A stretch of 64,000 bases of DNA from Spirochaetia bacterium (GCA_963668315.1 OY764216.1:5560498-5624497), one strand, 5' to 3'. Positions 1-64,000 are shown, counted from the first letter of the stretch. Notes: generated by a model not told the origin, from the letters alone. A program made the numbers and translations.

Positions 1-180
1 GAAGGGAGTTGCCACGGCTCTATTGGTTCCCGTTTGGGTGCAGATGGACGGACATCGCCCTCGCCCTCGAAGGCACAGGCCGTGGGCAGAGGAAGACAAT
101 GAAAGGGATCAGTTTACCAGTCCCGAGCTTTCTTGGCCATGTTCTCGGAGCACGCCCGGACAGGCCATCGGCATGGATAT

Positions 181-375
181 TTTGGCCGAAGGCCTTTCCT
201 CACCGTAGCCTGGGGCACCGCCCCAGGAATTGCCACAGTGCGACGTTTGGCCGAAGGCCCTATTCAACCCTCATGAGATGGGAGACGTGAATATGGCCGT
301 TGGCCAAACGGATGGCTACGCCTGAATTCCTGGGGCGATGCCCCAGGCTACGGTGAACGTAGGCCTTCGGCCAAA
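181..375. repeat. Composite palindromic REP/BIME-like element
   Basis: Outer inverted arms tttggccgaaggcct..caccgtagcctggggc..gccccaggaatt (181-231) and aattcctggggc..gccccaggctacggtga..aggccttcggccaaa (325-375); inner inverted pair tttggccgaaggcc / ggccgttggccaaa. Confidence 0.8.
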
Positions 376-456
376 CATAACCGTGTTATCACGGAGGATC
401 TTGCGTCGATTCGCCATCAGCACCCATCCCTATTCGGGCAGGGGGGTGGGGATCGC

Positions 457-1044
457 TTAGGGGAGGGCCTGGGGCGTGGGAATCGCCTCGCTGGGAAGCG
501 GCGCCGGGACAAGAACCGGTACGGGAATGGTCTCGGCCGAGTCCTGAGAAATGGCAGTTCCGCCGTAGCCGGCGTCCGAGGTTTGGTCCGAGGCGTAGAG
601 CGGCTCGTAGACGTAGCTATTGGAACTGGTCCAGGTCTTGCGGTGACCGGTCGGCTGCTCGATAGGCGCCGGATTCGGATTCAGGTAGGGCAAGACAGGG
701 ACGACCTTGCCGCCGCTGGGATAGGCGTAGCCCGGGGCGGCTGGGAAGGGCAACTGATAGGGACTCTTGCTCAGTCGTCGTTCGTACCGTCGTTGGCCCC
801 GTGCACGAAAAGGAACGGGAGGAGCCTGGTAATAGCCCGGGGCGTAGGTGCCGTACCACGTCATCAAGTCGTTCGCCTGCCGCTGTCGATCGATGGCTTG
901 GAGCCGAGCCTGCTCACTTCGGGCATAGGCATCCCAACCGGCGGCCAGGGGACTGTGAATCTTGGCCTTGGCGATGACTTCCCCCCCGGAGGCGGCCACC
1001 GCGGTCATGGCAAGGACGATCGTAGCAAAGAAGAGCGGTTTCAT
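457..1044 (-). CDS. Hypothetical secreted protein, Pro/Tyr-rich
   Basis: Signal-peptide-like start MKPLFFATIVLAMTAVAASG; low-complexity Pro-rich tail. Confidence 0.65.
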   Translation of the reverse strand: MKPLFFATIVLAMTAVAASGGEVIAKAKIHSPLAAGWDAYARSEQARLQAIDRQRQANDLMTWYGTYAPGYYQAPPVPFRARGQRRYERRLSKSPYQLPFPAAPGYAYPSGGKVVPVLPYLNPNPAPIEQPTGHRKTWTSSNSYVYEPLYASDQTSDAGYGGTAISQDSAETIPVPVLVPAPLPSEAIPTPQALP

Positions 1045-1256
1045 CGGATCGGGCCCTCGACGAATCATTCGAGCAGATATGCGTCAGGCGGCAGCACGCC
1101 GGCCTTGTTGCGAAATCGTCGGCACCGGCGCGTCTTTCCGAGAATTATATGCCTTTCCGTCACAGATTCCCGACGGCGCGAATTCTACCTGACGAGATTC
1201 TTTTCCGAAATCGGTCAGGTCGCTGGCAAGGTAGGAAGACCTGGGGGACAGGGCTG

Positions 1257-2048
1257 CTACGCCACGAGGTCCAGAAGGGTTCCTATGGTGCCGGCTTCCT
1301 CCGAGGCGCCGTATGCGGCTGCCGTGGCGTTTTGAGCCGGGTCCTGTTGGAGCATTTCCGCCCGAGCCTGGGCTTCCATCTGAGCGGCCGCAGCCGCAAC
1401 CCGTTGATCCTGGCCGGAAGGCGAGGCCGGGGCACGAGCGGCCGCCTGGATCTGCTGGGCCTTGTCGATGGTGGCTTCGGGATCGCCCGGAATGGGTGAG
1501 GTGTCGATGCTCACCTCGCCCCCGACCGCATATTGGCGTCCGTCCGGCCCTTCCTGGTACTCGTAGGAGGGCCCGCCCTGGGCATAGGGGGCGGCGGCAG
1601 CCAAGTGGGCCTGTTCATGAGCACGCACTTCGCGATCGCGGCTCTGAAGCTCCTCGACTTGCTGTTGCTCTGCCTCGGTCAGTTCGACCCCCGGTTCGTC
1701 GGCGTCCTCCGCCGCGGCCTGCATCTCACCGTAAACCTGGCGATCCGCCTCTCCGGCATCGGCAACCGCAGGCTCCTCAGCGGTGACCGGCGTGGAGCTG
1801 TCGGTTTCCGAAACCACGCCGGGGGGCTGTGCGAGAAACGCATCGCCCGCTTCAGAAAGAGCGAGGGCCTGTTCGGAGAGGTCCAATTCGTCAACCGGCT
1901 GGGCTGCCGCGGCCTGCTGGGCCGCTCCCGCACAATCACAGCCTGTCCCCCCACAAGTAGCGCACGCCGTGGTCGCCGACGCTTGCTGCGTCGCCGCCAA
2001 ATAGACGGGCGTGGTCGCAAAGGCTTGCAGGAAGGTGGGTTGGATCAT
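1257..2048 (-). CDS. SprA-related family protein (putative metalloprotease CJM1_0395 family)
   Basis: Motifs DREVRAHEQAH, GPDGRQYAVGGEVSIDTS and AARAPASPSGQD; start chosen at MIQPTF. Confidence 0.85.
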   Translation of the reverse strand: MIQPTFLQAFATTPVYLAATQQASATTACATCGGTGCDCAGAAQQAAAAQPVDELDLSEQALALSEAGDAFLAQPPGVVSETDSSTPVTAEEPAVADAGEADRQVYGEMQAAAEDADEPGVELTEAEQQQVEELQSRDREVRAHEQAHLAAAAPYAQGGPSYEYQEGPDGRQYAVGGEVSIDTSPIPGDPEATIDKAQQIQAAARAPASPSGQDQRVAAAAAQMEAQARAEMLQQDPAQNATAAAYGASEEAGTIGTLLDLVA

Positions 2049-2173
2049 TTTTCGGACAACTCGAACAGAAGAACGAGAATTCCTCGCTATCATACGTCGG
2101 CAAAACGACCCGTGCTTCTGCAGAACTGTCAAACTTTTACGGATCTGCGGGTTGGGCGGGAAATTGCCTGACA

Positions 2174-2240
2174 GGGGGACTGGTCCGATTTTCGGTCAGC
2201 AAGGTGCTTTGGCGAAGAGGCGACGCCCGAAAACTTGGAC
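2174..2240. repeat. Palindromic REP-like element (GGGGAC...GTCCCC-type family)
   Basis: gggggactggtccgattttcgg ... ccgaaaacttggaccctttcccct imperfect inverted repeat in an intergenic region. Confidence 0.6.
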
Positions 2241-2382
2241 CCTTTCCCCTTCCTTCACAACTTGGCTGTTCTGCTGCGAAGGATTCTCGCCGACTTCGGA
2301 CATAAGTGGGTAAGCTGTTGGGTGAAGGAACCTATCCGCCTTGCTCGCGTTGGGTCGAGGACAACCGCCTGGGAGATGCGCT

Positions 2383-2973
2383 TTGCCGGACAAGTTTGAC
2401 AAGCGATGGCACCGGCGGGCTCTTCGTGGCGATCCGACGGCGATCGAGGCCCTGGCCTGTGCGGCTGTGGGGCCCCTCTATCGCTTCTGCCTCCACCGCC
2501 TTGGCGGGAACTCTCACCTGACCGAGGAAGTCGTTCAAGAGACACTCGTTCGAGCCATCCGCGAACTGGAGAAATATGATCCCGCCCGGGCAAGCGGCAA
2601 TGTGTTGAGTTGGCTCACCGGATTGGCGCGGAATCAGATACGCCGAGCCTTGAATCGGGAAGGCGAGGCTGTCAGCTTCCAGGCACTCTGGGACAAGTTG
2701 GATGAGGATCTTCGCGGAGTGTATGCAAGGATCGAGTCGGAGCCCCTTGCGTGCGAAGTGCTCGACCGCGACGAGACACGCGAGATGGTCAATGCGACCA
2801 TGGCCCAATTGCCCGCCAAGTACCGCGAGGCTCTTGAAGCGAAATACGTGGACGGTAAGAGCGTTCGCGACATGGCCGCGGCTCTCCGTATGTCGGAGAA
2901 GGCCGTCGAAAGCCAACTGACCCGGGCGCGAAAGGCCTTCCGAGCGACGTTTGCCGCGTTGGGCGAAGCGTAG
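2383..2973 (+). CDS. ECF RNA polymerase sigma factor
   Basis: Sigma region 2 (EEVVQETLVRAIRELEKYD..WLTGLARN) and region 4 (LPAKYREALEAKYVDGKSVRDMA..SEKAVESQLTRAR); TTG start after a GGGAGA RBS. Confidence 0.9.
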   Translation: MPDKFDKRWHRRALRGDPTAIEALACAAVGPLYRFCLHRLGGNSHLTEEVVQETLVRAIRELEKYDPARASGNVLSWLTGLARNQIRRALNREGEAVSFQALWDKLDEDLRGVYARIESEPLACEVLDRDETREMVNATMAQLPAKYREALEAKYVDGKSVRDMAAALRMSEKAVESQLTRARKAFRATFAALGEA

Positions 2974-3006
2974 GAATTCGGACGCGGCTGCTGACGTGAC
3001 CAATAA

Positions 3007-3059
3007 CAGGCTGAAGCCTGGACTCCAACAAGTAAGCAGGCTGAAGCCTGGACTCCAAC
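3007..3059. repeat. Two direct copies of the REP caggctgaagcctggactccaac (30-nt period)
   Basis: Identical 23-mers at 3007 and 3037, each with an internal caggct/agcctg hairpin; related to the element at 20454-20506. Confidence 0.8.
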
Positions 3060-3074
3060 GAGGAGTATATCACC

Positions 3075-6000
3075 ATGTCGGAACACGGCGATCGCAAGAG
3101 TGTTGGGGAAACCAACGTCCAGCGGCTCCTGTCCGAGGCCTACCGCCCGGAGCAACCGGACTCGGCCTTTGCCGAACGGGTCACTCGTGCCATGCTGGCT
3201 GAGGCCGAGCGGCGTCAGAACACAACCACTGCCCCGCGAACACGGCTGGTCTGGCATGGGGCGGTGTGGGTGACGGCCGCAGTGCTGCTGATCGCCTTGG
3301 GCGCCGGGCTCGGGCATTACTTTTCTCGCCCTGAATTGCCTGGGGGCGACTCGCCCATTCGATTTGCCGAAGGAGGCACCGATGCGGCTCCGTCGCCGCA
3401 CCTCGCTGCAAGTTGGCCGGTGGCGACTGCCCTGTCGCCGCGACCGCGTGCGGAAGCCCCGCCAACTCCCAAACTGGCCGTGGGCGATTCGGCTCGCACC
3501 GGCCCGACGGAACGGCGGAGGGTCGAACTCCCCGACGGTTCGGTTCTCTATCTCAATCGGGACACGAGCCTCACGCTAACTTCCTCACGCCACATTCAAC
3601 TTGACCAAGGCGAGATCTATCTGGAGGTAGCATCGCGGCACGAGGCCGACACGGAAGACGAGGCCAATCGCTTTGTGGTGATGACGGCGGACCGCGAGGT
3701 CGTGTCGCTGGGTACGAAATTCAACGTGCGAGCGGAAGGCCGCGGCACCTCGGTGGCCGTCACTCAGGGCAAGGTGCAAGTGAGCGGCGTCGACGGGCCG
3801 CTCCAGGCCGGCCAGCAGGTTCTGGAAACCGGCGCGGAGCCCGTCCCGATCGGCCAGGCCTTTCACCTGATCGACTGGACCCGCGATCTGGTCGCCGCTT
3901 CGCAGTCGCCCCTGGTCCCGGCCAGCAACTACGCCGGCGGCGCGTTGGTGGCCCGGCGGCCGGGAGGCGACGAGGCGAGCCTGAGCATGCGGCGCTACAA
4001 GGTCGACGTTCACATCGAAGACGGGTTTGCGAGAACCACGATCGATCAGACCTACTTCAACCATGAGTCGTGGCGGCTGGAGGGCACGTTCTTCTTTCCC
4101 CTGCCGCCCGATGCTTCTCTTTCGCGACTGGCCATGTACGTGGGTGGAAAGCTCATGGAAGGCGGCATGGCCGAACGGGAACACGCCCGGAAGACCTTCG
4201 AGTCGATTGTTCGCAAGCAGAAGGACCCGGCCCTGCTGGAGTGGATCGACGGCAGCACCTTCCGCATGCGGGTCTTCCCACTCGAACCGCGGCAGGAGAA
4301 GCGGATTGTTCTGAGCTACACCCAGCGGCTCGAGCGGCTCGGCGATCGCGTCGAGTACCGCTTTCCCGGCGGGCACAGCATGGCGAAGGTGGGCCAATGG
4401 TCGTGCCACGTCCGTGCCAAGGACCGCGAGGGCTGCCGCTGGGAGGCCGATTCGTACGACTTCCATGCCGGCCGCGAAGAGCAGGACCTTTTGCTCGATG
4501 CCACGGCGGAAGACGTCAGCCCCGACCGAAACGTGGTCCTCCGATTCTGGGACCGAACCTCCGAGAACAAGCGGGCGGATGCCGGGCCGCAATTCGTCTC
4601 GGCCGAGCACGAGGGCCAGCGCTATCTTGCCTTGCGGTATCCCTTCCAGCCAGGCGGTGGCCGGAAGATGCGGCGCGATTGGGTGTTTTTGTATGAAACC
4701 TCGGCCGATCGCGACCCGGTGCTGGCCCGGGTCCAGGTCGACGTGATCAAAACCCTGCTCGAAAACGCCGAACGGGACGACACATTCACGATCCTAGCGG
4801 CCAGCAGCCGAATTCGCGCGATGTCCGAGGTCCCGCTTCCCGTTCGGCCCAAGAACGTGCGGCGGGCCATCGAATTTCTGGAGAAGTCTCAACTGGTCGG
4901 GGCCCTCGATCTCGAAAAGGCCTTCGGCGCCGCCGCGGCCGCGGCCCGGGATGTTGAGAATCCGTGTGTCGTTCACCTGGGCAGCGGCTACCCGCGACTG
5001 GGCGAAGAAGACCAGGTGGCGCTCGCTCGCCTGCTTCCGGAGAAGAGCACCTATGTGGGCGTGGCCGTGGGCAACCGCTGGAATCGCGCCCTGATGAAGC
5101 GTCTGGCCGGCGATTCGGGAGGATATCTGACGCAGATCAACCCGAACGAACCGGTCGCATGGCGGGCGATCGAACTGGCCTCGCGGTTGAACGCCCCGCG
5201 GCTGACGAACGTGCGAGTTGTCGACAACCGAGAGAAACTGCACTTTCTCAACATGAGCGACGTTGTGTGTGAGGGGGAAGAACTGCTGGCCGTCGCCCGC
5301 ATGGATGCCGGTGCAAAGCTGCCCAAGTGGGTGGACGTGACAGGCCGGATGGACGGCGAACCCTACACGGAGCGAGTGCCTGTCGGCCAGGTTTCCGAAG
5401 GTGCGGAGTACCTGCCTCGCACCTGGTCGAAGCTCGAAATCGACCGGCTCGTGGCTGAAGACGCCCTCGCCCACCACGACGAGATCGTCAACCTGAGCAT
5501 GGCCATGTACGTCATGTCGCCCTTCACGTCGCTGCTGGTGCTGGAGAACGACGCCATGTACGAGCAGTATCACGTGGATCGCGGTCGGAAGGACCATTGG
5601 GCCCTCTATCCATGCCCCGAGACGATCGAGGTCGTTCACGAGCCGCTTCCTTCTTCACCGCCTGCACCGCCCAAACCGGCTGTTGCCGGGCCGAGCGTGG
5701 AAGAGGTGCTGGCAACCATTCTGCTGCGTCATGGGAGATCCTGGTTGGACGTCGCGTCGATTGGTGGGGAGGGAGAACGGGGGAAGATCAACGCGAATAC
5801 AGTCACGTGGGATATCCCGAACGCGTGGGAGTGGGGTTTCTGGGATGTCGATCATGACGGAGATGTGACGGTGGGGTTGAGCGGGCCGGGGATGTTCAGT
5901 GCGGACTTGGACATTCCCTTTACCGGCTACGAATGGCAGGATGTCCCGCAAGGCATCACGCTCCCGGGAACGGCGGATTCTGACGGTCTCTTTTCGGTGT

Positions 6001-9000
6001 TCGAGATTTCGGCCAGACGCTCCGCGCGGGTTTCCGACTGGGGCGAAGACGCCTTTCGTGGTTCCTTTTACTTGCCTAAGGTCTACCCAGTTGCCGACAT
6101 GGTGATCCCCCTTCCGCAATCGGAGTTCGTGTTTGGAGTTCGCCCAGCGAATCGCTTCCATGAGCTTGTCGAACGAGAAACGTACAGAGTTGTCGAGCAA
6201 GCTCACCGGGCGTCGAAATCGGATCTGGAAGGCTCAATCTACAATCTCAAGCAACAGATCGAAACGGTCCGCCAGTTGACCGAGTTGGGCCCTCGGCATT
6301 CAGAACATCTGCTCGGCCTGCTCCAAACGGCGGTTGGCGAGGCGATGGGCAGGCAACAGGCCGAAGAGCGACGGCAACGGAGCCAATCGGAGAGGATCGC
6401 TGCTGCCCGCGATCGCGAGCAAAAACTCCTAGAAAGCCTCCAAAAGGCGGACAAGGTCCGCCAGCTCATGAACCGCTTCGATTCGCTTATGGCTGAAAGC
6501 AGGTATCGCTTCGCCGAAGAACCCGCGATCGAGATGGGGACGGATTCGGGCATAGGCGTACCGGCTGGAATTGCCCGCACGCTGCAAAGTCGTACGATCG
6601 AGGAGTTGAACCGCGAGATGGTGTTGCGGTTTGAACGTCAGAAAGGGGTTGTCGACCGGCTCTACATCACAGAACTCGCTCACGTGCCGTTTCCCGACGA
6701 GCCGCCAATCCTCTATCCGCCCGCCGAGGTTTGGAGGGAACTGACTGAGCGCCGCCGAGAAGGCTACCTTTCGATGGACTTGGCCAGTCCGTTTTCGTCC
6801 GAACGGCAAATCCGGGCCGCGCTGGCCGAAAAGACGTTCGTTGATTTTGACGCGGAGCCGCTGCGCGGGGTGGTTCGATTCTGGGAGGATTATCACGATA
6901 TCAGGATCAAGATCGCGGAGGATTGTCTGCGCCGAGCCGGGATTAGTCCGGATGCGAAGATAAGCAAGCATATCGAAGGGATTTCGCTGCGTTCCGCAAT
7001 GCGTCTGGTCCTCGGCGACCTGGATTTGACGTATGTACAGGGCAACGGCGGCCTGATTATTATGCCCACACGGGACGCCTGGTGTTTTCAACACCGCGTG
7101 CGGCGTTCCTCGTTCGGTCCGCCGGCCATTCACAATCTCCTGGCCTACGCCCCGGGGGTGCAGACGACTGCGGCCGACGTGCTGGCTGTGGTCGATGCTG
7201 AGGCGGCCTTGGAAGACAAACCGACTGTCGGTCGAATTGATAAGCGGGCCCGGCAGCTCATCGAGAGTGCCCGACGTGACGGCTGGCAGCGGCTCGTCGG
7301 CGGTGAAAACGCAGAGCGCGAGGTGAGTGTCGTCTACGACGGCGAGGGCCATTTCCGGATCGACACCGAGACCGCCCTGGGCCTCAAGGAGACCATTTCG
7401 TGTGATGGCCAGAATCTCTGGCATCAGTATCCGGAACTCGGCGTGGGGACGCGGCGTCCCACGTGCCGCTTCTACGGAAACGCGGCCCGGGCTCTGGTTC
7501 CATGGCTGCTGCCCAGTCCGGAAGAACTTGCACTCGGCGCGGACGTGACCGCAATCGACGACCGGACGGTGGCTATCACTGCCCACAGGGCAGGGGAAGA
7601 CCAGGGGGCGGCCATGCAACTCCGCCTACTGTTTGCCAGCGATGGCCGCCTGTGCGAACGGCAACTGCTGGAAGCCGACTCGGAAAAGGTCCTGTGGCGT
7701 GAGACCTACGATGCCGAGGGCACGGTGCGACTCGTGGACGGCGACGGAAAGGAGCGGTTCAGCAGGAGGATCGTCACCGAGCCGTGCGACGCCCCCGAAC
7801 TGACGCCCGATCCATCGCTCGTTGTTCTCGCCATGCCCTGGCGGACCCGCGAACACGTATTCGCTTCCCGCGGGCTTACGGACGACGGCGCCCGGAAAGA
7901 ATGGAGCGACGAGGACGCCCTGGCTGTTCTGGCAGCCGAAACGGCCACGCGAGCCGAGTCGATCCTCTCCACGATCGGCTGGCACTTCTTCGCCAAGGGC
8001 GACCGCCGTCCCGGCTTCTACACGCTCCTTCTGGCCTCCGGCGTCGATTGGAAAGCCCCGCCGGATGCTGAACCAAACGACGTTCGCCGGTTGTTCACGC
8101 CCCAGGAATCAACCGCCAAGGAACTGATCGTCGAATATGCCGAGGCCGTCAAGGATGTTGACCCCTTGGCCGGCACGGGGGTCATGGTAGGAATGAGACC
8201 GATGGGGGGCATGGGGTCGATGACGGATAGCGGCGAGGACGTGAAGGCCGAAGCGTCTTCAGATGCCCGCCGCGAGAAAATCGGTCCGCTGAATGGCAGC
8301 GAAGACGGCTTCCTTCGTCGTCTTGCCGAGTTGCACGATCTCTGGATCAAGTGGCAGGCTTATGCTGCCAAGAAGACAACGGCCCAGGAACTTGCGGACC
8401 TCGAACGAGAAACGGTCCGCCTGCTCAAGCTGGATGCGAGAAGTCCCGTTATCATGAGTGCCCTTGCTGCCGTGAATCAGAACGCCGGCCGGCAATCACT
8501 GGTCCGCATCGGCGACGAACTGAAAGCCCCGTTTCGCGAGCACGGTCCGGCAATGTTCTCCTGGCGTCTGCTTCATGCTGAGGCTGTGGTCCAAACGGGA
8601 GAGGCTGCCCGCGGGCGTCAACTCTTCACGGCCCTGGTCGACGACATGGTCGCCGCCGGGGTGGTCCCACTGATTTCGAGCCGGATGAAGGAGACCTTCT
8701 TCCCCGACTTCGACTCCCGGAATGCCTGGCAAGGAGTCGTCGATCGGCTGACGGACGAAGCTTTGACAAACATGTCGGCAACGGCAGGTTTGCCCCTTGC
8801 GTTGCGGCTCTACCAACTGGACGCTCGCGACGAGGCCGAACGCATCTTTGCCAAGGCAACGACCTCGATCAGCCCGGACGATCCGGGGCCCGGAACCCTG
8901 GCCTGCGTGGCTTACCTGTGGCAAACGGACCAACGGCATCGGGCCGATCGAATGCTTACCGGGCTGCTGGCAGACGAGCGTTATCGAGGCATGCCGATCT

Positions 9001-9569
9001 TGTGGCGTCTGGCCAGCGAGTTTGCCCAACGACAAAACCTGCCCCGACGAGCGGCCCAGTGTCTGGATCGAGCCTTGGAAATCGAGTTTGCTCAACTTCC
9101 CGACGAGATCGATCCATCGGCCATTGAATCGGACTATGCGAAGCTGCTCACCTTCTTCGACTGGGCGGCGGCGGACGGGCTGCGATCGGATCCGCAGGCT
9201 CAAGCCAGTGAGATCTCGCAGATCGTGGCGGCCGCCGACCGTTGGCGGAAATTGGACCCCGAGTCCCAGGTCGTTTACTGTCTGGCCGGCCGCACGTTGG
9301 CTCGTTGCGGAGCCCTGGATCTTGCCTGGGACTACGTCGTCTCGCCGCTCGCGAAGGAAGGAACCTCCATCGACTGGATGCAGGAGGGCGACGAATATCG
9401 CAAGAAAGGCCAGCCCGAACTGGCCGTCCGAGCCTACGACCTCGCGGCCGTCGCCGATCCGGCCAACGGCGAGCTCTGCTGGAAGCGCGCCCTGGCCCTC
9501 GCCGAAGCCGGGCGCCACGCGGAAATCCGGGAAATCCGGGAAATCCGGGGACACAATACGAGTTATTGA
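3075..9569 (+). CDS. Giant anti-sigma-like membrane protein: TM + FecR + VIT + VWA + STN-like + TPR-like domains
   Basis: N-terminal TM helix; FecR motifs (ARTGPTERRRVELPDGSVLYLN, LDQGEIYLEV, SLGTKFNV, VAVTQGKV); VIT motifs (VHIEDGFARTTIDQTYFN, LEGTFFFPLPPDASLSRLAM, KDPALLEW); VWA-like FLYETSAD; MSPFTSLLVLE; C-terminal helical repeats; lies directly after the ECF sigma gene. Confidence 0.85.
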   Translation: MSEHGDRKSVGETNVQRLLSEAYRPEQPDSAFAERVTRAMLAEAERRQNTTTAPRTRLVWHGAVWVTAAVLLIALGAGLGHYFSRPELPGGDSPIRFAEGGTDAAPSPHLAASWPVATALSPRPRAEAPPTPKLAVGDSARTGPTERRRVELPDGSVLYLNRDTSLTLTSSRHIQLDQGEIYLEVASRHEADTEDEANRFVVMTADREVVSLGTKFNVRAEGRGTSVAVTQGKVQVSGVDGPLQAGQQVLETGAEPVPIGQAFHLIDWTRDLVAASQSPLVPASNYAGGALVARRPGGDEASLSMRRYKVDVHIEDGFARTTIDQTYFNHESWRLEGTFFFPLPPDASLSRLAMYVGGKLMEGGMAEREHARKTFESIVRKQKDPALLEWIDGSTFRMRVFPLEPRQEKRIVLSYTQRLERLGDRVEYRFPGGHSMAKVGQWSCHVRAKDREGCRWEADSYDFHAGREEQDLLLDATAEDVSPDRNVVLRFWDRTSENKRADAGPQFVSAEHEGQRYLALRYPFQPGGGRKMRRDWVFLYETSADRDPVLARVQVDVIKTLLENAERDDTFTILAASSRIRAMSEVPLPVRPKNVRRAIEFLEKSQLVGALDLEKAFGAAAAAARDVENPCVVHLGSGYPRLGEEDQVALARLLPEKSTYVGVAVGNRWNRALMKRLAGDSGGYLTQINPNEPVAWRAIELASRLNAPRLTNVRVVDNREKLHFLNMSDVVCEGEELLAVARMDAGAKLPKWVDVTGRMDGEPYTERVPVGQVSEGAEYLPRTWSKLEIDRLVAEDALAHHDEIVNLSMAMYVMSPFTSLLVLENDAMYEQYHVDRGRKDHWALYPCPETIEVVHEPLPSSPPAPPKPAVAGPSVEEVLATILLRHGRSWLDVASIGGEGERGKINANTVTWDIPNAWEWGFWDVDHDGDVTVGLSGPGMFSADLDIPFTGYEWQDVPQGITLPGTADSDGLFSVFEISARRSARVSDWGEDAFRGSFYLPKVYPVADMVIPLPQSEFVFGVRPANRFHELVERETYRVVEQAHRASKSDLEGSIYNLKQQIETVRQLTELGPRHSEHLLGLLQTAVGEAMGRQQAEERRQRSQSERIAAARDREQKLLESLQKADKVRQLMNRFDSLMAESRYRFAEEPAIEMGTDSGIGVPAGIARTLQSRTIEELNREMVLRFERQKGVVDRLYITELAHVPFPDEPPILYPPAEVWRELTERRREGYLSMDLASPFSSERQIRAALAEKTFVDFDAEPLRGVVRFWEDYHDIRIKIAEDCLRRAGISPDAKISKHIEGISLRSAMRLVLGDLDLTYVQGNGGLIIMPTRDAWCFQHRVRRSSFGPPAIHNLLAYAPGVQTTAADVLAVVDAEAALEDKPTVGRIDKRARQLIESARRDGWQRLVGGENAEREVSVVYDGEGHFRIDTETALGLKETISCDGQNLWHQYPELGVGTRRPTCRFYGNAARALVPWLLPSPEELALGADVTAIDDRTVAITAHRAGEDQGAAMQLRLLFASDGRLCERQLLEADSEKVLWRETYDAEGTVRLVDGDGKERFSRRIVTEPCDAPELTPDPSLVVLAMPWRTREHVFASRGLTDDGARKEWSDEDALAVLAAETATRAESILSTIGWHFFAKGDRRPGFYTLLLASGVDWKAPPDAEPNDVRRLFTPQESTAKELIVEYAEAVKDVDPLAGTGVMVGMRPMGGMGSMTDSGEDVKAEASSDARREKIGPLNGSEDGFLRRLAELHDLWIKWQAYAAKKTTAQELADLERETVRLLKLDARSPVIMSALAAVNQNAGRQSLVRIGDELKAPFREHGPAMFSWRLLHAEAVVQTGEAARGRQLFTALVDDMVAAGVVPLISSRMKETFFPDFDSRNAWQGVVDRLTDEALTNMSATAGLPLALRLYQLDARDEAERIFAKATTSISPDDPGPGTLACVAYLWQTDQRHRADRMLTGLLADERYRGMPILWRLASEFAQRQNLPRRAAQCLDRALEIEFAQLPDEIDPSAIESDYAKLLTFFDWAAADGLRSDPQAQASEISQIVAAADRWRKLDPESQVVYCLAGRTLARCGALDLAWDYVVSPLAKEGTSIDWMQEGDEYRKKGQPELAVRAYDLAAVADPANGELCWKRALALAEAGRHAEIREIREIRGHNTSY

Positions 9570-9721
9570 CGCACTGCAAACGCGTCGGTAGAGTTGCGTC
9601 CACGGCGAGGTTTGCGCGAGTCGTTTGTCGAGTGACTTAAGCAACTCCTCGCCCGTGTGCGGAAACCGCAGAAAGGCGGTTGCCCACGAAAGCAATAAAA
9701 CTCGTAATGTGTCCCCGGATT
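9542..9721 (+). mobile_element. Non-autonomous MITE/REPIN-like element, RAYT/Y1-transposase deletion derivative (copy 1)
   Basis: 23-bp terminal inverted repeats aatccggggacacaatacgagtt / aactcgtaatgtgtccccggatt (1 mismatch); homologous to 12206-12387. Confidence 0.8.
9566..9594 (+). promoter_or_regulatory. Sigma70-like promoter inside the element
   Basis: TTGACG-17 nt-TAGAGT; conserved in copy 3 (12231-12259). Confidence 0.6.
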
Positions 9722-9730
9722 AAGCCAGCA

Positions 9731-10135
9731 ATGATACGCGACTGCCTCATTCCCGCAATGAAACGCGAGTTCTCTGGTTGGGAGGTTGCGTTTGACGTGC
9801 CACCGCAGCCGATTGCTGCTTTCGCAGCCGCTCAGCCTTCCGTCGGCAGAGTTCTTGTTTACGACGATGGCGATGAGGCGACGGTCTTGATCGAGAACGT
9901 GACGCATGGTCACTTCAATTCTTATGACGAGAAGCTCTCGGATGCCCAGCGAGACGAGATGGTGACTGAGGATGTCATTGATTTTCTCAAGGCTCTATTC
10001 AGCGACCGGGTCCTACTGCATTGCAGCCCAGACAAGCACGGAGATGGATGGACGAGATTGGATTTGAAAGTCGGACCGATTGAGTTGTCACCGTCCTTTC
10101 AGTATTTTCTATGGTCACGACCTTATCAGGCATGA
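9731..10135 (+). CDS. Hypothetical protein (accessory, cassette-like)
   Basis: Globular-looking ORF MIRDCLIPAMKREF...; lower GC than the flanks; begins 10 nt after the element. Confidence 0.7.
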   Translation: MIRDCLIPAMKREFSGWEVAFDVPPQPIAAFAAAQPSVGRVLVYDDGDEATVLIENVTHGHFNSYDEKLSDAQRDEMVTEDVIDFLKALFSDRVLLHCSPDKHGDGWTRLDLKVGPIELSPSFQYFLWSRPYQA

Positions 10136-10195
10136 CGAAGAGGGCTAACAAGACGCGGGTGGGACTGGCCCTGCACAACGGCGACCACCAACCGG

Positions 10196-10324
10196 CGTGT
10201 GCCACTTGCTTGCCAAGCAGTGCTGTGCCATCGACGACGTGGACCGATCGGAATAGGAGTTGACGCATCGGGCGGAAGAGCTTGTTGAGGGAAACACCTT
10301 TCAACAAGTGGACAGTGGCACACG
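10196..10324. repeat. REP doublet (cgtgtgccact... / ...agtggcacacg)
   Basis: Inverted arms cgtgtgccactt and cagtggcacacg flanking a spacer. Confidence 0.55.
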
Positions 10325-10342
10325 GGTCTGATATATCACGAG

Positions 10343-11307
10343 TTGGCGGGGTCACTCGCCCCGCTCGACTTGTGGGTGACGCACGCGTCTGATAGGGTAG
10401 ACTTCGACACGTGTGGAAGCACCGGTGCCATGCTGGGCGTCCTGGCGGGCAGAAGGGAGGCATTGAGCGAAATAGGGACTTGGTTGGCGACGGAGCCCGA
10501 TCCAAACGCGAAACGGGAAGACATGCGACCCATCGCCTGTCGGATGAAGCAGACATTCACTCCGGAGGAAAAGGAGCTCGCCCGACAGATTGTCGTGGCA
10601 ATGCAGGGTGGTGAAGATGCCTCGATTGCGCAACAAGTCGGGGACAAGGGCGACGTTGACGTGGCGGAACCGGCCGGACACAAGACAGGCCTGGCGAACC
10701 TCAAAAAGATCCCCAGGCATTCCGGAGCTACCACGACACCTACCACAGCTTTCCCATGGCGGTTCAGATTGGGCCCAAGAACGTGCCTCACAGTTGGCGT
10801 GTGACCCTTCTTCCTCAACTGGGATACAAGAAGTTGCACAGCGTCTACCGGCAGGACGAGCCCTGGGATAGTGAGCACAACAACACCGTTCTGACTCAAA
10901 TGCCAGACGTCTATCGTAGCGAGGGCGACGAGGTAAATTCGACGAACTCGTCATACTTCGTCTTCACGGGCGAAGAATCGGTGTTTCCAAGCGATAGGGC
11001 CTGTTCCTATGCCAATATTATGGATGGTTCGGACAGCACTCTCCTGGTCGTGGAATCCAAACGCGATGTGCCGTGGACCAAGCCGGAAGATATTGCCTAC
11101 GACGCGAAGGACGCCCTGTCAACAATCGGGGGCTGGCATCCTGACGGATTCGATGCCGTCACATGCGCAGGAGACCTCCAGTTCTTCCCTCTCGATTTCG
11201 ACAAGACGAGTTTGAAGTACTTGATTATGCGCAAGGACTGTCATTTGATTCAAATGCCGCAGCCCTACGTGCGGGAGAATGACGCCCGAAGCGGCAGAAG
11301 GCGGTGA
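10343..11307 (+). pseudogene. DUF1559 (SBP_bac_10)-domain gene, frameshifted and probably 5'-truncated
   Basis: NLKKI in the 10343 frame continues as QAFRSYHDTYHSFP..HSWRVTLLPQL..DEPWDSEHN..DGSDSTLLVVE..VPWTKPED in the 10756 frame; shift at the C-run 10711-10714; 5' boundary uncertain. Confidence 0.75.
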
Positions 11308-11341
11308 GTCGTCCGCAGTGAGGCGAGGGTGGTGGACCTGC

Positions 11342-11444
11342 GTCGTTCGTCGAGCGACTGGAGCGACTTTTCGGCCGCGTGCTGAAACCGCAGCAAGGGG
11401 GACGCCCAAGAAGGCAACATAACCCGTATTGTGTCCCTAGATTT
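11342..11444 (+). mobile_element. Partial (right-half) copy 2 of the RAYT-derived element
   Basis: gtcgttcgtcgagcgactggagcga...gtgctgaaaccgcag...cgcccaagaaggcaacataacccgtattgtgtccctagattt matches the 3' half of copies 1 and 3. Confidence 0.75.
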
Positions 11445-11527
11445 GCTAGATTTGTCCCGGAGTTAACAGCAGGTCAAGAAGCTCTCTTGCAGCGGTCTTC
11501 GCCGTGAGCGAAGTAGGAAGGATTCGT

Positions 11528-12052
11528 ATGATGCAGTTACGGCGACTTCGGTGGCTGGTTGCCTTATTGAGTGTCGTTTTTCTAACGATCCTCCTCGTCT
11601 TATTCTTATTTGCACGACACCCCCGTCAAGTGCTGTTGTCAGATGTTCAACGGTCCAGAAAGATCATTGTCAACTGGCATCAGCTACAACTAAACGCTAA
11701 TGGCGAGTGTCACGATGTTGCATTCGAGTTGAATACATCAGACAGAGCACGCTTCGTTCGGGAACTGACAGAGAACCTCGACTTGGACTATTTCAGACTA
11801 CAGGCGACTATTGTTCCAATCATCGGAGTTTACCTAGTTGACGAAAATGACAAGTTCATAGGATACTATGTGATCCGACGTGCTCGGGGTGGTCGTGAAT
11901 GTCCTTCGATGGTGTTATTGCGCCGCACAGCATCAAGAGGCCGTGCACTTACACAGGTCGAGATGGATGAACTCTACAATGACAACCTTCGCACAAAATG
12001 GCCTCGTGTTCTTCCCTGTGATTTCGATTACGTATTACCAGCCTCAGATTGA
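11528..12052 (+). CDS. Hypothetical membrane-anchored protein, AT-richer than flanks
   Basis: N-terminal hydrophobic helix WLVALLSVVFLTILLVLFLF; atypical composition; lies between element copies 2 and 3. Confidence 0.7.
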   Translation: MMQLRRLRWLVALLSVVFLTILLVLFLFARHPRQVLLSDVQRSRKIIVNWHQLQLNANGECHDVAFELNTSDRARFVRELTENLDLDYFRLQATIVPIIGVYLVDENDKFIGYYVIRRARGGRECPSMVLLRRTASRGRALTQVEMDELYNDNLRTKWPRVLPCDFDYVLPASD

Positions 12053-12205
12053 GCGGGGAGCGGGAGAAGAATAAAGGGGTCGGGGAAAGCGCCGGGATAA
12101 GCCGGACTGGACATCATCGCCGTGATCTTCGAGGCCGGCGTCTGGTACTACGACAACAACGGGGCGGCTGGTGGCACTGGGCAACCGGAGTGAGTACACT
12201 ACATC

Positions 12206-12387
12206 AAATCCTGGGACACAATACGAGTTGTTGACGCACTGCAAACGCTTCGGTAGAGTTGCGCCCACGGCAAGGTTCGCACGAGTCGTTCGTCGAGCAA
12301 CTGGAACAGCTCCTCGCCCTTGTGCTGAAACCGCAGAAAGGCGGTCGCCCAAGGAGGCAACATAACCCGTAATGTGTTCCCGGATTT
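12206..12387 (+). mobile_element. Non-autonomous MITE/REPIN-like element, RAYT-derived (copy 3)
   Basis: Termini aaatcctgggacacaatacgagttg / cataacccgtaatgtgttcccggattt; internal frames read (T)ARFARVV and FVEQLEQLLALVLKPQKGGRPR. Confidence 0.8.
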
Positions 12388-12690
12388 GTCCATGTGTTCG
12401 ACGGTCTCCCGAAGATTCTGAAGCACCCATTCTCGGTTCATATTGCGTTCCTCTTCCTCCTCGTCGAGCAGGAACTCGAAGAACTCCGCGTAGCGCGGCC
12501 AGGTGTCCGGCGTTCCCAACATCTTGCTGCTATCGTCGAGGCGAGGAACGTCATAGTTGTCACACCAAATGACGCCTTCGGACTCGACATCAAGGACAAT
12601 CAGGCTTTCAGATGGCTGCGCCAACACGATGAAGCGATGCGGCAGGTCAATCGCTGATCGGAGACGCAACGTCTCGTTCACAATGTTCGC
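12388..12690 (-). pseudogene. SMI1/KNR4-like immunity protein fragment, apparently joined to the start of a second small gene, truncated by the element
   Basis: NIVNETLRLRSAIDLPHRFIVLAQPSESLIVLD..GVIWCD..TWPRYAEFFEFLLDEE resembles a SUKH/SMI1 C-terminal half; no proper start; runs on via MNREWVLQNLRE into the element. Confidence 0.5.
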
Positions 12691-12837
12691 GGTCGGTCAG
12701 TGACATCCGCCCTGTAGTGGCAGTGAGACGCACACCCTCTTGTGGCAAAGCCACCCCGACGATTTTCCGGCATTGTCAACCGAGATGGGAGGCCGGATGC
12801 GGAAAATCATCGGGGCTACCCGCTACCCGATTTTGTC

Positions 12838-15800
12838 CTACCTCATATCCGCCACAGCCGGCGGCTCCACCTCGCAGACAATGCGGAAGCCGACGTTGTA
12901 GACCTTCTGGTAAGGCGGATAGGCAAGCCGGAAACTGGATGTGCAGCGCTCGGGGCGGTCGCGCCAGGAGCCGCCGCGGACGACCTTGGCGGCGGTTGGG
13001 GCGCCGGTGTCGTCGTCCGAAGGGTAGGGACGGTAGGGCGTGCGGGTCCACTCGGCCACGTTGCCGTGCATGTCGCATAGGCCCCAGGCATTGGGCTGAT
13101 AGGTGCCCGGCCTGACCGAGAGGAGAGCGCCGTCGTCGAAGCGAGCATCGCGGGGGATCCAGTCGTCGTATTTCGACGGGTTCGTCAGGGGCGAGTCGAC
13201 CGTGTAGGGATTGCTGGCGAAGAGGCGGATGGTGGCGTCGGCCATGTTGGCGTAGGTGGAAAAGTCAGTGTCGGCCGGACCGAAGCTGAAAGGCGCAGCG
13301 CTGCCGGCCCGGCAGGCGTATTCCCACTGGGATTCCGTCGGCAGTGAGACTGCGGCGCCGGTGGCCTCCGAAAGCCAGCGGCAGAAGGCGGCCGCCTGGT
13401 CGCAGGACACGCGTACGACGGGTTGCTCGGGCCCGTTCATGGGATAGCCGTGGATTCCGAACTGGTAGGCGTTCTTCGACTCCACGCGACTGTCGTGCTT
13501 GGAGTCAAAACAGGCGAACTGGGCGTTGGTGATTTCAAAGCGTCCCATCCAGAAGGGGCGATCCATGGCGACGACCCGCTGGGGGCGTTCGTCGGGCGAA
13601 CCGTCGCGGCTTCCCATGACGAACCGGCCCGCAGGGATCAGGACCAGTTCCACGTCCAGACCGTCGGCCAGATGCAACGTGCGGGTCGTGGCCGGGCCGG
13701 CGGCGGCCTGGCGGCGCTGCGCTTCGGCGGCGTCGAAAGGCCAGCCTTCGCAGGACGGCGTGGCCGCAGGTGGAGCGGCGGGCGGCGGAAGGAGCGGTTC
13801 CACGGGCGTGGAGGCTACTTGGGGAACGGCCTCGGGGTCGTCGTCGTAGCCGCCGTAGAGCCGCAGCAGTTCGCGGCGACGCTGGCGCTGGACGCCGGGA
13901 TCGGCGATGTCTTCGCCCCACGTGCCGTGGTAGGGACAGTTCAAATCGATCCAGGTGACAAGCCGGTCCCAGGCCTCGTCGTCGAGCCGGACGCCGTGGT
14001 GGCCCTTCTTGAGCAGTTGAACGAGCTGGGTCGTGTCGGCGTGGAACTCCATCGGTTCCAGCATATGATAGTCGCTCTCGATTCCCGGTCGGCGAACATA
14101 GCGGGAGAGCTCGTAGTAGCCCACGGAGAACTTGCCGCCCCGTTTGCCTCCGTTGCCCGGCGTTACCTGACGCCAGTCGGTGATTTTCACGTCGCCCCGG
14201 AGATTGGGCTCGGCGCCGCCTTCGCTGGCCGGACGGCCGTCGTGGCAGGCCACGCAATGGCGGTCGACCACGGGTTGGACCTCGCGGGGGTAGCTGAAGC
14301 CGCGCAGCGGCCCGTGCCAGGGCGTGATCTTGTCGGCCGGTCCGTTCAGGGCCAACGTGAGCAGCGCGGGCGGGGCGGTGTTCTGGGGTTCGTGGCAGCC
14401 GGCGCACTGAACGACCTCGCCGGGCATGGCCGTCATCCAACTCCGCATCAACTGCAGAGCCCTGCCGTCCTTGTCGAGGGGCTGGATGGAGATGGGCATG
14501 TTGGCCGGGACGCGGAACTTGGCCGAGCCGTCGGCGCGGACCGGGACTGTGCCCAGAACCCGTTTGATGTCCCACGGGCCGTCCATGCCGACCACGCCCA
14601 AGAGGCCGCCCATGTCCTGATAGGCAAAGTGGTAGGTGAGAAGCCGCAACTGCTTGACCGTTCCGCGAGGAATGCCCTTGAGCCCGTCGCCCACGTAAAT
14701 GTCCGGCAGGTAGACCACGGCGTCCTTCTTGGCCAGATCCACCTTGTCGGCAATCGGCTGGGGCGGCTCGGTCGCCCGCAGCGGGATCGGTTCGAGCAAA
14801 GCACACTTCGGATCGTCCTGCAGAAGAACGAAGTTGTCGAACGTGTCGACCAGGTAGATTCCCCAACCGGTATTGGGCGACGGCTTGCAGGAGACGAGGA
14901 AGTGCTTGTCGCTGAGCGGATAAGGGTGGAGGAACTTGGGCCAACTGTCGAGGGTCAGGCCGTCGCGGATGAGCATTTCGACCTTTTGGCCGTAGCCCGG
15001 AATCCGCTGGATCGCCCCGGCATCCTCGCGGCGACCGGCGGCCGGATCGAACACAACCAGTTCGCCCATCCGCGGGTTGTCGTGGTGCCCGCCAATGACG
15101 GAGACGACCTTGGTGGGATGGTTGGGGATGGGACGCGTGTAAAAGAACGAGTTCGGCCAGTAGGAGTTGCTCCCGTAGAACTCCATCTGGCCGGTGCCGT
15201 CGGGGTTCATATGGAAGAGGAGTCGCGTGTTGGAATGAGGCGTGTCGGTGTATTCCCAGCGGGAATAAAGAACACGACCGTTGTTCATCACGGTGGGGCA
15301 CCAGTCGTGTTCCTGGTCGAAGCAAAGCTGGCGAATATTGTGGCCGTCGGCGTCCATCTGGTAGAGCGTGGCCACGTGGGAGTTGCCATAAACACAGGGC
15401 ACGCCGATGAAACACGCCGTGGAGGTGAACACGATCCGTCCGTCGGGCAGGTAGCAGGCGTCGTAGCTATCCACGTCAGGCTGTTCGCCTGTGAGCTGCC
15501 GGAGTCCCTGCCCGTCGGCGCCGATCTCAAAAACCTGCCAGCGATCGTTCTCGCCCACCATCGAGAAGAGCATTCGCCGACCGTCGAAACTCAGGTCCAC
15601 ATCGCCCACGAAGCTGTCGCGCGACGGCGCGAAGAGCGTGCTCAGGCTTCCTTTGGACCGGACGGGAGAGAGAACGGCGATTTCGTCGTCAAATCCCTTC
15701 TTGGGCAGGCTGGAATTGCTCTGCCAATTGCGGGGCAGGCCCAGGGAAGGCGACTTGTTGGATCGTTTGACGAGGAGCAGGCGGTCGAAGTCGAGGAGCG

Positions 15801-16608
15801 GGTTGGCCAGAAGGGCCTCGTCGCGGAGGACGGCGAGTTGTTCCTGAACCTGTTTGACTTGCGCCGACGCTTCCTTGTCGCCTGCCTTGGCGGTCTTCTG
15901 GGCCTCTTCGAGGTCTCGCGCGAGGCGGTCGACCTGAGCGAGGTAGTCGGGGCCGCCGGGGTAGCGGTTGCCGAAAGTGGTGATCAGGTCCTGGATCGCC
16001 AAACGCAACTTCGCAGGATCGACGGTTGCCACATCGTATCCCACGCCGGGAACCTCGGGCGGAGGACTGTCGAGAGTGCGTGCATTGGGCCGCTTGAGCT
16101 CCCAACCCTCGGGAAAGGGGATCGTGCATTCGAGGCGAAGGGTCATCACGTGCGGAAAGGGCCCGACCCGTTCCATCCGCAAGGTGTGTTTGCCGGCGGT
16201 GGCGTCGAAATCGAGGCTGTTCTCCCACTGGGCGCTGGACGTGTTCCAGCTACCGGTCGTGCCGCGGCAGCATTGGCCGAGGCGTTTCTTGTCGAGGGAG
16301 AACTCGACCGGCCGGGCGTCTCGAGCCGCGTAGCGAATGCGGACCCAGTAGGTTGCGGCCACCGGAAGTTCTAGATCGTATTCGACGACGACGGGGCTCT
16401 GGCCCCCGAAGGCGACCATCGGTCCGCCGTCCGCATACTGTTTCGGGTCGGCAAACGTCCGGGCGTTGCCGCGATCGAAGGCGTAGGCGGGGATTTCAAT
16501 CGAGTCGACCGTACTGTCTTCCGGTTTGGGAGGCTCGGCTGCCGCGGTGGCAGCGAGCATTGCCAGTGTCAGTCCCAGGATCAGCTTGCCTTGCCGGACG
16601 ATGATCAT
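12838..16608 (-). CDS. Secreted multidomain protein: CBM-like + HzsA-like beta-propeller/middle domain with 2 CxxCH + FGE-sulfatase (SUMF1/EgtB/PvdO) domain
   Basis: Signal peptide; DACYLPDGRIVFTS, NNGRVLYSRWEY, QPLDKDGRALQLMRSW, CAGCHE, CVACHD; FGE motifs FWMGRFEITN, LPTESQWEYACRAG, PNAWGLCDMHGNVAEW, RGGSW, VGFRIV; GGAG RBS before the ATG at 16608. Confidence 0.9.
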   Translation of the reverse strand: MIIVRQGKLILGLTLAMLAATAAAEPPKPEDSTVDSIEIPAYAFDRGNARTFADPKQYADGGPMVAFGGQSPVVVEYDLELPVAATYWVRIRYAARDARPVEFSLDKKRLGQCCRGTTGSWNTSSAQWENSLDFDATAGKHTLRMERVGPFPHVMTLRLECTIPFPEGWELKRPNARTLDSPPPEVPGVGYDVATVDPAKLRLAIQDLITTFGNRYPGGPDYLAQVDRLARDLEEAQKTAKAGDKEASAQVKQVQEQLAVLRDEALLANPLLDFDRLLLVKRSNKSPSLGLPRNWQSNSSLPKKGFDDEIAVLSPVRSKGSLSTLFAPSRDSFVGDVDLSFDGRRMLFSMVGENDRWQVFEIGADGQGLRQLTGEQPDVDSYDACYLPDGRIVFTSTACFIGVPCVYGNSHVATLYQMDADGHNIRQLCFDQEHDWCPTVMNNGRVLYSRWEYTDTPHSNTRLLFHMNPDGTGQMEFYGSNSYWPNSFFYTRPIPNHPTKVVSVIGGHHDNPRMGELVVFDPAAGRREDAGAIQRIPGYGQKVEMLIRDGLTLDSWPKFLHPYPLSDKHFLVSCKPSPNTGWGIYLVDTFDNFVLLQDDPKCALLEPIPLRATEPPQPIADKVDLAKKDAVVYLPDIYVGDGLKGIPRGTVKQLRLLTYHFAYQDMGGLLGVVGMDGPWDIKRVLGTVPVRADGSAKFRVPANMPISIQPLDKDGRALQLMRSWMTAMPGEVVQCAGCHEPQNTAPPALLTLALNGPADKITPWHGPLRGFSYPREVQPVVDRHCVACHDGRPASEGGAEPNLRGDVKITDWRQVTPGNGGKRGGKFSVGYYELSRYVRRPGIESDYHMLEPMEFHADTTQLVQLLKKGHHGVRLDDEAWDRLVTWIDLNCPYHGTWGEDIADPGVQRQRRRELLRLYGGYDDDPEAVPQVASTPVEPLLPPPAAPPAATPSCEGWPFDAAEAQRRQAAAGPATTRTLHLADGLDVELVLIPAGRFVMGSRDGSPDERPQRVVAMDRPFWMGRFEITNAQFACFDSKHDSRVESKNAYQFGIHGYPMNGPEQPVVRVSCDQAAAFCRWLSEATGAAVSLPTESQWEYACRAGSAAPFSFGPADTDFSTYANMADATIRLFASNPYTVDSPLTNPSKYDDWIPRDARFDDGALLSVRPGTYQPNAWGLCDMHGNVAEWTRTPYRPYPSDDDTGAPTAAKVVRGGSWRDRPERCTSSFRLAYPPYQKVYNVGFRIVCEVEPPAVADMR

Positions 16609-16710
16609 GACTCGTGCTCCCCATGGCGATTTGCAGATCGGAAATCCCCTGCCTGGATGCCCAGTATACACCGCCCGGGCAGCCCCAAGAACGGGGTGCT
16701 GGGTATTTCC

Positions 16711-16739
16711 TTGACGCGGGGGTGTGGGCAAAGTAGAAC
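16711..16739 (+). promoter_or_regulatory. Putative sigma70 promoter for the ThuA gene
   Basis: TTGACG-17 nt-TAGAAC upstream of 16867. Confidence 0.4.
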
Positions 16740-16743
16740 CTCA

Positions 16744-16819
16744 GTAGCGGTGGCATCCTTGTCGCCGGCACGCGTGGGAATAGTCGGGCCGCGACCGGCG
16801 GCAGGGATGCCACCGCTAC
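16744..16819. repeat. GTAG-type REP doublet hairpin
   Basis: gtagcggtggcatccttgtcgccgg ... ccggcggcagggatgccaccgctac inverted repeat. Confidence 0.8.
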
Positions 16820-16866
16820 AGACGATGACGGACCTTCCATTTCACGACGATTAAGGAACGCTTCCT

Positions 16867-17619
16867 ATGAAACCCCTTGTTGCCTTTGCGTCTCTCCTAG
16901 CTCTTTTCTCCCTGTTCTTATCGCCGCTATTTGGGGCCGAGAGGCAGACGCCGAAGAAAATCCGGATCCTGCTGACCACCGGCGGACACGGCTTTGAAGT
17001 GGAACCGTTCTACGCCATGTTCGACGCGATGAAAGGAATCGAGTATACGAAGGCCGAGGTGCCCAAGGACGCCGACCTGCTCAAGCCGGGGCTGGAGAAG
17101 GAGTATGACTGCATCGTCATGTACGACCTGTGCCGCCCGACCATCTCGCCGGAGCAGCAGAAGGCCTTCGCCAAGCTCGTGAAGGAGTCGGGCATCGGGT
17201 TGGTTTCGATGCACCACAACCTGGGCGCCAACTGGGAATGGGACGAGTTCCGCAAGATGATCGGCGGCCGGTTCATCATGAAAGACACCGAACTCGACGG
17301 CGTGGCCTGGAAGACCACGCCGTGGAAGCACGACGAACACATCAAGGTCCACGTGGTCGACAAGAAGCACCCGATCACCCAGGGGGTCGACGATTTTGAG
17401 ATCGAGGACGAGGCCTACGGCAAGTTCTGGGTCGACCCCGAGGACCACATCCTGCTCAGGGCCGAACATCCGTGGAACAATTCCGAGATTGCCTGGACGA
17501 AGAACTACGGCAAAGCCCGAGTGTTTCACCTGATGCTGGGTCACGACGGGAAGGCCTACGGCAACCCGTCGTATCGCAAATTGCTGGAGCAGGGAATTCG
17601 CTGGGCGGCGGAGAAGTAG
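16867..17619 (+). CDS. Secreted ThuA-domain protein (class I glutamine amidotransferase-like fold)
   Basis: Signal peptide; ILLTTGGH, GLVSMHH, HPITQGVDDFEIEDEAY, WTKNYGKARVFHLMLGHD, GIRWAA. Confidence 0.9.
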   Translation: MKPLVAFASLLALFSLFLSPLFGAERQTPKKIRILLTTGGHGFEVEPFYAMFDAMKGIEYTKAEVPKDADLLKPGLEKEYDCIVMYDLCRPTISPEQQKAFAKLVKESGIGLVSMHHNLGANWEWDEFRKMIGGRFIMKDTELDGVAWKTTPWKHDEHIKVHVVDKKHPITQGVDDFEIEDEAYGKFWVDPEDHILLRAEHPWNNSEIAWTKNYGKARVFHLMLGHDGKAYGNPSYRKLLEQGIRWAAEK

Positions 17620-17639
17620 GGGACGGCTGCCCAACTTCG

Positions 17640-18005
17640 GCCCGGCTACACCGCTTCAGCCCGGCTGCTTTGGTCACGCTGTAGGGAGTCGTGACAGCTC
17701 CAAGAACCGTTTGATTTGCAGCCGGGCTTTTGGGGTCGACAGGGATTGAGCAAAGAGCCGGGCTAGTTTCGGAACTTCGGCGGCCAGGCTGCCTTATCTG
17801 AGGTGGGTGATTCAAGAGCCCGGCTACACCGGTTCAGCCCGGCTGCTTTGGTCACGCTGTAGGGAGTCGTGACAGTTCCAAGAACCGTTTGATTTGCAGC
17901 CGGGCTTTTGGGGTCGACAGGGATTGAGCGAAGAGCCGGGCTAGTTTCGGAACTTCAGCGCCCAAGCGGGCTGAACTGAGGTGGCCAGTTCAAGAGCCCG
18001 GCTAC
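17640..18005. repeat. Tandem ~178-bp REP-cluster repeat (agcccggct/agccgggct family), 2 units
   Basis: Units beginning at 17655 and 17833 are near-identical over most of their length; each contains inverted agcccggct / agccgggct motifs; sits between convergent genes. Confidence 0.85.
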
Positions 18006-18011
18006 TCTGCT

Positions 18012-18395
18012 TCAGGGGCACTTCTTCACCGGGCAAGGACTGCAGAAGCGAGGCAGGGGCTTCTTGCAGTAGTTGTCCGGGCACCATGTGAAGGAAAGGC
18101 ATGGGATGCACGGCAGCGGCTTGGGACAGTAACAATTGGGAGACGGTGCGAAGCACTGGCACGGAATACACGGGATTGGTTTCGGGCAATAGTCGTCGCA
18201 ACATGCGCAAGGAACAGAAAGGCAGCGTGCGCAACGCAGCTCCTGGCCCAAAGGGGGCTGGCACGGTTGGCCCGCCCATGCGGTTTCGGCCAGGCCCGCG
18301 AACAACAGTACGGCCAAACACCAGGTCAATCGGTTCATCGTAAGGACTCGCGAAGGGCTGCGGCGATCGGAATACCTCGGCAAGATGGTGGACAT
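18012..18395 (-). CDS. Small secreted Cys/Pro-rich protein
   Basis: Signal peptide MNRLTWCLAVLLFAGLAETAWA (alternative start 18338); 3 repeats of YC(P/K)KP(I/L)P; the ATG at 18395 overlaps the stop of the upstream gene (TGATG). Confidence 0.75.
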   Translation of the reverse strand: MSTILPRYSDRRSPSRVLTMNRLTWCLAVLLFAGLAETAWAGQPCQPPLGQELRCARCLSVPCACCDDYCPKPIPCIPCQCFAPSPNCYCPKPLPCIPCLSFTWCPDNYCKKPLPRFCSPCPVKKCP

Positions 18396-20050
18396 CAGAG
18401 CGGGGGACGAGGAGCTTGCATGGGGGCGCCTTCGTAGCCGGGATCCTGGGGCGGAGCCGCCTGGGTGGGCTGAGCAGGCTGACCGGGCTGAGCCGGCTGA
18501 GCAGGTTGACCAGGCTGACCGGCAGCCACAGGCGGCAACGGCGTCGGAGCGTTCAAGCGAATCTGCCAGCCTCCGCCCAAGGCGCGGTAGAGCTCAATCA
18601 GGTTCTGAGCCACGGCTCCTTCCGCCACGGCGAGTTGGTCCTGTTGCTGCGTGAGAGACTGCTGGACAATGGACACGCGGTTGAAGTCGACCGCTCCCTC
18701 CCGGTACTGGGCCATGACGATTTCGACGGACTGGCCGGCTGCGTCCGCACTGCGAGCGACCGCAAGGAGCCGCTGCTGGGCATTCAGGAACCCAATGATG
18801 GCGTTCTCCGCTTCGGCGTTGGCCTTCAGGACCGTCTCCTGGTATTGAACGGCAAGCTGTTGGAAGCGGGCATCCTGAACGCGAATGTCGTTGACCAGCC
18901 GTCCGTAGTTGAGAATGTTCCAACTGAACGAGGGACCAACGCTCCCGGCAACCGAGCTGGCCTTGAAGAGATCCGTGAAGTTGATGGCTTCGAGCTGAAT
19001 CGCCCCGCCGATGGCGAAATGAGGATACAACTCGGCGGTGGCCACGCCGATCATGGCGCTCTGCGCGGCTACCTGTCGCTCTGCTTGGCGAACATCCGGA
19101 CGACGACGGAGCAAGTCGGCGGGAATGCCGACCGCCACTTGCGCCGGAGCCTTGGGAACGCCCTTGCTTTCCTTGAGAATCTCGTCCAGGTTGTGAGGGG
19201 GCATGGCCAGGAGAATGCAGAGTTGGTTAATCGCCTGGCGGCGGGCCGTCTCCAGTTCGTAGATGGCGGCCTCCGTATTGGCAAGGTCGGACTCGCCTTG
19301 CGTCACGTCGAGACGAGTCACCGTGCCTTCGCGGAACCGATGCTCCGCGATCGTCAGGTTCTTCTGCTGAATACGCACGTTTTCGCGAGCGTAGACGAGC
19401 CGTTCCTCCGCAATGCGGATGTTCGCATAGGTCTGAGCCACTTCTGAGATGAGGAGCACGAGAACGTCGTCGTAGCTCTCCACGGAGGCGTCCAGATTGG
19501 CATCGGCCGCCTCGACGGCACGGCGGAAACGACCCCAGAAATCCAGTTCCCAGGCCAGATTTCCACCGACGGTCCAGGCGTCGTATTCGCTGCTGAAGAG
19601 CGCCCCGAAGCGGCTGTTCCCGCTCGTGCCGGTACGCGTGTAGTCGCCTGTGGCTTGTTGCTGCTGGGGCAGCAGGTTGCCCGCGGCGATGCCCCTTTGA
19701 GCCCGGGCTTCAAGGATCCGCAGTCCCGCGACTCGCAGAGTGAGGTTCTCCTCGTAGGCCGTCGCGACGAGCACGTCGAGCACGGGGTCGTTGAAGGTTC
19801 GCCACCACTCGGGATCGCCGGCCCGCGACGTGTCGAGGTGCGCCTGCTCGGCATCGATCCACTCCTGCGAGACGGGAGCGGCGGGCCGGCAGTAGTTGGG
19901 ACCGACCTTGAAGCCGTTGGCCAAGTATTCCCGGGTGCTTGTGCAACCGGCCAGCAGCGTCAGGAGCAGAATGCCCGCTATGGTCGAGGTCGTGCGAGGC
20001 GAACCGGCACGGGGGGGGTGGTGTGACGCAGCTTCTAGCGAAAATGCCAT
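18395..20050 (-). CDS. RND efflux outer membrane factor, NodT/TolC family lipoprotein
   Basis: Lipobox LLAGC; VGPNY, WWRTFNDPVLD, WELDFWGRFRR, PADLLRRRPDVRQAE, LYRALGGGW. Confidence 0.92.
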   Translation of the reverse strand: MAFSLEAASHHPPRAGSPRTTSTIAGILLLTLLAGCTSTREYLANGFKVGPNYCRPAAPVSQEWIDAEQAHLDTSRAGDPEWWRTFNDPVLDVLVATAYEENLTLRVAGLRILEARAQRGIAAGNLLPQQQQATGDYTRTGTSGNSRFGALFSSEYDAWTVGGNLAWELDFWGRFRRAVEAADANLDASVESYDDVLVLLISEVAQTYANIRIAEERLVYARENVRIQQKNLTIAEHRFREGTVTRLDVTQGESDLANTEAAIYELETARRQAINQLCILLAMPPHNLDEILKESKGVPKAPAQVAVGIPADLLRRRPDVRQAERQVAAQSAMIGVATAELYPHFAIGGAIQLEAINFTDLFKASSVAGSVGPSFSWNILNYGRLVNDIRVQDARFQQLAVQYQETVLKANAEAENAIIGFLNAQQRLLAVARSADAAGQSVEIVMAQYREGAVDFNRVSIVQQSLTQQQDQLAVAEGAVAQNLIELYRALGGGWQIRLNAPTPLPPVAAGQPGQPAQPAQPGQPAQPTQAAPPQDPGYEGAPMQAPRPPL

Positions 20051-20321
20051 GGTCGTCTCTCCGCGACAATCGTGTTTCCAGGACTCATCGCTAGAATCGG
20101 CCTTGAGCATCCGATGTGCGCAGCATTTATCGCAAAGGAGGTATTTGCGATACAGTCCGCACGTGCCGGACAAGCGCTGCCTCGCGCACAGTCGTCAAGG
20201 TTTGCCTAACTGGCACGACAGGCGGGCCGGGAGAAGTGTGAGAAAGGAGCAAGAGAGCCGCCCACACGCGGACTGAGACGGTGTTTTCCGGTTCGCAAGA
20301 GCCGGGCCTACGCTCAAGTGA

Positions 20322-20524
20322 CGGGTGGCACGCTCAGAGCCCAAGCGATGGGCGTGGTGATCTAAGCGTCCACGCCCATCGCTTCGCTCTGGGCGTGCCA
20401 CCCACCGCGGAAGGCAATGTTCTGAAACGTCTGGCTCTTAGGGCAGGCCATCTGTTGGAGTCCGGCCTTTGGGTTGTCTTCCACACGCTAAAGCGTGGAC
20501 TCCAACGCTCTGAGCGTGCCACCC
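20322..20524. repeat. Cluster of REP hairpins (gggtggcacgc...gcgtgccaccc family plus gttggagtcc...ggactccaac family)
   Basis: Long inverted repeat 20322-20403; a second family at 20454-20506; a further arm ctctgagcgtgccaccc ending at 20524. Confidence 0.8.
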
Positions 20525-20546
20525 AGTTCACTGGACTTTCTGCGGA

Positions 20547-23500
20547 TCACGCCGACTGCACATCAGGCGGCGCTGGTTTGGCCTTCGCGCCGAAGAAAGC
20601 GGAAACGATGACGAAGAACAGGGGAATGAAGATCAGGTCGATGAAGGTGGCCGAGAGCATCCCGCCCGTGACGGCCGTTCCGATGCCATTCATGGCCCCG
20701 GCGCCGGCGCCGGTGGCAAGGGCCAGCGGCAGGGTGCCGAAGAAGAAGGCCAGGGAGGTCATGATGACCGGGCGGAAACGGATTCGAACGGCCGACAAGG
20801 TTGCCTCGATGAGCCCTTGGCCCTGCCTCATTTCTTCCTGGATGAACTGGATGATCAGGATGGCGTTCTTCGTCGAAAGTCCGAGGGTGGTCAGGAACCC
20901 GATCTGGAAGTAGACGTCGTTCGACAATCCTCGCATCGAAGTTGCCGCCAACGCGCCGAACACGCCCAGGGGCAACATGAGCAGGTTCACGAAGGGGATC
21001 GTCCAGCTTTCATACAGGGCGGCCACGCAGAGAAAAATCACGAGGATCGAGAAGGCGTAGAGGAGCGGGGCCTGCGCCGTCGACATTCGCTCCTGATAGG
21101 AGATCCCCGTATAGTCGTAGCCGATGCCCGAGGGCAACTGGGCGACGGCTTCCTCCAGGGCCTCCATGGCCTCCCCCGTACTGTGCCCGGCCGACGGTTC
21201 CGCCAGAATGTTGAGCGATGGGAATCCGTTAAACCGCTCCAGACGCGGGGAGTTGGACGACCAACGTCCGGAGGCGAAAGCGCTGTAGGGCACCATCTTG
21301 CCTTCTTGATTGCGGACGTAGACTCTTTCCAGGTCCTCGGGCAACATGCGATAGGGCGCGTCGGCCTGGACGTAGACACGTTTGACACGCCCGTCTTTGA
21401 TGAAGTTGTTCACATAGGAACTGCCGAAGGCCGCCGAGAGGGTCGTGTGGATCGACGTGATCGGGACCAACTGCGCCCCGGCGGCGTCCTTATCGACGTC
21501 GATGCGGTATTCCGACACGTCCTCCAGCCCGTTGGCTCGCACCGTATGCGGGTTGAGACGCGGATCTTTGCGGGCCAGTTCCAGAAACTGATCGCGAGCC
21601 GCCATCAACTCGAGGTGGCCCAGCCCGCCCCGATCCACCAATTGAAAATCCACTCCCGTCGCATTCCCCAATTCACTGACGGGAGGCGGTGGGAAGGCGA
21701 AGAACATCGCGTTGCGGAGAGAGGACAAGGCGCCCATGGCACGTCCGGCAACGGGGCCGGCTTTGAGCTCCGGACGGTTTCGTTCGGCCCAGTCCTTCAA
21801 TTTGACGAACACCATGGCGCTGTTCTGAGACCGGCCCGCAAAACTGAATCCGCAGATGGTCATGCAGGAGGCGACCGCCTCTTGCTCGTGCTCCTGGAAA
21901 TAGGCGGCCACTTCGTCCGCCATTTCCTGGGTCTGTTCGAGAGTGCTTCCCTTGGGCAGCGAAAGCTGGCAGAAAATCATCCCCTGGTCCTCGTCGGGGA
22001 GGAACGAACTGGGAAGCTTGACATACAAATAACCCACCGCCGTGACGATGACCACGTAGATGAACACATAACGCAGCTTCTTCGCCAGCGAGTGGCCGAC
22101 CAATCCCACGTAGCGATCTCGGATTGCGAAGAAGATCCGGTCGAACCAGCGGAAGAAGGGGCGAAGGAAGAAGATCGCGTTTTCGCTCGGCTCGTGGCCT
22201 CGCACCACGGGGCGGAGGAAGGTCGCGCAGAGCACCGGCGTGAGGATCAGGGCGACCACCACCGAGAGCATCATGGCGGCGATGATCGTCACGGAGAACT
22301 GGCGATAAATCACCCCTGTTGAACCGGGGAAGAAGGCCATGGGGCCAAACACGGCCGACAGCACCAGTCCAATGCCGATCAGGGCACTCGTGATCTGGTC
22401 CATCGACTTGGCGGTCGCTTCCCGCGGCGGCAGGCCTTCTTCGGCCATGATCCGTTCCACATTCTCGACCACGACGATCGCGTCGTCGACCAGGAGCCCG
22501 ATGGCCAGCACCATGGCGAACATGGTGAGCATGTTGATCGAATAGTCCAACGCCCCCAACACGGCAAAGGTGCCCAGAAGCACGACGGGCACTGCAATCG
22601 TCGGAATCAGGGTGGCCCGGATGTTCCCCATGAACAGGTACATGACCAGGAACACGAGCACCACGGCCTCGAACAGTGTCTTCACCACCTCTTCAATGGC
22701 CACTTCGATGAAGGGCGTGGTCTCGTGAGGGTAGATGACCTTCATCCCTTCCGGGAAATAGCGGCTCATCTCGTCGAGCTTGGCCTTGATGGCGTTGGCC
22801 GTATCGAGGGCATTGGCCCCGGGGGCCTGCCGAATCGCAAGTCCCGCGGTCGGCTGGCCATTGAAGAAGACTCGGATGTTGTAGGCTTCGGTTCCCAGTT
22901 CGGTTCGTCCTATGTCCTTGATGCGGATAATCGAGCCGTCCGGGTTGATCCGCACCGGAATGTCGGCGAATTCATCCGGGGTCTGCAGCAGGTTCTGCAC
23001 CACGATCGACGCGTTGAGCCGTTGCCCTTCCACCGCCGGGGCTCCACCGAACTGCCCGGCGGAAACCTCGACGTTGTAGTTCTGAAGCGAGGCGATTACG
23101 TCTTCCACCGTCAACTGGTATTCGGTCAGTTTGTCGGGGTTCAGCCAAACCCGCATGGCGTACTGGGTCCCGAAAGCCATCACCTCTCCCACGCCAGGGA
23201 CGCGGGCAAGCACCTTCTCCAGGTTCGATTGGGCATAGTCGCGCAAGTCGTTGCCGTCCATGCTGCCGTCTTCGGAAGTCAGACCCACGATCAACAGGAA
23301 GTTTCGCGTCGACTTGTTCACGGAGACGCCGGATCGCTGCACGACTTCGGGCAAACTGGTCATGGCCAGTTGCAGCTTGTTCTGCACCTTGGCCCATGCC
23401 AGGTCGGGATCCGTTCCCGGCTTGAACGTCAACTCGATGCGAGAGGAGCCGGACGAATCGCTTGTGCCCGACAAATACAGCATGTCGTCGAAACCCGTCA

Positions 23501-23708
23501 TCTTCTGTTCGATGATCTGGGTGACGCTGTTCTCGACCGTCTCAGCCGAGGCTCCCGGATACATGCAGTCGATGGCGATCGATGGCGGAGCGATCGGGGG
23601 ATACTGGGATATCGGCAGATGATAGATCGCCAGGCACCCCAGCACCATCATGATGATGGCAATCACCCAGGCAAAAACGGGACGATCCAGGAAAAATCTC
23701 GAAAGCAC
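20547..23708 (-). CDS. acrB: Multidrug efflux RND permease, HAE1 family (AcrB/MexB-like)
   Basis: MLSRFFLDRPVFAWVIAI, QYPPIAPP, YPGASAETV, AIGLLVDDAIVVVENVER, RFRPVIMTSLAF; 1053 aa. Confidence 0.95.
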   Translation of the reverse strand: MLSRFFLDRPVFAWVIAIIMMVLGCLAIYHLPISQYPPIAPPSIAIDCMYPGASAETVENSVTQIIEQKMTGFDDMLYLSGTSDSSGSSRIELTFKPGTDPDLAWAKVQNKLQLAMTSLPEVVQRSGVSVNKSTRNFLLIVGLTSEDGSMDGNDLRDYAQSNLEKVLARVPGVGEVMAFGTQYAMRVWLNPDKLTEYQLTVEDVIASLQNYNVEVSAGQFGGAPAVEGQRLNASIVVQNLLQTPDEFADIPVRINPDGSIIRIKDIGRTELGTEAYNIRVFFNGQPTAGLAIRQAPGANALDTANAIKAKLDEMSRYFPEGMKVIYPHETTPFIEVAIEEVVKTLFEAVVLVFLVMYLFMGNIRATLIPTIAVPVVLLGTFAVLGALDYSINMLTMFAMVLAIGLLVDDAIVVVENVERIMAEEGLPPREATAKSMDQITSALIGIGLVLSAVFGPMAFFPGSTGVIYRQFSVTIIAAMMLSVVVALILTPVLCATFLRPVVRGHEPSENAIFFLRPFFRWFDRIFFAIRDRYVGLVGHSLAKKLRYVFIYVVIVTAVGYLYVKLPSSFLPDEDQGMIFCQLSLPKGSTLEQTQEMADEVAAYFQEHEQEAVASCMTICGFSFAGRSQNSAMVFVKLKDWAERNRPELKAGPVAGRAMGALSSLRNAMFFAFPPPPVSELGNATGVDFQLVDRGGLGHLELMAARDQFLELARKDPRLNPHTVRANGLEDVSEYRIDVDKDAAGAQLVPITSIHTTLSAAFGSSYVNNFIKDGRVKRVYVQADAPYRMLPEDLERVYVRNQEGKMVPYSAFASGRWSSNSPRLERFNGFPSLNILAEPSAGHSTGEAMEALEEAVAQLPSGIGYDYTGISYQERMSTAQAPLLYAFSILVIFLCVAALYESWTIPFVNLLMLPLGVFGALAATSMRGLSNDVYFQIGFLTTLGLSTKNAILIIQFIQEEMRQGQGLIEATLSAVRIRFRPVIMTSLAFFFGTLPLALATGAGAGAMNGIGTAVTGGMLSATFIDLIFIPLFFVIVSAFFGAKAKPAPPDVQSA

Positions 23709-23763
23709 CGTGGGACTCCGTCAGTTCGATCAAGGGGGGCGGGGCGGGACCAGCCGATTGCGT

Positions 23764-25071
23764 TCAGAGAGCAGCTTGGGCCGTGTCGGCGGCGTCCGTC
23801 GTGGCCGCAGGTTGGGGGTTGAATGGGATTGCTTTGACCGTCGAATTCGGACGCGCCTTCTGACTGCCCTCGACGATCACCTGGTCACCTGCGGCAAGCC
23901 CGGAAGAGATCAGCCACTTATCACCCAACGCTCGATCCGTCACGAGCGCTCGTTGCTCCACTTTCCCTTCGGCGTCCACCACCAGGGCGGTTGGATTGCC
24001 TTTGGGATCACGATGCACGGCCTGTTGGGGAACAAGAATGGCTTGCTCATTGACGCCCTCCTCGACCACGGCGCGGACGAACATGCCCGGCAGGAGAATT
24101 CGATCCGGATTGGGAACCTCGATCCGCACGATCACCGAACCGGTCGTGGGATCGACGGTCACGTCGCGAAACTTGAGGGCTCCCTCGATCGGAAAGACCG
24201 AACCGTCCTCCAGGAGGATCTTGACCTTGTCCGTGCCAATGTCTTTCAACGAACCGTGGCTCATCCTCTGCCTCAGACGGGTCAGTTCCGCCGTCGATTG
24301 AGGCACGTCCACGTAGATCGGATGGAACTGCTGAATTGTGGCCAGAGGCGTTGCCTGATAGGCCGTGACGATCGCTCCCTCGGTCACCTCCGAGCGACCA
24401 ATTCGCCCAGTGATCGGAGCAACGATCCTGGTGTAGTCCACGTTGATGCGGGCCGTTTCAACAGCGGCTTTGGCCTGCTCAATGGCGGCTTCGGCTGCCT
24501 TGACGGCTTCACGTTGGCTCTCCACCTCGGCCTGGGCCTCCTTGAGAGCGGCATCGGCCACCTCGACATCGGCAACGGCCTGGTCGACTTCCATTGCCGA
24601 GACCGCGTCCGTCTTCACGAGCTTCGTCTTGCGATCCCGATTGGTGATCGCCAGATTGAGGACCGATTCGAACTTCTTCAAACCGGCGATGCTCGCTTGA
24701 AGGGCCGCCTTGGCCTGCTCGGCACTCTGCTTCGCCGAAGCGGCCGTGGCCACCGCACTATCGTAGGCCGCCTGGTAGGGGGCGGGGTCGATCTGGTAGA
24801 GGAGATCCCCTTTTTCCACGTCGGCCCCTTCCGTGAAGAATCGCTTCTGGAGCAGTCCGTTCACCTGGGGACGGATTTCCGCGATCAGGAAGCCCGCCGT
24901 TCGCCCCGGCAGTTCCGAGGTGAGCAGCACCGATTGAGGCTCAACGGTGACCACCGACACTTCCGGCGGACCGCCCGGAGGCGGGCCTTGGGCCTCCCGA
25001 TGACAACCTGCCAACGGGAAAATCGCTGGCAGGACCAGCAAAACAGTAGCTCTTAACGTGTGCCGATGCAT
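23764..25071 (-). CDS. acrA: RND efflux periplasmic adaptor subunit (AcrA/MexA-like)
   Basis: Lipobox LAGC; LPGRT..AEIRPQVNG, LYQIDPAPYQA, APITGRIGRS, VDPTTGSV, LLPGMFV. Confidence 0.93.
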   Translation of the reverse strand: MHRHTLRATVLLVLPAIFPLAGCHREAQGPPPGGPPEVSVVTVEPQSVLLTSELPGRTAGFLIAEIRPQVNGLLQKRFFTEGADVEKGDLLYQIDPAPYQAAYDSAVATAASAKQSAEQAKAALQASIAGLKKFESVLNLAITNRDRKTKLVKTDAVSAMEVDQAVADVEVADAALKEAQAEVESQREAVKAAEAAIEQAKAAVETARINVDYTRIVAPITGRIGRSEVTEGAIVTAYQATPLATIQQFHPIYVDVPQSTAELTRLRQRMSHGSLKDIGTDKVKILLEDGSVFPIEGALKFRDVTVDPTTGSVIVRIEVPNPDRILLPGMFVRAVVEEGVNEQAILVPQQAVHRDPKGNPTALVVDAEGKVEQRALVTDRALGDKWLISSGLAAGDQVIVEGSQKARPNSTVKAIPFNPQPAATTDAADTAQAAL

Positions 25072-25155
25072 GGAAGTGCTCCAGAAAACCAAAACCTGCT
25101 ATCAGCCGATTAAACACCGCCGAGTCCGCGAACGGACCTCTCGCAATCATGCCAA

Positions 25156-25776
25156 TCAACCGATTTGTCTCTTCTCCACCGAAATCCCATTCAGGAACGT
25201 ATTCAAAATCAACCGACAAAGCGCTTCCCTTTGTTCCGGCTCCTCAAGCGGTGGTCCGCTTCTCAGCACTCCCCGGCAGAGCCCGAAATACATGTGGGCC
25301 ATCATGGCCGGATCGCCTGGTTGAAATGCTCCTTCGGCAATCCCCTGGCGAAACAAACGCTCAAACTGCTTGCTGACCGCATCCGCCGTCCGACGCACCG
25401 AGGACTGGAGGAGACTGTGGGCGTTCGCGTCATCGAAAAGGAGCCGGTGAGCTCTCAAATGCCGCGCTATGTGATCGAAAAACCAGCGAAGCTGTTCGGC
25501 CAGCTTCTCAACGGCCGGTTGCTTCCGGCCCGCCAACTCCTCAAAAACCTCGAAGACGGGTTCCGTCAACTTGGCATGAACAAACTCCAGGAGATCCCTC
25601 TTGCTGTGGAAATATCGATACAGGCTCCCTTTGGCCACCCGAGCTGCCGATGCCACCCGGTCCATGGTCATGCCTTCTGCGCCGTGTTGGTCGAGAACCG
25701 AAATGGTCGCTTCGAAAAACGCCTCTTTCATCAGTCCGTCGACGGCCTGTTTTCGTATCTCCGTCAGTCTAGGCAT
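25156..25776 (-). CDS. TetR/AcrR family transcriptional regulator
   Basis: HTH GMTMDRVASAARVAKGSLYRYFHSKRDL; GGAGA RBS; first gene of the efflux operon. Confidence 0.92.
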   Translation of the reverse strand: MPRLTEIRKQAVDGLMKEAFFEATISVLDQHGAEGMTMDRVASAARVAKGSLYRYFHSKRDLLEFVHAKLTEPVFEVFEELAGRKQPAVEKLAEQLRWFFDHIARHLRAHRLLFDDANAHSLLQSSVRRTADAVSKQFERLFRQGIAEGAFQPGDPAMMAHMYFGLCRGVLRSGPPLEEPEQREALCRLILNTFLNGISVEKRQIG

Positions 25777-25804
25777 ATCCTCTCCCTTCTTGCCTCCTAA
25801 GTCT

Positions 25805-25833
25805 ATTTTGCCGACTGGCCAGTCAGTTTTCAA
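25805..25833 (-). promoter_or_regulatory. Promoter of the tetR-acrAB operon with a palindromic operator in the spacer
   Basis: Minus strand TTGAAA-17 nt-CAAAAT; perfect palindrome GACTGGCCAGTC at 25813-25824. Confidence 0.6.
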
Positions 25834-26331
25834 GACCCCCGGGTCTAACAAGAGGGACGAATGCGCCTTTTCCGGTTAGGACAAGATTGTCGTACAGATT
25901 GTGCGGCCTGGGTCGACGTACCGCCCACCAGACAATTCTCCTCCAATGGGTGGGGATAGCGTACGCTTCAAGTTCGGTACGCTTTGGTGACCGGGCAGTC
26001 ACACGGGCTGGATGAATGGCGATCGCTTCCGTGCCGCGGGGCCAACCATCCCGTTCAACTACCCCAGAACATCTGGGACACCGGGGCGCTGTTCAAGGTT
26101 CTCCCATACCGCTTCAGGGGCAGACCAAGCCGGCTCGGTTCCCTGAACCACGCGTCTTGGGAAGGTCGCCCCAACAACGGAACACCGCCAGCCCTGGTTC
26201 TCCGGTGCGGCGGATTTCTCGGCATAAGTCGTGTGCCCTTCGATACTTGCTTGTCCTCTGGCGTTCTGGCTATACTGCAACCGCTTCACGGGGCAACGCA
26301 CGAAACCACTTCCTTGGGCGGAGATATTCCC

Positions 26332-27891
26332 ATGCCACAAACAGTGAATTCACGGCGCCTTCTTCCTCGTCATGGGATGGGCACGCTCCTGGCCCGATTG
26401 GCGATTCCCGTAGTGATGCTGGCCACCATCGCGGCGTCGATTGCCCCGGCGGAGTGCGGAGAGCCGGCGAAGGATGGCCGTGCCCCCAATTTTGTCGTCA
26501 TCTACATCGACGACATGGGCTACGGCGATATCGGGCCCTTCGGTGCCGAGGGATACGCGACTCCGAACCTGGATCGCATGGCGGAGGAGGGAAGGCGATT
26601 CACCGATTTCTACGTGACCCAGGCGGTTTGTTCGGCTTCGCGGGCCGGACTGCTTACCGGCTGCTACAACGTGCGCGTCGGGATTCTCGGAGCCCTCAGC
26701 CACAGAAACACCCACGGTATCAGCTCTGACGAGATGACGATCGCCGATGTGCTCAAGCAGAAGGGCTACGCCACGGCGTGCTACGGCAAGTGGCACCTTG
26801 GGCACCACCCCAAGTTCCTGCCGACCAATCACGGATTCGACGAGTACGTGGGCTTGCCCTATTCCAACGACATGTGGCCAGGCCATCCCACGGCCGGGAA
26901 AAACTACCCGGACCTGCCGTTGCTCCAGAATACGCACGTGATCGATGCCAACGTGACGGCCAAGGACCAGGAACAACTGACCACGCTCTACACGGACAAG
27001 GCGGTCGACTTCATTCAACGCAACAAGGAGCATCCCTTCTTCCTCTACGTTCCCCACTCGATGGTTCACGTGCCGCTCTACGTCTCCGACAAGTTTCGCG
27101 GCAAGAGCGAGCGAGGCCTCTTCGGCGACGTGGTGATGGAAATCGACTGGTCCGTGGGACGCATCCTGGAGACGATTCGGGAGAACAACCTGGAAAAAGA
27201 CACCATGGTCGTGTTCACCGCCGACAATGGTCCCTGGCTTAGCTACGGAGATCATGCCGGGACAGCCGGGCCGTTGCGCGAGGGCAAGGGGACGATGTTT
27301 GACGGCGGGTGCCGCGAACCCACGGTCATGTGGTGGCCCGGGAAGATTCCGGCAGGAACCGTGTGCTCCACCCCCGCCATGACCATCGATCTGCTCCCCA
27401 CATTTGCCACCTTGATTGGCGCCCCCCTGCCGAAGAACAAAATCGACGGCAAGAACATCTGGCCCCTGATTGCCGGCGACAAAGGAGCGACCAGCCCGCA
27501 TGAAGCGTATTTCTTCTACTATGGCAACCAACTGCAGGCCATGCGGATGGGCCAATGGAAACTCCACTTTCCCCACGGCTACCGGACCTTGTCGGGTCGC
27601 CCCGGCGGCACGGGCGGCATGCCGGTTCCTTACGATCAGGCAAAAATCGAATTGGCTCTGTTTGACCTGAACGCCGACATCGCGGAAACCACGGACGTCA
27701 AAGACCAGCATCCCGAAATCCTGGCCAAGATGCAGAAAATGGCCGACGTGATGCGCGAGGATCTTGGGGACGGCCAGAAAAAGGGCAACGGGCAACGTCA
27801 ACCAGGCCGCCTCCAACAGGATGACCTCCGCTTCGATTGGCAGCCCGGCAAACCCAACGACCCTGAACCGCACGTGGTCGATCCCAAGTAG
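26332..27891 (+). CDS. Secreted sulfatase (S1 family, arylsulfatase A-like)
   Basis: PNFVVIYIDDMGYGD, CSASRAGLLTG (formylglycine motif), GKWHLG, PHSMVHVP, ADNGP, GKGTMFDGG. Confidence 0.95.
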   Translation: MPQTVNSRRLLPRHGMGTLLARLAIPVVMLATIAASIAPAECGEPAKDGRAPNFVVIYIDDMGYGDIGPFGAEGYATPNLDRMAEEGRRFTDFYVTQAVCSASRAGLLTGCYNVRVGILGALSHRNTHGISSDEMTIADVLKQKGYATACYGKWHLGHHPKFLPTNHGFDEYVGLPYSNDMWPGHPTAGKNYPDLPLLQNTHVIDANVTAKDQEQLTTLYTDKAVDFIQRNKEHPFFLYVPHSMVHVPLYVSDKFRGKSERGLFGDVVMEIDWSVGRILETIRENNLEKDTMVVFTADNGPWLSYGDHAGTAGPLREGKGTMFDGGCREPTVMWWPGKIPAGTVCSTPAMTIDLLPTFATLIGAPLPKNKIDGKNIWPLIAGDKGATSPHEAYFFYYGNQLQAMRMGQWKLHFPHGYRTLSGRPGGTGGMPVPYDQAKIELALFDLNADIAETTDVKDQHPEILAKMQKMADVMREDLGDGQKKGNGQRQPGRLQQDDLRFDWQPGKPNDPEPHVVDPK

Positions 27892-28117
27892 CCGGGAAAC
27901 GCCCTGCCGGATTGTGCGAGCCTCCCCTGCCTTCCCTGCCCTTACAATCCGACCTTTCCCACTCAATTCCACGGCCCCCTCATCCCCCATGAGCTAGACT
28001 TTTTGGGCGGATCACTCCGATCCCCCTTGAAGTCTTGGTTCACGACCTGTGCGCACAATGCGCGTGGGGTTGTATGGAATTGGATTGCGGGCTTACCCCG
28101 CTTTGGGGAGGTGCACC

Positions 28118-28594
28118 ATGAATCGATCCCTATTGGCCGCCGTCGCCGTTCTTGCTTTTTCTGTGAACAGCGCAAACGCCCAGTCCTGGATCTTCCAGCC
28201 GGGAACGTACAGCAGAACCTCCGGACCGGCCGCTCTGCAGAATGCAGCCCCGGTGCAGTCTGCGACCGGCTCCCAATCCGTGGCGGGATCACTGTCCTCT
28301 CTCGGCTCTCAGACCGCGAACGGACCGAAAGCCTATGCTTCCTTCACGGAATCCCAGGCGGCCGCAGCGGCTACCATGCCCAAGCCTGCCTTCCAATGGG
28401 ATCCCACGGGAATTCTCGGACGAGGCCAACGGTACGAGCAATGGAGTCATGAGGAAGCCATGGAAGCCAACCGGCTGGAGACCTATGCTCGGGGAGTGCG
28501 CGATGCCGTGGGCATGCCTGTCTGGACCTGGAATCCAACCGCTTACCAGCCGCTTCCTCGGATCACCGCCCCGAAAGAAGACTTAGCGAATTAG
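28118..28594 (+). CDS. Hypothetical secreted protein
   Basis: GGGGAGG RBS; signal peptide MNRSLLAAVAVLAFSVNSANA. Confidence 0.7.
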   Translation: MNRSLLAAVAVLAFSVNSANAQSWIFQPGTYSRTSGPAALQNAAPVQSATGSQSVAGSLSSLGSQTANGPKAYASFTESQAAAAATMPKPAFQWDPTGILGRGQRYEQWSHEEAMEANRLETYARGVRDAVGMPVWTWNPTAYQPLPRITAPKEDLAN

Positions 28595-28755
28595 GCTCTG
28601 TTTCAAAACTCAAGGTGCCGGGCTTCGAGCGGCTGCACGAGCCATCCGCTGCGTTGTCCTGCATCGACATATGTCCAATATGCCTGCTTCGAACGCCTTG
28701 CGGACTGGCTCGTTCGCTCGCTCTCGGGCCTGCGGCAGACTTTTCAAACAGAGCC
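28594..28755. mobile_element. 162-bp MITE, TA-flanked (copy A)
   Basis: TIRs GGCTCTGTTT / AAACAGAGCC with TA on both sides; near-identical to 34240-34401. Confidence 0.85.
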
Positions 28756-28948
28756 TAGGACGCATCAGGAGTCCGACTCTTGAAATGGGGCGGCTCAAAG
28801 CGTTTACACGGCGGGTCGTGTATGGCATAACAGGAGGAAGCCTCGCGGCCTTGTTCATGACCGGAAACGCAAGCCCGGGGTGTTGGTGGGAACCAGGCGG
28901 CAAGACGCCGAGCGACACTCCTCTTTCACGGTTCGTGCGGTGTGAGCG

Positions 28949-30979
28949 ATGAATATCGCCTTCCAATGTCCCGTATGCGGGAAACGATACGAAGTGCCCG
29001 GACATCAGGCGGGCGCGCAGGTGATCTGTGCCGGCTGTCGGCGGACAATCCTGGTGCCACGCCCCGCGGCTTCCCCGTCGCTGGATCGCCCCCGCCGGAC
29101 ACGCCTTCCCCATAACGAGGGACCGAGCCGAACGGCAATCTTCGTGGCGGTGGGAGGCGCCGGTGCACTCGTGGCGGTGATCGCGGCTCTCGTCTTCGTT
29201 CTAACCCGAGAGGACCAAACGCCGGCCTCGTCCGACCCGCCTGCCCAGGTGGAGACGCCCCCTGCGGACACGAACCGCCTGGCCTCACGCCTCGCCCCCC
29301 TGATGCACGCCGACAAACGCTCCGAAACCGAACCGTCAAAGCCCCCGGAGAAGCAGGACACCCCGTCATTGGAGGCGGCTTCGGCCGACACGACAGAGAC
29401 CGCCGACAAGAGTGACGAGTCGCCTTCGCCAATTCCGGCCCCCACCGGCGACGCTTATCCACTTCGCGTGGCCGATCACGAACCCGTCACTTTCGGCGCC
29501 GCGGGATGTCCCATCGTGGTCATCGGCTCGAAAGTCTGGGACTATCAGAAGAAAACGGTGCGCTCCACCCTCGACGGCAAGTACGACGATAGCAGTCTGA
29601 CCGCCCTGTCGCCCGACGGACGCTATTTTGCGGCCACGGAACAGTCGGCCCACCACCGCAACAATCCCGTGCTCGTCTGGGACACCTCGACTGGCCAACT
29701 CTGCACACGCATCCCGGGAGATACGGCCGCCGGAGTCGGGCTTCTCCATCTGGCGGGCGGGCGAGCCTTCATCGCGCCCGCTCATTCCAACCGCTTGTAT
29801 GTCTGGGACCTGGCGGAAGCTCGCGAGTTGAAGTCGCTCACATTGGCCGAAAGCCGGCTCACGCCGGGCAACACGGCGATCGCGCACAATGGACTGTATG
29901 TGGCAACGATCGAGGATCGCAAACTCGTCGTGATCAAGATCGAGACGGGCGAAACCATCGTGAAGATGCGGGCGCCAAAAAAACGCGAGAAGCCTCGGGG
30001 CCCCGAACTTCCACCCGGAATGGTCCGAGTCGATCACGGGGGCTGGATCGTCGATAACGTGGGAGAGGCCGCCGACGACAGCGAGTGCAGCTCGATCTAC
30101 TCGTCATTGAAGGCCCTGGACTTCTCCCCGGACAGCCGTGAGTTGGTGGCTGTTTCCACATATCCCCAGCCCCGGGTCATCTGCTGGAACCACAAGGGAC
30201 GTCGAGTGCTGGATGAAACGCTCCATTCCGACCGAGACTTGCACGAAACGCGGTCGATCCACTGGTTTGGCGAAAAAGACGCGTGGCTGCTTGGAACCGA
30301 CCTCTTCGACCGTAAGGCGTCGAAGGTCGTGCTTTCCGTCCGCCGATCGTTCCTGCACACACCCACGATTCACGTTCAGGACGACAATCACCTGGTGGGC
30401 ACGTTCTCCAGCAAACCCAACGAGATCCAGACAGTCGCAATCCCCTGGGACGCTATCCGGGCATCGCTCGAAGACCTGGAGAAAAAGGCTCCCGCACTGC
30501 TCAGCCCGGCCGAGCCGGTGAGTATCGTCTTCGAACTCGGCTCGCTCCGGGGCGACCAGAACAAGACCGTCCGGGAACTCGGCGATGCCCTCAAGGCGAG
30601 ATTGGAGAAAGACGGGCTGGAAGTGGAAAGCGGGAAGAGCACGTTCTTCCGAATCCGTTTCTCGGAAAAGGCGGGTGACTCGGTCCCCGTTTACGAACGC
30701 CAGTCCCCATTCCATTGGGACGATCGCGATACGGGCCAGCGGGTTCATGAAGCCGAAGGCAAACTGGTCGTCGAACTGGTCGTGCCCGGCCGGGATCAGC
30801 CGGTCTGGCGAGATACCCTGGCCGCCGGCTCCGACTCGTCCTACGATGGCAACGTCACCGAACTGGTCGTCCGCGACAGCATGGTGGAAAACCTGGCCAA
30901 CCGGATGGACGACCTGAACTTCCCCTACTTCATTCCCAAATCCGACGACCTGCTGGCGCTGCCGGTCGTCCTCCAGTGA
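28949..30979 (+). CDS. Zinc-ribbon + TM + WD40/beta-propeller domain protein
   Basis: CPVC..CAGC N-terminus; hydrophobic helix; propeller-like motifs ALSPDGRYFA, VWDTSTG, LDFSPDSRELVA. Confidence 0.8.
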   Translation: MNIAFQCPVCGKRYEVPGHQAGAQVICAGCRRTILVPRPAASPSLDRPRRTRLPHNEGPSRTAIFVAVGGAGALVAVIAALVFVLTREDQTPASSDPPAQVETPPADTNRLASRLAPLMHADKRSETEPSKPPEKQDTPSLEAASADTTETADKSDESPSPIPAPTGDAYPLRVADHEPVTFGAAGCPIVVIGSKVWDYQKKTVRSTLDGKYDDSSLTALSPDGRYFAATEQSAHHRNNPVLVWDTSTGQLCTRIPGDTAAGVGLLHLAGGRAFIAPAHSNRLYVWDLAEARELKSLTLAESRLTPGNTAIAHNGLYVATIEDRKLVVIKIETGETIVKMRAPKKREKPRGPELPPGMVRVDHGGWIVDNVGEAADDSECSSIYSSLKALDFSPDSRELVAVSTYPQPRVICWNHKGRRVLDETLHSDRDLHETRSIHWFGEKDAWLLGTDLFDRKASKVVLSVRRSFLHTPTIHVQDDNHLVGTFSSKPNEIQTVAIPWDAIRASLEDLEKKAPALLSPAEPVSIVFELGSLRGDQNKTVRELGDALKARLEKDGLEVESGKSTFFRIRFSEKAGDSVPVYERQSPFHWDDRDTGQRVHEAEGKLVVELVVPGRDQPVWRDTLAAGSDSSYDGNVTELVVRDSMVENLANRMDDLNFPYFIPKSDDLLALPVVLQ

Positions 30980-31206
30980 TCTCTGCGCGACCGGTTCAAC
31001 TTCTGCCCATGGACTTCTTCTGCGACGGGAATCCGACGTAAGAGCTGAAGTGGTCCTGACTTCGGCTGTTGGAACACACAACGCTCGACACAAGACCCCG
31101 CATTCGTTAGAATGCCGTCACCGGCCGGAAGAAGGGGGGCGTTCCTTCTGGTGCTGGCACATTTTTGGGGATTGTTTCCAACCTTCTAGCGGGAAAGGCG
31201 GTGCTT

Positions 31207-32940
31207 ATGCGAAGAGCCATTTGCTGCTTCGGATGGGGGGTCGTGGCGATAGGCCTTCTGGGACCTGTCGCCCATGCAAACGGAGAGAGTTGTTCCCTTG
31301 AGATGAAAAAGGTGGACACCTCGAACACGTCGAGCGACACCCGCCTCTATCGGGCAACCTCGTCTCAGAGTTTCTATCACCCTGTCGCACGCGGTGTCCG
31401 CGTCCGCGACAACTCGGCGCAAGAATTCGCGGAAACGATCAAGAAGGAGCCGGAGGCCTATCGGGCCGAGTTTCCCGTTCGGGGCGTCGTCAAGTTCGGG
31501 ACGCTGAAGTTCGGCTATGCGCTGGACACATCGGTTGAACCGGTGAAAGAAAAGGAAGACAAGGCCGACGCCAAAGAGGCGGAGGAGAAGAAGTCCGAGA
31601 GCGTCCTGTCGGCCCTCTCCAAGGTTTTGACGGGTGACACCAAGAAGGCGGAGGAAGAAACGACGCCCTTCAAACCGGTGCCCTACGATCGCCTCTACAT
31701 CGACACCGATCGCGACGGCGACCTGACGGACGAAGAAGTGATCGAGGCTTCGTCGACGAGAAACGACAGCAACAACCGCTACTACTCATGCAACTTTCCC
31801 CGAATCGATCTTCCGATTGAGGTCGAATCCGTTCCGGTCGACTATGCCATCACCCTGAGCACGATGGCCTACGGCGACGACAAGTTCGGCTATGTCAACG
31901 GTTCGTTCCAAGCCGGAGCCTACCGGGAAGGTGAAATCACCCTCGACGGCAAGAAACGCCGCCTCGTCCTGATCGATTTCAACGGCAACGGGCGCTTCGA
32001 CGACCCGTCGACCTTTCGTGATTCAGCCGGCTCCTCCAGCGAACGCGTTTACACCATCCGCGGAGATCGACTCTACGTCGACCCCGACATGAACGCCTCC
32101 GGACGAAGCGCCTACGATGTGACCAGTGCGGACGATATGTTCGCCGTAGGCTCGTTGCTGTGCCTCGACGGGAGGTTCTACAAGATGACCGTCTCTCCTT
32201 CGGGGGACAAGCTGACCCTGGAGCCTGCCGACCTCGACGTGGGCTATGTGACAAACGCCGTAGGAAACTACCGCGCTGTCATTTACGGCGACCTCGGCCT
32301 CATCAAAATCCAGTCGGACGAGTCGGGCAAGGCGCCCGTGCCGGCCGGTTCCTGGAAACTGATGAACTATACCCTCGATCGAACCGGGTATGAGGAGAAA
32401 AAGGCCAAGGAAAAGAACGAAGAACCGTCGATTCTGGGCGTTCTCACGGAAGCCCTGGGAACGGACGACAACGGAAGACCTCCCCGCCGCACCGTCGTGG
32501 CTGCCAGCGGGACGAACCGCTACAAGGCGGTGGATGTGAAGGAAGACGAAACCGTCGAGTTGCCCTTCGGACCTCCGTACCGCCCCGAGGTAGACGTCCA
32601 GTATCGCAGAGGCGCCGACCAGGTGTCGCTGGGGATGTCCCTCGTCGGCTCGGCGGGAGAAGTCTGCACGAGCATGTACGTGAACGGGAGTCGTCCCGGG
32701 AAGCCCCAGTTCACCATCACCGATCCGGAAGGAAACAAGGTGGCCGAAGGCGTCTTCGAGTATGGCTGAGGCTTCACTTGCCGGTACTCGTGGCGAGTAC
32801 CTTCGGACCCGGCCGACGAATACACGATTCAAGTTCGCATGAACGCTGGCCCCTTCAAGATCGACAGTGAACACAAAAGCGTCCTGAAGAAGAGCGAAAT
32901 CGCTCTCCCGAAGGCTGCACAGGCCAGACCGGCCACTTGA
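31207..32940 (+). CDS. Putative secreted selenoprotein (in-frame UGA at 32767-32769, U-x-x-x-C motif); ends at 32769 if the UGA is a stop
   Basis: Signal peptide; DxDxDG-type motifs; FEYG-TGA-GFTCRYSWRVP... open for 56 more codons; SECIS-like hairpin 32783-32801; terminator only after 32940. Confidence 0.75.
32783..32801 (+). promoter_or_regulatory. Candidate bacterial SECIS element
   Basis: Perfect stem GGTACTCG-(TGG)-CGAGTACC starting 14 nt after the UGA, with G in the apical loop. Confidence 0.7.
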
Positions 32941-32952
32941 ACCAATCCCCTG

Positions 32953-32988
32953 ACGCCGGGAGGTCCTCGCGACTTCCCGGCGTTTTTT
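32953..32988 (+). terminator. Rho-independent terminator
   Basis: acgccgggaggtc / gacttcccggcgt stem followed by a T-run. Confidence 0.8.
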
Positions 32989-33142
32989 AGTCAAACGCAC
33001 TTCCCCGCAAGCGGCGCTTTCGCCGACGGTCCGGGAGAGTGTCTTGCTCTCTACCTGAACTGAATTCCAGCGGGAACAGGGGATATGAGCGGAGCAATTC
33101 TGCGCCCACGCCGGCATCCCGTTCCCTGAGTAGGAGACGATT

Positions 33143-34222
33143 ATGCAACGTATCACTCTGACGGTCTGGATCCTGTTGATGTCTGTGACGGTTCCCTATG
33201 CGCTGAGCGAAGATTCAGCCGCGGAACAGAAAACTCCGGAACTGCCGATGCGGGACGACTTCGATTCGAAACTCTCCCTTCCCTGGAACATCGTTCGGCC
33301 TGATCCAACCCATGTGTCGCTTGAATCGCATCCCGGCAAGCTGACGATCACGACCCAATTCGGTTCGATTCACATGGCCAAGACGAGCGCCAAGAATCTC
33401 TACTTCCTCGATGTCCCCGACGGGTTGACGGACTTCGTGGTTACCACATGTGTGGAAGACTTCCTGCCCATAAAATCGTGGCAGCAGGCGGGCATCATGT
33501 TTCACAACGATGACGACACCTTCATCAAATGGGTCCGCGACTACACCGGACAGGGCTATCCCGTTATGAACGTGAACTGGGAAATCAACGGGGAAAACAA
33601 GGGGGTCCACTCGTCCATCGAAGTAAGCAAGAAGCAGTTCTGGCTGCGGACGATCAAGCGAGGGAACGTCTACCAGTTCCTCGCGAGCGAAGACGGGAAG
33701 ACCTGGACCACCCACTTCGTGGTTCCCTGGGGCGACGGCAAGTTGAAGAAGGTGGGCCTCGTCGCGAAGAACGGGCCAACGCAAGGCGACATGGAGGCCC
33801 AGTTCGACTTCTTCGAACTCCGCCGGCCCACCAAGCAGGAGTTGGACGATCCGGTCTATCCGCTACGCCGGGCCTTGTGGGGCAGTTGGAAAGCGGTCGA
33901 GCGGAAGATCAACGGAAAGGAGGTTGCGAAGGGGCCCGTCACGCAACTGAGCATTGTCCCAGGGCGGATGACCCTGAAAGAAAAACGCGCCCTGCCCTGC
34001 GCCTACACGGTTGACCTGACCGTAACCCCCAACCGCATTACGCTGTACCCCCTGAATCTCGGCGTCGGACCCCAGCTCAACGGACTGTTTGCTCTTGACG
34101 GCGACACGCTCACGCTCTGCCTCAACCCCAAGCCGGGCGGGGAAACCCCCGGTACTCTGGAGCCCCAGGAGGGCGACGGGAGTCTGTTCATGAAGTTGGA
34201 GCGGGACAAGGCCGCGAAATAG
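33143..34222 (+). CDS. Secreted ConA-like (DUF1349/beta-xylosidase C-terminal-like) + TIGR03067 domain protein
   Basis: AGGAG RBS; signal peptide; DDFDSKLSLPW, WQQAGIM, WLRTIKRGN..SEDGKTW, FDFF; then LWGSWKAV..GLFALDGDTLTLCL. Confidence 0.75.
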   Translation: MQRITLTVWILLMSVTVPYALSEDSAAEQKTPELPMRDDFDSKLSLPWNIVRPDPTHVSLESHPGKLTITTQFGSIHMAKTSAKNLYFLDVPDGLTDFVVTTCVEDFLPIKSWQQAGIMFHNDDDTFIKWVRDYTGQGYPVMNVNWEINGENKGVHSSIEVSKKQFWLRTIKRGNVYQFLASEDGKTWTTHFVVPWGDGKLKKVGLVAKNGPTQGDMEAQFDFFELRRPTKQELDDPVYPLRRALWGSWKAVERKINGKEVAKGPVTQLSIVPGRMTLKEKRALPCAYTVDLTVTPNRITLYPLNLGVGPQLNGLFALDGDTLTLCLNPKPGGETPGTLEPQEGDGSLFMKLERDKAAK

Positions 34223-34239
34223 CAGCCACCCACGAACTA

Positions 34240-34401
34240 GGCTCTGTTTCAAAACTCAAGGTGTCGGGCTTCGAGCGGCTGCACGAGCCATCCGCTGCGT
34301 TGTCCTGCATCGACATATGTCCAATATGCCTGCTTCGGACGCCTTGCGGACTGGCTCGTTCGCTCGCTCTCGGGCGTGCGGCAGACTTCTGAAACAGAGC
34401 C
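34240..34401. mobile_element. 162-bp MITE, TA/CTAG-flanked (copy B)
   Basis: TIRs GGCTCTGTTTCA / TGAAACAGAGCC; near-identical to copy A. Confidence 0.85.
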
Positions 34402-34889
34402 TAGGCCGTCAATTCGTAGACGGGTTCATCATCGGCTCGCGGCTCGTCCGCGAGCCGTTTCTCGTCTCGAACCCAGTCGTCGTGCGTGTAGATCACCACG
34501 CTCGTGTCCGTCTCCCGGATTTCCAACCGGTCGAGCCGAAAACCGAAGTCGGTGATCTCCGTGAACAGCTTGCAGGCCAGGTTTTCGACCGACGTGGGAC
34601 CCTCGAACCGCTTCATCTTGAGACATTCGCCCGTCCGCTGGGTGTGATGGGCAAGCGTCTCATAGAGGGGATCGTTCACGTTGATCAGCAGGCCGTGGTC
34701 GTACTCCTCCTTCAGAAAGGGCTCGATCACGTCGTCGAAGTCGCCGAAGAGGGTGGACACGGCGCCCTTGCGCTGCACCTCGAAGAAACACGAGATGCCG
34801 TAACGATGCCCGTGGAGGTTGCGACACTTGTCGGCCAGTTCCTCGTTTCGATGGGCGGCGTAGAACTTGTAGTCTTTGCGAATGATCAT
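34401..34889 (-). CDS. queD: 6-carboxytetrahydropterin synthase (QueD/PTPS family)
   Basis: KFYAAHR..CRNLHGHRY, YDHGLLIN, PTSVENLA, IRETDTS; downstream of folE. Confidence 0.88.
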   Translation of the reverse strand: MIIRKDYKFYAAHRNEELADKCRNLHGHRYGISCFFEVQRKGAVSTLFGDFDDVIEPFLKEEYDHGLLINVNDPLYETLAHHTQRTGECLKMKRFEGPTSVENLACKLFTEITDFGFRLDRLEIRETDTSVVIYTHDDWVRDEKRLADEPRADDEPVYELTA

Positions 34890-34909
34890 CTCCGAGCCCT
34901 CCGGTTCGG

Positions 34910-35545
34910 TCACGATTTGTGAATCAACGCCATAATCTCGGCGCGGCTTGCCGGGTTCTCGCGGAAGACGCCTCGCAGCGCGCTGGTGACCGTCGAACTT
35001 CCGGGTTTCTTGACCCCCCGTATCGACATGCACGAGTGTTCCGCTTCGATAACGACGGCGACACCGGCCGTCTGCAGCTCGGTCTCGACCAGGTTGGCTA
35101 CCGTTTCGGTCATCCGTTCCTGGACCTGGGGCCGCCGGGCGACCTCTTCCACGACCCGGGCCAGCTTGCTCAGCCCGGTCACACGCCCGTTGGGCAAGTA
35201 GGCCACGTGGGCCACGCCCTGAAACGGCAGCAGGTGGTGTTCGCACATGCTCGTGAACGGAATATCCCGTACCAACACAACCTCGTCGTAAGTTTCGGGA
35301 AAGGTCACGTGGAGATGGCGTGCCGGATCCGTCTTCAGCCCGGCGAACATCTCCGCATACATCTTGGCAACGCGGCGGGGCGTCTCCTGCAAGCCCGGCC
35401 GGTCCGGATCTTCTCCGACAGCCTTCAGAATCGTTCTGACTGCCCCCTTGATGGCCTCCAGGTCAACCGCTCCGGCCGAATCGGTTCCAGGGTTGGGACG
35501 GGTTCGAGCCAAAGGGGTTTCCGGATACTGCAACGCTCGCAACAT
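34910..35545 (-). CDS. folE: GTP cyclohydrolase I
   Basis: [67 protein letters not shown]. Confidence 0.95.
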
Positions 35546-35814
35546 GACGATCGCTCCTTTGTTCGGTTTTCGCACGCATTCTTGGTCTCTTCTCCATCGG
35601 TATCTGGAGCAATCATCGCGTCGCAGCTGTTTTTGACAACAGGAGTTGCTAAAAATATGCGAGCGGAGCATGCTCCCTGTCTTGAAGTCTCGACGTAACC
35701 GACTGTTAAATCGCTTGTTACGTCATCAAGAAGGCCGCGCCCAAGTCATCCTTCTTCGGGAAAGCCACATCCCGGAGAACGCTGGACATCTGAAAATTCG
35801 TCCAAACCGTTCGG

Positions 35815-36642
35815 CTATCGCGGTACGGGGATGTCGCGTTGAGAGAAGACCAGGCCCGCGAGGGCGTAGGCGATCAGGCCCACGCCGAGGAGGATGCTGT
35901 TGAGGTTGAGCGACGCGGTCCAAGGGTGGTCGCTCTCGAGGATCAATCCCGGGGGATCGAAGGCCGTGAGAAAGCTCAGGTAGCCCAGCCACTCGCCGGG
36001 CTTCCACATGGAGGCCACCATGTCGAGGAGGATTGATACGACAAGGAATCCACCGGCGAGGCACATGGTTCTCCATCGGTTCCGATCGAACGCGGAAAAC
36101 AGCGTGGTGATCCCTGCGAAGCAGAAGGTCATGAAGAACAGGTTCACGGCGCCGGGAAGGAAGTCGGATGCAGCGACGGGGCCGCCTTCGAGCTGGACGG
36201 TGGCGACTCCCAGACAGTTCCCCAGCCACGTGCTTAGCGCGAGCAGGGCCGCGCCGAGGGAAGCAACGGTCCCCACGGCTACAACGATCGTATAACGCCG
36301 GATGGGCAACGTGAGGAGCAACTCGTAGGTACCGGCCGAAATTCCCCCGCTCACGGCGGACGAGCCCCGGGCAATCGCCCAGCCGTAGCAGATCAGCAGG
36401 GTAATCAGGTGCAGGTAGAGGATGCTGATTCGACCGCGGGGCGTGACGAACTGCTCCAGGGGGACGCCGACCAGATCCTGTACGAAGTCGGGCAGAAGCG
36501 TGAGGAAGCCGGCAATTGCCCCCATTTTGAAGAGGCTTTGGAACCAGACAAAAAACCAGCCAAACAGGAGCAGGAGGAGGCAACTCACCAGCAATTGGCC
36601 GCGGGCGTCGTTGATGGCCTTTTTCCAGACGGCAGCGTTCAT
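35815..36642 (-). CDS. ABC-2 type transporter permease
   Basis: Six hydrophobic segments; ISAGTYELLLTLPIRR; C-terminal FSQRDIP. Confidence 0.85.
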   Translation of the reverse strand: MNAAVWKKAINDARGQLLVSCLLLLLFGWFFVWFQSLFKMGAIAGFLTLLPDFVQDLVGVPLEQFVTPRGRISILYLHLITLLICYGWAIARGSSAVSGGISAGTYELLLTLPIRRYTIVVAVGTVASLGAALLALSTWLGNCLGVATVQLEGGPVAASDFLPGAVNLFFMTFCFAGITTLFSAFDRNRWRTMCLAGGFLVVSILLDMVASMWKPGEWLGYLSFLTAFDPPGLILESDHPWTASLNLNSILLGVGLIAYALAGLVFSQRDIPVPR

Positions 36643-36806
36643 GATGAAAATGGGGGAGTGGAAGGAGTTGCCAATTCAGCCCATTCCATCAGTCTATCCG
36701 AAAGGGAGCATGGCGTCTTGGAGGACACCAGTCGGGTCGGTATGATGCGGCGACTGACGTTTTTTCTATACCAACTAGCATCCTTTCGATAGAAAGCCGG
36801 GTTCAA

Positions 36807-37310
36807 ATGGACTCCCCCCTGGAACTTGCGATCAAGCAGATCGCTTTCGCCCGATCGTACACGCTGGAATTAGTGGAAGGGCTTGAGGACGATCTTTGGT
36901 TTGTCATGCCCGAAGGGGCTGTCACGCACATTGGCTGGCAGATGGCCCATCTGGCCATGGCCCAGTACGGCCTGTGCCTTTTCAGGCAGCGAGGTCGTGC
37001 CGACGTGGATCGAGAGCTGCTCCCGAGGGGGTTCGTTCAGAAATACGGAAAAGGCTCGACACCAACCCCCTCCGTGGAGGAGAATATCCCCCCCGAAGAG
37101 ATTCGGGGCCTGCTTCAACGAATTCACGAGCAGGCGAACCTGGAGATGCCCGGGTTTTCCGAGGCGCAGTTGAGCGAGCCCATGGACATGCCCTATGCGG
37201 TTTACCCGACCAAGTTGGGCAGCCTGCTTTTTTGCTCCCATCACGAGTTTCTTCACGCTGGACAGATCGGTTTTCTCCGTCGTCTCTTGGGCAAAGAGCC
37301 GATTCGATAG
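36807..37310 (+). CDS. DinB/YfiT family protein
   Basis: ARSYTLELV, HIGWQMAHLA, HEFLHAGQI..LRRLLG. Confidence 0.88.
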   Translation: MDSPLELAIKQIAFARSYTLELVEGLEDDLWFVMPEGAVTHIGWQMAHLAMAQYGLCLFRQRGRADVDRELLPRGFVQKYGKGSTPTPSVEENIPPEEIRGLLQRIHEQANLEMPGFSEAQLSEPMDMPYAVYPTKLGSLLFCSHHEFLHAGQIGFLRRLLGKEPIR

Positions 37311-37542
37311 AAAGACGGGTTTTCATGAAGATTGCCCGACGCTGGCCATTGATGGAGAATGGACCCACATTACGTCGGCTTGCGTAACCTGAACTAGTGC
37401 CCTGTCAACCTTGGAATTTTGGGGGCCACGGGCTGCTTGTCAGCCAGTGCCAACACGTTACATCGAGGCGCCCCCTTCAATTCGTAAACGTGGCGGAGCA
37501 CTAGGGTTCCCTGACCTGGCAGATTTTGCGGAGAACGCCATT

Positions 37543-38325
37543 GTGCTGAAGCTCATCCAAGCACTCAATAGCCTCCTCGGGATGCTTCTGGCAGTTGTGC
37601 TCGTTGTCTTGCTGGCCGCGGGCGGCTGGTATGCCTACCAGAACTACTACGCCGCGAAATTCGAGTTGGAAGCCGAATTGGCAGCCAGTCAGGAGGAAGT
37701 CGACCGTCTTGAAAAGGACCTGGAAACGAAACGCCATGAGATTGCCCGTCTGGGCACGGCCTTGAAGTTCATGAAGGTGGACCAGCGACTGGCCCGAATC
37801 ACGGTTCTCTCCCAAAGCGGATCCGCCGAGGCGGGGAATCTCTCGACTCGCTTCAGCTTTGTCGAGGTCGATCGCCACGGCAAGCCCCTCGGCGATCCTC
37901 GCGTCTTCAACATTGAGGGCGACCTGGCCTACATCGATTCCTGGGTGATCAAGTTCGGCGACGAGTATGTGGAAAAAGGCGATTCGCTTCGAGCCGCCTC
38001 GATCTGCCTCTTCCGCCGCGTATTCGGGGAGAAACAACTTCCGGCAGACGGCTTCCGCCTGGATGAAGAAGGAAGGCAGCCCTCCGTTTATCGGACGGGC
38101 GAGGAGATGTCGGACTTCGAGAAAGACCTTTGGTCCCGCTTCTGGGACTACGCCAATGATCCTGCCCTTGCCCAGGAGATGGGCGTTCGTGCGGCCCACG
38201 GCGAAGCGCCTTCAATCCAACTTCGCCCCGGAAAAAGCTACCGCATTGAACTCCGAGCCTCGGGCGGTATCTCCGTGGTCCCCGAAGAAAGCCCAAAGGT
38301 TCAGGATACCTCACTGCTCAACTGA
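37543..38325 (+). CDS. Hypothetical membrane-anchored coiled-coil protein
   Basis: GTG start after GGAG; N-terminal TM helix, coiled coil, globular C-terminal domain. Confidence 0.75.
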   Translation: MLKLIQALNSLLGMLLAVVLVVLLAAGGWYAYQNYYAAKFELEAELAASQEEVDRLEKDLETKRHEIARLGTALKFMKVDQRLARITVLSQSGSAEAGNLSTRFSFVEVDRHGKPLGDPRVFNIEGDLAYIDSWVIKFGDEYVEKGDSLRAASICLFRRVFGEKQLPADGFRLDEEGRQPSVYRTGEEMSDFEKDLWSRFWDYANDPALAQEMGVRAAHGEAPSIQLRPGKSYRIELRASGGISVVPEESPKVQDTSLLN

Positions 38326-38936
38326 CAATGATCGCGACTCCAGAAAGCTGCAATCCGACCGATGGACTCAACCATTTGGTCGAAACCCTTTGCCTTCGTC
38401 ACAAATGCGTTCGCCCCCGCGGATAGACACGTCCGTGCTAACTCGTCATTGGTGGCAGACGTAAGCACGACCACGGGAATCGCGGCAAGCGTTGGCGTCT
38501 GTCGGATCTTGCAAAGCACCTCCATCCCCGGTATGTCCGGCAGGTTCAGGTCCAGGAGGACGAGCGAGGGCACGATCCGTGGCGGCGCGTCGTTCTCCGG
38601 CAGAAGGGCATCGACGGCCTCCGACCCCTGCTTGACCACGGTGACCGAGGGCAGCCGGGCCATGGCGAGGGAATGGGCGATCAAGGCTGCCTGATCCGGA
38701 TCATCCTCGACCACCAGGACAGGAAATTCCCGCCCGGAATCGGTCCCACTTCCTGCGCTCGCGGCAACGCGGTCTTTCGTGGCGTCTTCCGGGGCGATTT
38801 CGTCTCGCCAGATCCGAAGACTGCTGGGGGCATCGACACCGATCTTCACGTGCTGCTTTCGAATGGCAAGGACCTTGATCGTGATGTCCGGGCCAATTCG
38901 GATCGATGAATCGCAATCGCGAGAGAGAACCAGCAT
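38301..38936 (-). CDS. CsrA (carbon storage regulator) domain fused to a response-regulator receiver domain
   Basis: MLVLSR..IRIGPDITIKVLAI..VKIGVDAP..IWRDEI (CsrA); VLVVEDD, LVLLDLNLP, VVVLTS, AFVTK (REC); GAGGAGG RBS. Confidence 0.88.
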   Translation of the reverse strand: MLVLSRDCDSSIRIGPDITIKVLAIRKQHVKIGVDAPSSLRIWRDEIAPEDATKDRVAASAGSGTDSGREFPVLVVEDDPDQAALIAHSLAMARLPSVTVVKQGSEAVDALLPENDAPPRIVPSLVLLDLNLPDIPGMEVLCKIRQTPTLAAIPVVVLTSATNDELARTCLSAGANAFVTKAKGFDQMVESIGRIAAFWSRDHCQLSSEVS

Positions 38937-39509
38937 GTCTCCCTCCTCTACTGCATGAAATGCCTCAGAGAAACGGCATTTGGAAAAACTCGCCCTGCTT
39001 TGGGAGACCCCAAATCATCCACCCCAACAACTCACCGAGATAAGCCCACCAGGATAAAATACCCTTGCCACATTCTAGGGGATCGCATGAGAACGGGCAA
39101 TGTTTTTGTCTCCTCAAAAACGACTTTCTTGGTCAGACGTTTCACGGCAACTCCATCGTAGCCGAATGTATAGCGACTTTCTGGCTGGCCCTCGCCGAGA
39201 CAAAGCGGAAGACACTCCGATTCGCCCAATTGCCCACGAGCCACAAAAGTGTCTGAAAGACATTCGGCTCCGTCCTTGAGCCATCGCTCGATTCCCCGTG
39301 CCGCCCGGATTTCGCCTAATGGCCCCCAAGGTCTTCGAGAAATCAAATGGATTCGGGGGTCGGCCAGAAACTCGCAGGGTGAAAAACGCACCGAATGCAA
39401 GAGGATTTGGCACGCCGATTGACTCGTCCTTCTTTCCCGTCGCAACACGACTCGTAGAATTCGCGTGCATTTCGGACAACAGCAAGGCAAAGTTTGCCCG
39501 GACCAGAAT

Positions 39510-40169
39510 ATGCCAGCTTCCATTCTCCCGCGATGGGTCGACCGGATTCGCCCTTTGTTGGCGGTCCCGTTGGCCCTGGGTCCGCTCTACGTCGTCGGGC
39601 TGGCCTACTTCACGGGGTCTCCCAAAACCACCGACGTGGGATACACGCCGAAACAACCCGTGCCGTTCAGCCATGCACTTCACGCGGGTGATATGGGGCT
39701 GGACTGCCGCTACTGCCACACCACGGTCGAAAACGCCGCCCATGCCGCGATTCCCTCGACGGATATCTGCATGAACTGCCATACCCAAGTAGCGACCGGC
39801 AGCGAGAAGACCCGCCTCATTCGGGAAAGCGCCGAGACGGGCAAACCGATCCCCTGGGTCAAGGTCCACGACCTGCCGGACTTCGCCTACTTCGACCACA
39901 GCGCCCATGTGACACGGGGCGTCGGGTGCGTTTCCTGTCATGGGCGTGTCGACCGCATGGAGGAAGTGGAGCAGGTGAAGACCCTCTCCATGGGCTGGTG
40001 CCTGGAGTGCCACCGCAATCCGGAGCCGCACCTGGTTCCGCCCGACAAGGTGACGGACCTGGACTGGGCCCAGGTGATGGAACCGGAGAAACGTGACGAA
40101 CTTGGTGCCCGCTTGCGGGAAACCAACAACATCAATCCGTCGACCGATTGTTCGACATGCCACCGATAA
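39510..40169 (+). CDS. actA: Alternative complex III pentaheme cytochrome c subunit
   Basis: TM anchor; QPVPFSH; five CxxCH motifs (CRYCH, CMNCH, CVSCH, CLECH, CSTCH). Confidence 0.92.
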   Translation: MPASILPRWVDRIRPLLAVPLALGPLYVVGLAYFTGSPKTTDVGYTPKQPVPFSHALHAGDMGLDCRYCHTTVENAAHAAIPSTDICMNCHTQVATGSEKTRLIRESAETGKPIPWVKVHDLPDFAYFDHSAHVTRGVGCVSCHGRVDRMEEVEQVKTLSMGWCLECHRNPEPHLVPPDKVTDLDWAQVMEPEKRDELGARLRETNNINPSTDCSTCHR

Positions 40170-43100
40170 CAAAGCAAGATCAAACCAAGACGCATTGGCG
40201 AAGCCTGGCCGAATTGGCCGACGCTCCGGAGTTTCGCGCCTTCCTGGAAGCGGAGTTTCCCAAGAAGGCCGATCCCGAGGGGATAAGCCGGCGGCGTTGG
40301 CTCCAGTTGATGGGCGCTTCCTTGGCACTGGCAGGAACGGCAGGCTGCCGCTGGGAAAAGGAGGAAATCCTCCCCTTTGCCGAGCGACCGGAAGGGCGTG
40401 TGCCCGGTGTTGCGGAACGTTATGCCACGGCGATGGACCTTTCCGGCAACGCAACCGGTCTTCTGGTCACGGTCTACGACGGGCGTCCCATCAAGATCGA
40501 GGGGAATCCAAAACATCCGCAAAGCCTGGGGGCCACCGACTCGCTGGCTCAGGCCGCCATTCTCAACCTGTATGACCCGGACCGCAGCCGCCAGGTCATT
40601 CGCCGGGAATCGGCCGGAAGGGGCAGCGTCGCGAACTGGCAGCAATTCGACGCCTTTGCCAAAGAGCATTTTGCGAAGCTCGCGGAGTCCAAGGGCAAGG
40701 GGCTCGCGGTTCTCGCCGAAGCAGACAGCTCTCCGACGCTGGCGAGGTTGCGGGAGCAGTTCGCGGCCGCCTTTCCCGACGCAACGTGGCACGAATACGA
40801 GCCTCTTTCACGGGATAACGAGCGGGCAGGAACTTCGCTCGCTTTTGCACGCGCTCTGCGTCCGCAGCTTCATCTCGATCAAGCCGCGGTGATCGTGAGC
40901 CTGGACGCGGATCTTTTCGCCGACCATCCGTTGAGCTTGCGGTGCATTCGCGACTATGCTGGCAGACGTGACCCCTCAGGCGAAATGAACCGTCTCTACG
41001 TGGCCGAGAGCTGCTTCTCGATCACGGGCGCCTCCGCCGATCATCGCATCCCCGTTCGGTCCAGTCAGATCGCCGATTTCCTGAGGGCGATTGAAGCGGC
41101 CCTTGCGGGGAAGCCTCCCACGGGTGAACCGGACTGGCAGAAGTACGTGGCAGCCATCGTGGACGACTTGAAGCACCACGAAGGACACAGCCTGATCGTC
41201 GCCGGGCCGAGCCAGCCGCCCGAAGTTCATGGGGCCGTTCACCGTCTGAACGTGCAACTGGGGAACGTCGGCAACACGGTGACGTACACGGAAGTCCCCG
41301 ATCCGAAGCGTCCGAGCCATCTCGATGCCATCGGCCAGGTTGTGGAGCGGATTCAGTCGCAGGAGCTGGAAACGCTGCTCGTGCTCGGCGGCAATCCGGT
41401 CTACGACGCGCCGGTCGACCGCGATCTTGCGGTCGCCTACTCGAAGGTGCCCACTCGGATCCATTTGAGCCTGGACGACAATGAAACGTCGCGGGCTTCC
41501 ACCTGGCACCTGCCACGAGCCCATTTCCTGGAAGCCTGGGGCGATGCCCGCAGCCATGATGGGACCTACAGCATCATCCAGCCCATGATCGAGCCCCTTT
41601 GGGACGGAAGGTCTAAGATCGAGCTCCTGGCGAGCCTGCTCGGCCTGGAAGGCAGCGGCTATGACCTGGTTCGCGAGACGACACGTGAACTGGCGGGCTC
41701 CGATGGCTTTGAGACGAAATGGCAGGTCGCGGTTCACGACGGTCTGTTGAAAGACAGTCAATGGCCTGCCGTGGCTCCCAAGTTGATCGAAGCTGAAAAG
41801 ACATCCGTCGGAAACGAGCAGCCAGCCTCGGGCGAACTCGAAGTCGTCTTCCAGAGGGACGCTTCTGTCTATGACGGACGGTTTGCCAACAACGGCTGGC
41901 TTCAGGAACTTCCCGATCCCATGTCGCGCCTGACCTGGGACAACGCCGCATTGATCGGCCCCGCGACCGCCGAAAAGCTTGGGGTGGCCAGCGATCAGGT
42001 GGTTCGCGTGGAGGTTGCCGGCCGTTCCCTGGAGCTCCCCGTGTTCGTCATGCCGGGTCAGGCCGACGGAACCGTTGGGATCGCCCTCGGTTACGGACGA
42101 ACTGCCGCGGGCCACGTGGGCGGAAGCGATCAGCACAAGGTCGCGCCCGTGGGCGCCAACGCTTATGCCATACGGCCTTCCGGTTCGCCCTATTGCGCAA
42201 CCTCGGCCACGGTTGCGACAACGGGAAAGACTTCACCGCTAGCAACGACCCAGGACCATCATGCCATCGACGCGATCGCCGTGAAGGGCATGGCGGAACG
42301 ATTGGGACAGCTTGTCCGAGAGGCGACGAAGACCGAACTGGCCGAACATCCCGAGGTGATCGCCCACGCCCTCCACCTGCCGGGCGGCGTCGATGAAGAC
42401 CAGCTGCAGTCGATGTGGGACGAACACGAGTTCGATGGTCGCCGGTGGGGCATGTCGATCGACATGAACAAGTGCGTCGGCTGCAATGCCTGCGTGGTTG
42501 CGTGCCAGGCCGAGAACAACATTCCGGTTGTGGGCAAGGAACGGGTTCTGGAAGGGCGGGAGATGCACTGGTTGCGGATCGACCGTTATTTCCGGGGCGA
42601 GCCGGAGAATCCCTCGGTGAGCCATCAACCGGTGGGCTGCCAGCAGTGCGAGAACGCGCCCTGCGAGCAGGTTTGCCCGGTGGCGGCCACGATGCACACC
42701 AAGGAGGGGCTCAACGACATGGTTTACAACCGTTGCGTGGGCACCCGCTACTGCGCGAACAACTGTCCCTTCAAGGTTCGCCGTTTCAACTACTTCTACT
42801 ACCACGGCGATCTCGACAAGCCGGGGGCTCAAGTGGCCAAGATGGCCTTCAATCCGGAAGTCACGATCCGTTCGCGGGGCGTGATGGAGAAGTGCACTTA
42901 TTGTGTCCAGAGGATTCAGGCCGGCAAGATCGCCGCGAAGAACGAGGGCCGGGAGGTGCGCGACGGCGAGGTGCGTTCCGCGTGCCAGCAGGTGTGCCCC
43001 GCCCAGGCGATCGAGTTCGGGGACCTGAGCGATGCCGGCAGCAAGGTGACGGCCGCCCACCAGTCGAACCGGGCCTACGGCATGCTGGCCGAGCTGAACG

Positions 43101-43192
43101 TCAAGGCGCGAACCAAGTATCTCGCACGGATCCGCAATCCCCATCCGAGTTTGGACGATCAAGACCATGAGCAGCGGGGCCATCACGGCTAA
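40157..43192 (+). CDS. actB: Alternative complex III subunit B (TAT-variant molybdopterin-oxidoreductase-like domain + Fe-S domain)
   Basis: [50 protein letters not shown]; Fe-S motifs [44 protein letters not shown]. Confidence 0.93.
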
Positions 43193-44568
43193 CGATAACA
43201 CGGTCAGCGATCCGCGACACCGGGCGTCTCTCGTCACGGGGCAGCAGGACTACGCCTCGATTACGGACACGGTCTGCGGCATCGCCGAGAAGGAAAAAAC
43301 GCCGCTGGCGTGGTACGTGGCCTTTGCCGTCTCGTCCAGCATGACGGGGATTCTGTTCCTGTTGATCGGCTACCTGTTCATCACCGGTGTGGGTGTTTGG
43401 GGCAACAACGCGCCGGTCTTCTGGGGCTGGCCGATCGTGAATTTCGTCTTCTGGGTCGGCATCGGGCACGCGGGAACGCTGATCTCGGCCATCCTGTTCC
43501 TCTTCCGCCAGCAGTGGCGAACGAGCATCAACCGCTTTGCCGAGGCGATGACGATTTTTGCCGTGGCCTGTGCGGGAATCTTCCCCGGGATCCACGTGGG
43601 CCGCGTGTGGTGCGTTTATTGGCTGGCGCCCTATCCGAACCAGATGGAAATGTGGCCCAACTTCCGCAGCCCGCTGCTCTGGGACGTGTTCGCGGTGAGC
43701 ACCTATGCGACCGTCTCGGCCCTGTTCTGGTATTTCGGAATGATCCCCGATCTGGCGACCCTCCGCGATCGGGCCAAGAACAAGTGGCGTCGGTTGGCCT
43801 ACGGCACGTTTGCCCTCGGCTGGCGAGGTTCGGCCCGGCAGTGGCACCGCTACGAGCGGGCCTACCTGCTCCTGGCCGCCCTGGCCACGCCACTCGTGCT
43901 CAGCGTCCACTCGGTGGTGAGCTTCGACTTCGCCGTGGCCCAAGTTCCCGGCTGGCACACCACGATCTTCCCGCCCTACTTCGTGGCCGGGGCGATCTTC
44001 AGCGGGTTTGCCATGGTGGTCACGCTCATGGTGCCGGCCCGAGCCTTCTTCGGGCTCAAGGATCTGGTCACCATGCGGCACCTGGAGAATATGAACAAGA
44101 TCATTCTGGCCACGAGCTGCATCGTGGGCTATGCCTACGCGACCGAGTTCTTCATCGCCTGGTATAGCGGAAGCCAATACGAACTGTTCGCGTTTCTGAA
44201 CCGGGCCATGGGCCCCTACAAGTGGGCCTACTGGACGATGGTTTGCTGCAACGTGGTCGTGCCGCACCTGTTCTGGTTCAAGAAATGCCGTACGACCCCC
44301 TGGATCATGATGATCGTGGCGATTCTGGTGAACGTGGGAATGTGGTTCGAACGGTTCGTGATCATCGTCACGTCCCCTCAGTCGTGATTTCCTGCCCTCC
44401 AGTTGGGGTGAGTTTACCCCCACGCCGATCGACGTGGCCATGTTTCTCGGCAGCTTCGGCTTGTTCTTCACGCTCTTCCTGTTGTTCTGCCGCTATCTGC
44501 CTATGGTCGCCATGGCCGAGGTGAAGGCGGCCGTGTCGCACGACATCGAGGGCCACGGACATCACTAA
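43167..44568 (+). CDS. actC: Alternative complex III subunit C (NrfD/PsrC family), with a 1-nt insertion frameshift at 44374-44377
   Basis: [55 protein letters not shown]; after removing one C it continues [11 protein letters not shown]...[10 protein letters not shown] to TAA at 44568. Confidence 0.88.
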
Positions 44569-44629
44569 GGGGCGACCATGACCGAAACAGGACTTTGTGA
44601 ACGTACGAGGCAAACGGGCGGTTGACTCT

Positions 44630-45922
44630 ATGTCGGATCACGACCAGCAAAACACGACATCCTCGACGGAGACCCGGGTGGCCGCCGTGCTCGGCCAGTT
44701 CGAGTCGGCCGGGGCCTTGAAGACGGCCGCCGAGAAGGTCCGCGACGAAGGATACCGCAATTGGGACTCCCACAGCCCGTTTCCGATTCACGGAATGGAA
44801 CGGGCCATGGGGATTCGCCCCACGATCCTCCCATGGCTCGTTTTCGGGGCCGGGCTGACCGGAGCCGTCGTCGCCATGCTGCTCCAGTGGTGGACGAACG
44901 CCGTCGACTACCCCTTCTTGATCAGCGGCAAGCCCTACTTCAGCGTGCCCGCCAATATCCCGATTGCCTTCGAACTGATCATCCTGTTCAGCGCGCTCAC
45001 GGCCTTCGGCAGTGCCCTGGTTCTTAATCAACTTCCCCAGTTTCGCCATCCGGTGTTTGAGAGCGAGGCCTTCCGCCGAGCCACGTCGGACGGGTTCTTC
45101 ATTTCCATCGAAGCGGCGGATCCCAGGTTCGACGAGCAGAAGACGGTCGCGTTTCTGGAGTCGATCGGCGCCAAGGTGGATGTCTGCCGTGTTGCGGCGG
45201 AAAAGCCGGCCATTCCGAAGGCGATCCCGTGGGCGATTGTCTTCCTCGTGGCCCTGGCCTTCCTGCCGCCGTTGGGCGTGGCATGGTATCGGGCCTCGAC
45301 CAAACGGCTTCCCCGCATCCATCCGCTCCACGATATGGCCTTCCAACCGAAGTACAAAGCGCAGGCGGAAAACGACCTCTTCGCCGACCATCGCTCCATG
45401 CGCCCGCCCGTGGCCGGCACGATCGCCCAGGGGCAACTCATGCTGGATACGAAGTTCTTCCAGGGCAAGGACGCCGACGGCAACTATGTGACGGAACTGC
45501 CCCTCCCCGCCGACCGTGAACTCATGATGCGGGGCCGCGAGCGGTTCAACATCTATTGCGCCCCCTGCCACGGGCTCAGCGGTGGCATGCCCGAGGGACT
45601 CGGCGACGGCGGAGACCCGAAAGACTGGGACGGCATGGTGACCATCCGCGCCAGCGCCCGGGCCTTGACCGGCGACGGAACCTGGACGCCGCCACGGGTC
45701 CTGCACAGCAAGTATGTTCAGGATCAGCCCGATGGGAAGCTGTTTGAGACCATCACGGTCGGGGTGAACAACCAGGGGATCCAGACGATGCCCGGCTACG
45801 ACAAGCAGATCCCGGTCAAGGACCGCTGGGCGATCATTCTTTATTTGAGAGCGTTGGGACGCAGCCAGAACGCCTCCGAGGCCGACGTGCCCGAGACGGA
45901 GAGGGCGGCTTTAAGCGACTGA
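44630..45922 (+). CDS. actDE: Fused ACIII ActD (DUF3341) - ActE (monoheme cytochrome c)
   Basis: WDSHSPFPIHGM, YPFLISGKP, FELIILF (ActD); DMAFQPKYK, RPPVAGTI, RGRERFNIYCAPCHG, MPGY..DRWAII (ActE). Confidence 0.88.
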   Translation: MSDHDQQNTTSSTETRVAAVLGQFESAGALKTAAEKVRDEGYRNWDSHSPFPIHGMERAMGIRPTILPWLVFGAGLTGAVVAMLLQWWTNAVDYPFLISGKPYFSVPANIPIAFELIILFSALTAFGSALVLNQLPQFRHPVFESEAFRRATSDGFFISIEAADPRFDEQKTVAFLESIGAKVDVCRVAAEKPAIPKAIPWAIVFLVALAFLPPLGVAWYRASTKRLPRIHPLHDMAFQPKYKAQAENDLFADHRSMRPPVAGTIAQGQLMLDTKFFQGKDADGNYVTELPLPADRELMMRGRERFNIYCAPCHGLSGGMPEGLGDGGDPKDWDGMVTIRASARALTGDGTWTPPRVLHSKYVQDQPDGKLFETITVGVNNQGIQTMPGYDKQIPVKDRWAIILYLRALGRSQNASEADVPETERAALSD

Positions 45923-46017
45923 GAGGCCCTAATAAAACGAGTGAGTTTCCCACGGGCAGCGGCATACGCAACCTATGGGTGTCGTGGCGGCTCTAAGAAA
46001 CGGAAAACGGTAGAACC

Positions 46018-47244
46018 ATGCAGGATAGCGAGTCGGCAAGTCGAACGAGCGACGCCCCAGCTTGCCGTGTGTCGGCGTCCCGGGGGGTCAAGGTTGCCAC
46101 AACGCTCGGCGGGGCAGGCCTGGCCCTGGCCCTGCTGCTGGCCGTGGCCAGCGACGGCGGCCTGCGCCACTTCTACTACTCCTACCTGGCGAACTTCGCG
46201 TTCTATTTGAGTATTTCCCTGGGGGCGTTGTCGTTCGTGGCCCTGCAGCATGCCACGCGAGCCGGATGGAGCGTGACCGTTCGTCGTTTGAACGAAATCC
46301 TTGCGTCCAACATGCCGCTGCTGGCCGTCATGTTCATCCCCCTTGCTGTTTCGCTGTTCCTCCATTCGAGCGGGCCCTACGTGTGGGCCAATCCGGAAGT
46401 GATCGCGGAAAGCCCGGTCGTGCAGCACAAAACACCGTATCTGAACGTGCCCTTCTTCCTGGCTCGGGCCGTGATCTACCTGGGGCTCTGGATCTGGATG
46501 GCACGGTTCTTCTTCACGCGATCTGTTCGGCAGGATGCCACCGGCGATCCGAGTCTGACCGTGCAGATGGAGCGTTTCAGTGGACCGATCATTCTGCTGT
46601 TCGCCCTGACGACGACCTTCGCGTCGTTCGACTGGCTCATGTCGCTCCAGCCGGATTGGTTCAGCTCGATCTACGGCGTCTATTACTACAGCGGCGCCAC
46701 GGTGGGAGGCCTCGCCGCCGTGATCCTGGCGGCGATGTTCGCCCAACGGGCCGGGTACGCGACCGAGGCAATTACCACGGAACACTACCACGACATGGGC
46801 AAGCTGCTCTTCGGCTTCGTCGTGTTCTGGGGCTACATCGCCTTCTCCCAATACATGCTGATCTGGTACGCCAACATTCCGGAAGAAACGACGTGGTACC
46901 TGGCCCGGCAGAAACCGGCCTGGTTGGTCTTCTCGGTCGTGCTTCTGGTGGGCCACCTGTTCATTCCGTTCTTCGGAATGATCTCCCGAGAAGTGAAGCG
47001 GCGGAAACTCCTGCTGGGGTTCTGGTGTGTCTGGCTGCTGGCCTTCCACTGGCTGGATATGGTCTACCTGGTGATGCCCTCGTTGACGACCGACCATTTC
47101 CCCTTGGGGCTGATCGACCTGTGCCTGCTGGTCGGGCTCGGCGGTCTCTACGTGGGTGGCGTGTTGCGTGTGGCCCAAGGCGTGTCCGTCGTGCCCGTCA
47201 AGGATCCTCGTCTTGGCGAGGCGTTGGTATTTGAAAATCTGTGA
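46018..47244 (+). CDS. actF: Alternative complex III subunit F
   Basis: Polytopic; KTPYLNVPFF, DWLMSLQPDWFSSIYG, HYHDMGKLLFGF, FSQYMLIWYANIPEE. Confidence 0.9.
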   Translation: MQDSESASRTSDAPACRVSASRGVKVATTLGGAGLALALLLAVASDGGLRHFYYSYLANFAFYLSISLGALSFVALQHATRAGWSVTVRRLNEILASNMPLLAVMFIPLAVSLFLHSSGPYVWANPEVIAESPVVQHKTPYLNVPFFLARAVIYLGLWIWMARFFFTRSVRQDATGDPSLTVQMERFSGPIILLFALTTTFASFDWLMSLQPDWFSSIYGVYYYSGATVGGLAAVILAAMFAQRAGYATEAITTEHYHDMGKLLFGFVVFWGYIAFSQYMLIWYANIPEETTWYLARQKPAWLVFSVVLLVGHLFIPFFGMISREVKRRKLLLGFWCVWLLAFHWLDMVYLVMPSLTTDHFPLGLIDLCLLVGLGGLYVGGVLRVAQGVSVVPVKDPRLGEALVFENL

Positions 47245-47266
47245 GAGCGGGAGTGCGGCAACATCC

Positions 47267-47668
47267 ATGAGCGATCGAAGCGACATCAACGCCGTCCAAA
47301 TCAGCCTGATCGGAGGCCTCGGCATCGTGGTGACGGTCGTCCTGGCGTTGGCGGCAGCCGTTTCCTATTTCACGGTCGCTGCGCGGGTCAAGCAGTCACG
47401 CAGCGATGAGGCGGCCGTTCGGATTCAACACGAGGTCGACCAGATCAAGAGCGGCAAGCCGATGTCCGAGCCCTGGCTCAGCGCGGACCTCCAGCGTGCC
47501 ACCCAAGAGGTTCAGCTCGCCGGATACGCCCGCCGTACAATTGATCAGGACGACGGTTCCCAACGAATCGTCTACGCGATTCCCATCAACCAGGCGATGG
47601 AATCGGTTCTGAAAGACCAGCCTGGCTCCCACTCGCAGGGAGCACCTCCGAAGGAGGTTGGACCATGA
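47267..47668 (+). CDS. Small single-TM protein, ActG-like
   Basis: One TM helix; LAGY...YAIPINQAME C-terminal motif; lies between actF and SCO. Confidence 0.65.
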   Translation: MSDRSDINAVQISLIGGLGIVVTVVLALAAAVSYFTVAARVKQSRSDEAAVRIQHEVDQIKSGKPMSEPWLSADLQRATQEVQLAGYARRTIDQDDGSQRIVYAIPINQAMESVLKDQPGSHSQGAPPKEVGP

Positions 47669-48525
47669 GATATCTCGGAACAGGAACCGCGATTGCGACA
47701 ATCGTCCTCGTGCTCGCAACCAACGTTGCCGTACGCGGGGAACGGAAGGAAGCGGCCCCGGAAGAGATTCAGGACGTGGGCGTGGACGAGCACCTGGACG
47801 TCCAGCTTCCGCTGGACTTGCCCTTCGTGGATTCGAATGGGCAAAAAGTCCGATTGGGGGATTTCTTTGACGGGAAGACGCCGGTTGTCCTCACGCTGAA
47901 CTACTCGAACTGCCCCATGCTTTGCAGCCTGCAACTCACCGGACTATTTGAGGGACTCCAAGGTGTCGATTGGAACCTGGGAGACCAGTATCGAATGGTC
48001 ACCGTGAGCATCGACCCGGAGGAGAAGCCGGACCGCGCGGAGGCGACAAAGGAGAAGTACCTGACGATTTACGGGCGACCGAACGTAGCCGACGGCTGGC
48101 ACTGCCTGACCGGAAATGACGCGAACATCCACAAGTTGGCCGATACGGTTGGCTTCCGTTACGCCTATCTCCCCGAGACCAAGGAATACGCCCACGCGGC
48201 AGTCACGATGGTCTGCACTCCCGATGGCCGGATGTCTCGCTACCTGTACGGGGTCGAGTACCCTTCGCAGACGGTGCGGCTCGCCCTGCTGGAAGCCTCG
48301 CAGGGCAAGATCGGCACCACGATGGACAAGGTTCTGCTCTTCTGTTTCCAGTACGACGAAACCGCCGGCCGTTATGGTCCGTCCGCAGTCAAGATCATGA
48401 AGGCAGGCGGCGTCCTCACCCTTGTCTTCCTTGGAGGACTGTTGGGGATCTATTGGCTCCGTGAGTTGAGCAAGGCTCGCCATCCGGAAGCAGCGTCGGA
48501 AGGTAAGAGCCTTCCCCAAACCTAG
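47665..48525 (+). CDS. SCO family copper chaperone
   Basis: YSNCPMLC, VSIDPEE, YAHAA, SRYLYGVEY, LLFCFQYD. Confidence 0.9.
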   Translation: MRYLGTGTAIATIVLVLATNVAVRGERKEAAPEEIQDVGVDEHLDVQLPLDLPFVDSNGQKVRLGDFFDGKTPVVLTLNYSNCPMLCSLQLTGLFEGLQGVDWNLGDQYRMVTVSIDPEEKPDRAEATKEKYLTIYGRPNVADGWHCLTGNDANIHKLADTVGFRYAYLPETKEYAHAAVTMVCTPDGRMSRYLYGVEYPSQTVRLALLEASQGKIGTTMDKVLLFCFQYDETAGRYGPSAVKIMKAGGVLTLVFLGGLLGIYWLRELSKARHPEAASEGKSLPQT

Positions 48526-48558
48526 AATGCCGGCGTCCAGGATTTCAGGCGAAGTGAT

Positions 48559-49560
48559 ATGGTTGATTTTTCCGTGAACACCTTTTCGAGCCTCGCGGGG
48601 CTTCCGCTGGCGGACCTTTCCGGCGGTGGATCGTTCTGGCTTCCGCCTCCCGAGTCCGTGTCGGCCTGGGCGGTCGACAACGTGTTCTACTACATCATGT
48701 ACTTGTCCTACTTCTTCTTCGCCCTGATCTTCGCCGTGCTCGTGCTCTTCGTGGTGCGTTATCGGCGTCGACCGGGCGTGGAACCCGTCAAGACAGCGAC
48801 CCACAGCCTGACCCTGGAGGCCGTCTGGAGCCTGATTCCCCTGGGATTGGTGATCGTCATGTTCTACATGGGATTTGTCGGCTACGTGGAACTGCGATCC
48901 CCTCCTGAGCAGGCCTACGAAATCCTCGTTTCGGCGCGGAAATGGTCGTGGCAGTTCACCTACCCGGACGGAACCATGTCCACAGACCTCCACGTGCCCG
49001 TGGATGAGCCGGTGCGACTGGTCATGTCGAGCGAGGATGTGATTCACAGCCTTTCCATCCCGGCCTTTCGCGTGAAGATGGACGTCGTGCCGGGCCGGTA
49101 CACCCGGACGTGGTTCCAGGCCAAGCAGACGGGCAAGTACGACCTGTATTGCACCGAGTATTGCGGAACGGGCCATTCCGACATGCTTGCCTCGGTGGTC
49201 GTTCATGAGCCGGGCGATTTCGACGCCTGGCTGGCCAAGGCGGGCGACATCCTGGGCAACAGTGCCACTCCGGTCGAGGCCGGGGAGAAACTGTTCCGGC
49301 TCCACGGGTGCGGTTCCTGCCACTCCATCGACGGCACGCCCCGAGTCGGCCCGTCGCTCAAGGGGATCATTGGCGAAACGCACCAGTTCGCTGACGGCAG
49401 CAGCGCCAAGGTGGACGAAACCTATATCCGCCAGTCGGTGCTCGAACCGGGGGCCAAGATTCGGCAGGGCTACAAAAACCAGATGCCCACCTTCAAGGGA
49501 CGTCTCAGCGACGCAGAAATCACGGCCTTGATCCAGTATCTCAAGTCCCTCAATAACTAG
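48559..49560 (+). CDS. coxB: Cytochrome c oxidase subunit II with C-terminal cytochrome c (caa3 type)
   Basis: [22 protein letters not shown], CuA motif [17 protein letters not shown]...MPTF. Confidence 0.95.
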
Positions 49561-49603
49561 GAAACGCTCCCCGCGGATCCCGATTTTCCAGATACGGAAT
49601 ACG

Positions 49604-51274
49604 ATGGCAACGACAGTCGACGGAAATATCGCAGACCTCCCGGCCGATCAGACGACGGTCAACTATCTCAACTGCGAACATGGGATCCGCTCGTGGGCCT
49701 TCACGCTCGACCACAAGCGGATCGGCGTGATGTACCTCATCTCGATCATGGCGTCGTTGGGCCTGGGCGGCCTGATGGCCATGCTTATGCGGGCCGAGTT
49801 GGCCCATCCGGGCCAGCAACTGTTCAACGAGAATACCTACAACCAGTTGTTCACTCTCCACGGCGCCGTAATGGTGTTTCTGTTCATCATTCCGGGGATA
49901 CCGGCGGCACTGGGAAACTTCGTGCTCCCCATCATGCTGGGCGCCAAGGACGTGGCGTTCCCTCGTCTGAATCTGGCAAGCTACCATCTCTGGGTCATCG
50001 GCGCCCTGTTCTTTATCCTGGCCCTGACCACCGGCGGACTCGACACCGGCTGGACCCTCTACGTGCCCTACGCCCTCCACAGCGACACCCGTGTTCTTAC
50101 GGCCGGCGTAGGAGCCTTCATCCTGGGCTTCAGTTCGATCTTCACGGGGGTCAACTTCGTCGCCACGATCCACACGATGCGGCCGCCGGGTATGACCTGG
50201 TTCAAGATGCCCCTCTTCCTCTGGGCCCTGTACGCCACCGCCATCATCCAGGTACTGGCCACGCCGGTGCTCGGAATCACGCTGCTCCTGCTCGCAGCGG
50301 AACTGCTCTTGGGAATCGGAATCTTCGATCCGACCCGAGGAGGAGATCCGATCCTCTTCCAGCACTTCTTCTGGTTCTACTCCCATCCGGCCGTTTACAT
50401 CATGATCCTGCCGGCCATGGGGGTTATCAGCGAAGTCATCCCCACCTTCAGCCGCAAGCATATCTTCGGATACCACCTTATCGCCTACTCCAGCGTGGCC
50501 ATCGCCCTGTTCGGCTTCCTGGTCTGGGGCCACCACATGTTCGTCAGCAGCCAGTCGCAGCTTGCCGCAACGATCTTCAGCCTCCTCACGTTCAGTGTTT
50601 CAATCCCCTCGGCCATCAAGGTGTTCAATTGGCTGGCCACCATGTACAAGGGCTCGATCGCCTTGGACACCCCCATGGTCTACGCCCTGTCGTTTATCCT
50701 CCTGTTCGGCATCGGCGGGCTGACGGGATTGTTCCTGGCCACGCTTTCGACCGACGTCCAGTTGCACGACACCTACTTCGTGGTCGCCCATTTCCACTAC
50801 ACGATGATGGGCGGGACCCTGATCGCATTCCTGGCAGGCCTCCATTACTGGTGGCCCAAGATGACGGGACGCATGTACAACGAGTTCTGGGGGCGTCTGT
50901 GCGCTGTGGGCATCTTCTTGGGCTTCAACCTCACCTTCTTCCCCCAGTTCGTCATGGGCAGCCGCGGGATGCCACGCCGCTATCACGACTACCCCGCCAA
51001 ATTTGAAATCTTCCACTTCCTGTCGACCATGGGCGCGTTCCTCATGGGAGTGGCCCTGTTGGGAGTGCTCCTCTACCTGCTGTATTCGCTCTTCAAGGGC
51101 CCCCGCGCCCCGGCCAATCCCTGGGGCAGCGCCACCCTGGAATGGACGTGCAGCAGCCCGCCCCCCAAAGAAAACTTCGCCGAAACCCCCACCGTCTCTG
51201 ACCCCTACGACTACGACCCCATCAAATACGACGCAGAAAAGCACTGCTACTATCGAATGACGAATGTCGAATGA
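49604..51274 (+). CDS. coxA: Cytochrome c oxidase subunit I, A2 type
   Basis: [26 protein letters not shown] (YS motif), [25 protein letters not shown]. Confidence 0.96.
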
Positions 51275-51373
51275 CGAATGTCGAAGGATGTGCGGAGGAC
51301 TCCGCGAACCCCGGATTTGGACCTTTCTTCTTTCGAATTTGTTTCGGATTTCGTTATTCGGATTTCGGATTTC
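51254..51373. repeat. Heptamer-periodic short tandem repeats
   Basis: cgaatga/cgaatgt x5 (51254-51288) and ttcggat/ttcgaat-like units (51331-51373). Confidence 0.75.
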
Positions 51374-51399
51374 AAACCCCGTAGACTTCCCCGTTCCAA

Positions 51400-52137
51400 A
51401 TGCCTTCATCTGACGCTACTTCCGAACACGCCGGCCATTTCCATAAGGACTTGGCGCACCACTTCGACACGCCCCGGCAGCAATTCAACGCGGGGAAGAT
51501 CGGCATGTGGATCTTCCTGGTAACCGAAATCCTGTTGTTCAGCGGGCTGTTCTGCGCCTACGTGGTGTATCGGGGCAATCATCCGGAAATCTTCGTCTAC
51601 GCCCACCAGTATCTCGACAAGAACCTGGGGGCCTTGAACACGGTCGTGCTTATCTTCAGCAGCCTGACCATGGCCTGGGCGGTCCGCGCCGCCCAACTCG
51701 AACAGCAGCGGGCCCTGGTTGTACTGCTCTCGATCACCTTGCTCTGCGGGTTCGTCTTTCTGGGGGTGAAGTCGATTGAGTATCAGCACAAATGGCACGA
51801 AGGCCTGCTCTGGGCCAGTCGCTACAATCCCCAGCCTCACGATCAGCAGGGACACGACACGTCTCCAGATGGCCGCGTCGGAGAGGAAATCGAAGGAGAC
51901 CACGACGAAGCGCCGAAGAACGTGGGCCTGTTTTTCAGCATCTACTTCATGATGACGGGGCTGCACGGCATCCACGTGATCGCGGGAATGATCGCCATCG
52001 GATGGGTGTTGAACCGCGCCCGAAAGGGCCATTTCCATCGCCACTACTTCGGCCCGGTTGACTACGTGGGGCTCTACTGGCACCTGGTCGATCTCATTTG
52101 GATTTACTTGTTTCCCCTGTTGTACCTGATCCATTGA
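51400..52137 (+). CDS. coxC: Cytochrome c oxidase subunit III
   Basis: GMWIFLVTEILLFSGLF, NTVVLIFSS, MTGLHGIHV, GLYWHLVDLIWIYLFPLLYL. Confidence 0.94.
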   Translation: MPSSDATSEHAGHFHKDLAHHFDTPRQQFNAGKIGMWIFLVTEILLFSGLFCAYVVYRGNHPEIFVYAHQYLDKNLGALNTVVLIFSSLTMAWAVRAAQLEQQRALVVLLSITLLCGFVFLGVKSIEYQHKWHEGLLWASRYNPQPHDQQGHDTSPDGRVGEEIEGDHDEAPKNVGLFFSIYFMMTGLHGIHVIAGMIAIGWVLNRARKGHFHRHYFGPVDYVGLYWHLVDLIWIYLFPLLYLIH

Positions 52138-52147
52138 GGGACGCACG

Positions 52148-52513
52148 ATGGCCGAACCCGACCCCGCGTCTACCCACGACGAACACGAAATCGCTCATAT
52201 CATGCCCCTGCCTGTGCTCCTGGGTGTGTTCGTGGCGTTGATGGTCCTTACGTTCCTCACCGTGGCCGCCACGTGGGTCAACCTGGGCTGGTTCAACCTG
52301 CCCATTGCCATGGGCATTGCGACGGTGAAGGCCACGCTCGTGGCCCTCTACTTCATGCACCTTCGCTACGACCAGCCGATCAACGGCCTGGCATTTCTGA
52401 CCGCCCTGGTCTTCGTGGCCGTGTTCATCCTGATCACGTTGCTGGACTCGTTTGAGTACCAGCCGGACGTGCAACTTTATCAGGATCAGAATCCAATCAG
52501 CGTGCCCGAGTGA
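52148..52513 (+). CDS. coxD: Cytochrome c oxidase subunit IV (caa3 type)
   Basis: ALMVLTFLTV, IATVKATLVALYFMHLRYD. Confidence 0.9.
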   Translation: MAEPDPASTHDEHEIAHIMPLPVLLGVFVALMVLTFLTVAATWVNLGWFNLPIAMGIATVKATLVALYFMHLRYDQPINGLAFLTALVFVAVFILITLLDSFEYQPDVQLYQDQNPISVPE

Positions 52514-52523
52514 ACGGGGGCTT

Positions 52524-52875
52524 CAGCCCGGCTGCTACCGTTGGCTTCGGAGGAAATGTTGCGGCGACAGCAACCGGGTGATCCGCAGCCGGGCTTCTGA
52601 GGTCGGCGGCAATTGAGAAGAAGAGCCGGGCTACCTCCGCTACCTCCACGAATAAGCTGCCCGAGTATGAGGTGGTTCATTCAAGAGCCCGGCTATTCCA
52701 CAGCAGCCCGGCTGCTACCGTTGGCTTCGGAGGAAATGTTGCGGCGACAGCAACCGGGTGATCCGCAGCCGGGCTTTTAAGGTCGGCGGCAATTGAGAAG
52801 AAGAGCCGGGCTACCTCCGCTACCTCCACGAATAAGCTGCCCGAGTATGAGATGGTTCATTCAAGAGCCCGGCTA
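52524..52875. repeat. Tandem 180-bp REP-cluster repeat (agcccggct family), 2 units
   Basis: Units at 52524 and 52704 are nearly identical; same REP motifs as 17640-18005 but different spacers; between convergent genes. Confidence 0.88.
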
Positions 52876-52882
52876 TTGCGGT

Positions 52883-53377
52883 TCAGCACCCCAGCGTCTT
52901 GGCCGTGTTGAGCCAATGAAGCTCGCCTTTCCCTGGCGCCACCCTATCTTGAAATTCAATTGCGGCGACGGCGCCCTTCGCGAAACGCATCCAGTCCTCG
53001 TCATTCCCAATCAACGCGGCGGCAAAATAGCCCACGTCGGGGGCATGCCCCACCACGGCAATCTGGTCAAACTCGGCAAACTGAGAGTTGATCCACCGCA
53101 GGAGATCGTCTGGATCGCCCCCAGGGGCCAGTTCGTCGAGAGCGGTAACGTCGGGGCGGGAAGGCAAGAGTTGCGCGATGAGGTCGGCCGTTTCGCGGCA
53201 GCGCGTGTAGGGGCTGGTCGCAATAGCTTGAGGAGAGAATCCTCGCTCGGCCAGAAGCGGGACGACCTTGGAAAAGCGGGCTTTTCCCTTCTCCGTCAGG
53301 GGGCGCAGGGTGTCATCGGGCCATTGCGGATCACCAAAGTAGCTGGCCCAGGCGTGGCGCACGACATAGAGCATCAT
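52883..53377 (-). CDS. sixA: Phosphohistidine phosphatase SixA family
   Basis: LYVVRHA, RPLTEKG, TSPYTRCRETA, VVGHAPD. Confidence 0.88.
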   Translation of the reverse strand: MMLYVVRHAWASYFGDPQWPDDTLRPLTEKGKARFSKVVPLLAERGFSPQAIATSPYTRCRETADLIAQLLPSRPDVTALDELAPGGDPDDLLRWINSQFAEFDQIAVVGHAPDVGYFAAALIGNDEDWMRFAKGAVAAIEFQDRVAPGKGELHWLNTAKTLGC

Positions 53378-53494
53378 ATCCGGTCCCCCATGTTGGAGTA
53401 GTTGGTCGAATGATAAGCGATCAGGTCGGATTAGAAAAGCGGGGTCGGCAAATGAGTGTTCCGCCCCGTAGAATGGGGGAAGGAGTCATTTGGC

Positions 53495-54073
53495 ATGGCA
53501 ACTTCGCTTCCGAACGAAGAAACAAGACCCTGGCAGCGCTTCACGGTGCTCGACGCGCTGCTCTTGCAGGCAGGGTACGCGCTGGCCTTCTCCGTGATCC
53601 TGTCCCCTTACCGTCGCCTGGCTTTCCACTCGTTCGACGAGGGAACGTTGGTGGTCCTTGCCGCCACGCTGATGTTGGGCAACGTCTTCTCCGGCCCGAT
53701 CGTCTTGGGATCGCATTGGCTGGTTCGAGGGCGTCGATCCTTTCCAAGTGCCGGCGAATGGCTCTGGCTCAGCCCGGTTGTGCTCTGCGGAGTCGCCCTG
53801 TTCGGGATTTGGGCCCTTCATTGGATTGCGCAGCTCTTTCCCAGCCCGAAGGAGATCAGGGCGCTCTTCTACATCCTCTGGGGAATCACGCTTGCTCTCG
53901 CCGAGATTGGCTGCTTGCTGAACGCAATGATGATTCTGGCAGCCCGATCGTTTGGAGATCTCGATCATCCGCCATGTGGATGGACGGATCGTTTCGGAGC
54001 TTGGACGTGCCTCCTGACGGGGGTCGTCCTGCTCCTGTGCCTTCTGGCGGTCCTCGGCAGACCCGGCTATTGA
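53495..54073 (+). CDS. Hypothetical integral membrane protein
   Basis: About five hydrophobic helices; AGGAG RBS. Confidence 0.7.
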   Translation: MATSLPNEETRPWQRFTVLDALLLQAGYALAFSVILSPYRRLAFHSFDEGTLVVLAATLMLGNVFSGPIVLGSHWLVRGRRSFPSAGEWLWLSPVVLCGVALFGIWALHWIAQLFPSPKEIRALFYILWGITLALAEIGCLLNAMMILAARSFGDLDHPPCGWTDRFGAWTCLLTGVVLLLCLLAVLGRPGY

Positions 54074-54242
54074 CCTGCAGAGCAGTGGACAACGGGGGGC
54101 CTTTCGGTGACAATCGTGCCGGTTCTCGGGGCCGATAATTTCTCCGAAATTCTTCCCACGGAGCCCAAGATCGGGCCGCCGGTGACGAATACTCGATATG
54201 GCCTCCTTGTGTTCGGCCTGTCATGTCCTTGGAGATGGGAAT

Positions 54243-55268
54243 GTGGACGCCGCGATTCAAACGGACCGGCTGACGAAGGTCTTCGGCAATCGCCTGATTG
54301 CCGTGAACGACATGAACCTGCTGGTGCCCCAAGGGGCGATCTTCGGACTGCTGGGCCCCAACGGGGCCGGAAAGACGACGACCTTGCGGCTCCTGCTCGG
54401 TTTGCAGCGCCCCACGGCCGGTCGGGCCAGCGTTTTCGGACGGGACTGTGGCCCAAACGCCGTGGAGGTGCGGCGCTCGATCGGCTATTTGCCGACCAAT
54501 CCCCAGTTACCGGGCCATTTGCGCCCGGTGGACTATCTGGATCTGGTCGGCCAACTCTGCGGGCTGCCCCGCGAAACTCGCAAGCCGCGGATCGCGTCCC
54601 TGATCCGCGCCGTCGGCCTGCTCGGCGCGACGGGGCAGAAGATCAAGGATTTCTCGACAGGGATGGCAACCCGGCTCGGAATCGCCGCGTCGCTCGTCGG
54701 CGACCCGCCCTTGCTGATCTGGGATGAACCGACGGCAGGACTCGATCCGGCCGCGAGGCGTTTTTCCCTGGACTTGATTCGCGAACTCGGCAAGACCCGG
54801 ACGGTGGTCGTGGCCACGCACATTCTCGGCGATATCGACGAAATCTGCGATCACGTGGGGGTCATGCATGAAGGCCGGATGATCTTCTCGGGCCCCATGC
54901 GCGACATGAAACGCCGCCTTCGACGCGAAGAATTCACGCTCGAGGTCGAAGCCGACACCGCGCCGCTCCAACAGCTCACGGGACGAATCACGGAAATCGA
55001 ATCGGTGGCGGCAGCTCGCGTGACCGGGCAGACGATTTGCGTGCAGCTCGCTCCGGGAAGAGATCGAGCGGCGGCGCTTTCCGATGTTCTCGCAAAGGTC
55101 TCTGAGGCGAACCTGCCGCTTCTTGCGATCCACTCAGGCCGAAATGAAACGGAGAACGCCTACCTCCAATTGCTCGAAGAGGATGAATCGCACGGCTTTC
55201 AACGCTTCGATCTCGGCGAAAGTCCTCAGGCTCCCGCACCGTCCCCAAGCAACGGCCTTGAAGAGTGA
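54243..55268 (+). CDS. ABC transporter ATP-binding protein (ABC-2 type)
   Basis: Walker A GPNGAGKTT; signature FSTGM; Walker B LLIWDEPTAGLD; H-loop ATH. Confidence 0.93.
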   Translation: MDAAIQTDRLTKVFGNRLIAVNDMNLLVPQGAIFGLLGPNGAGKTTTLRLLLGLQRPTAGRASVFGRDCGPNAVEVRRSIGYLPTNPQLPGHLRPVDYLDLVGQLCGLPRETRKPRIASLIRAVGLLGATGQKIKDFSTGMATRLGIAASLVGDPPLLIWDEPTAGLDPAARRFSLDLIRELGKTRTVVVATHILGDIDEICDHVGVMHEGRMIFSGPMRDMKRRLRREEFTLEVEADTAPLQQLTGRITEIESVAAARVTGQTICVQLAPGRDRAAALSDVLAKVSEANLPLLAIHSGRNETENAYLQLLEEDESHGFQRFDLGESPQAPAPSPSNGLEE

Positions 55269-55276
55269 GAACGGGC

Positions 55277-56167
55277 ATGGATATCAGAACACGAATCATG
55301 CCGGGATGGGCGATCTTCCGCCACGATCTTGGTTCGCTCGCATCGAGCTGGCTCGTTCGCCTATGGCTGATCCTCAGCGGGCTGACTACTTTGCTCCTGC
55401 TGGCCACACAATGGAGGATCTTGGACGACGCGAACCTGATCTCCGTCCTCCTGTTCCCGTATCTGATCGCACCATGGTTCTTTGTTGTTTTCATGCTGGG
55501 AGTCGGCCCGGTGGCCGGCGCTCGCGCAGAATCGCTCTCCGACGGCATCTTGAGCCGCCCCGTGACACGATACGACTACCTGATGGCTTCGTGGGCGGCT
55601 CGGCTCGCAATGGTCCTGGGCTCATTCCTGCTCGTGATCCTGCCGGCCATCCTGCTGATCACGTTGGCCGACCGCCCAACCCCCGCCAATCCGGTCACGG
55701 CCTACGGGATCCTGACGGCCTTGTTGGTGGCTTGTCTTGTCCTGGCCCTGGAGGTTTCCCTGGCATTCTTCCTGGGCACGGTGTTGCGCCGACAAATGGT
55801 GGCCGTGGCCTTGCTGGCCATCGGCTGGTTCATCTCGGCAACCGTGTTGGCAACGTTCAAGTTGGAGGAATTCTCGCCGATCAGCTTGAACCACGCGATG
55901 CCCGTGTTGATGACCCGGCATTGGGATGAAACGGCCGCCCAAACTGATGATTTCGTAGACTACTTGGCAAACATGGGCGGATTGTTGTCCGGCAGGTCGG
56001 ACAACTGGTTTGCGACAGATTCTTCGCAGCCTGACGAGCAACGCAAACTGTTCCGTTCGGAAGACTACGCCGATGTCTCGTTGTGGAAGGTAACGTTGGG
56101 CTATGCCGTTCCCACCCTTCTATCGATTGGCCTGGCAACCCTGGTTTTCTGTCGCCGGGATCTGTAG
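55277..56167 (+). CDS. ABC-2 type transporter permease
   Basis: Multiple TM helices; ILSRPVTRYDY; C-terminal FCRRDL. Confidence 0.88.
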   Translation: MDIRTRIMPGWAIFRHDLGSLASSWLVRLWLILSGLTTLLLLATQWRILDDANLISVLLFPYLIAPWFFVVFMLGVGPVAGARAESLSDGILSRPVTRYDYLMASWAARLAMVLGSFLLVILPAILLITLADRPTPANPVTAYGILTALLVACLVLALEVSLAFFLGTVLRRQMVAVALLAIGWFISATVLATFKLEEFSPISLNHAMPVLMTRHWDETAAQTDDFVDYLANMGGLLSGRSDNWFATDSSQPDEQRKLFRSEDYADVSLWKVTLGYAVPTLLSIGLATLVFCRRDL

Positions 56168-61405
<5,238 letters not shown>

Positions 61406-61446
61406 GGAAAAATCAACCTGATCTGCTGTAAGTGCGGGCCTTGTCG

Positions 61447-64000
61447 CTACCGCGGTTTGCCGGGTCCTGCATGGCGAGCACTCGGAGCCCACGACTCCCA
61501 TTGAGCGAAACGTTCCCTCCTTCGCTCGGCATCCTCTTCACGATTCGCTCGAAGCCGATAGACAAGCCACGCGGCCCCCAGGGCCGGCGAACCTGCCGTC
61601 GTCAACGTGGGGACTGTTTCTCGGGAATCCTCCGGCTGTCCTTCGTCCGACCCTTGATCACCGGGCGCTGCGTATCGGGATTCCCATCGCTGCCACGCGG
61701 AGTCCGGCACGGCCTCCACGCCTTCGTCTGCCTGGGGAGCCTCGTCTTGACGGGGAACGCTCTGCGCTTCCGGAGGCCGCTCCTCCATCCCTTCCGAGGC
61801 ATCCGTTTGATCGACGACCCGATGCTGCCGAACGAACACGTCGCGAACCAGGCGTTCCGGTCCGTCGGCCTGGATCTCATAAACGCGGTAGCGATTATCC
61901 GGCAATCGAGCGAGAATCTTGGGCAAGGTGTCCAAGGCATTCTCGGGCATCCGGTAATCGGCACTCTCCCTCCCGTCGGGCAGAACCGTACGCAAGACAA
62001 GATAGTTCTCGGCCGCTGCACTCGAATCGGGCCGTGCCGACTCGAATTCGGCCGAACCCAGGAAGAAATCGGAAGAACCCGCCCCCGCGCCGCCCGCATC
62101 GAGTTGTACCGGGCGTGGAAAGACCAGCCGAGGGACCATCGGCGTCGTGTCGATGTAAACAAATTCGACGCCCTCTCCCGGCACCTCCGCATAGGTAATC
62201 GCCGAATCCGAGCCGTCGTCGTCGTCGATGACCGTGACCACGATCGGAATGTCGGCCGCCGGATTCAGCGGATCCGGCGGGGCATAGTACGTGTGCGTCG
62301 CCGTGAAATACAGCGGCGTGGCGCCGCCCAGCAAAATCGTGTCGCTCGTCCCATCGCCCCAGTCGATCACGACCGTGAACGATTCCACGCTCCCGTCGGG
62401 AGGCGACAAGGGGTTCAAGGGATTGTCGTATCCGGGATCCGAAAAATCTCCCTCGACAGTGACCTGGCCCAGGGAGTTCACGTCGTTGTCGTCGAACGTG
62501 AGGATGGTGGGGTCGACATTCAACACGGTGACTTGCATCGTGTCCGAGGTGGTCCCCCCGTCGTCGTCGATCACCGTGAGAGTCACCGTGTAAATGCCGT
62601 TGTCGGCGTACACGTGGCTGCCGTCAAACGAACCGCTCGTGGCCGTTCCCACCGAGCCGGGGACATCGATCGTGGCCGCCCCCGTGTCGATAGCCGTCCC
62701 GTCTCCCCAGTTAATTTCGTAAGTGAATGTCTCGCACGTGGCGCCGCCGGAACAGTGCGGGTTGTCGAAGCCGGGATCGGTAAACGTGGCGATGTCGACA
62801 ACGGAAAGGAGGGCCCCCTCGTCCACTGTCTGATCGTCCCCAGCCGTGACCGTCGGCTCGACGTTGCCGACGATGATCTCGAAGGTGTAGGTCACCGCTG
62901 GGCTGTCGTCGTCGCCGAACGTGATGGAAACCGTGGCGACCCCATTGTCGGCGTAGGTGTGGAAAAGCTCCTGGAACTCGGCGACCGTCGCCACACCCGC
63001 CGACCCCGACACTCGATTGATGATTGCCCCCGTCTCGGTTGCGCTGCCGTCGCCCCAATCGATCGTGTAAGAGGTGAAGGTCTCGGTCGTTCCAGCGACA
63101 GGGTTGTCGAAACCTGGATCCGCAATCGTCCAACCAAAGTCGGCGAGCGAAAAGGCCGCCCCCTCGTCAACCCACTCGCTCCCCGTTACCCCAACGACGC
63201 TTGGCATGACGTTATTGACGGTCACCTCAAACGTCTTCACATCGCTGCCGCCGTCATCGTCGTAGACGGTCACCTCGACCGTGTAGACCCCGTTGTCCGC
63301 ATAAACATGGCTCCCGTCGAAGGAACCCGTCGTCTCCTGTCCCGGATACCCTGCCACATCGATCGTCGCCGACCCGCCGTCCGTGGCGGTTCCGTCGCCC
63401 CAGTTGATCGTGTAGGTAAACGTCTCGGTCGGCCCGAACCCGGGATCGGTGAACGTCCCCAGATCCGTCAGACTGAGCGTGGCGCCTTCATCCACCGTCT
63501 GATTTCCAACTACGGCCAGCGTCGGATCCACGTTATTGACGGTCACCTCAAACGTCTTCACATCGCTGCCGCCGTCATCGTCGTAGACGGTCACCTCGAC
63601 CGTGTAGACCCCGTTGTCCGCATAAACATGGCTCCCGTCGAAGGAACCCGTCGTCTCCTGTCCCGGATACCCTGCCACATCGATCGTCGCCGACCCGCCG
63701 TCCGTGGCGGTTCCGTCGCCCCAGTTGATCGTGTAGGTAAACGTCTCGGTCGGCCCGAACCCGGGATCGGTGAACGTCCCCAGATCCGTCAGACTGAGCG
63801 TGGCGCCTTCATCCACCGTCTGATTTCCAACTACGGCCAGCGTCGGATCCACGTTGTTGACGGTCACCTCGAACGTCTTCACATTGCTGCCGCCGTCATC
63901 GTCGTAGACGGTCACCTCGACCGTGTAGACCCCGTTGTCCGCATAAACATGGCTCCCGTCGAAGGAACCCGTCGTCTCCTGTCCCGGATACCCTGCCACA
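61447..64000 (-). CDS. C-terminal part of a large PKD-repeat surface protein (5' end outside window)
   Basis: Repeated TYTINWGDG...HVYADNGVYTVEVTVYDDDGG PKD units; ORF open to the window edge. Confidence 0.9.
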   Translation of the reverse strand, partial: VAGYPGQETTGSFDGSHVYADNGVYTVEVTVYDDDGGSNVKTFEVTVNNVDPTLAVVGNQTVDEGATLSLTDLGTFTDPGFGPTETFTYTINWGDGTATDGGSATIDVAGYPGQETTGSFDGSHVYADNGVYTVEVTVYDDDGGSDVKTFEVTVNNVDPTLAVVGNQTVDEGATLSLTDLGTFTDPGFGPTETFTYTINWGDGTATDGGSATIDVAGYPGQETTGSFDGSHVYADNGVYTVEVTVYDDDGGSDVKTFEVTVNNVMPSVVGVTGSEWVDEGAAFSLADFGWTIADPGFDNPVAGTTETFTSYTIDWGDGSATETGAIINRVSGSAGVATVAEFQELFHTYADNGVATVSITFGDDDSPAVTYTFEIIVGNVEPTVTAGDDQTVDEGALLSVVDIATFTDPGFDNPHCSGGATCETFTYEINWGDGTAIDTGAATIDVPGSVGTATSGSFDGSHVYADNGIYTVTLTVIDDDGGTTSDTMQVTVLNVDPTILTFDDNDVNSLGQVTVEGDFSDPGYDNPLNPLSPPDGSVESFTVVIDWGDGTSDTILLGGATPLYFTATHTYYAPPDPLNPAADIPIVVTVIDDDDGSDSAITYAEVPGEGVEFVYIDTTPMVPRLVFPRPVQLDAGGAGAGSSDFFLGSAEFESARPDSSAAAENYLVLRTVLPDGRESADYRMPENALDTLPKILARLPDNRYRVYEIQADGPERLVRDVFVRQHRVVDQTDASEGMEERPPEAQSVPRQDEAPQADEGVEAVPDSAWQRWESRYAAPGDQGSDEGQPEDSRETVPTLTTAGSPALGAAWLVYRLRANREEDAERRRERFAQWESWAPSARHAGPGKPR
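63211..64000 (-). repeat. Near-identical 321-nt (107-aa) tandem PKD repeats
   Basis: Units start at 63211, 63532 and 63853 (partial) with only a few substitutions. Confidence 0.9.

Follow-up and report, generated by a model that had tools for sequence, protein, structure and literature searches.

The gene at 31207-32940 of the window (the whole 64,000-nucleotide stretch of DNA analysed here, from whose first letter all positions are counted) very likely belongs to a family of selenoproteins from uncultured planctomycetes that is large, has apparently not been described before and is predicted to be exported, and in which an in-frame TGA is, on the sequence comparisons set out below, very probably decoded as selenocysteine (Sec). 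We propose, with a probability of roughly one half, that it is the founding member of an unrecognised Ig-like selenoprotein superfamily of anaerobic Planctomycetota, with up to nine copies per genome, which would form the extracellular arm of a new pathway together with a membrane ferredoxin, a small membrane protein ending C-P-T-U (CPTU), a double-cubane reductase and a methyltransferase.

The frame that opens at ATG 31207 reaches a TGA at 32767-32769 after ...VFEYG and, as an earlier note on this DNA had claimed, continues beyond it as GGC TTC ACT TGC (G-F-T-C), then RYSWRVP, running for 56 further codons to a second TGA at 32938-32940. With the UGA read through, translation of the window gives a product of 577 aa with U521 and C525, in agreement with the length and the Sec521-x-x-x-Cys525 pair given in that note; the motifs it had named, DTDRDGDLTD and DFNGNGRFDD, are found at residues 166-175 and 257-266. 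Its placing of the terminator after 32940 and not after 32769 also holds, the sole terminator-like site in 30900-33200 being 32952-32984 with its T tract. The peptide VPSDPADEYTIQVR is an example from the C-terminus of the read-through product. The TGA is not a sequencing error, because an 85%-identical orthologue in the Thermoguttaceae metagenome-assembled genome (MAG) G038 has the same TGA. The features of the locus are:

31085..31113, + strand: predicted sigma-70-like promoter, a sequence match to the consensus (TCGACA-17-TAGAAT)
31207..32940, + strand: full gene, 577 aa, with the in-frame UGA as putative Sec521 (translation, homologues)
31207..31284, + strand: predicted signal peptide, about residues 1-26 (hydropathy peak; cleavage near A-x-A/G before a conserved ETxxLELK)
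31702..31731, + strand: DTDRDGDLTD, Dx[DN]xDG-like, predicted Ca2+ site (motif and conservation)
31975..32004, + strand: DFNGNGRFDD, second Dx[DN]xDG-like motif (sequence; weak Pfam GEVED match)
32551..32892, + strand: predicted C-terminal Ig/macroglobulin-like beta-sandwich with U521-G-F-T-C525 on a beta-hairpin tip (AlphaFold2 model, fold searches)
32767..32769, + strand: in-frame TGA, putative Sec codon (homologue conservation)
32779..32781, + strand: Cys525, putative Sec partner (invariant in 48/48 close genes; absent from some distant members)
32783..32801, + strand: bSECIS hairpin GGTACTCG-TGG-CGAGTACC, loop 21 nt past the UGA (folding, covariation)
32938..32940, + strand: true stop codon (homologues stop 41-66 codons past the UGA at TAA, TAG or TGA)
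32952..32988, + strand: intrinsic terminator-like hairpin and T tract (fold z -4.48)

Within DTDRDGDLTD, residues D166, N/D168, G171, D172, L173, T174 and D175 are kept in at least 90% of 149 alignment rows; from its resemblance to the Dx[DN]xDG motif it is predicted to bind Ca2+. The Pfam GEVED match over the second motif (residues 256-282) is weak and borderline, with 24.4 bits at the cut-off.

A phmmer search returned 1,223 matches at E <=0.001 among 50%-identity cluster representatives, and 142 of the best 150 of these end exactly at F-x-[YFWC]-G. The databases end the homologous proteins at FEYG, and what is added here is a large family truncated at that point. Three of the remaining eight are apparently frameshifted, with tails that represent the UGA context in another frame, and the other five lack the TGA and continue into the same downstream strands. 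Of 201 genomes sampled from Thermoguttaceae, the family of G038, 76 contain homologues; among the 150 matches listed from these genomes (133 more are unlisted), every one that spans the site contains TGA followed by the conserved GxxCxYSWRVP. When the codon was left free in a motif search, TGA was found in 32/32 rows. In a sample of the phylum the C-terminal module was matched in 39/401 genomes, and 72 domain hits inspected, a set that leaves out several weak phylum matches, comprise 68 with TGA at the site, two with Cys, one with Glu and one fragment. The earlier note had suggested looking for conservation of TGA and of a downstream GxTCxYSW; TGA and the downstream GxxCxYSW are conserved in many planctomycete genomes, and the contrary pattern it had described, TAA or TAG at the site with no coding sequence beyond, was not seen among these homologues. 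As an indication of breadth only, since the features were preselected, a pattern demanding TGA, Cys and hairpin matched at least 127 metagenome stretches; 80 of these read GGTC (28), GFTC (13), GGVC (13), GGSC (10) or other variants (16). One homologue named at NCBI is from Candidatus Omnitrophota.

These data bear on the opposing view that the UGA is a true stop, or encodes Trp, Cys or Gly, and that the downstream stretch is a conserved RNA element or a separate ORF. This view can point to the truncation of the protein at FEYG in all databases and to an assembly that lacks selA, selB, selC and selD. It is nevertheless very improbable: the codon at the site is TGA, not TAA or TAG, Cys aligns there in SelA-negative genomes, homologues lacking the TGA stay in frame across the same strands, truncation at the UGA would remove three strands of the predicted sandwich, no UCA-anticodon tRNA except tRNA-Sec was seen in the cluster loci, and the assembly is chimeric, as described below.

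Decoding as Sec is further supported by the hairpin, which begins at the fourteenth base after the UGA and consists of 8 bp closed by a UGG loop, so that the perfect stem with a G in its loop reported earlier is confirmed. PMC13188914 gives as bSECIS criteria a loop of 3-9 nt, G in the first two loop positions, a stem of 4-16 bp, a distance of 16-37 nt from the UGA and an MFE <=-7.5; the window hairpin agrees with these in its loop (UGG), stem (8 bp), distance (21 nt) and energy (-16.1 kcal/mol for a 44-nt segment). Folded by itself it lies within chance (z -1.6; 13/200 shuffles fold as well), and its significance derives from conservation and covariation in homologues, not from the single-sequence fold. 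In an alignment of 48 close genes, restricted to rows that have a stop at the site, 97.7% of stem cells are paired, and compensatory changes occur at three pairs even though they alter the protein (S>L with R>Q, S>P and Y>H, turning YSWRV into YLWQV, YPWRV and HSWRV). Rare codons are forced by the stem: CGA accounts for 44/46 Arg against a background of 10%, and GTA for 41/48 Val against 5%, the sole alternative to GTA being GTG, which retains a U-G wobble. An alignment of 44 genes, hand-picked for diversity from 67 references and the first alignment, with near-duplicates, three small degenerate ORFs and one gene carrying an inserted codon set aside, gives 86% pairing with 24 compensatory cells, against 25-59% for slid controls; none of 500 shuffles reached this, although such tests are inflated by the relatedness of the genes. 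The position of the stem holds even where its sequence has entirely changed (L100-L109). The covarying hairpin that the earlier note had proposed as a check is therefore found.

The distribution of the Sec machinery points the same way. Among the 201 Thermoguttaceae genomes SelA is encoded by 75/76 carriers of the family against 66/125 non-carriers, and in the phylum sample by 33/34 TGA carriers against 290/401 genomes overall; the one exception (G301) has SelB. Homologues with Cys at the site, also among the suggested checks, exist and are rare: FEYSCGGVC (L091, L093), in which the hairpin is lost, and FTAGC (P0137). The former come from G310 and G463, two incomplete and related MAGs in which SelA and SelB were not found and whose best tRNA-Sec scores are 48-51 bits, against 75-81 for true hits. 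A search of JGI metagenomes for the Cys form YGCGFTC gave 84 pattern matches, none of them a relative. According to the deep-Sep report (PMC12013277), selenoproteins without Cys homologues can be filtered out, and the rarity of Cys forms may explain why pipelines have missed this family.

The apparent absence of Sec machinery from the host requires separate treatment. The window's assembly, G000, is a single contig of 5.62 Mb rated 97% complete and 1.6% contaminated, in which SelA and tRNA-Sec were not found and nothing scored as SelB or SelD above the cut-off, and homologues of the gene are present in 0/37 genomes of the family/order to which it is assigned. However, the last 195,584 bases of G000 have 60.6% GC, compared with 51.0% elsewhere, and a different 4-mer profile. 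The window, which lies entirely in this part, is colinear with G038 at 88-91% identity and has only tiny matches to the assembly's own kin. The body of G000 encodes three FlaA proteins, and FlaA is typical of spirochaetes. The junction is at G000:C1 5,428,913/5,428,914 (L060:8913/8914), where contigs obtained from three runs of one sample break and each side continues into other sequence; depth falls more than 10-fold across the junction, from 60/183/189 to 4/17/17 in these three runs, a fourth (X2) giving no cover at that point. Composition, 4-mer profile, colinearity and the depth break together identify the window as a mis-joined planctomycete fragment, and because this tail is foreign the remainder of G000 is uninformative on the Sec machinery of the window's host. 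The earlier note had held that a host lacking selABC would count against a selenoprotein. That absence is real for the assembly and is an artefact of the join to a non-planctomycete chromosome; the nearest relative, G038, keeps the TGA and hairpin and encodes SelA, SelB, tRNA-Sec and SelD. A test as simple as asking whether the genome has selABC was thus misled by a chimeric long contig with favourable quality ratings, and other windows of the tail should not be interpreted against the remainder of G000.

The window copy is a stand-alone paralogue outside the sel/double-cubane cluster described below. Its 66%-identical orthologue in G168 directly follows selA-selB and has the same downstream gene, encoding a DUF1349/GH43_C2 protein (window 33143-34222), which adjoins paralogues in both G038 and G168. 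Upstream lies a gene for a zinc-ribbon/TM/WD40-like protein (28949-30979). Judged by inspection, 34401-35671 contains queD-like and folE-like genes, 39465-43192 genes for a multiheme cytochrome and for molybdopterin/Fe-S proteins similar to alternative complex III, and 20547-25851 a TetR-MFP-RND efflux set. Two copies of an intergenic repeat of ~180 bp, likened to REP or MITE elements, are present at 52520-52890, and dozens of copies with 70-84% identity are spread across G038. Similar intergenic stretches at ~28670-28950 and ~34250-34400, with near-identical spurious ORF starts (MSNMPAS[ND]ALRTGSFARSRACGRL...), are probably another repeat element.

The AlphaFold2 model of the whole protein, with C in place of U, is nearly all beta (pLDDT 91.7, pTM 0.88). 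Its last domain, an Ig/macroglobulin-like sandwich, contains strands only (pLDDT 92.5); U and C lie on either side of a beta-hairpin tip, and the sequence past the UGA contributes three strands. Among MG/FnIII/Ig-like domains, the fold searches rank Salmonella alpha-2-macroglobulin highest (Z 8.2, rmsd 5.0, 96 residues aligned, 12% identity), tied with many unrelated Ig-like domains; the match is generic and says nothing on function. Foldseek gave low-TM matches only, a PDB sequence search with the 149-row profile gave none at E 1, and the ESM Atlas gave hypothetical planctomycete clusters only and, for the TM part, nothing at >=0.9. Pfam offers no function beyond the borderline GEVED match, and NCBIfam none. 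A thioredoxin fold was considered and rejected, given the strands-only model, the lack of a Trx Pfam match and the U-x3-C spacing; the 50 fold matches listed are all generic Ig-like and include neither nDsbD nor thioredoxins.

The protein is predicted to be exported: an N-terminal hydrophobic stretch is present in 122/132 homologues and the window protein has no later TM segment. The Sec module occurs in three layouts, namely long secreted proteins with Dx[DN]xDG motifs, such as the window gene product, short secreted proteins of ~220 aa, and proteins in which the module is joined to a multi-pass membrane domain. Membrane-anchored forms are among the up to nine family matches per genome, and Sec is thereby placed on a predicted Ig-like fold in both exported and membrane-anchored proteins. 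The module precedes the multi-pass domain in the paralogues at L063:4822-6543(-), L073:3451-4944(+), L078:12170-13657(-) and L042:1698-3056(-), and this domain matches no known family and has no invariant Cys. Fusion of the N-terminal scaffold to a redoxin domain was found neither among 120 proteins listed nor at 20 loci of five genomes; 14 of these scaffold loci comprise 11 that end at the Sec module and three that are apparently frameshifted or off-frame.

Such an architecture could suit a structural selenoprotein of the envelope, in which stable Se-S or Se-Se cross-links, within or between molecules, would strengthen a calcium-binding surface layer or adhesin. The all-beta multi-domain model resembles adhesin, S-layer and macroglobulin domains, and the Dx[DN]xDG motifs and the coexistence of secreted and membrane-anchored forms agree with this idea. 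We consider it unlikely, as a structural protein would not be expected to track a double-cubane reductase, an activase and a methyltransferase of the cytoplasm so closely, and copies without both U and C survive. Seven full-length copies (P0128, P0144, P0146, P0083, P0161, P0162 and L098, the first six being those weighed here) have lost the TGA together with both residues, one of them being fused to a BlaR1/M56-like domain; they are possibly non-redox derivatives.

A stronger, if still tentative, competitor accepts the selenoprotein and makes its selenol a non-catalytic, high-affinity ligand in an exported chaperone for a soft metal or metalloid (Cu, Hg, Ag, As or similar), which would pass its cargo to the membrane paralogues. 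Among distant members Sec is better conserved than its partner Cys, which several TGA-containing genes lack (L094, L103, L104, L107, L108; the spacing is changed in L105), and for these, binding by one selenol fits better than a selenenylsulfide cycle. Paralogues are numerous and vary in their N-termini, which suggests a repertoire for binding, and for the selenocysteine-assisted organometallic (SAO) system of Haft and Gwadz a use of Sec as metal ligand is proposed (10.1101/2022.07.06.499078). The Ig-like metal-binding proteins CrdA and P19/Tp34 are among the tied fold matches (Z 6.3-6.6), but these scores are not above background. The invariance of U-x3-C in 48/48 close genes, the presence of a third Cys (ExC) in ~110/142 homologues and the co-encoding of a quinol-dehydrogenase-like ferredoxin and a CxxU protein also argue against this proposal.

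The genomic context of the family offers candidates for the remaining components of the proposed pathway. In 13 genomes, picked because selA lies near a family gene, a recurrent cluster has selB-selA divergent from genes for a SAM methyltransferase, three HGD-D proteins, a BadF/BadG activase, SelD and a NapH-like 4Fe-4S protein, along with tRNA-Sec (11/13), a small membrane protein ending C-P-[TS]-TGA-x-x-stop and one to three family genes. One of the three HGD-D proteins in G038 exceeds the NF040772 double-cubane cut-off. A survey not preselected for proximity to selA found an NF040772 gene in 62/76 carriers, 14 having no match, against 2/125 non-carriers, counts that are not independent as the genomes are related MAGs. 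Frequent neighbours of the module in distant planctomycetes are selA/B/C/D, to which the reductase set, the CPTU gene or the NapH-like gene is sometimes added, some stretches having none of these three; in several, family genes adjoin selAB with no reductase in the stretch examined. The sequences as a whole place the window gene in a large superfamily of many paralogues, whose Sec domain is predicted to be Ig-like and which is tied to a double-cubane/sel gene cluster.

The small membrane protein, CPTU, is a second candidate selenoprotein, of ~120-220 aa, membrane-anchored and Pro-rich, with no Pfam or NCBIfam match; its loci are L041:19196-19624(-), L043, L044, L047-L056, L063-L079, L111 and L119, and a hairpin of its own is found 12-15 nt past the TGA in 22/22 distinct loci. 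Many of these hairpins lie past the stop, directly after AGGAGG, and include the start codon (ATG) of the gene that follows, in most cases the NapH-like one (L063:10215-10277(-), L075:10327-10389(+), L079:6624-6686(+)), and Sec insertion is possibly coupled to downstream translation. Short degenerate ORFs reading YG-TGA-GIACRYSRRVP, their hairpin intact and its loop changed, are found between the NapH-like and family genes (L063:8705-9031(-), L064:5840-6238(+), L065:11233-11634(-)); each may be a relic or a small selenoprotein. At L043:12340-13920(-) and L042:1-1566(-) the SelD of the cluster has Cys, not Sec, in its active site, is extended at its N-terminus by a Cys-rich stretch (GHCICDPKKxCPC...CPC) and ends in a CMD/AhpD domain with CxxC.

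The constancy of selA, selB, selC and selD as neighbours across the phylum, which no other genes exceed, raises the question of whether the family serves selenium metabolism itself. Exported selenoproteins could trap selenite or selenide as Se-Se or Se-S adducts and feed the linked SelD, whose fusion to a Cys-rich N-terminus and a CMD/AhpD domain would suit such a role, with the CPTU SECIS over the next start codon as a possible selenium sensor. This scavenging scheme is improbable: about half of non-carriers (66/125) have SelA without the window family, and the clustering is also explained by co-transfer of a Sec-dependent pathway with the machinery on which it depends.

The functional model that we prefer, at the even odds given at the outset, instead joins an exported Sec/Cys arm to membrane re-reduction and cytoplasmic double-cubane/methyltransferase chemistry. 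SelB bound to the hairpin likely decodes the UGA as Sec. In the model the Sec521-x3-Cys525 pair, on an exposed Ig-like hairpin held out by a stalk of N-terminal Dx[DN]xDG beta-domains presumed to be calcium-stabilised, would cycle between selenol/thiol and selenenylsulfide. In doing so it may capture and reduce, outside the cytoplasm, a soft compound containing S, Se or a metal(loid). The outer arm would consist of the Sec protein together with its paralogues; its re-reduction from the quinol pool would fall to CPTU and the NapH-like 4Fe-4S protein in the membrane, and the last chemical steps to the ATP-activated double-cubane reductase and the SAM methyltransferase in the cytoplasm.

The N-terminal domain of DsbD is an Ig-like periplasmic dithiol shuttle with C-x5-C spacing. 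It offers a parallel in idea, a redox pair on an Ig-like beta-hairpin that is re-reduced from the membrane, and differs from the window family in spacing (U-x3-C here), in the lack of a sequence match and in that no Cys is invariant in the TM part of the membrane paralogues. Thioredoxin-fold selenoproteins (Trx/Prx/TlpA, UxxC, UGC, UGSC) likewise place Sec near Cys and have a likely redox role, whereas the Sec domain of the window protein is predicted to be all-beta with U-x3-C spacing. In common with bacterial selenoproteins generally, as described in PMC13188914, the family has a UGA followed by an in-frame bSECIS hairpin, Cys homologues and co-occurring SelA/B/C/D. Its U-x3-C motif (G-U-G-x-x-C) and Ig-like domain are absent from the 119 families in Table 1 of that source, where no UxxxC motif appears, some rows listing no motif. 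The read-through protein matches 0 families of NCBIfam 20.0 at E 0.1; these results agree with the earlier note, which did not recognise the protein as any classical selenoprotein family. The GUxG family NF049953 was rejected as a candidate, with no match over cut-off and none at family loci in five genomes. No description of the family was found in the literature; an earlier mention is possible in Haft and Tolstoy 2025 (mSystems; selenoprotein neighbourhoods), whose families were compared through Table 1 of PMC13188914 and NCBIfam, in the SAO supplements or in BSepDB.

Among the closest known systems is SAO, a multi-selenoprotein locus of anaerobes that is, like the planctomycete cluster, tightly linked to an NF040772 double-cubane reductase and its activase; its description reports that double-cubane proteins track SelD and the SAO selenoprotein system, and describes the physiological substrates of double-cubane enzymes as unknown (10.1101/2022.07.06.499078). 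Planctomycetes are not mentioned in the available portions of 10.1101/2022.07.06.499078, PMC13326102 or PMC13745706, and 17 representative neighbour proteins gave no match to a Sao model (SaoX/B/P/A, SaoL, SaoC, SaoT, SaoE, SaoD). Unlike SAO, the planctomycete cluster has no ABC transporter or MerB-like lyase among its conserved genes, and has instead three HGD-D proteins, a methyltransferase, a NapH-like protein, SelD-CMD and predicted exported Ig-fold selenoproteins. If the proposed model is true, it provides a physiological context, and hence a route to substrate, for double-cubane enzymes, and the near one-to-one profile of the family with the double-cubane cluster would add a second selenoprotein system, independent of the first, that is tied to such enzymes.
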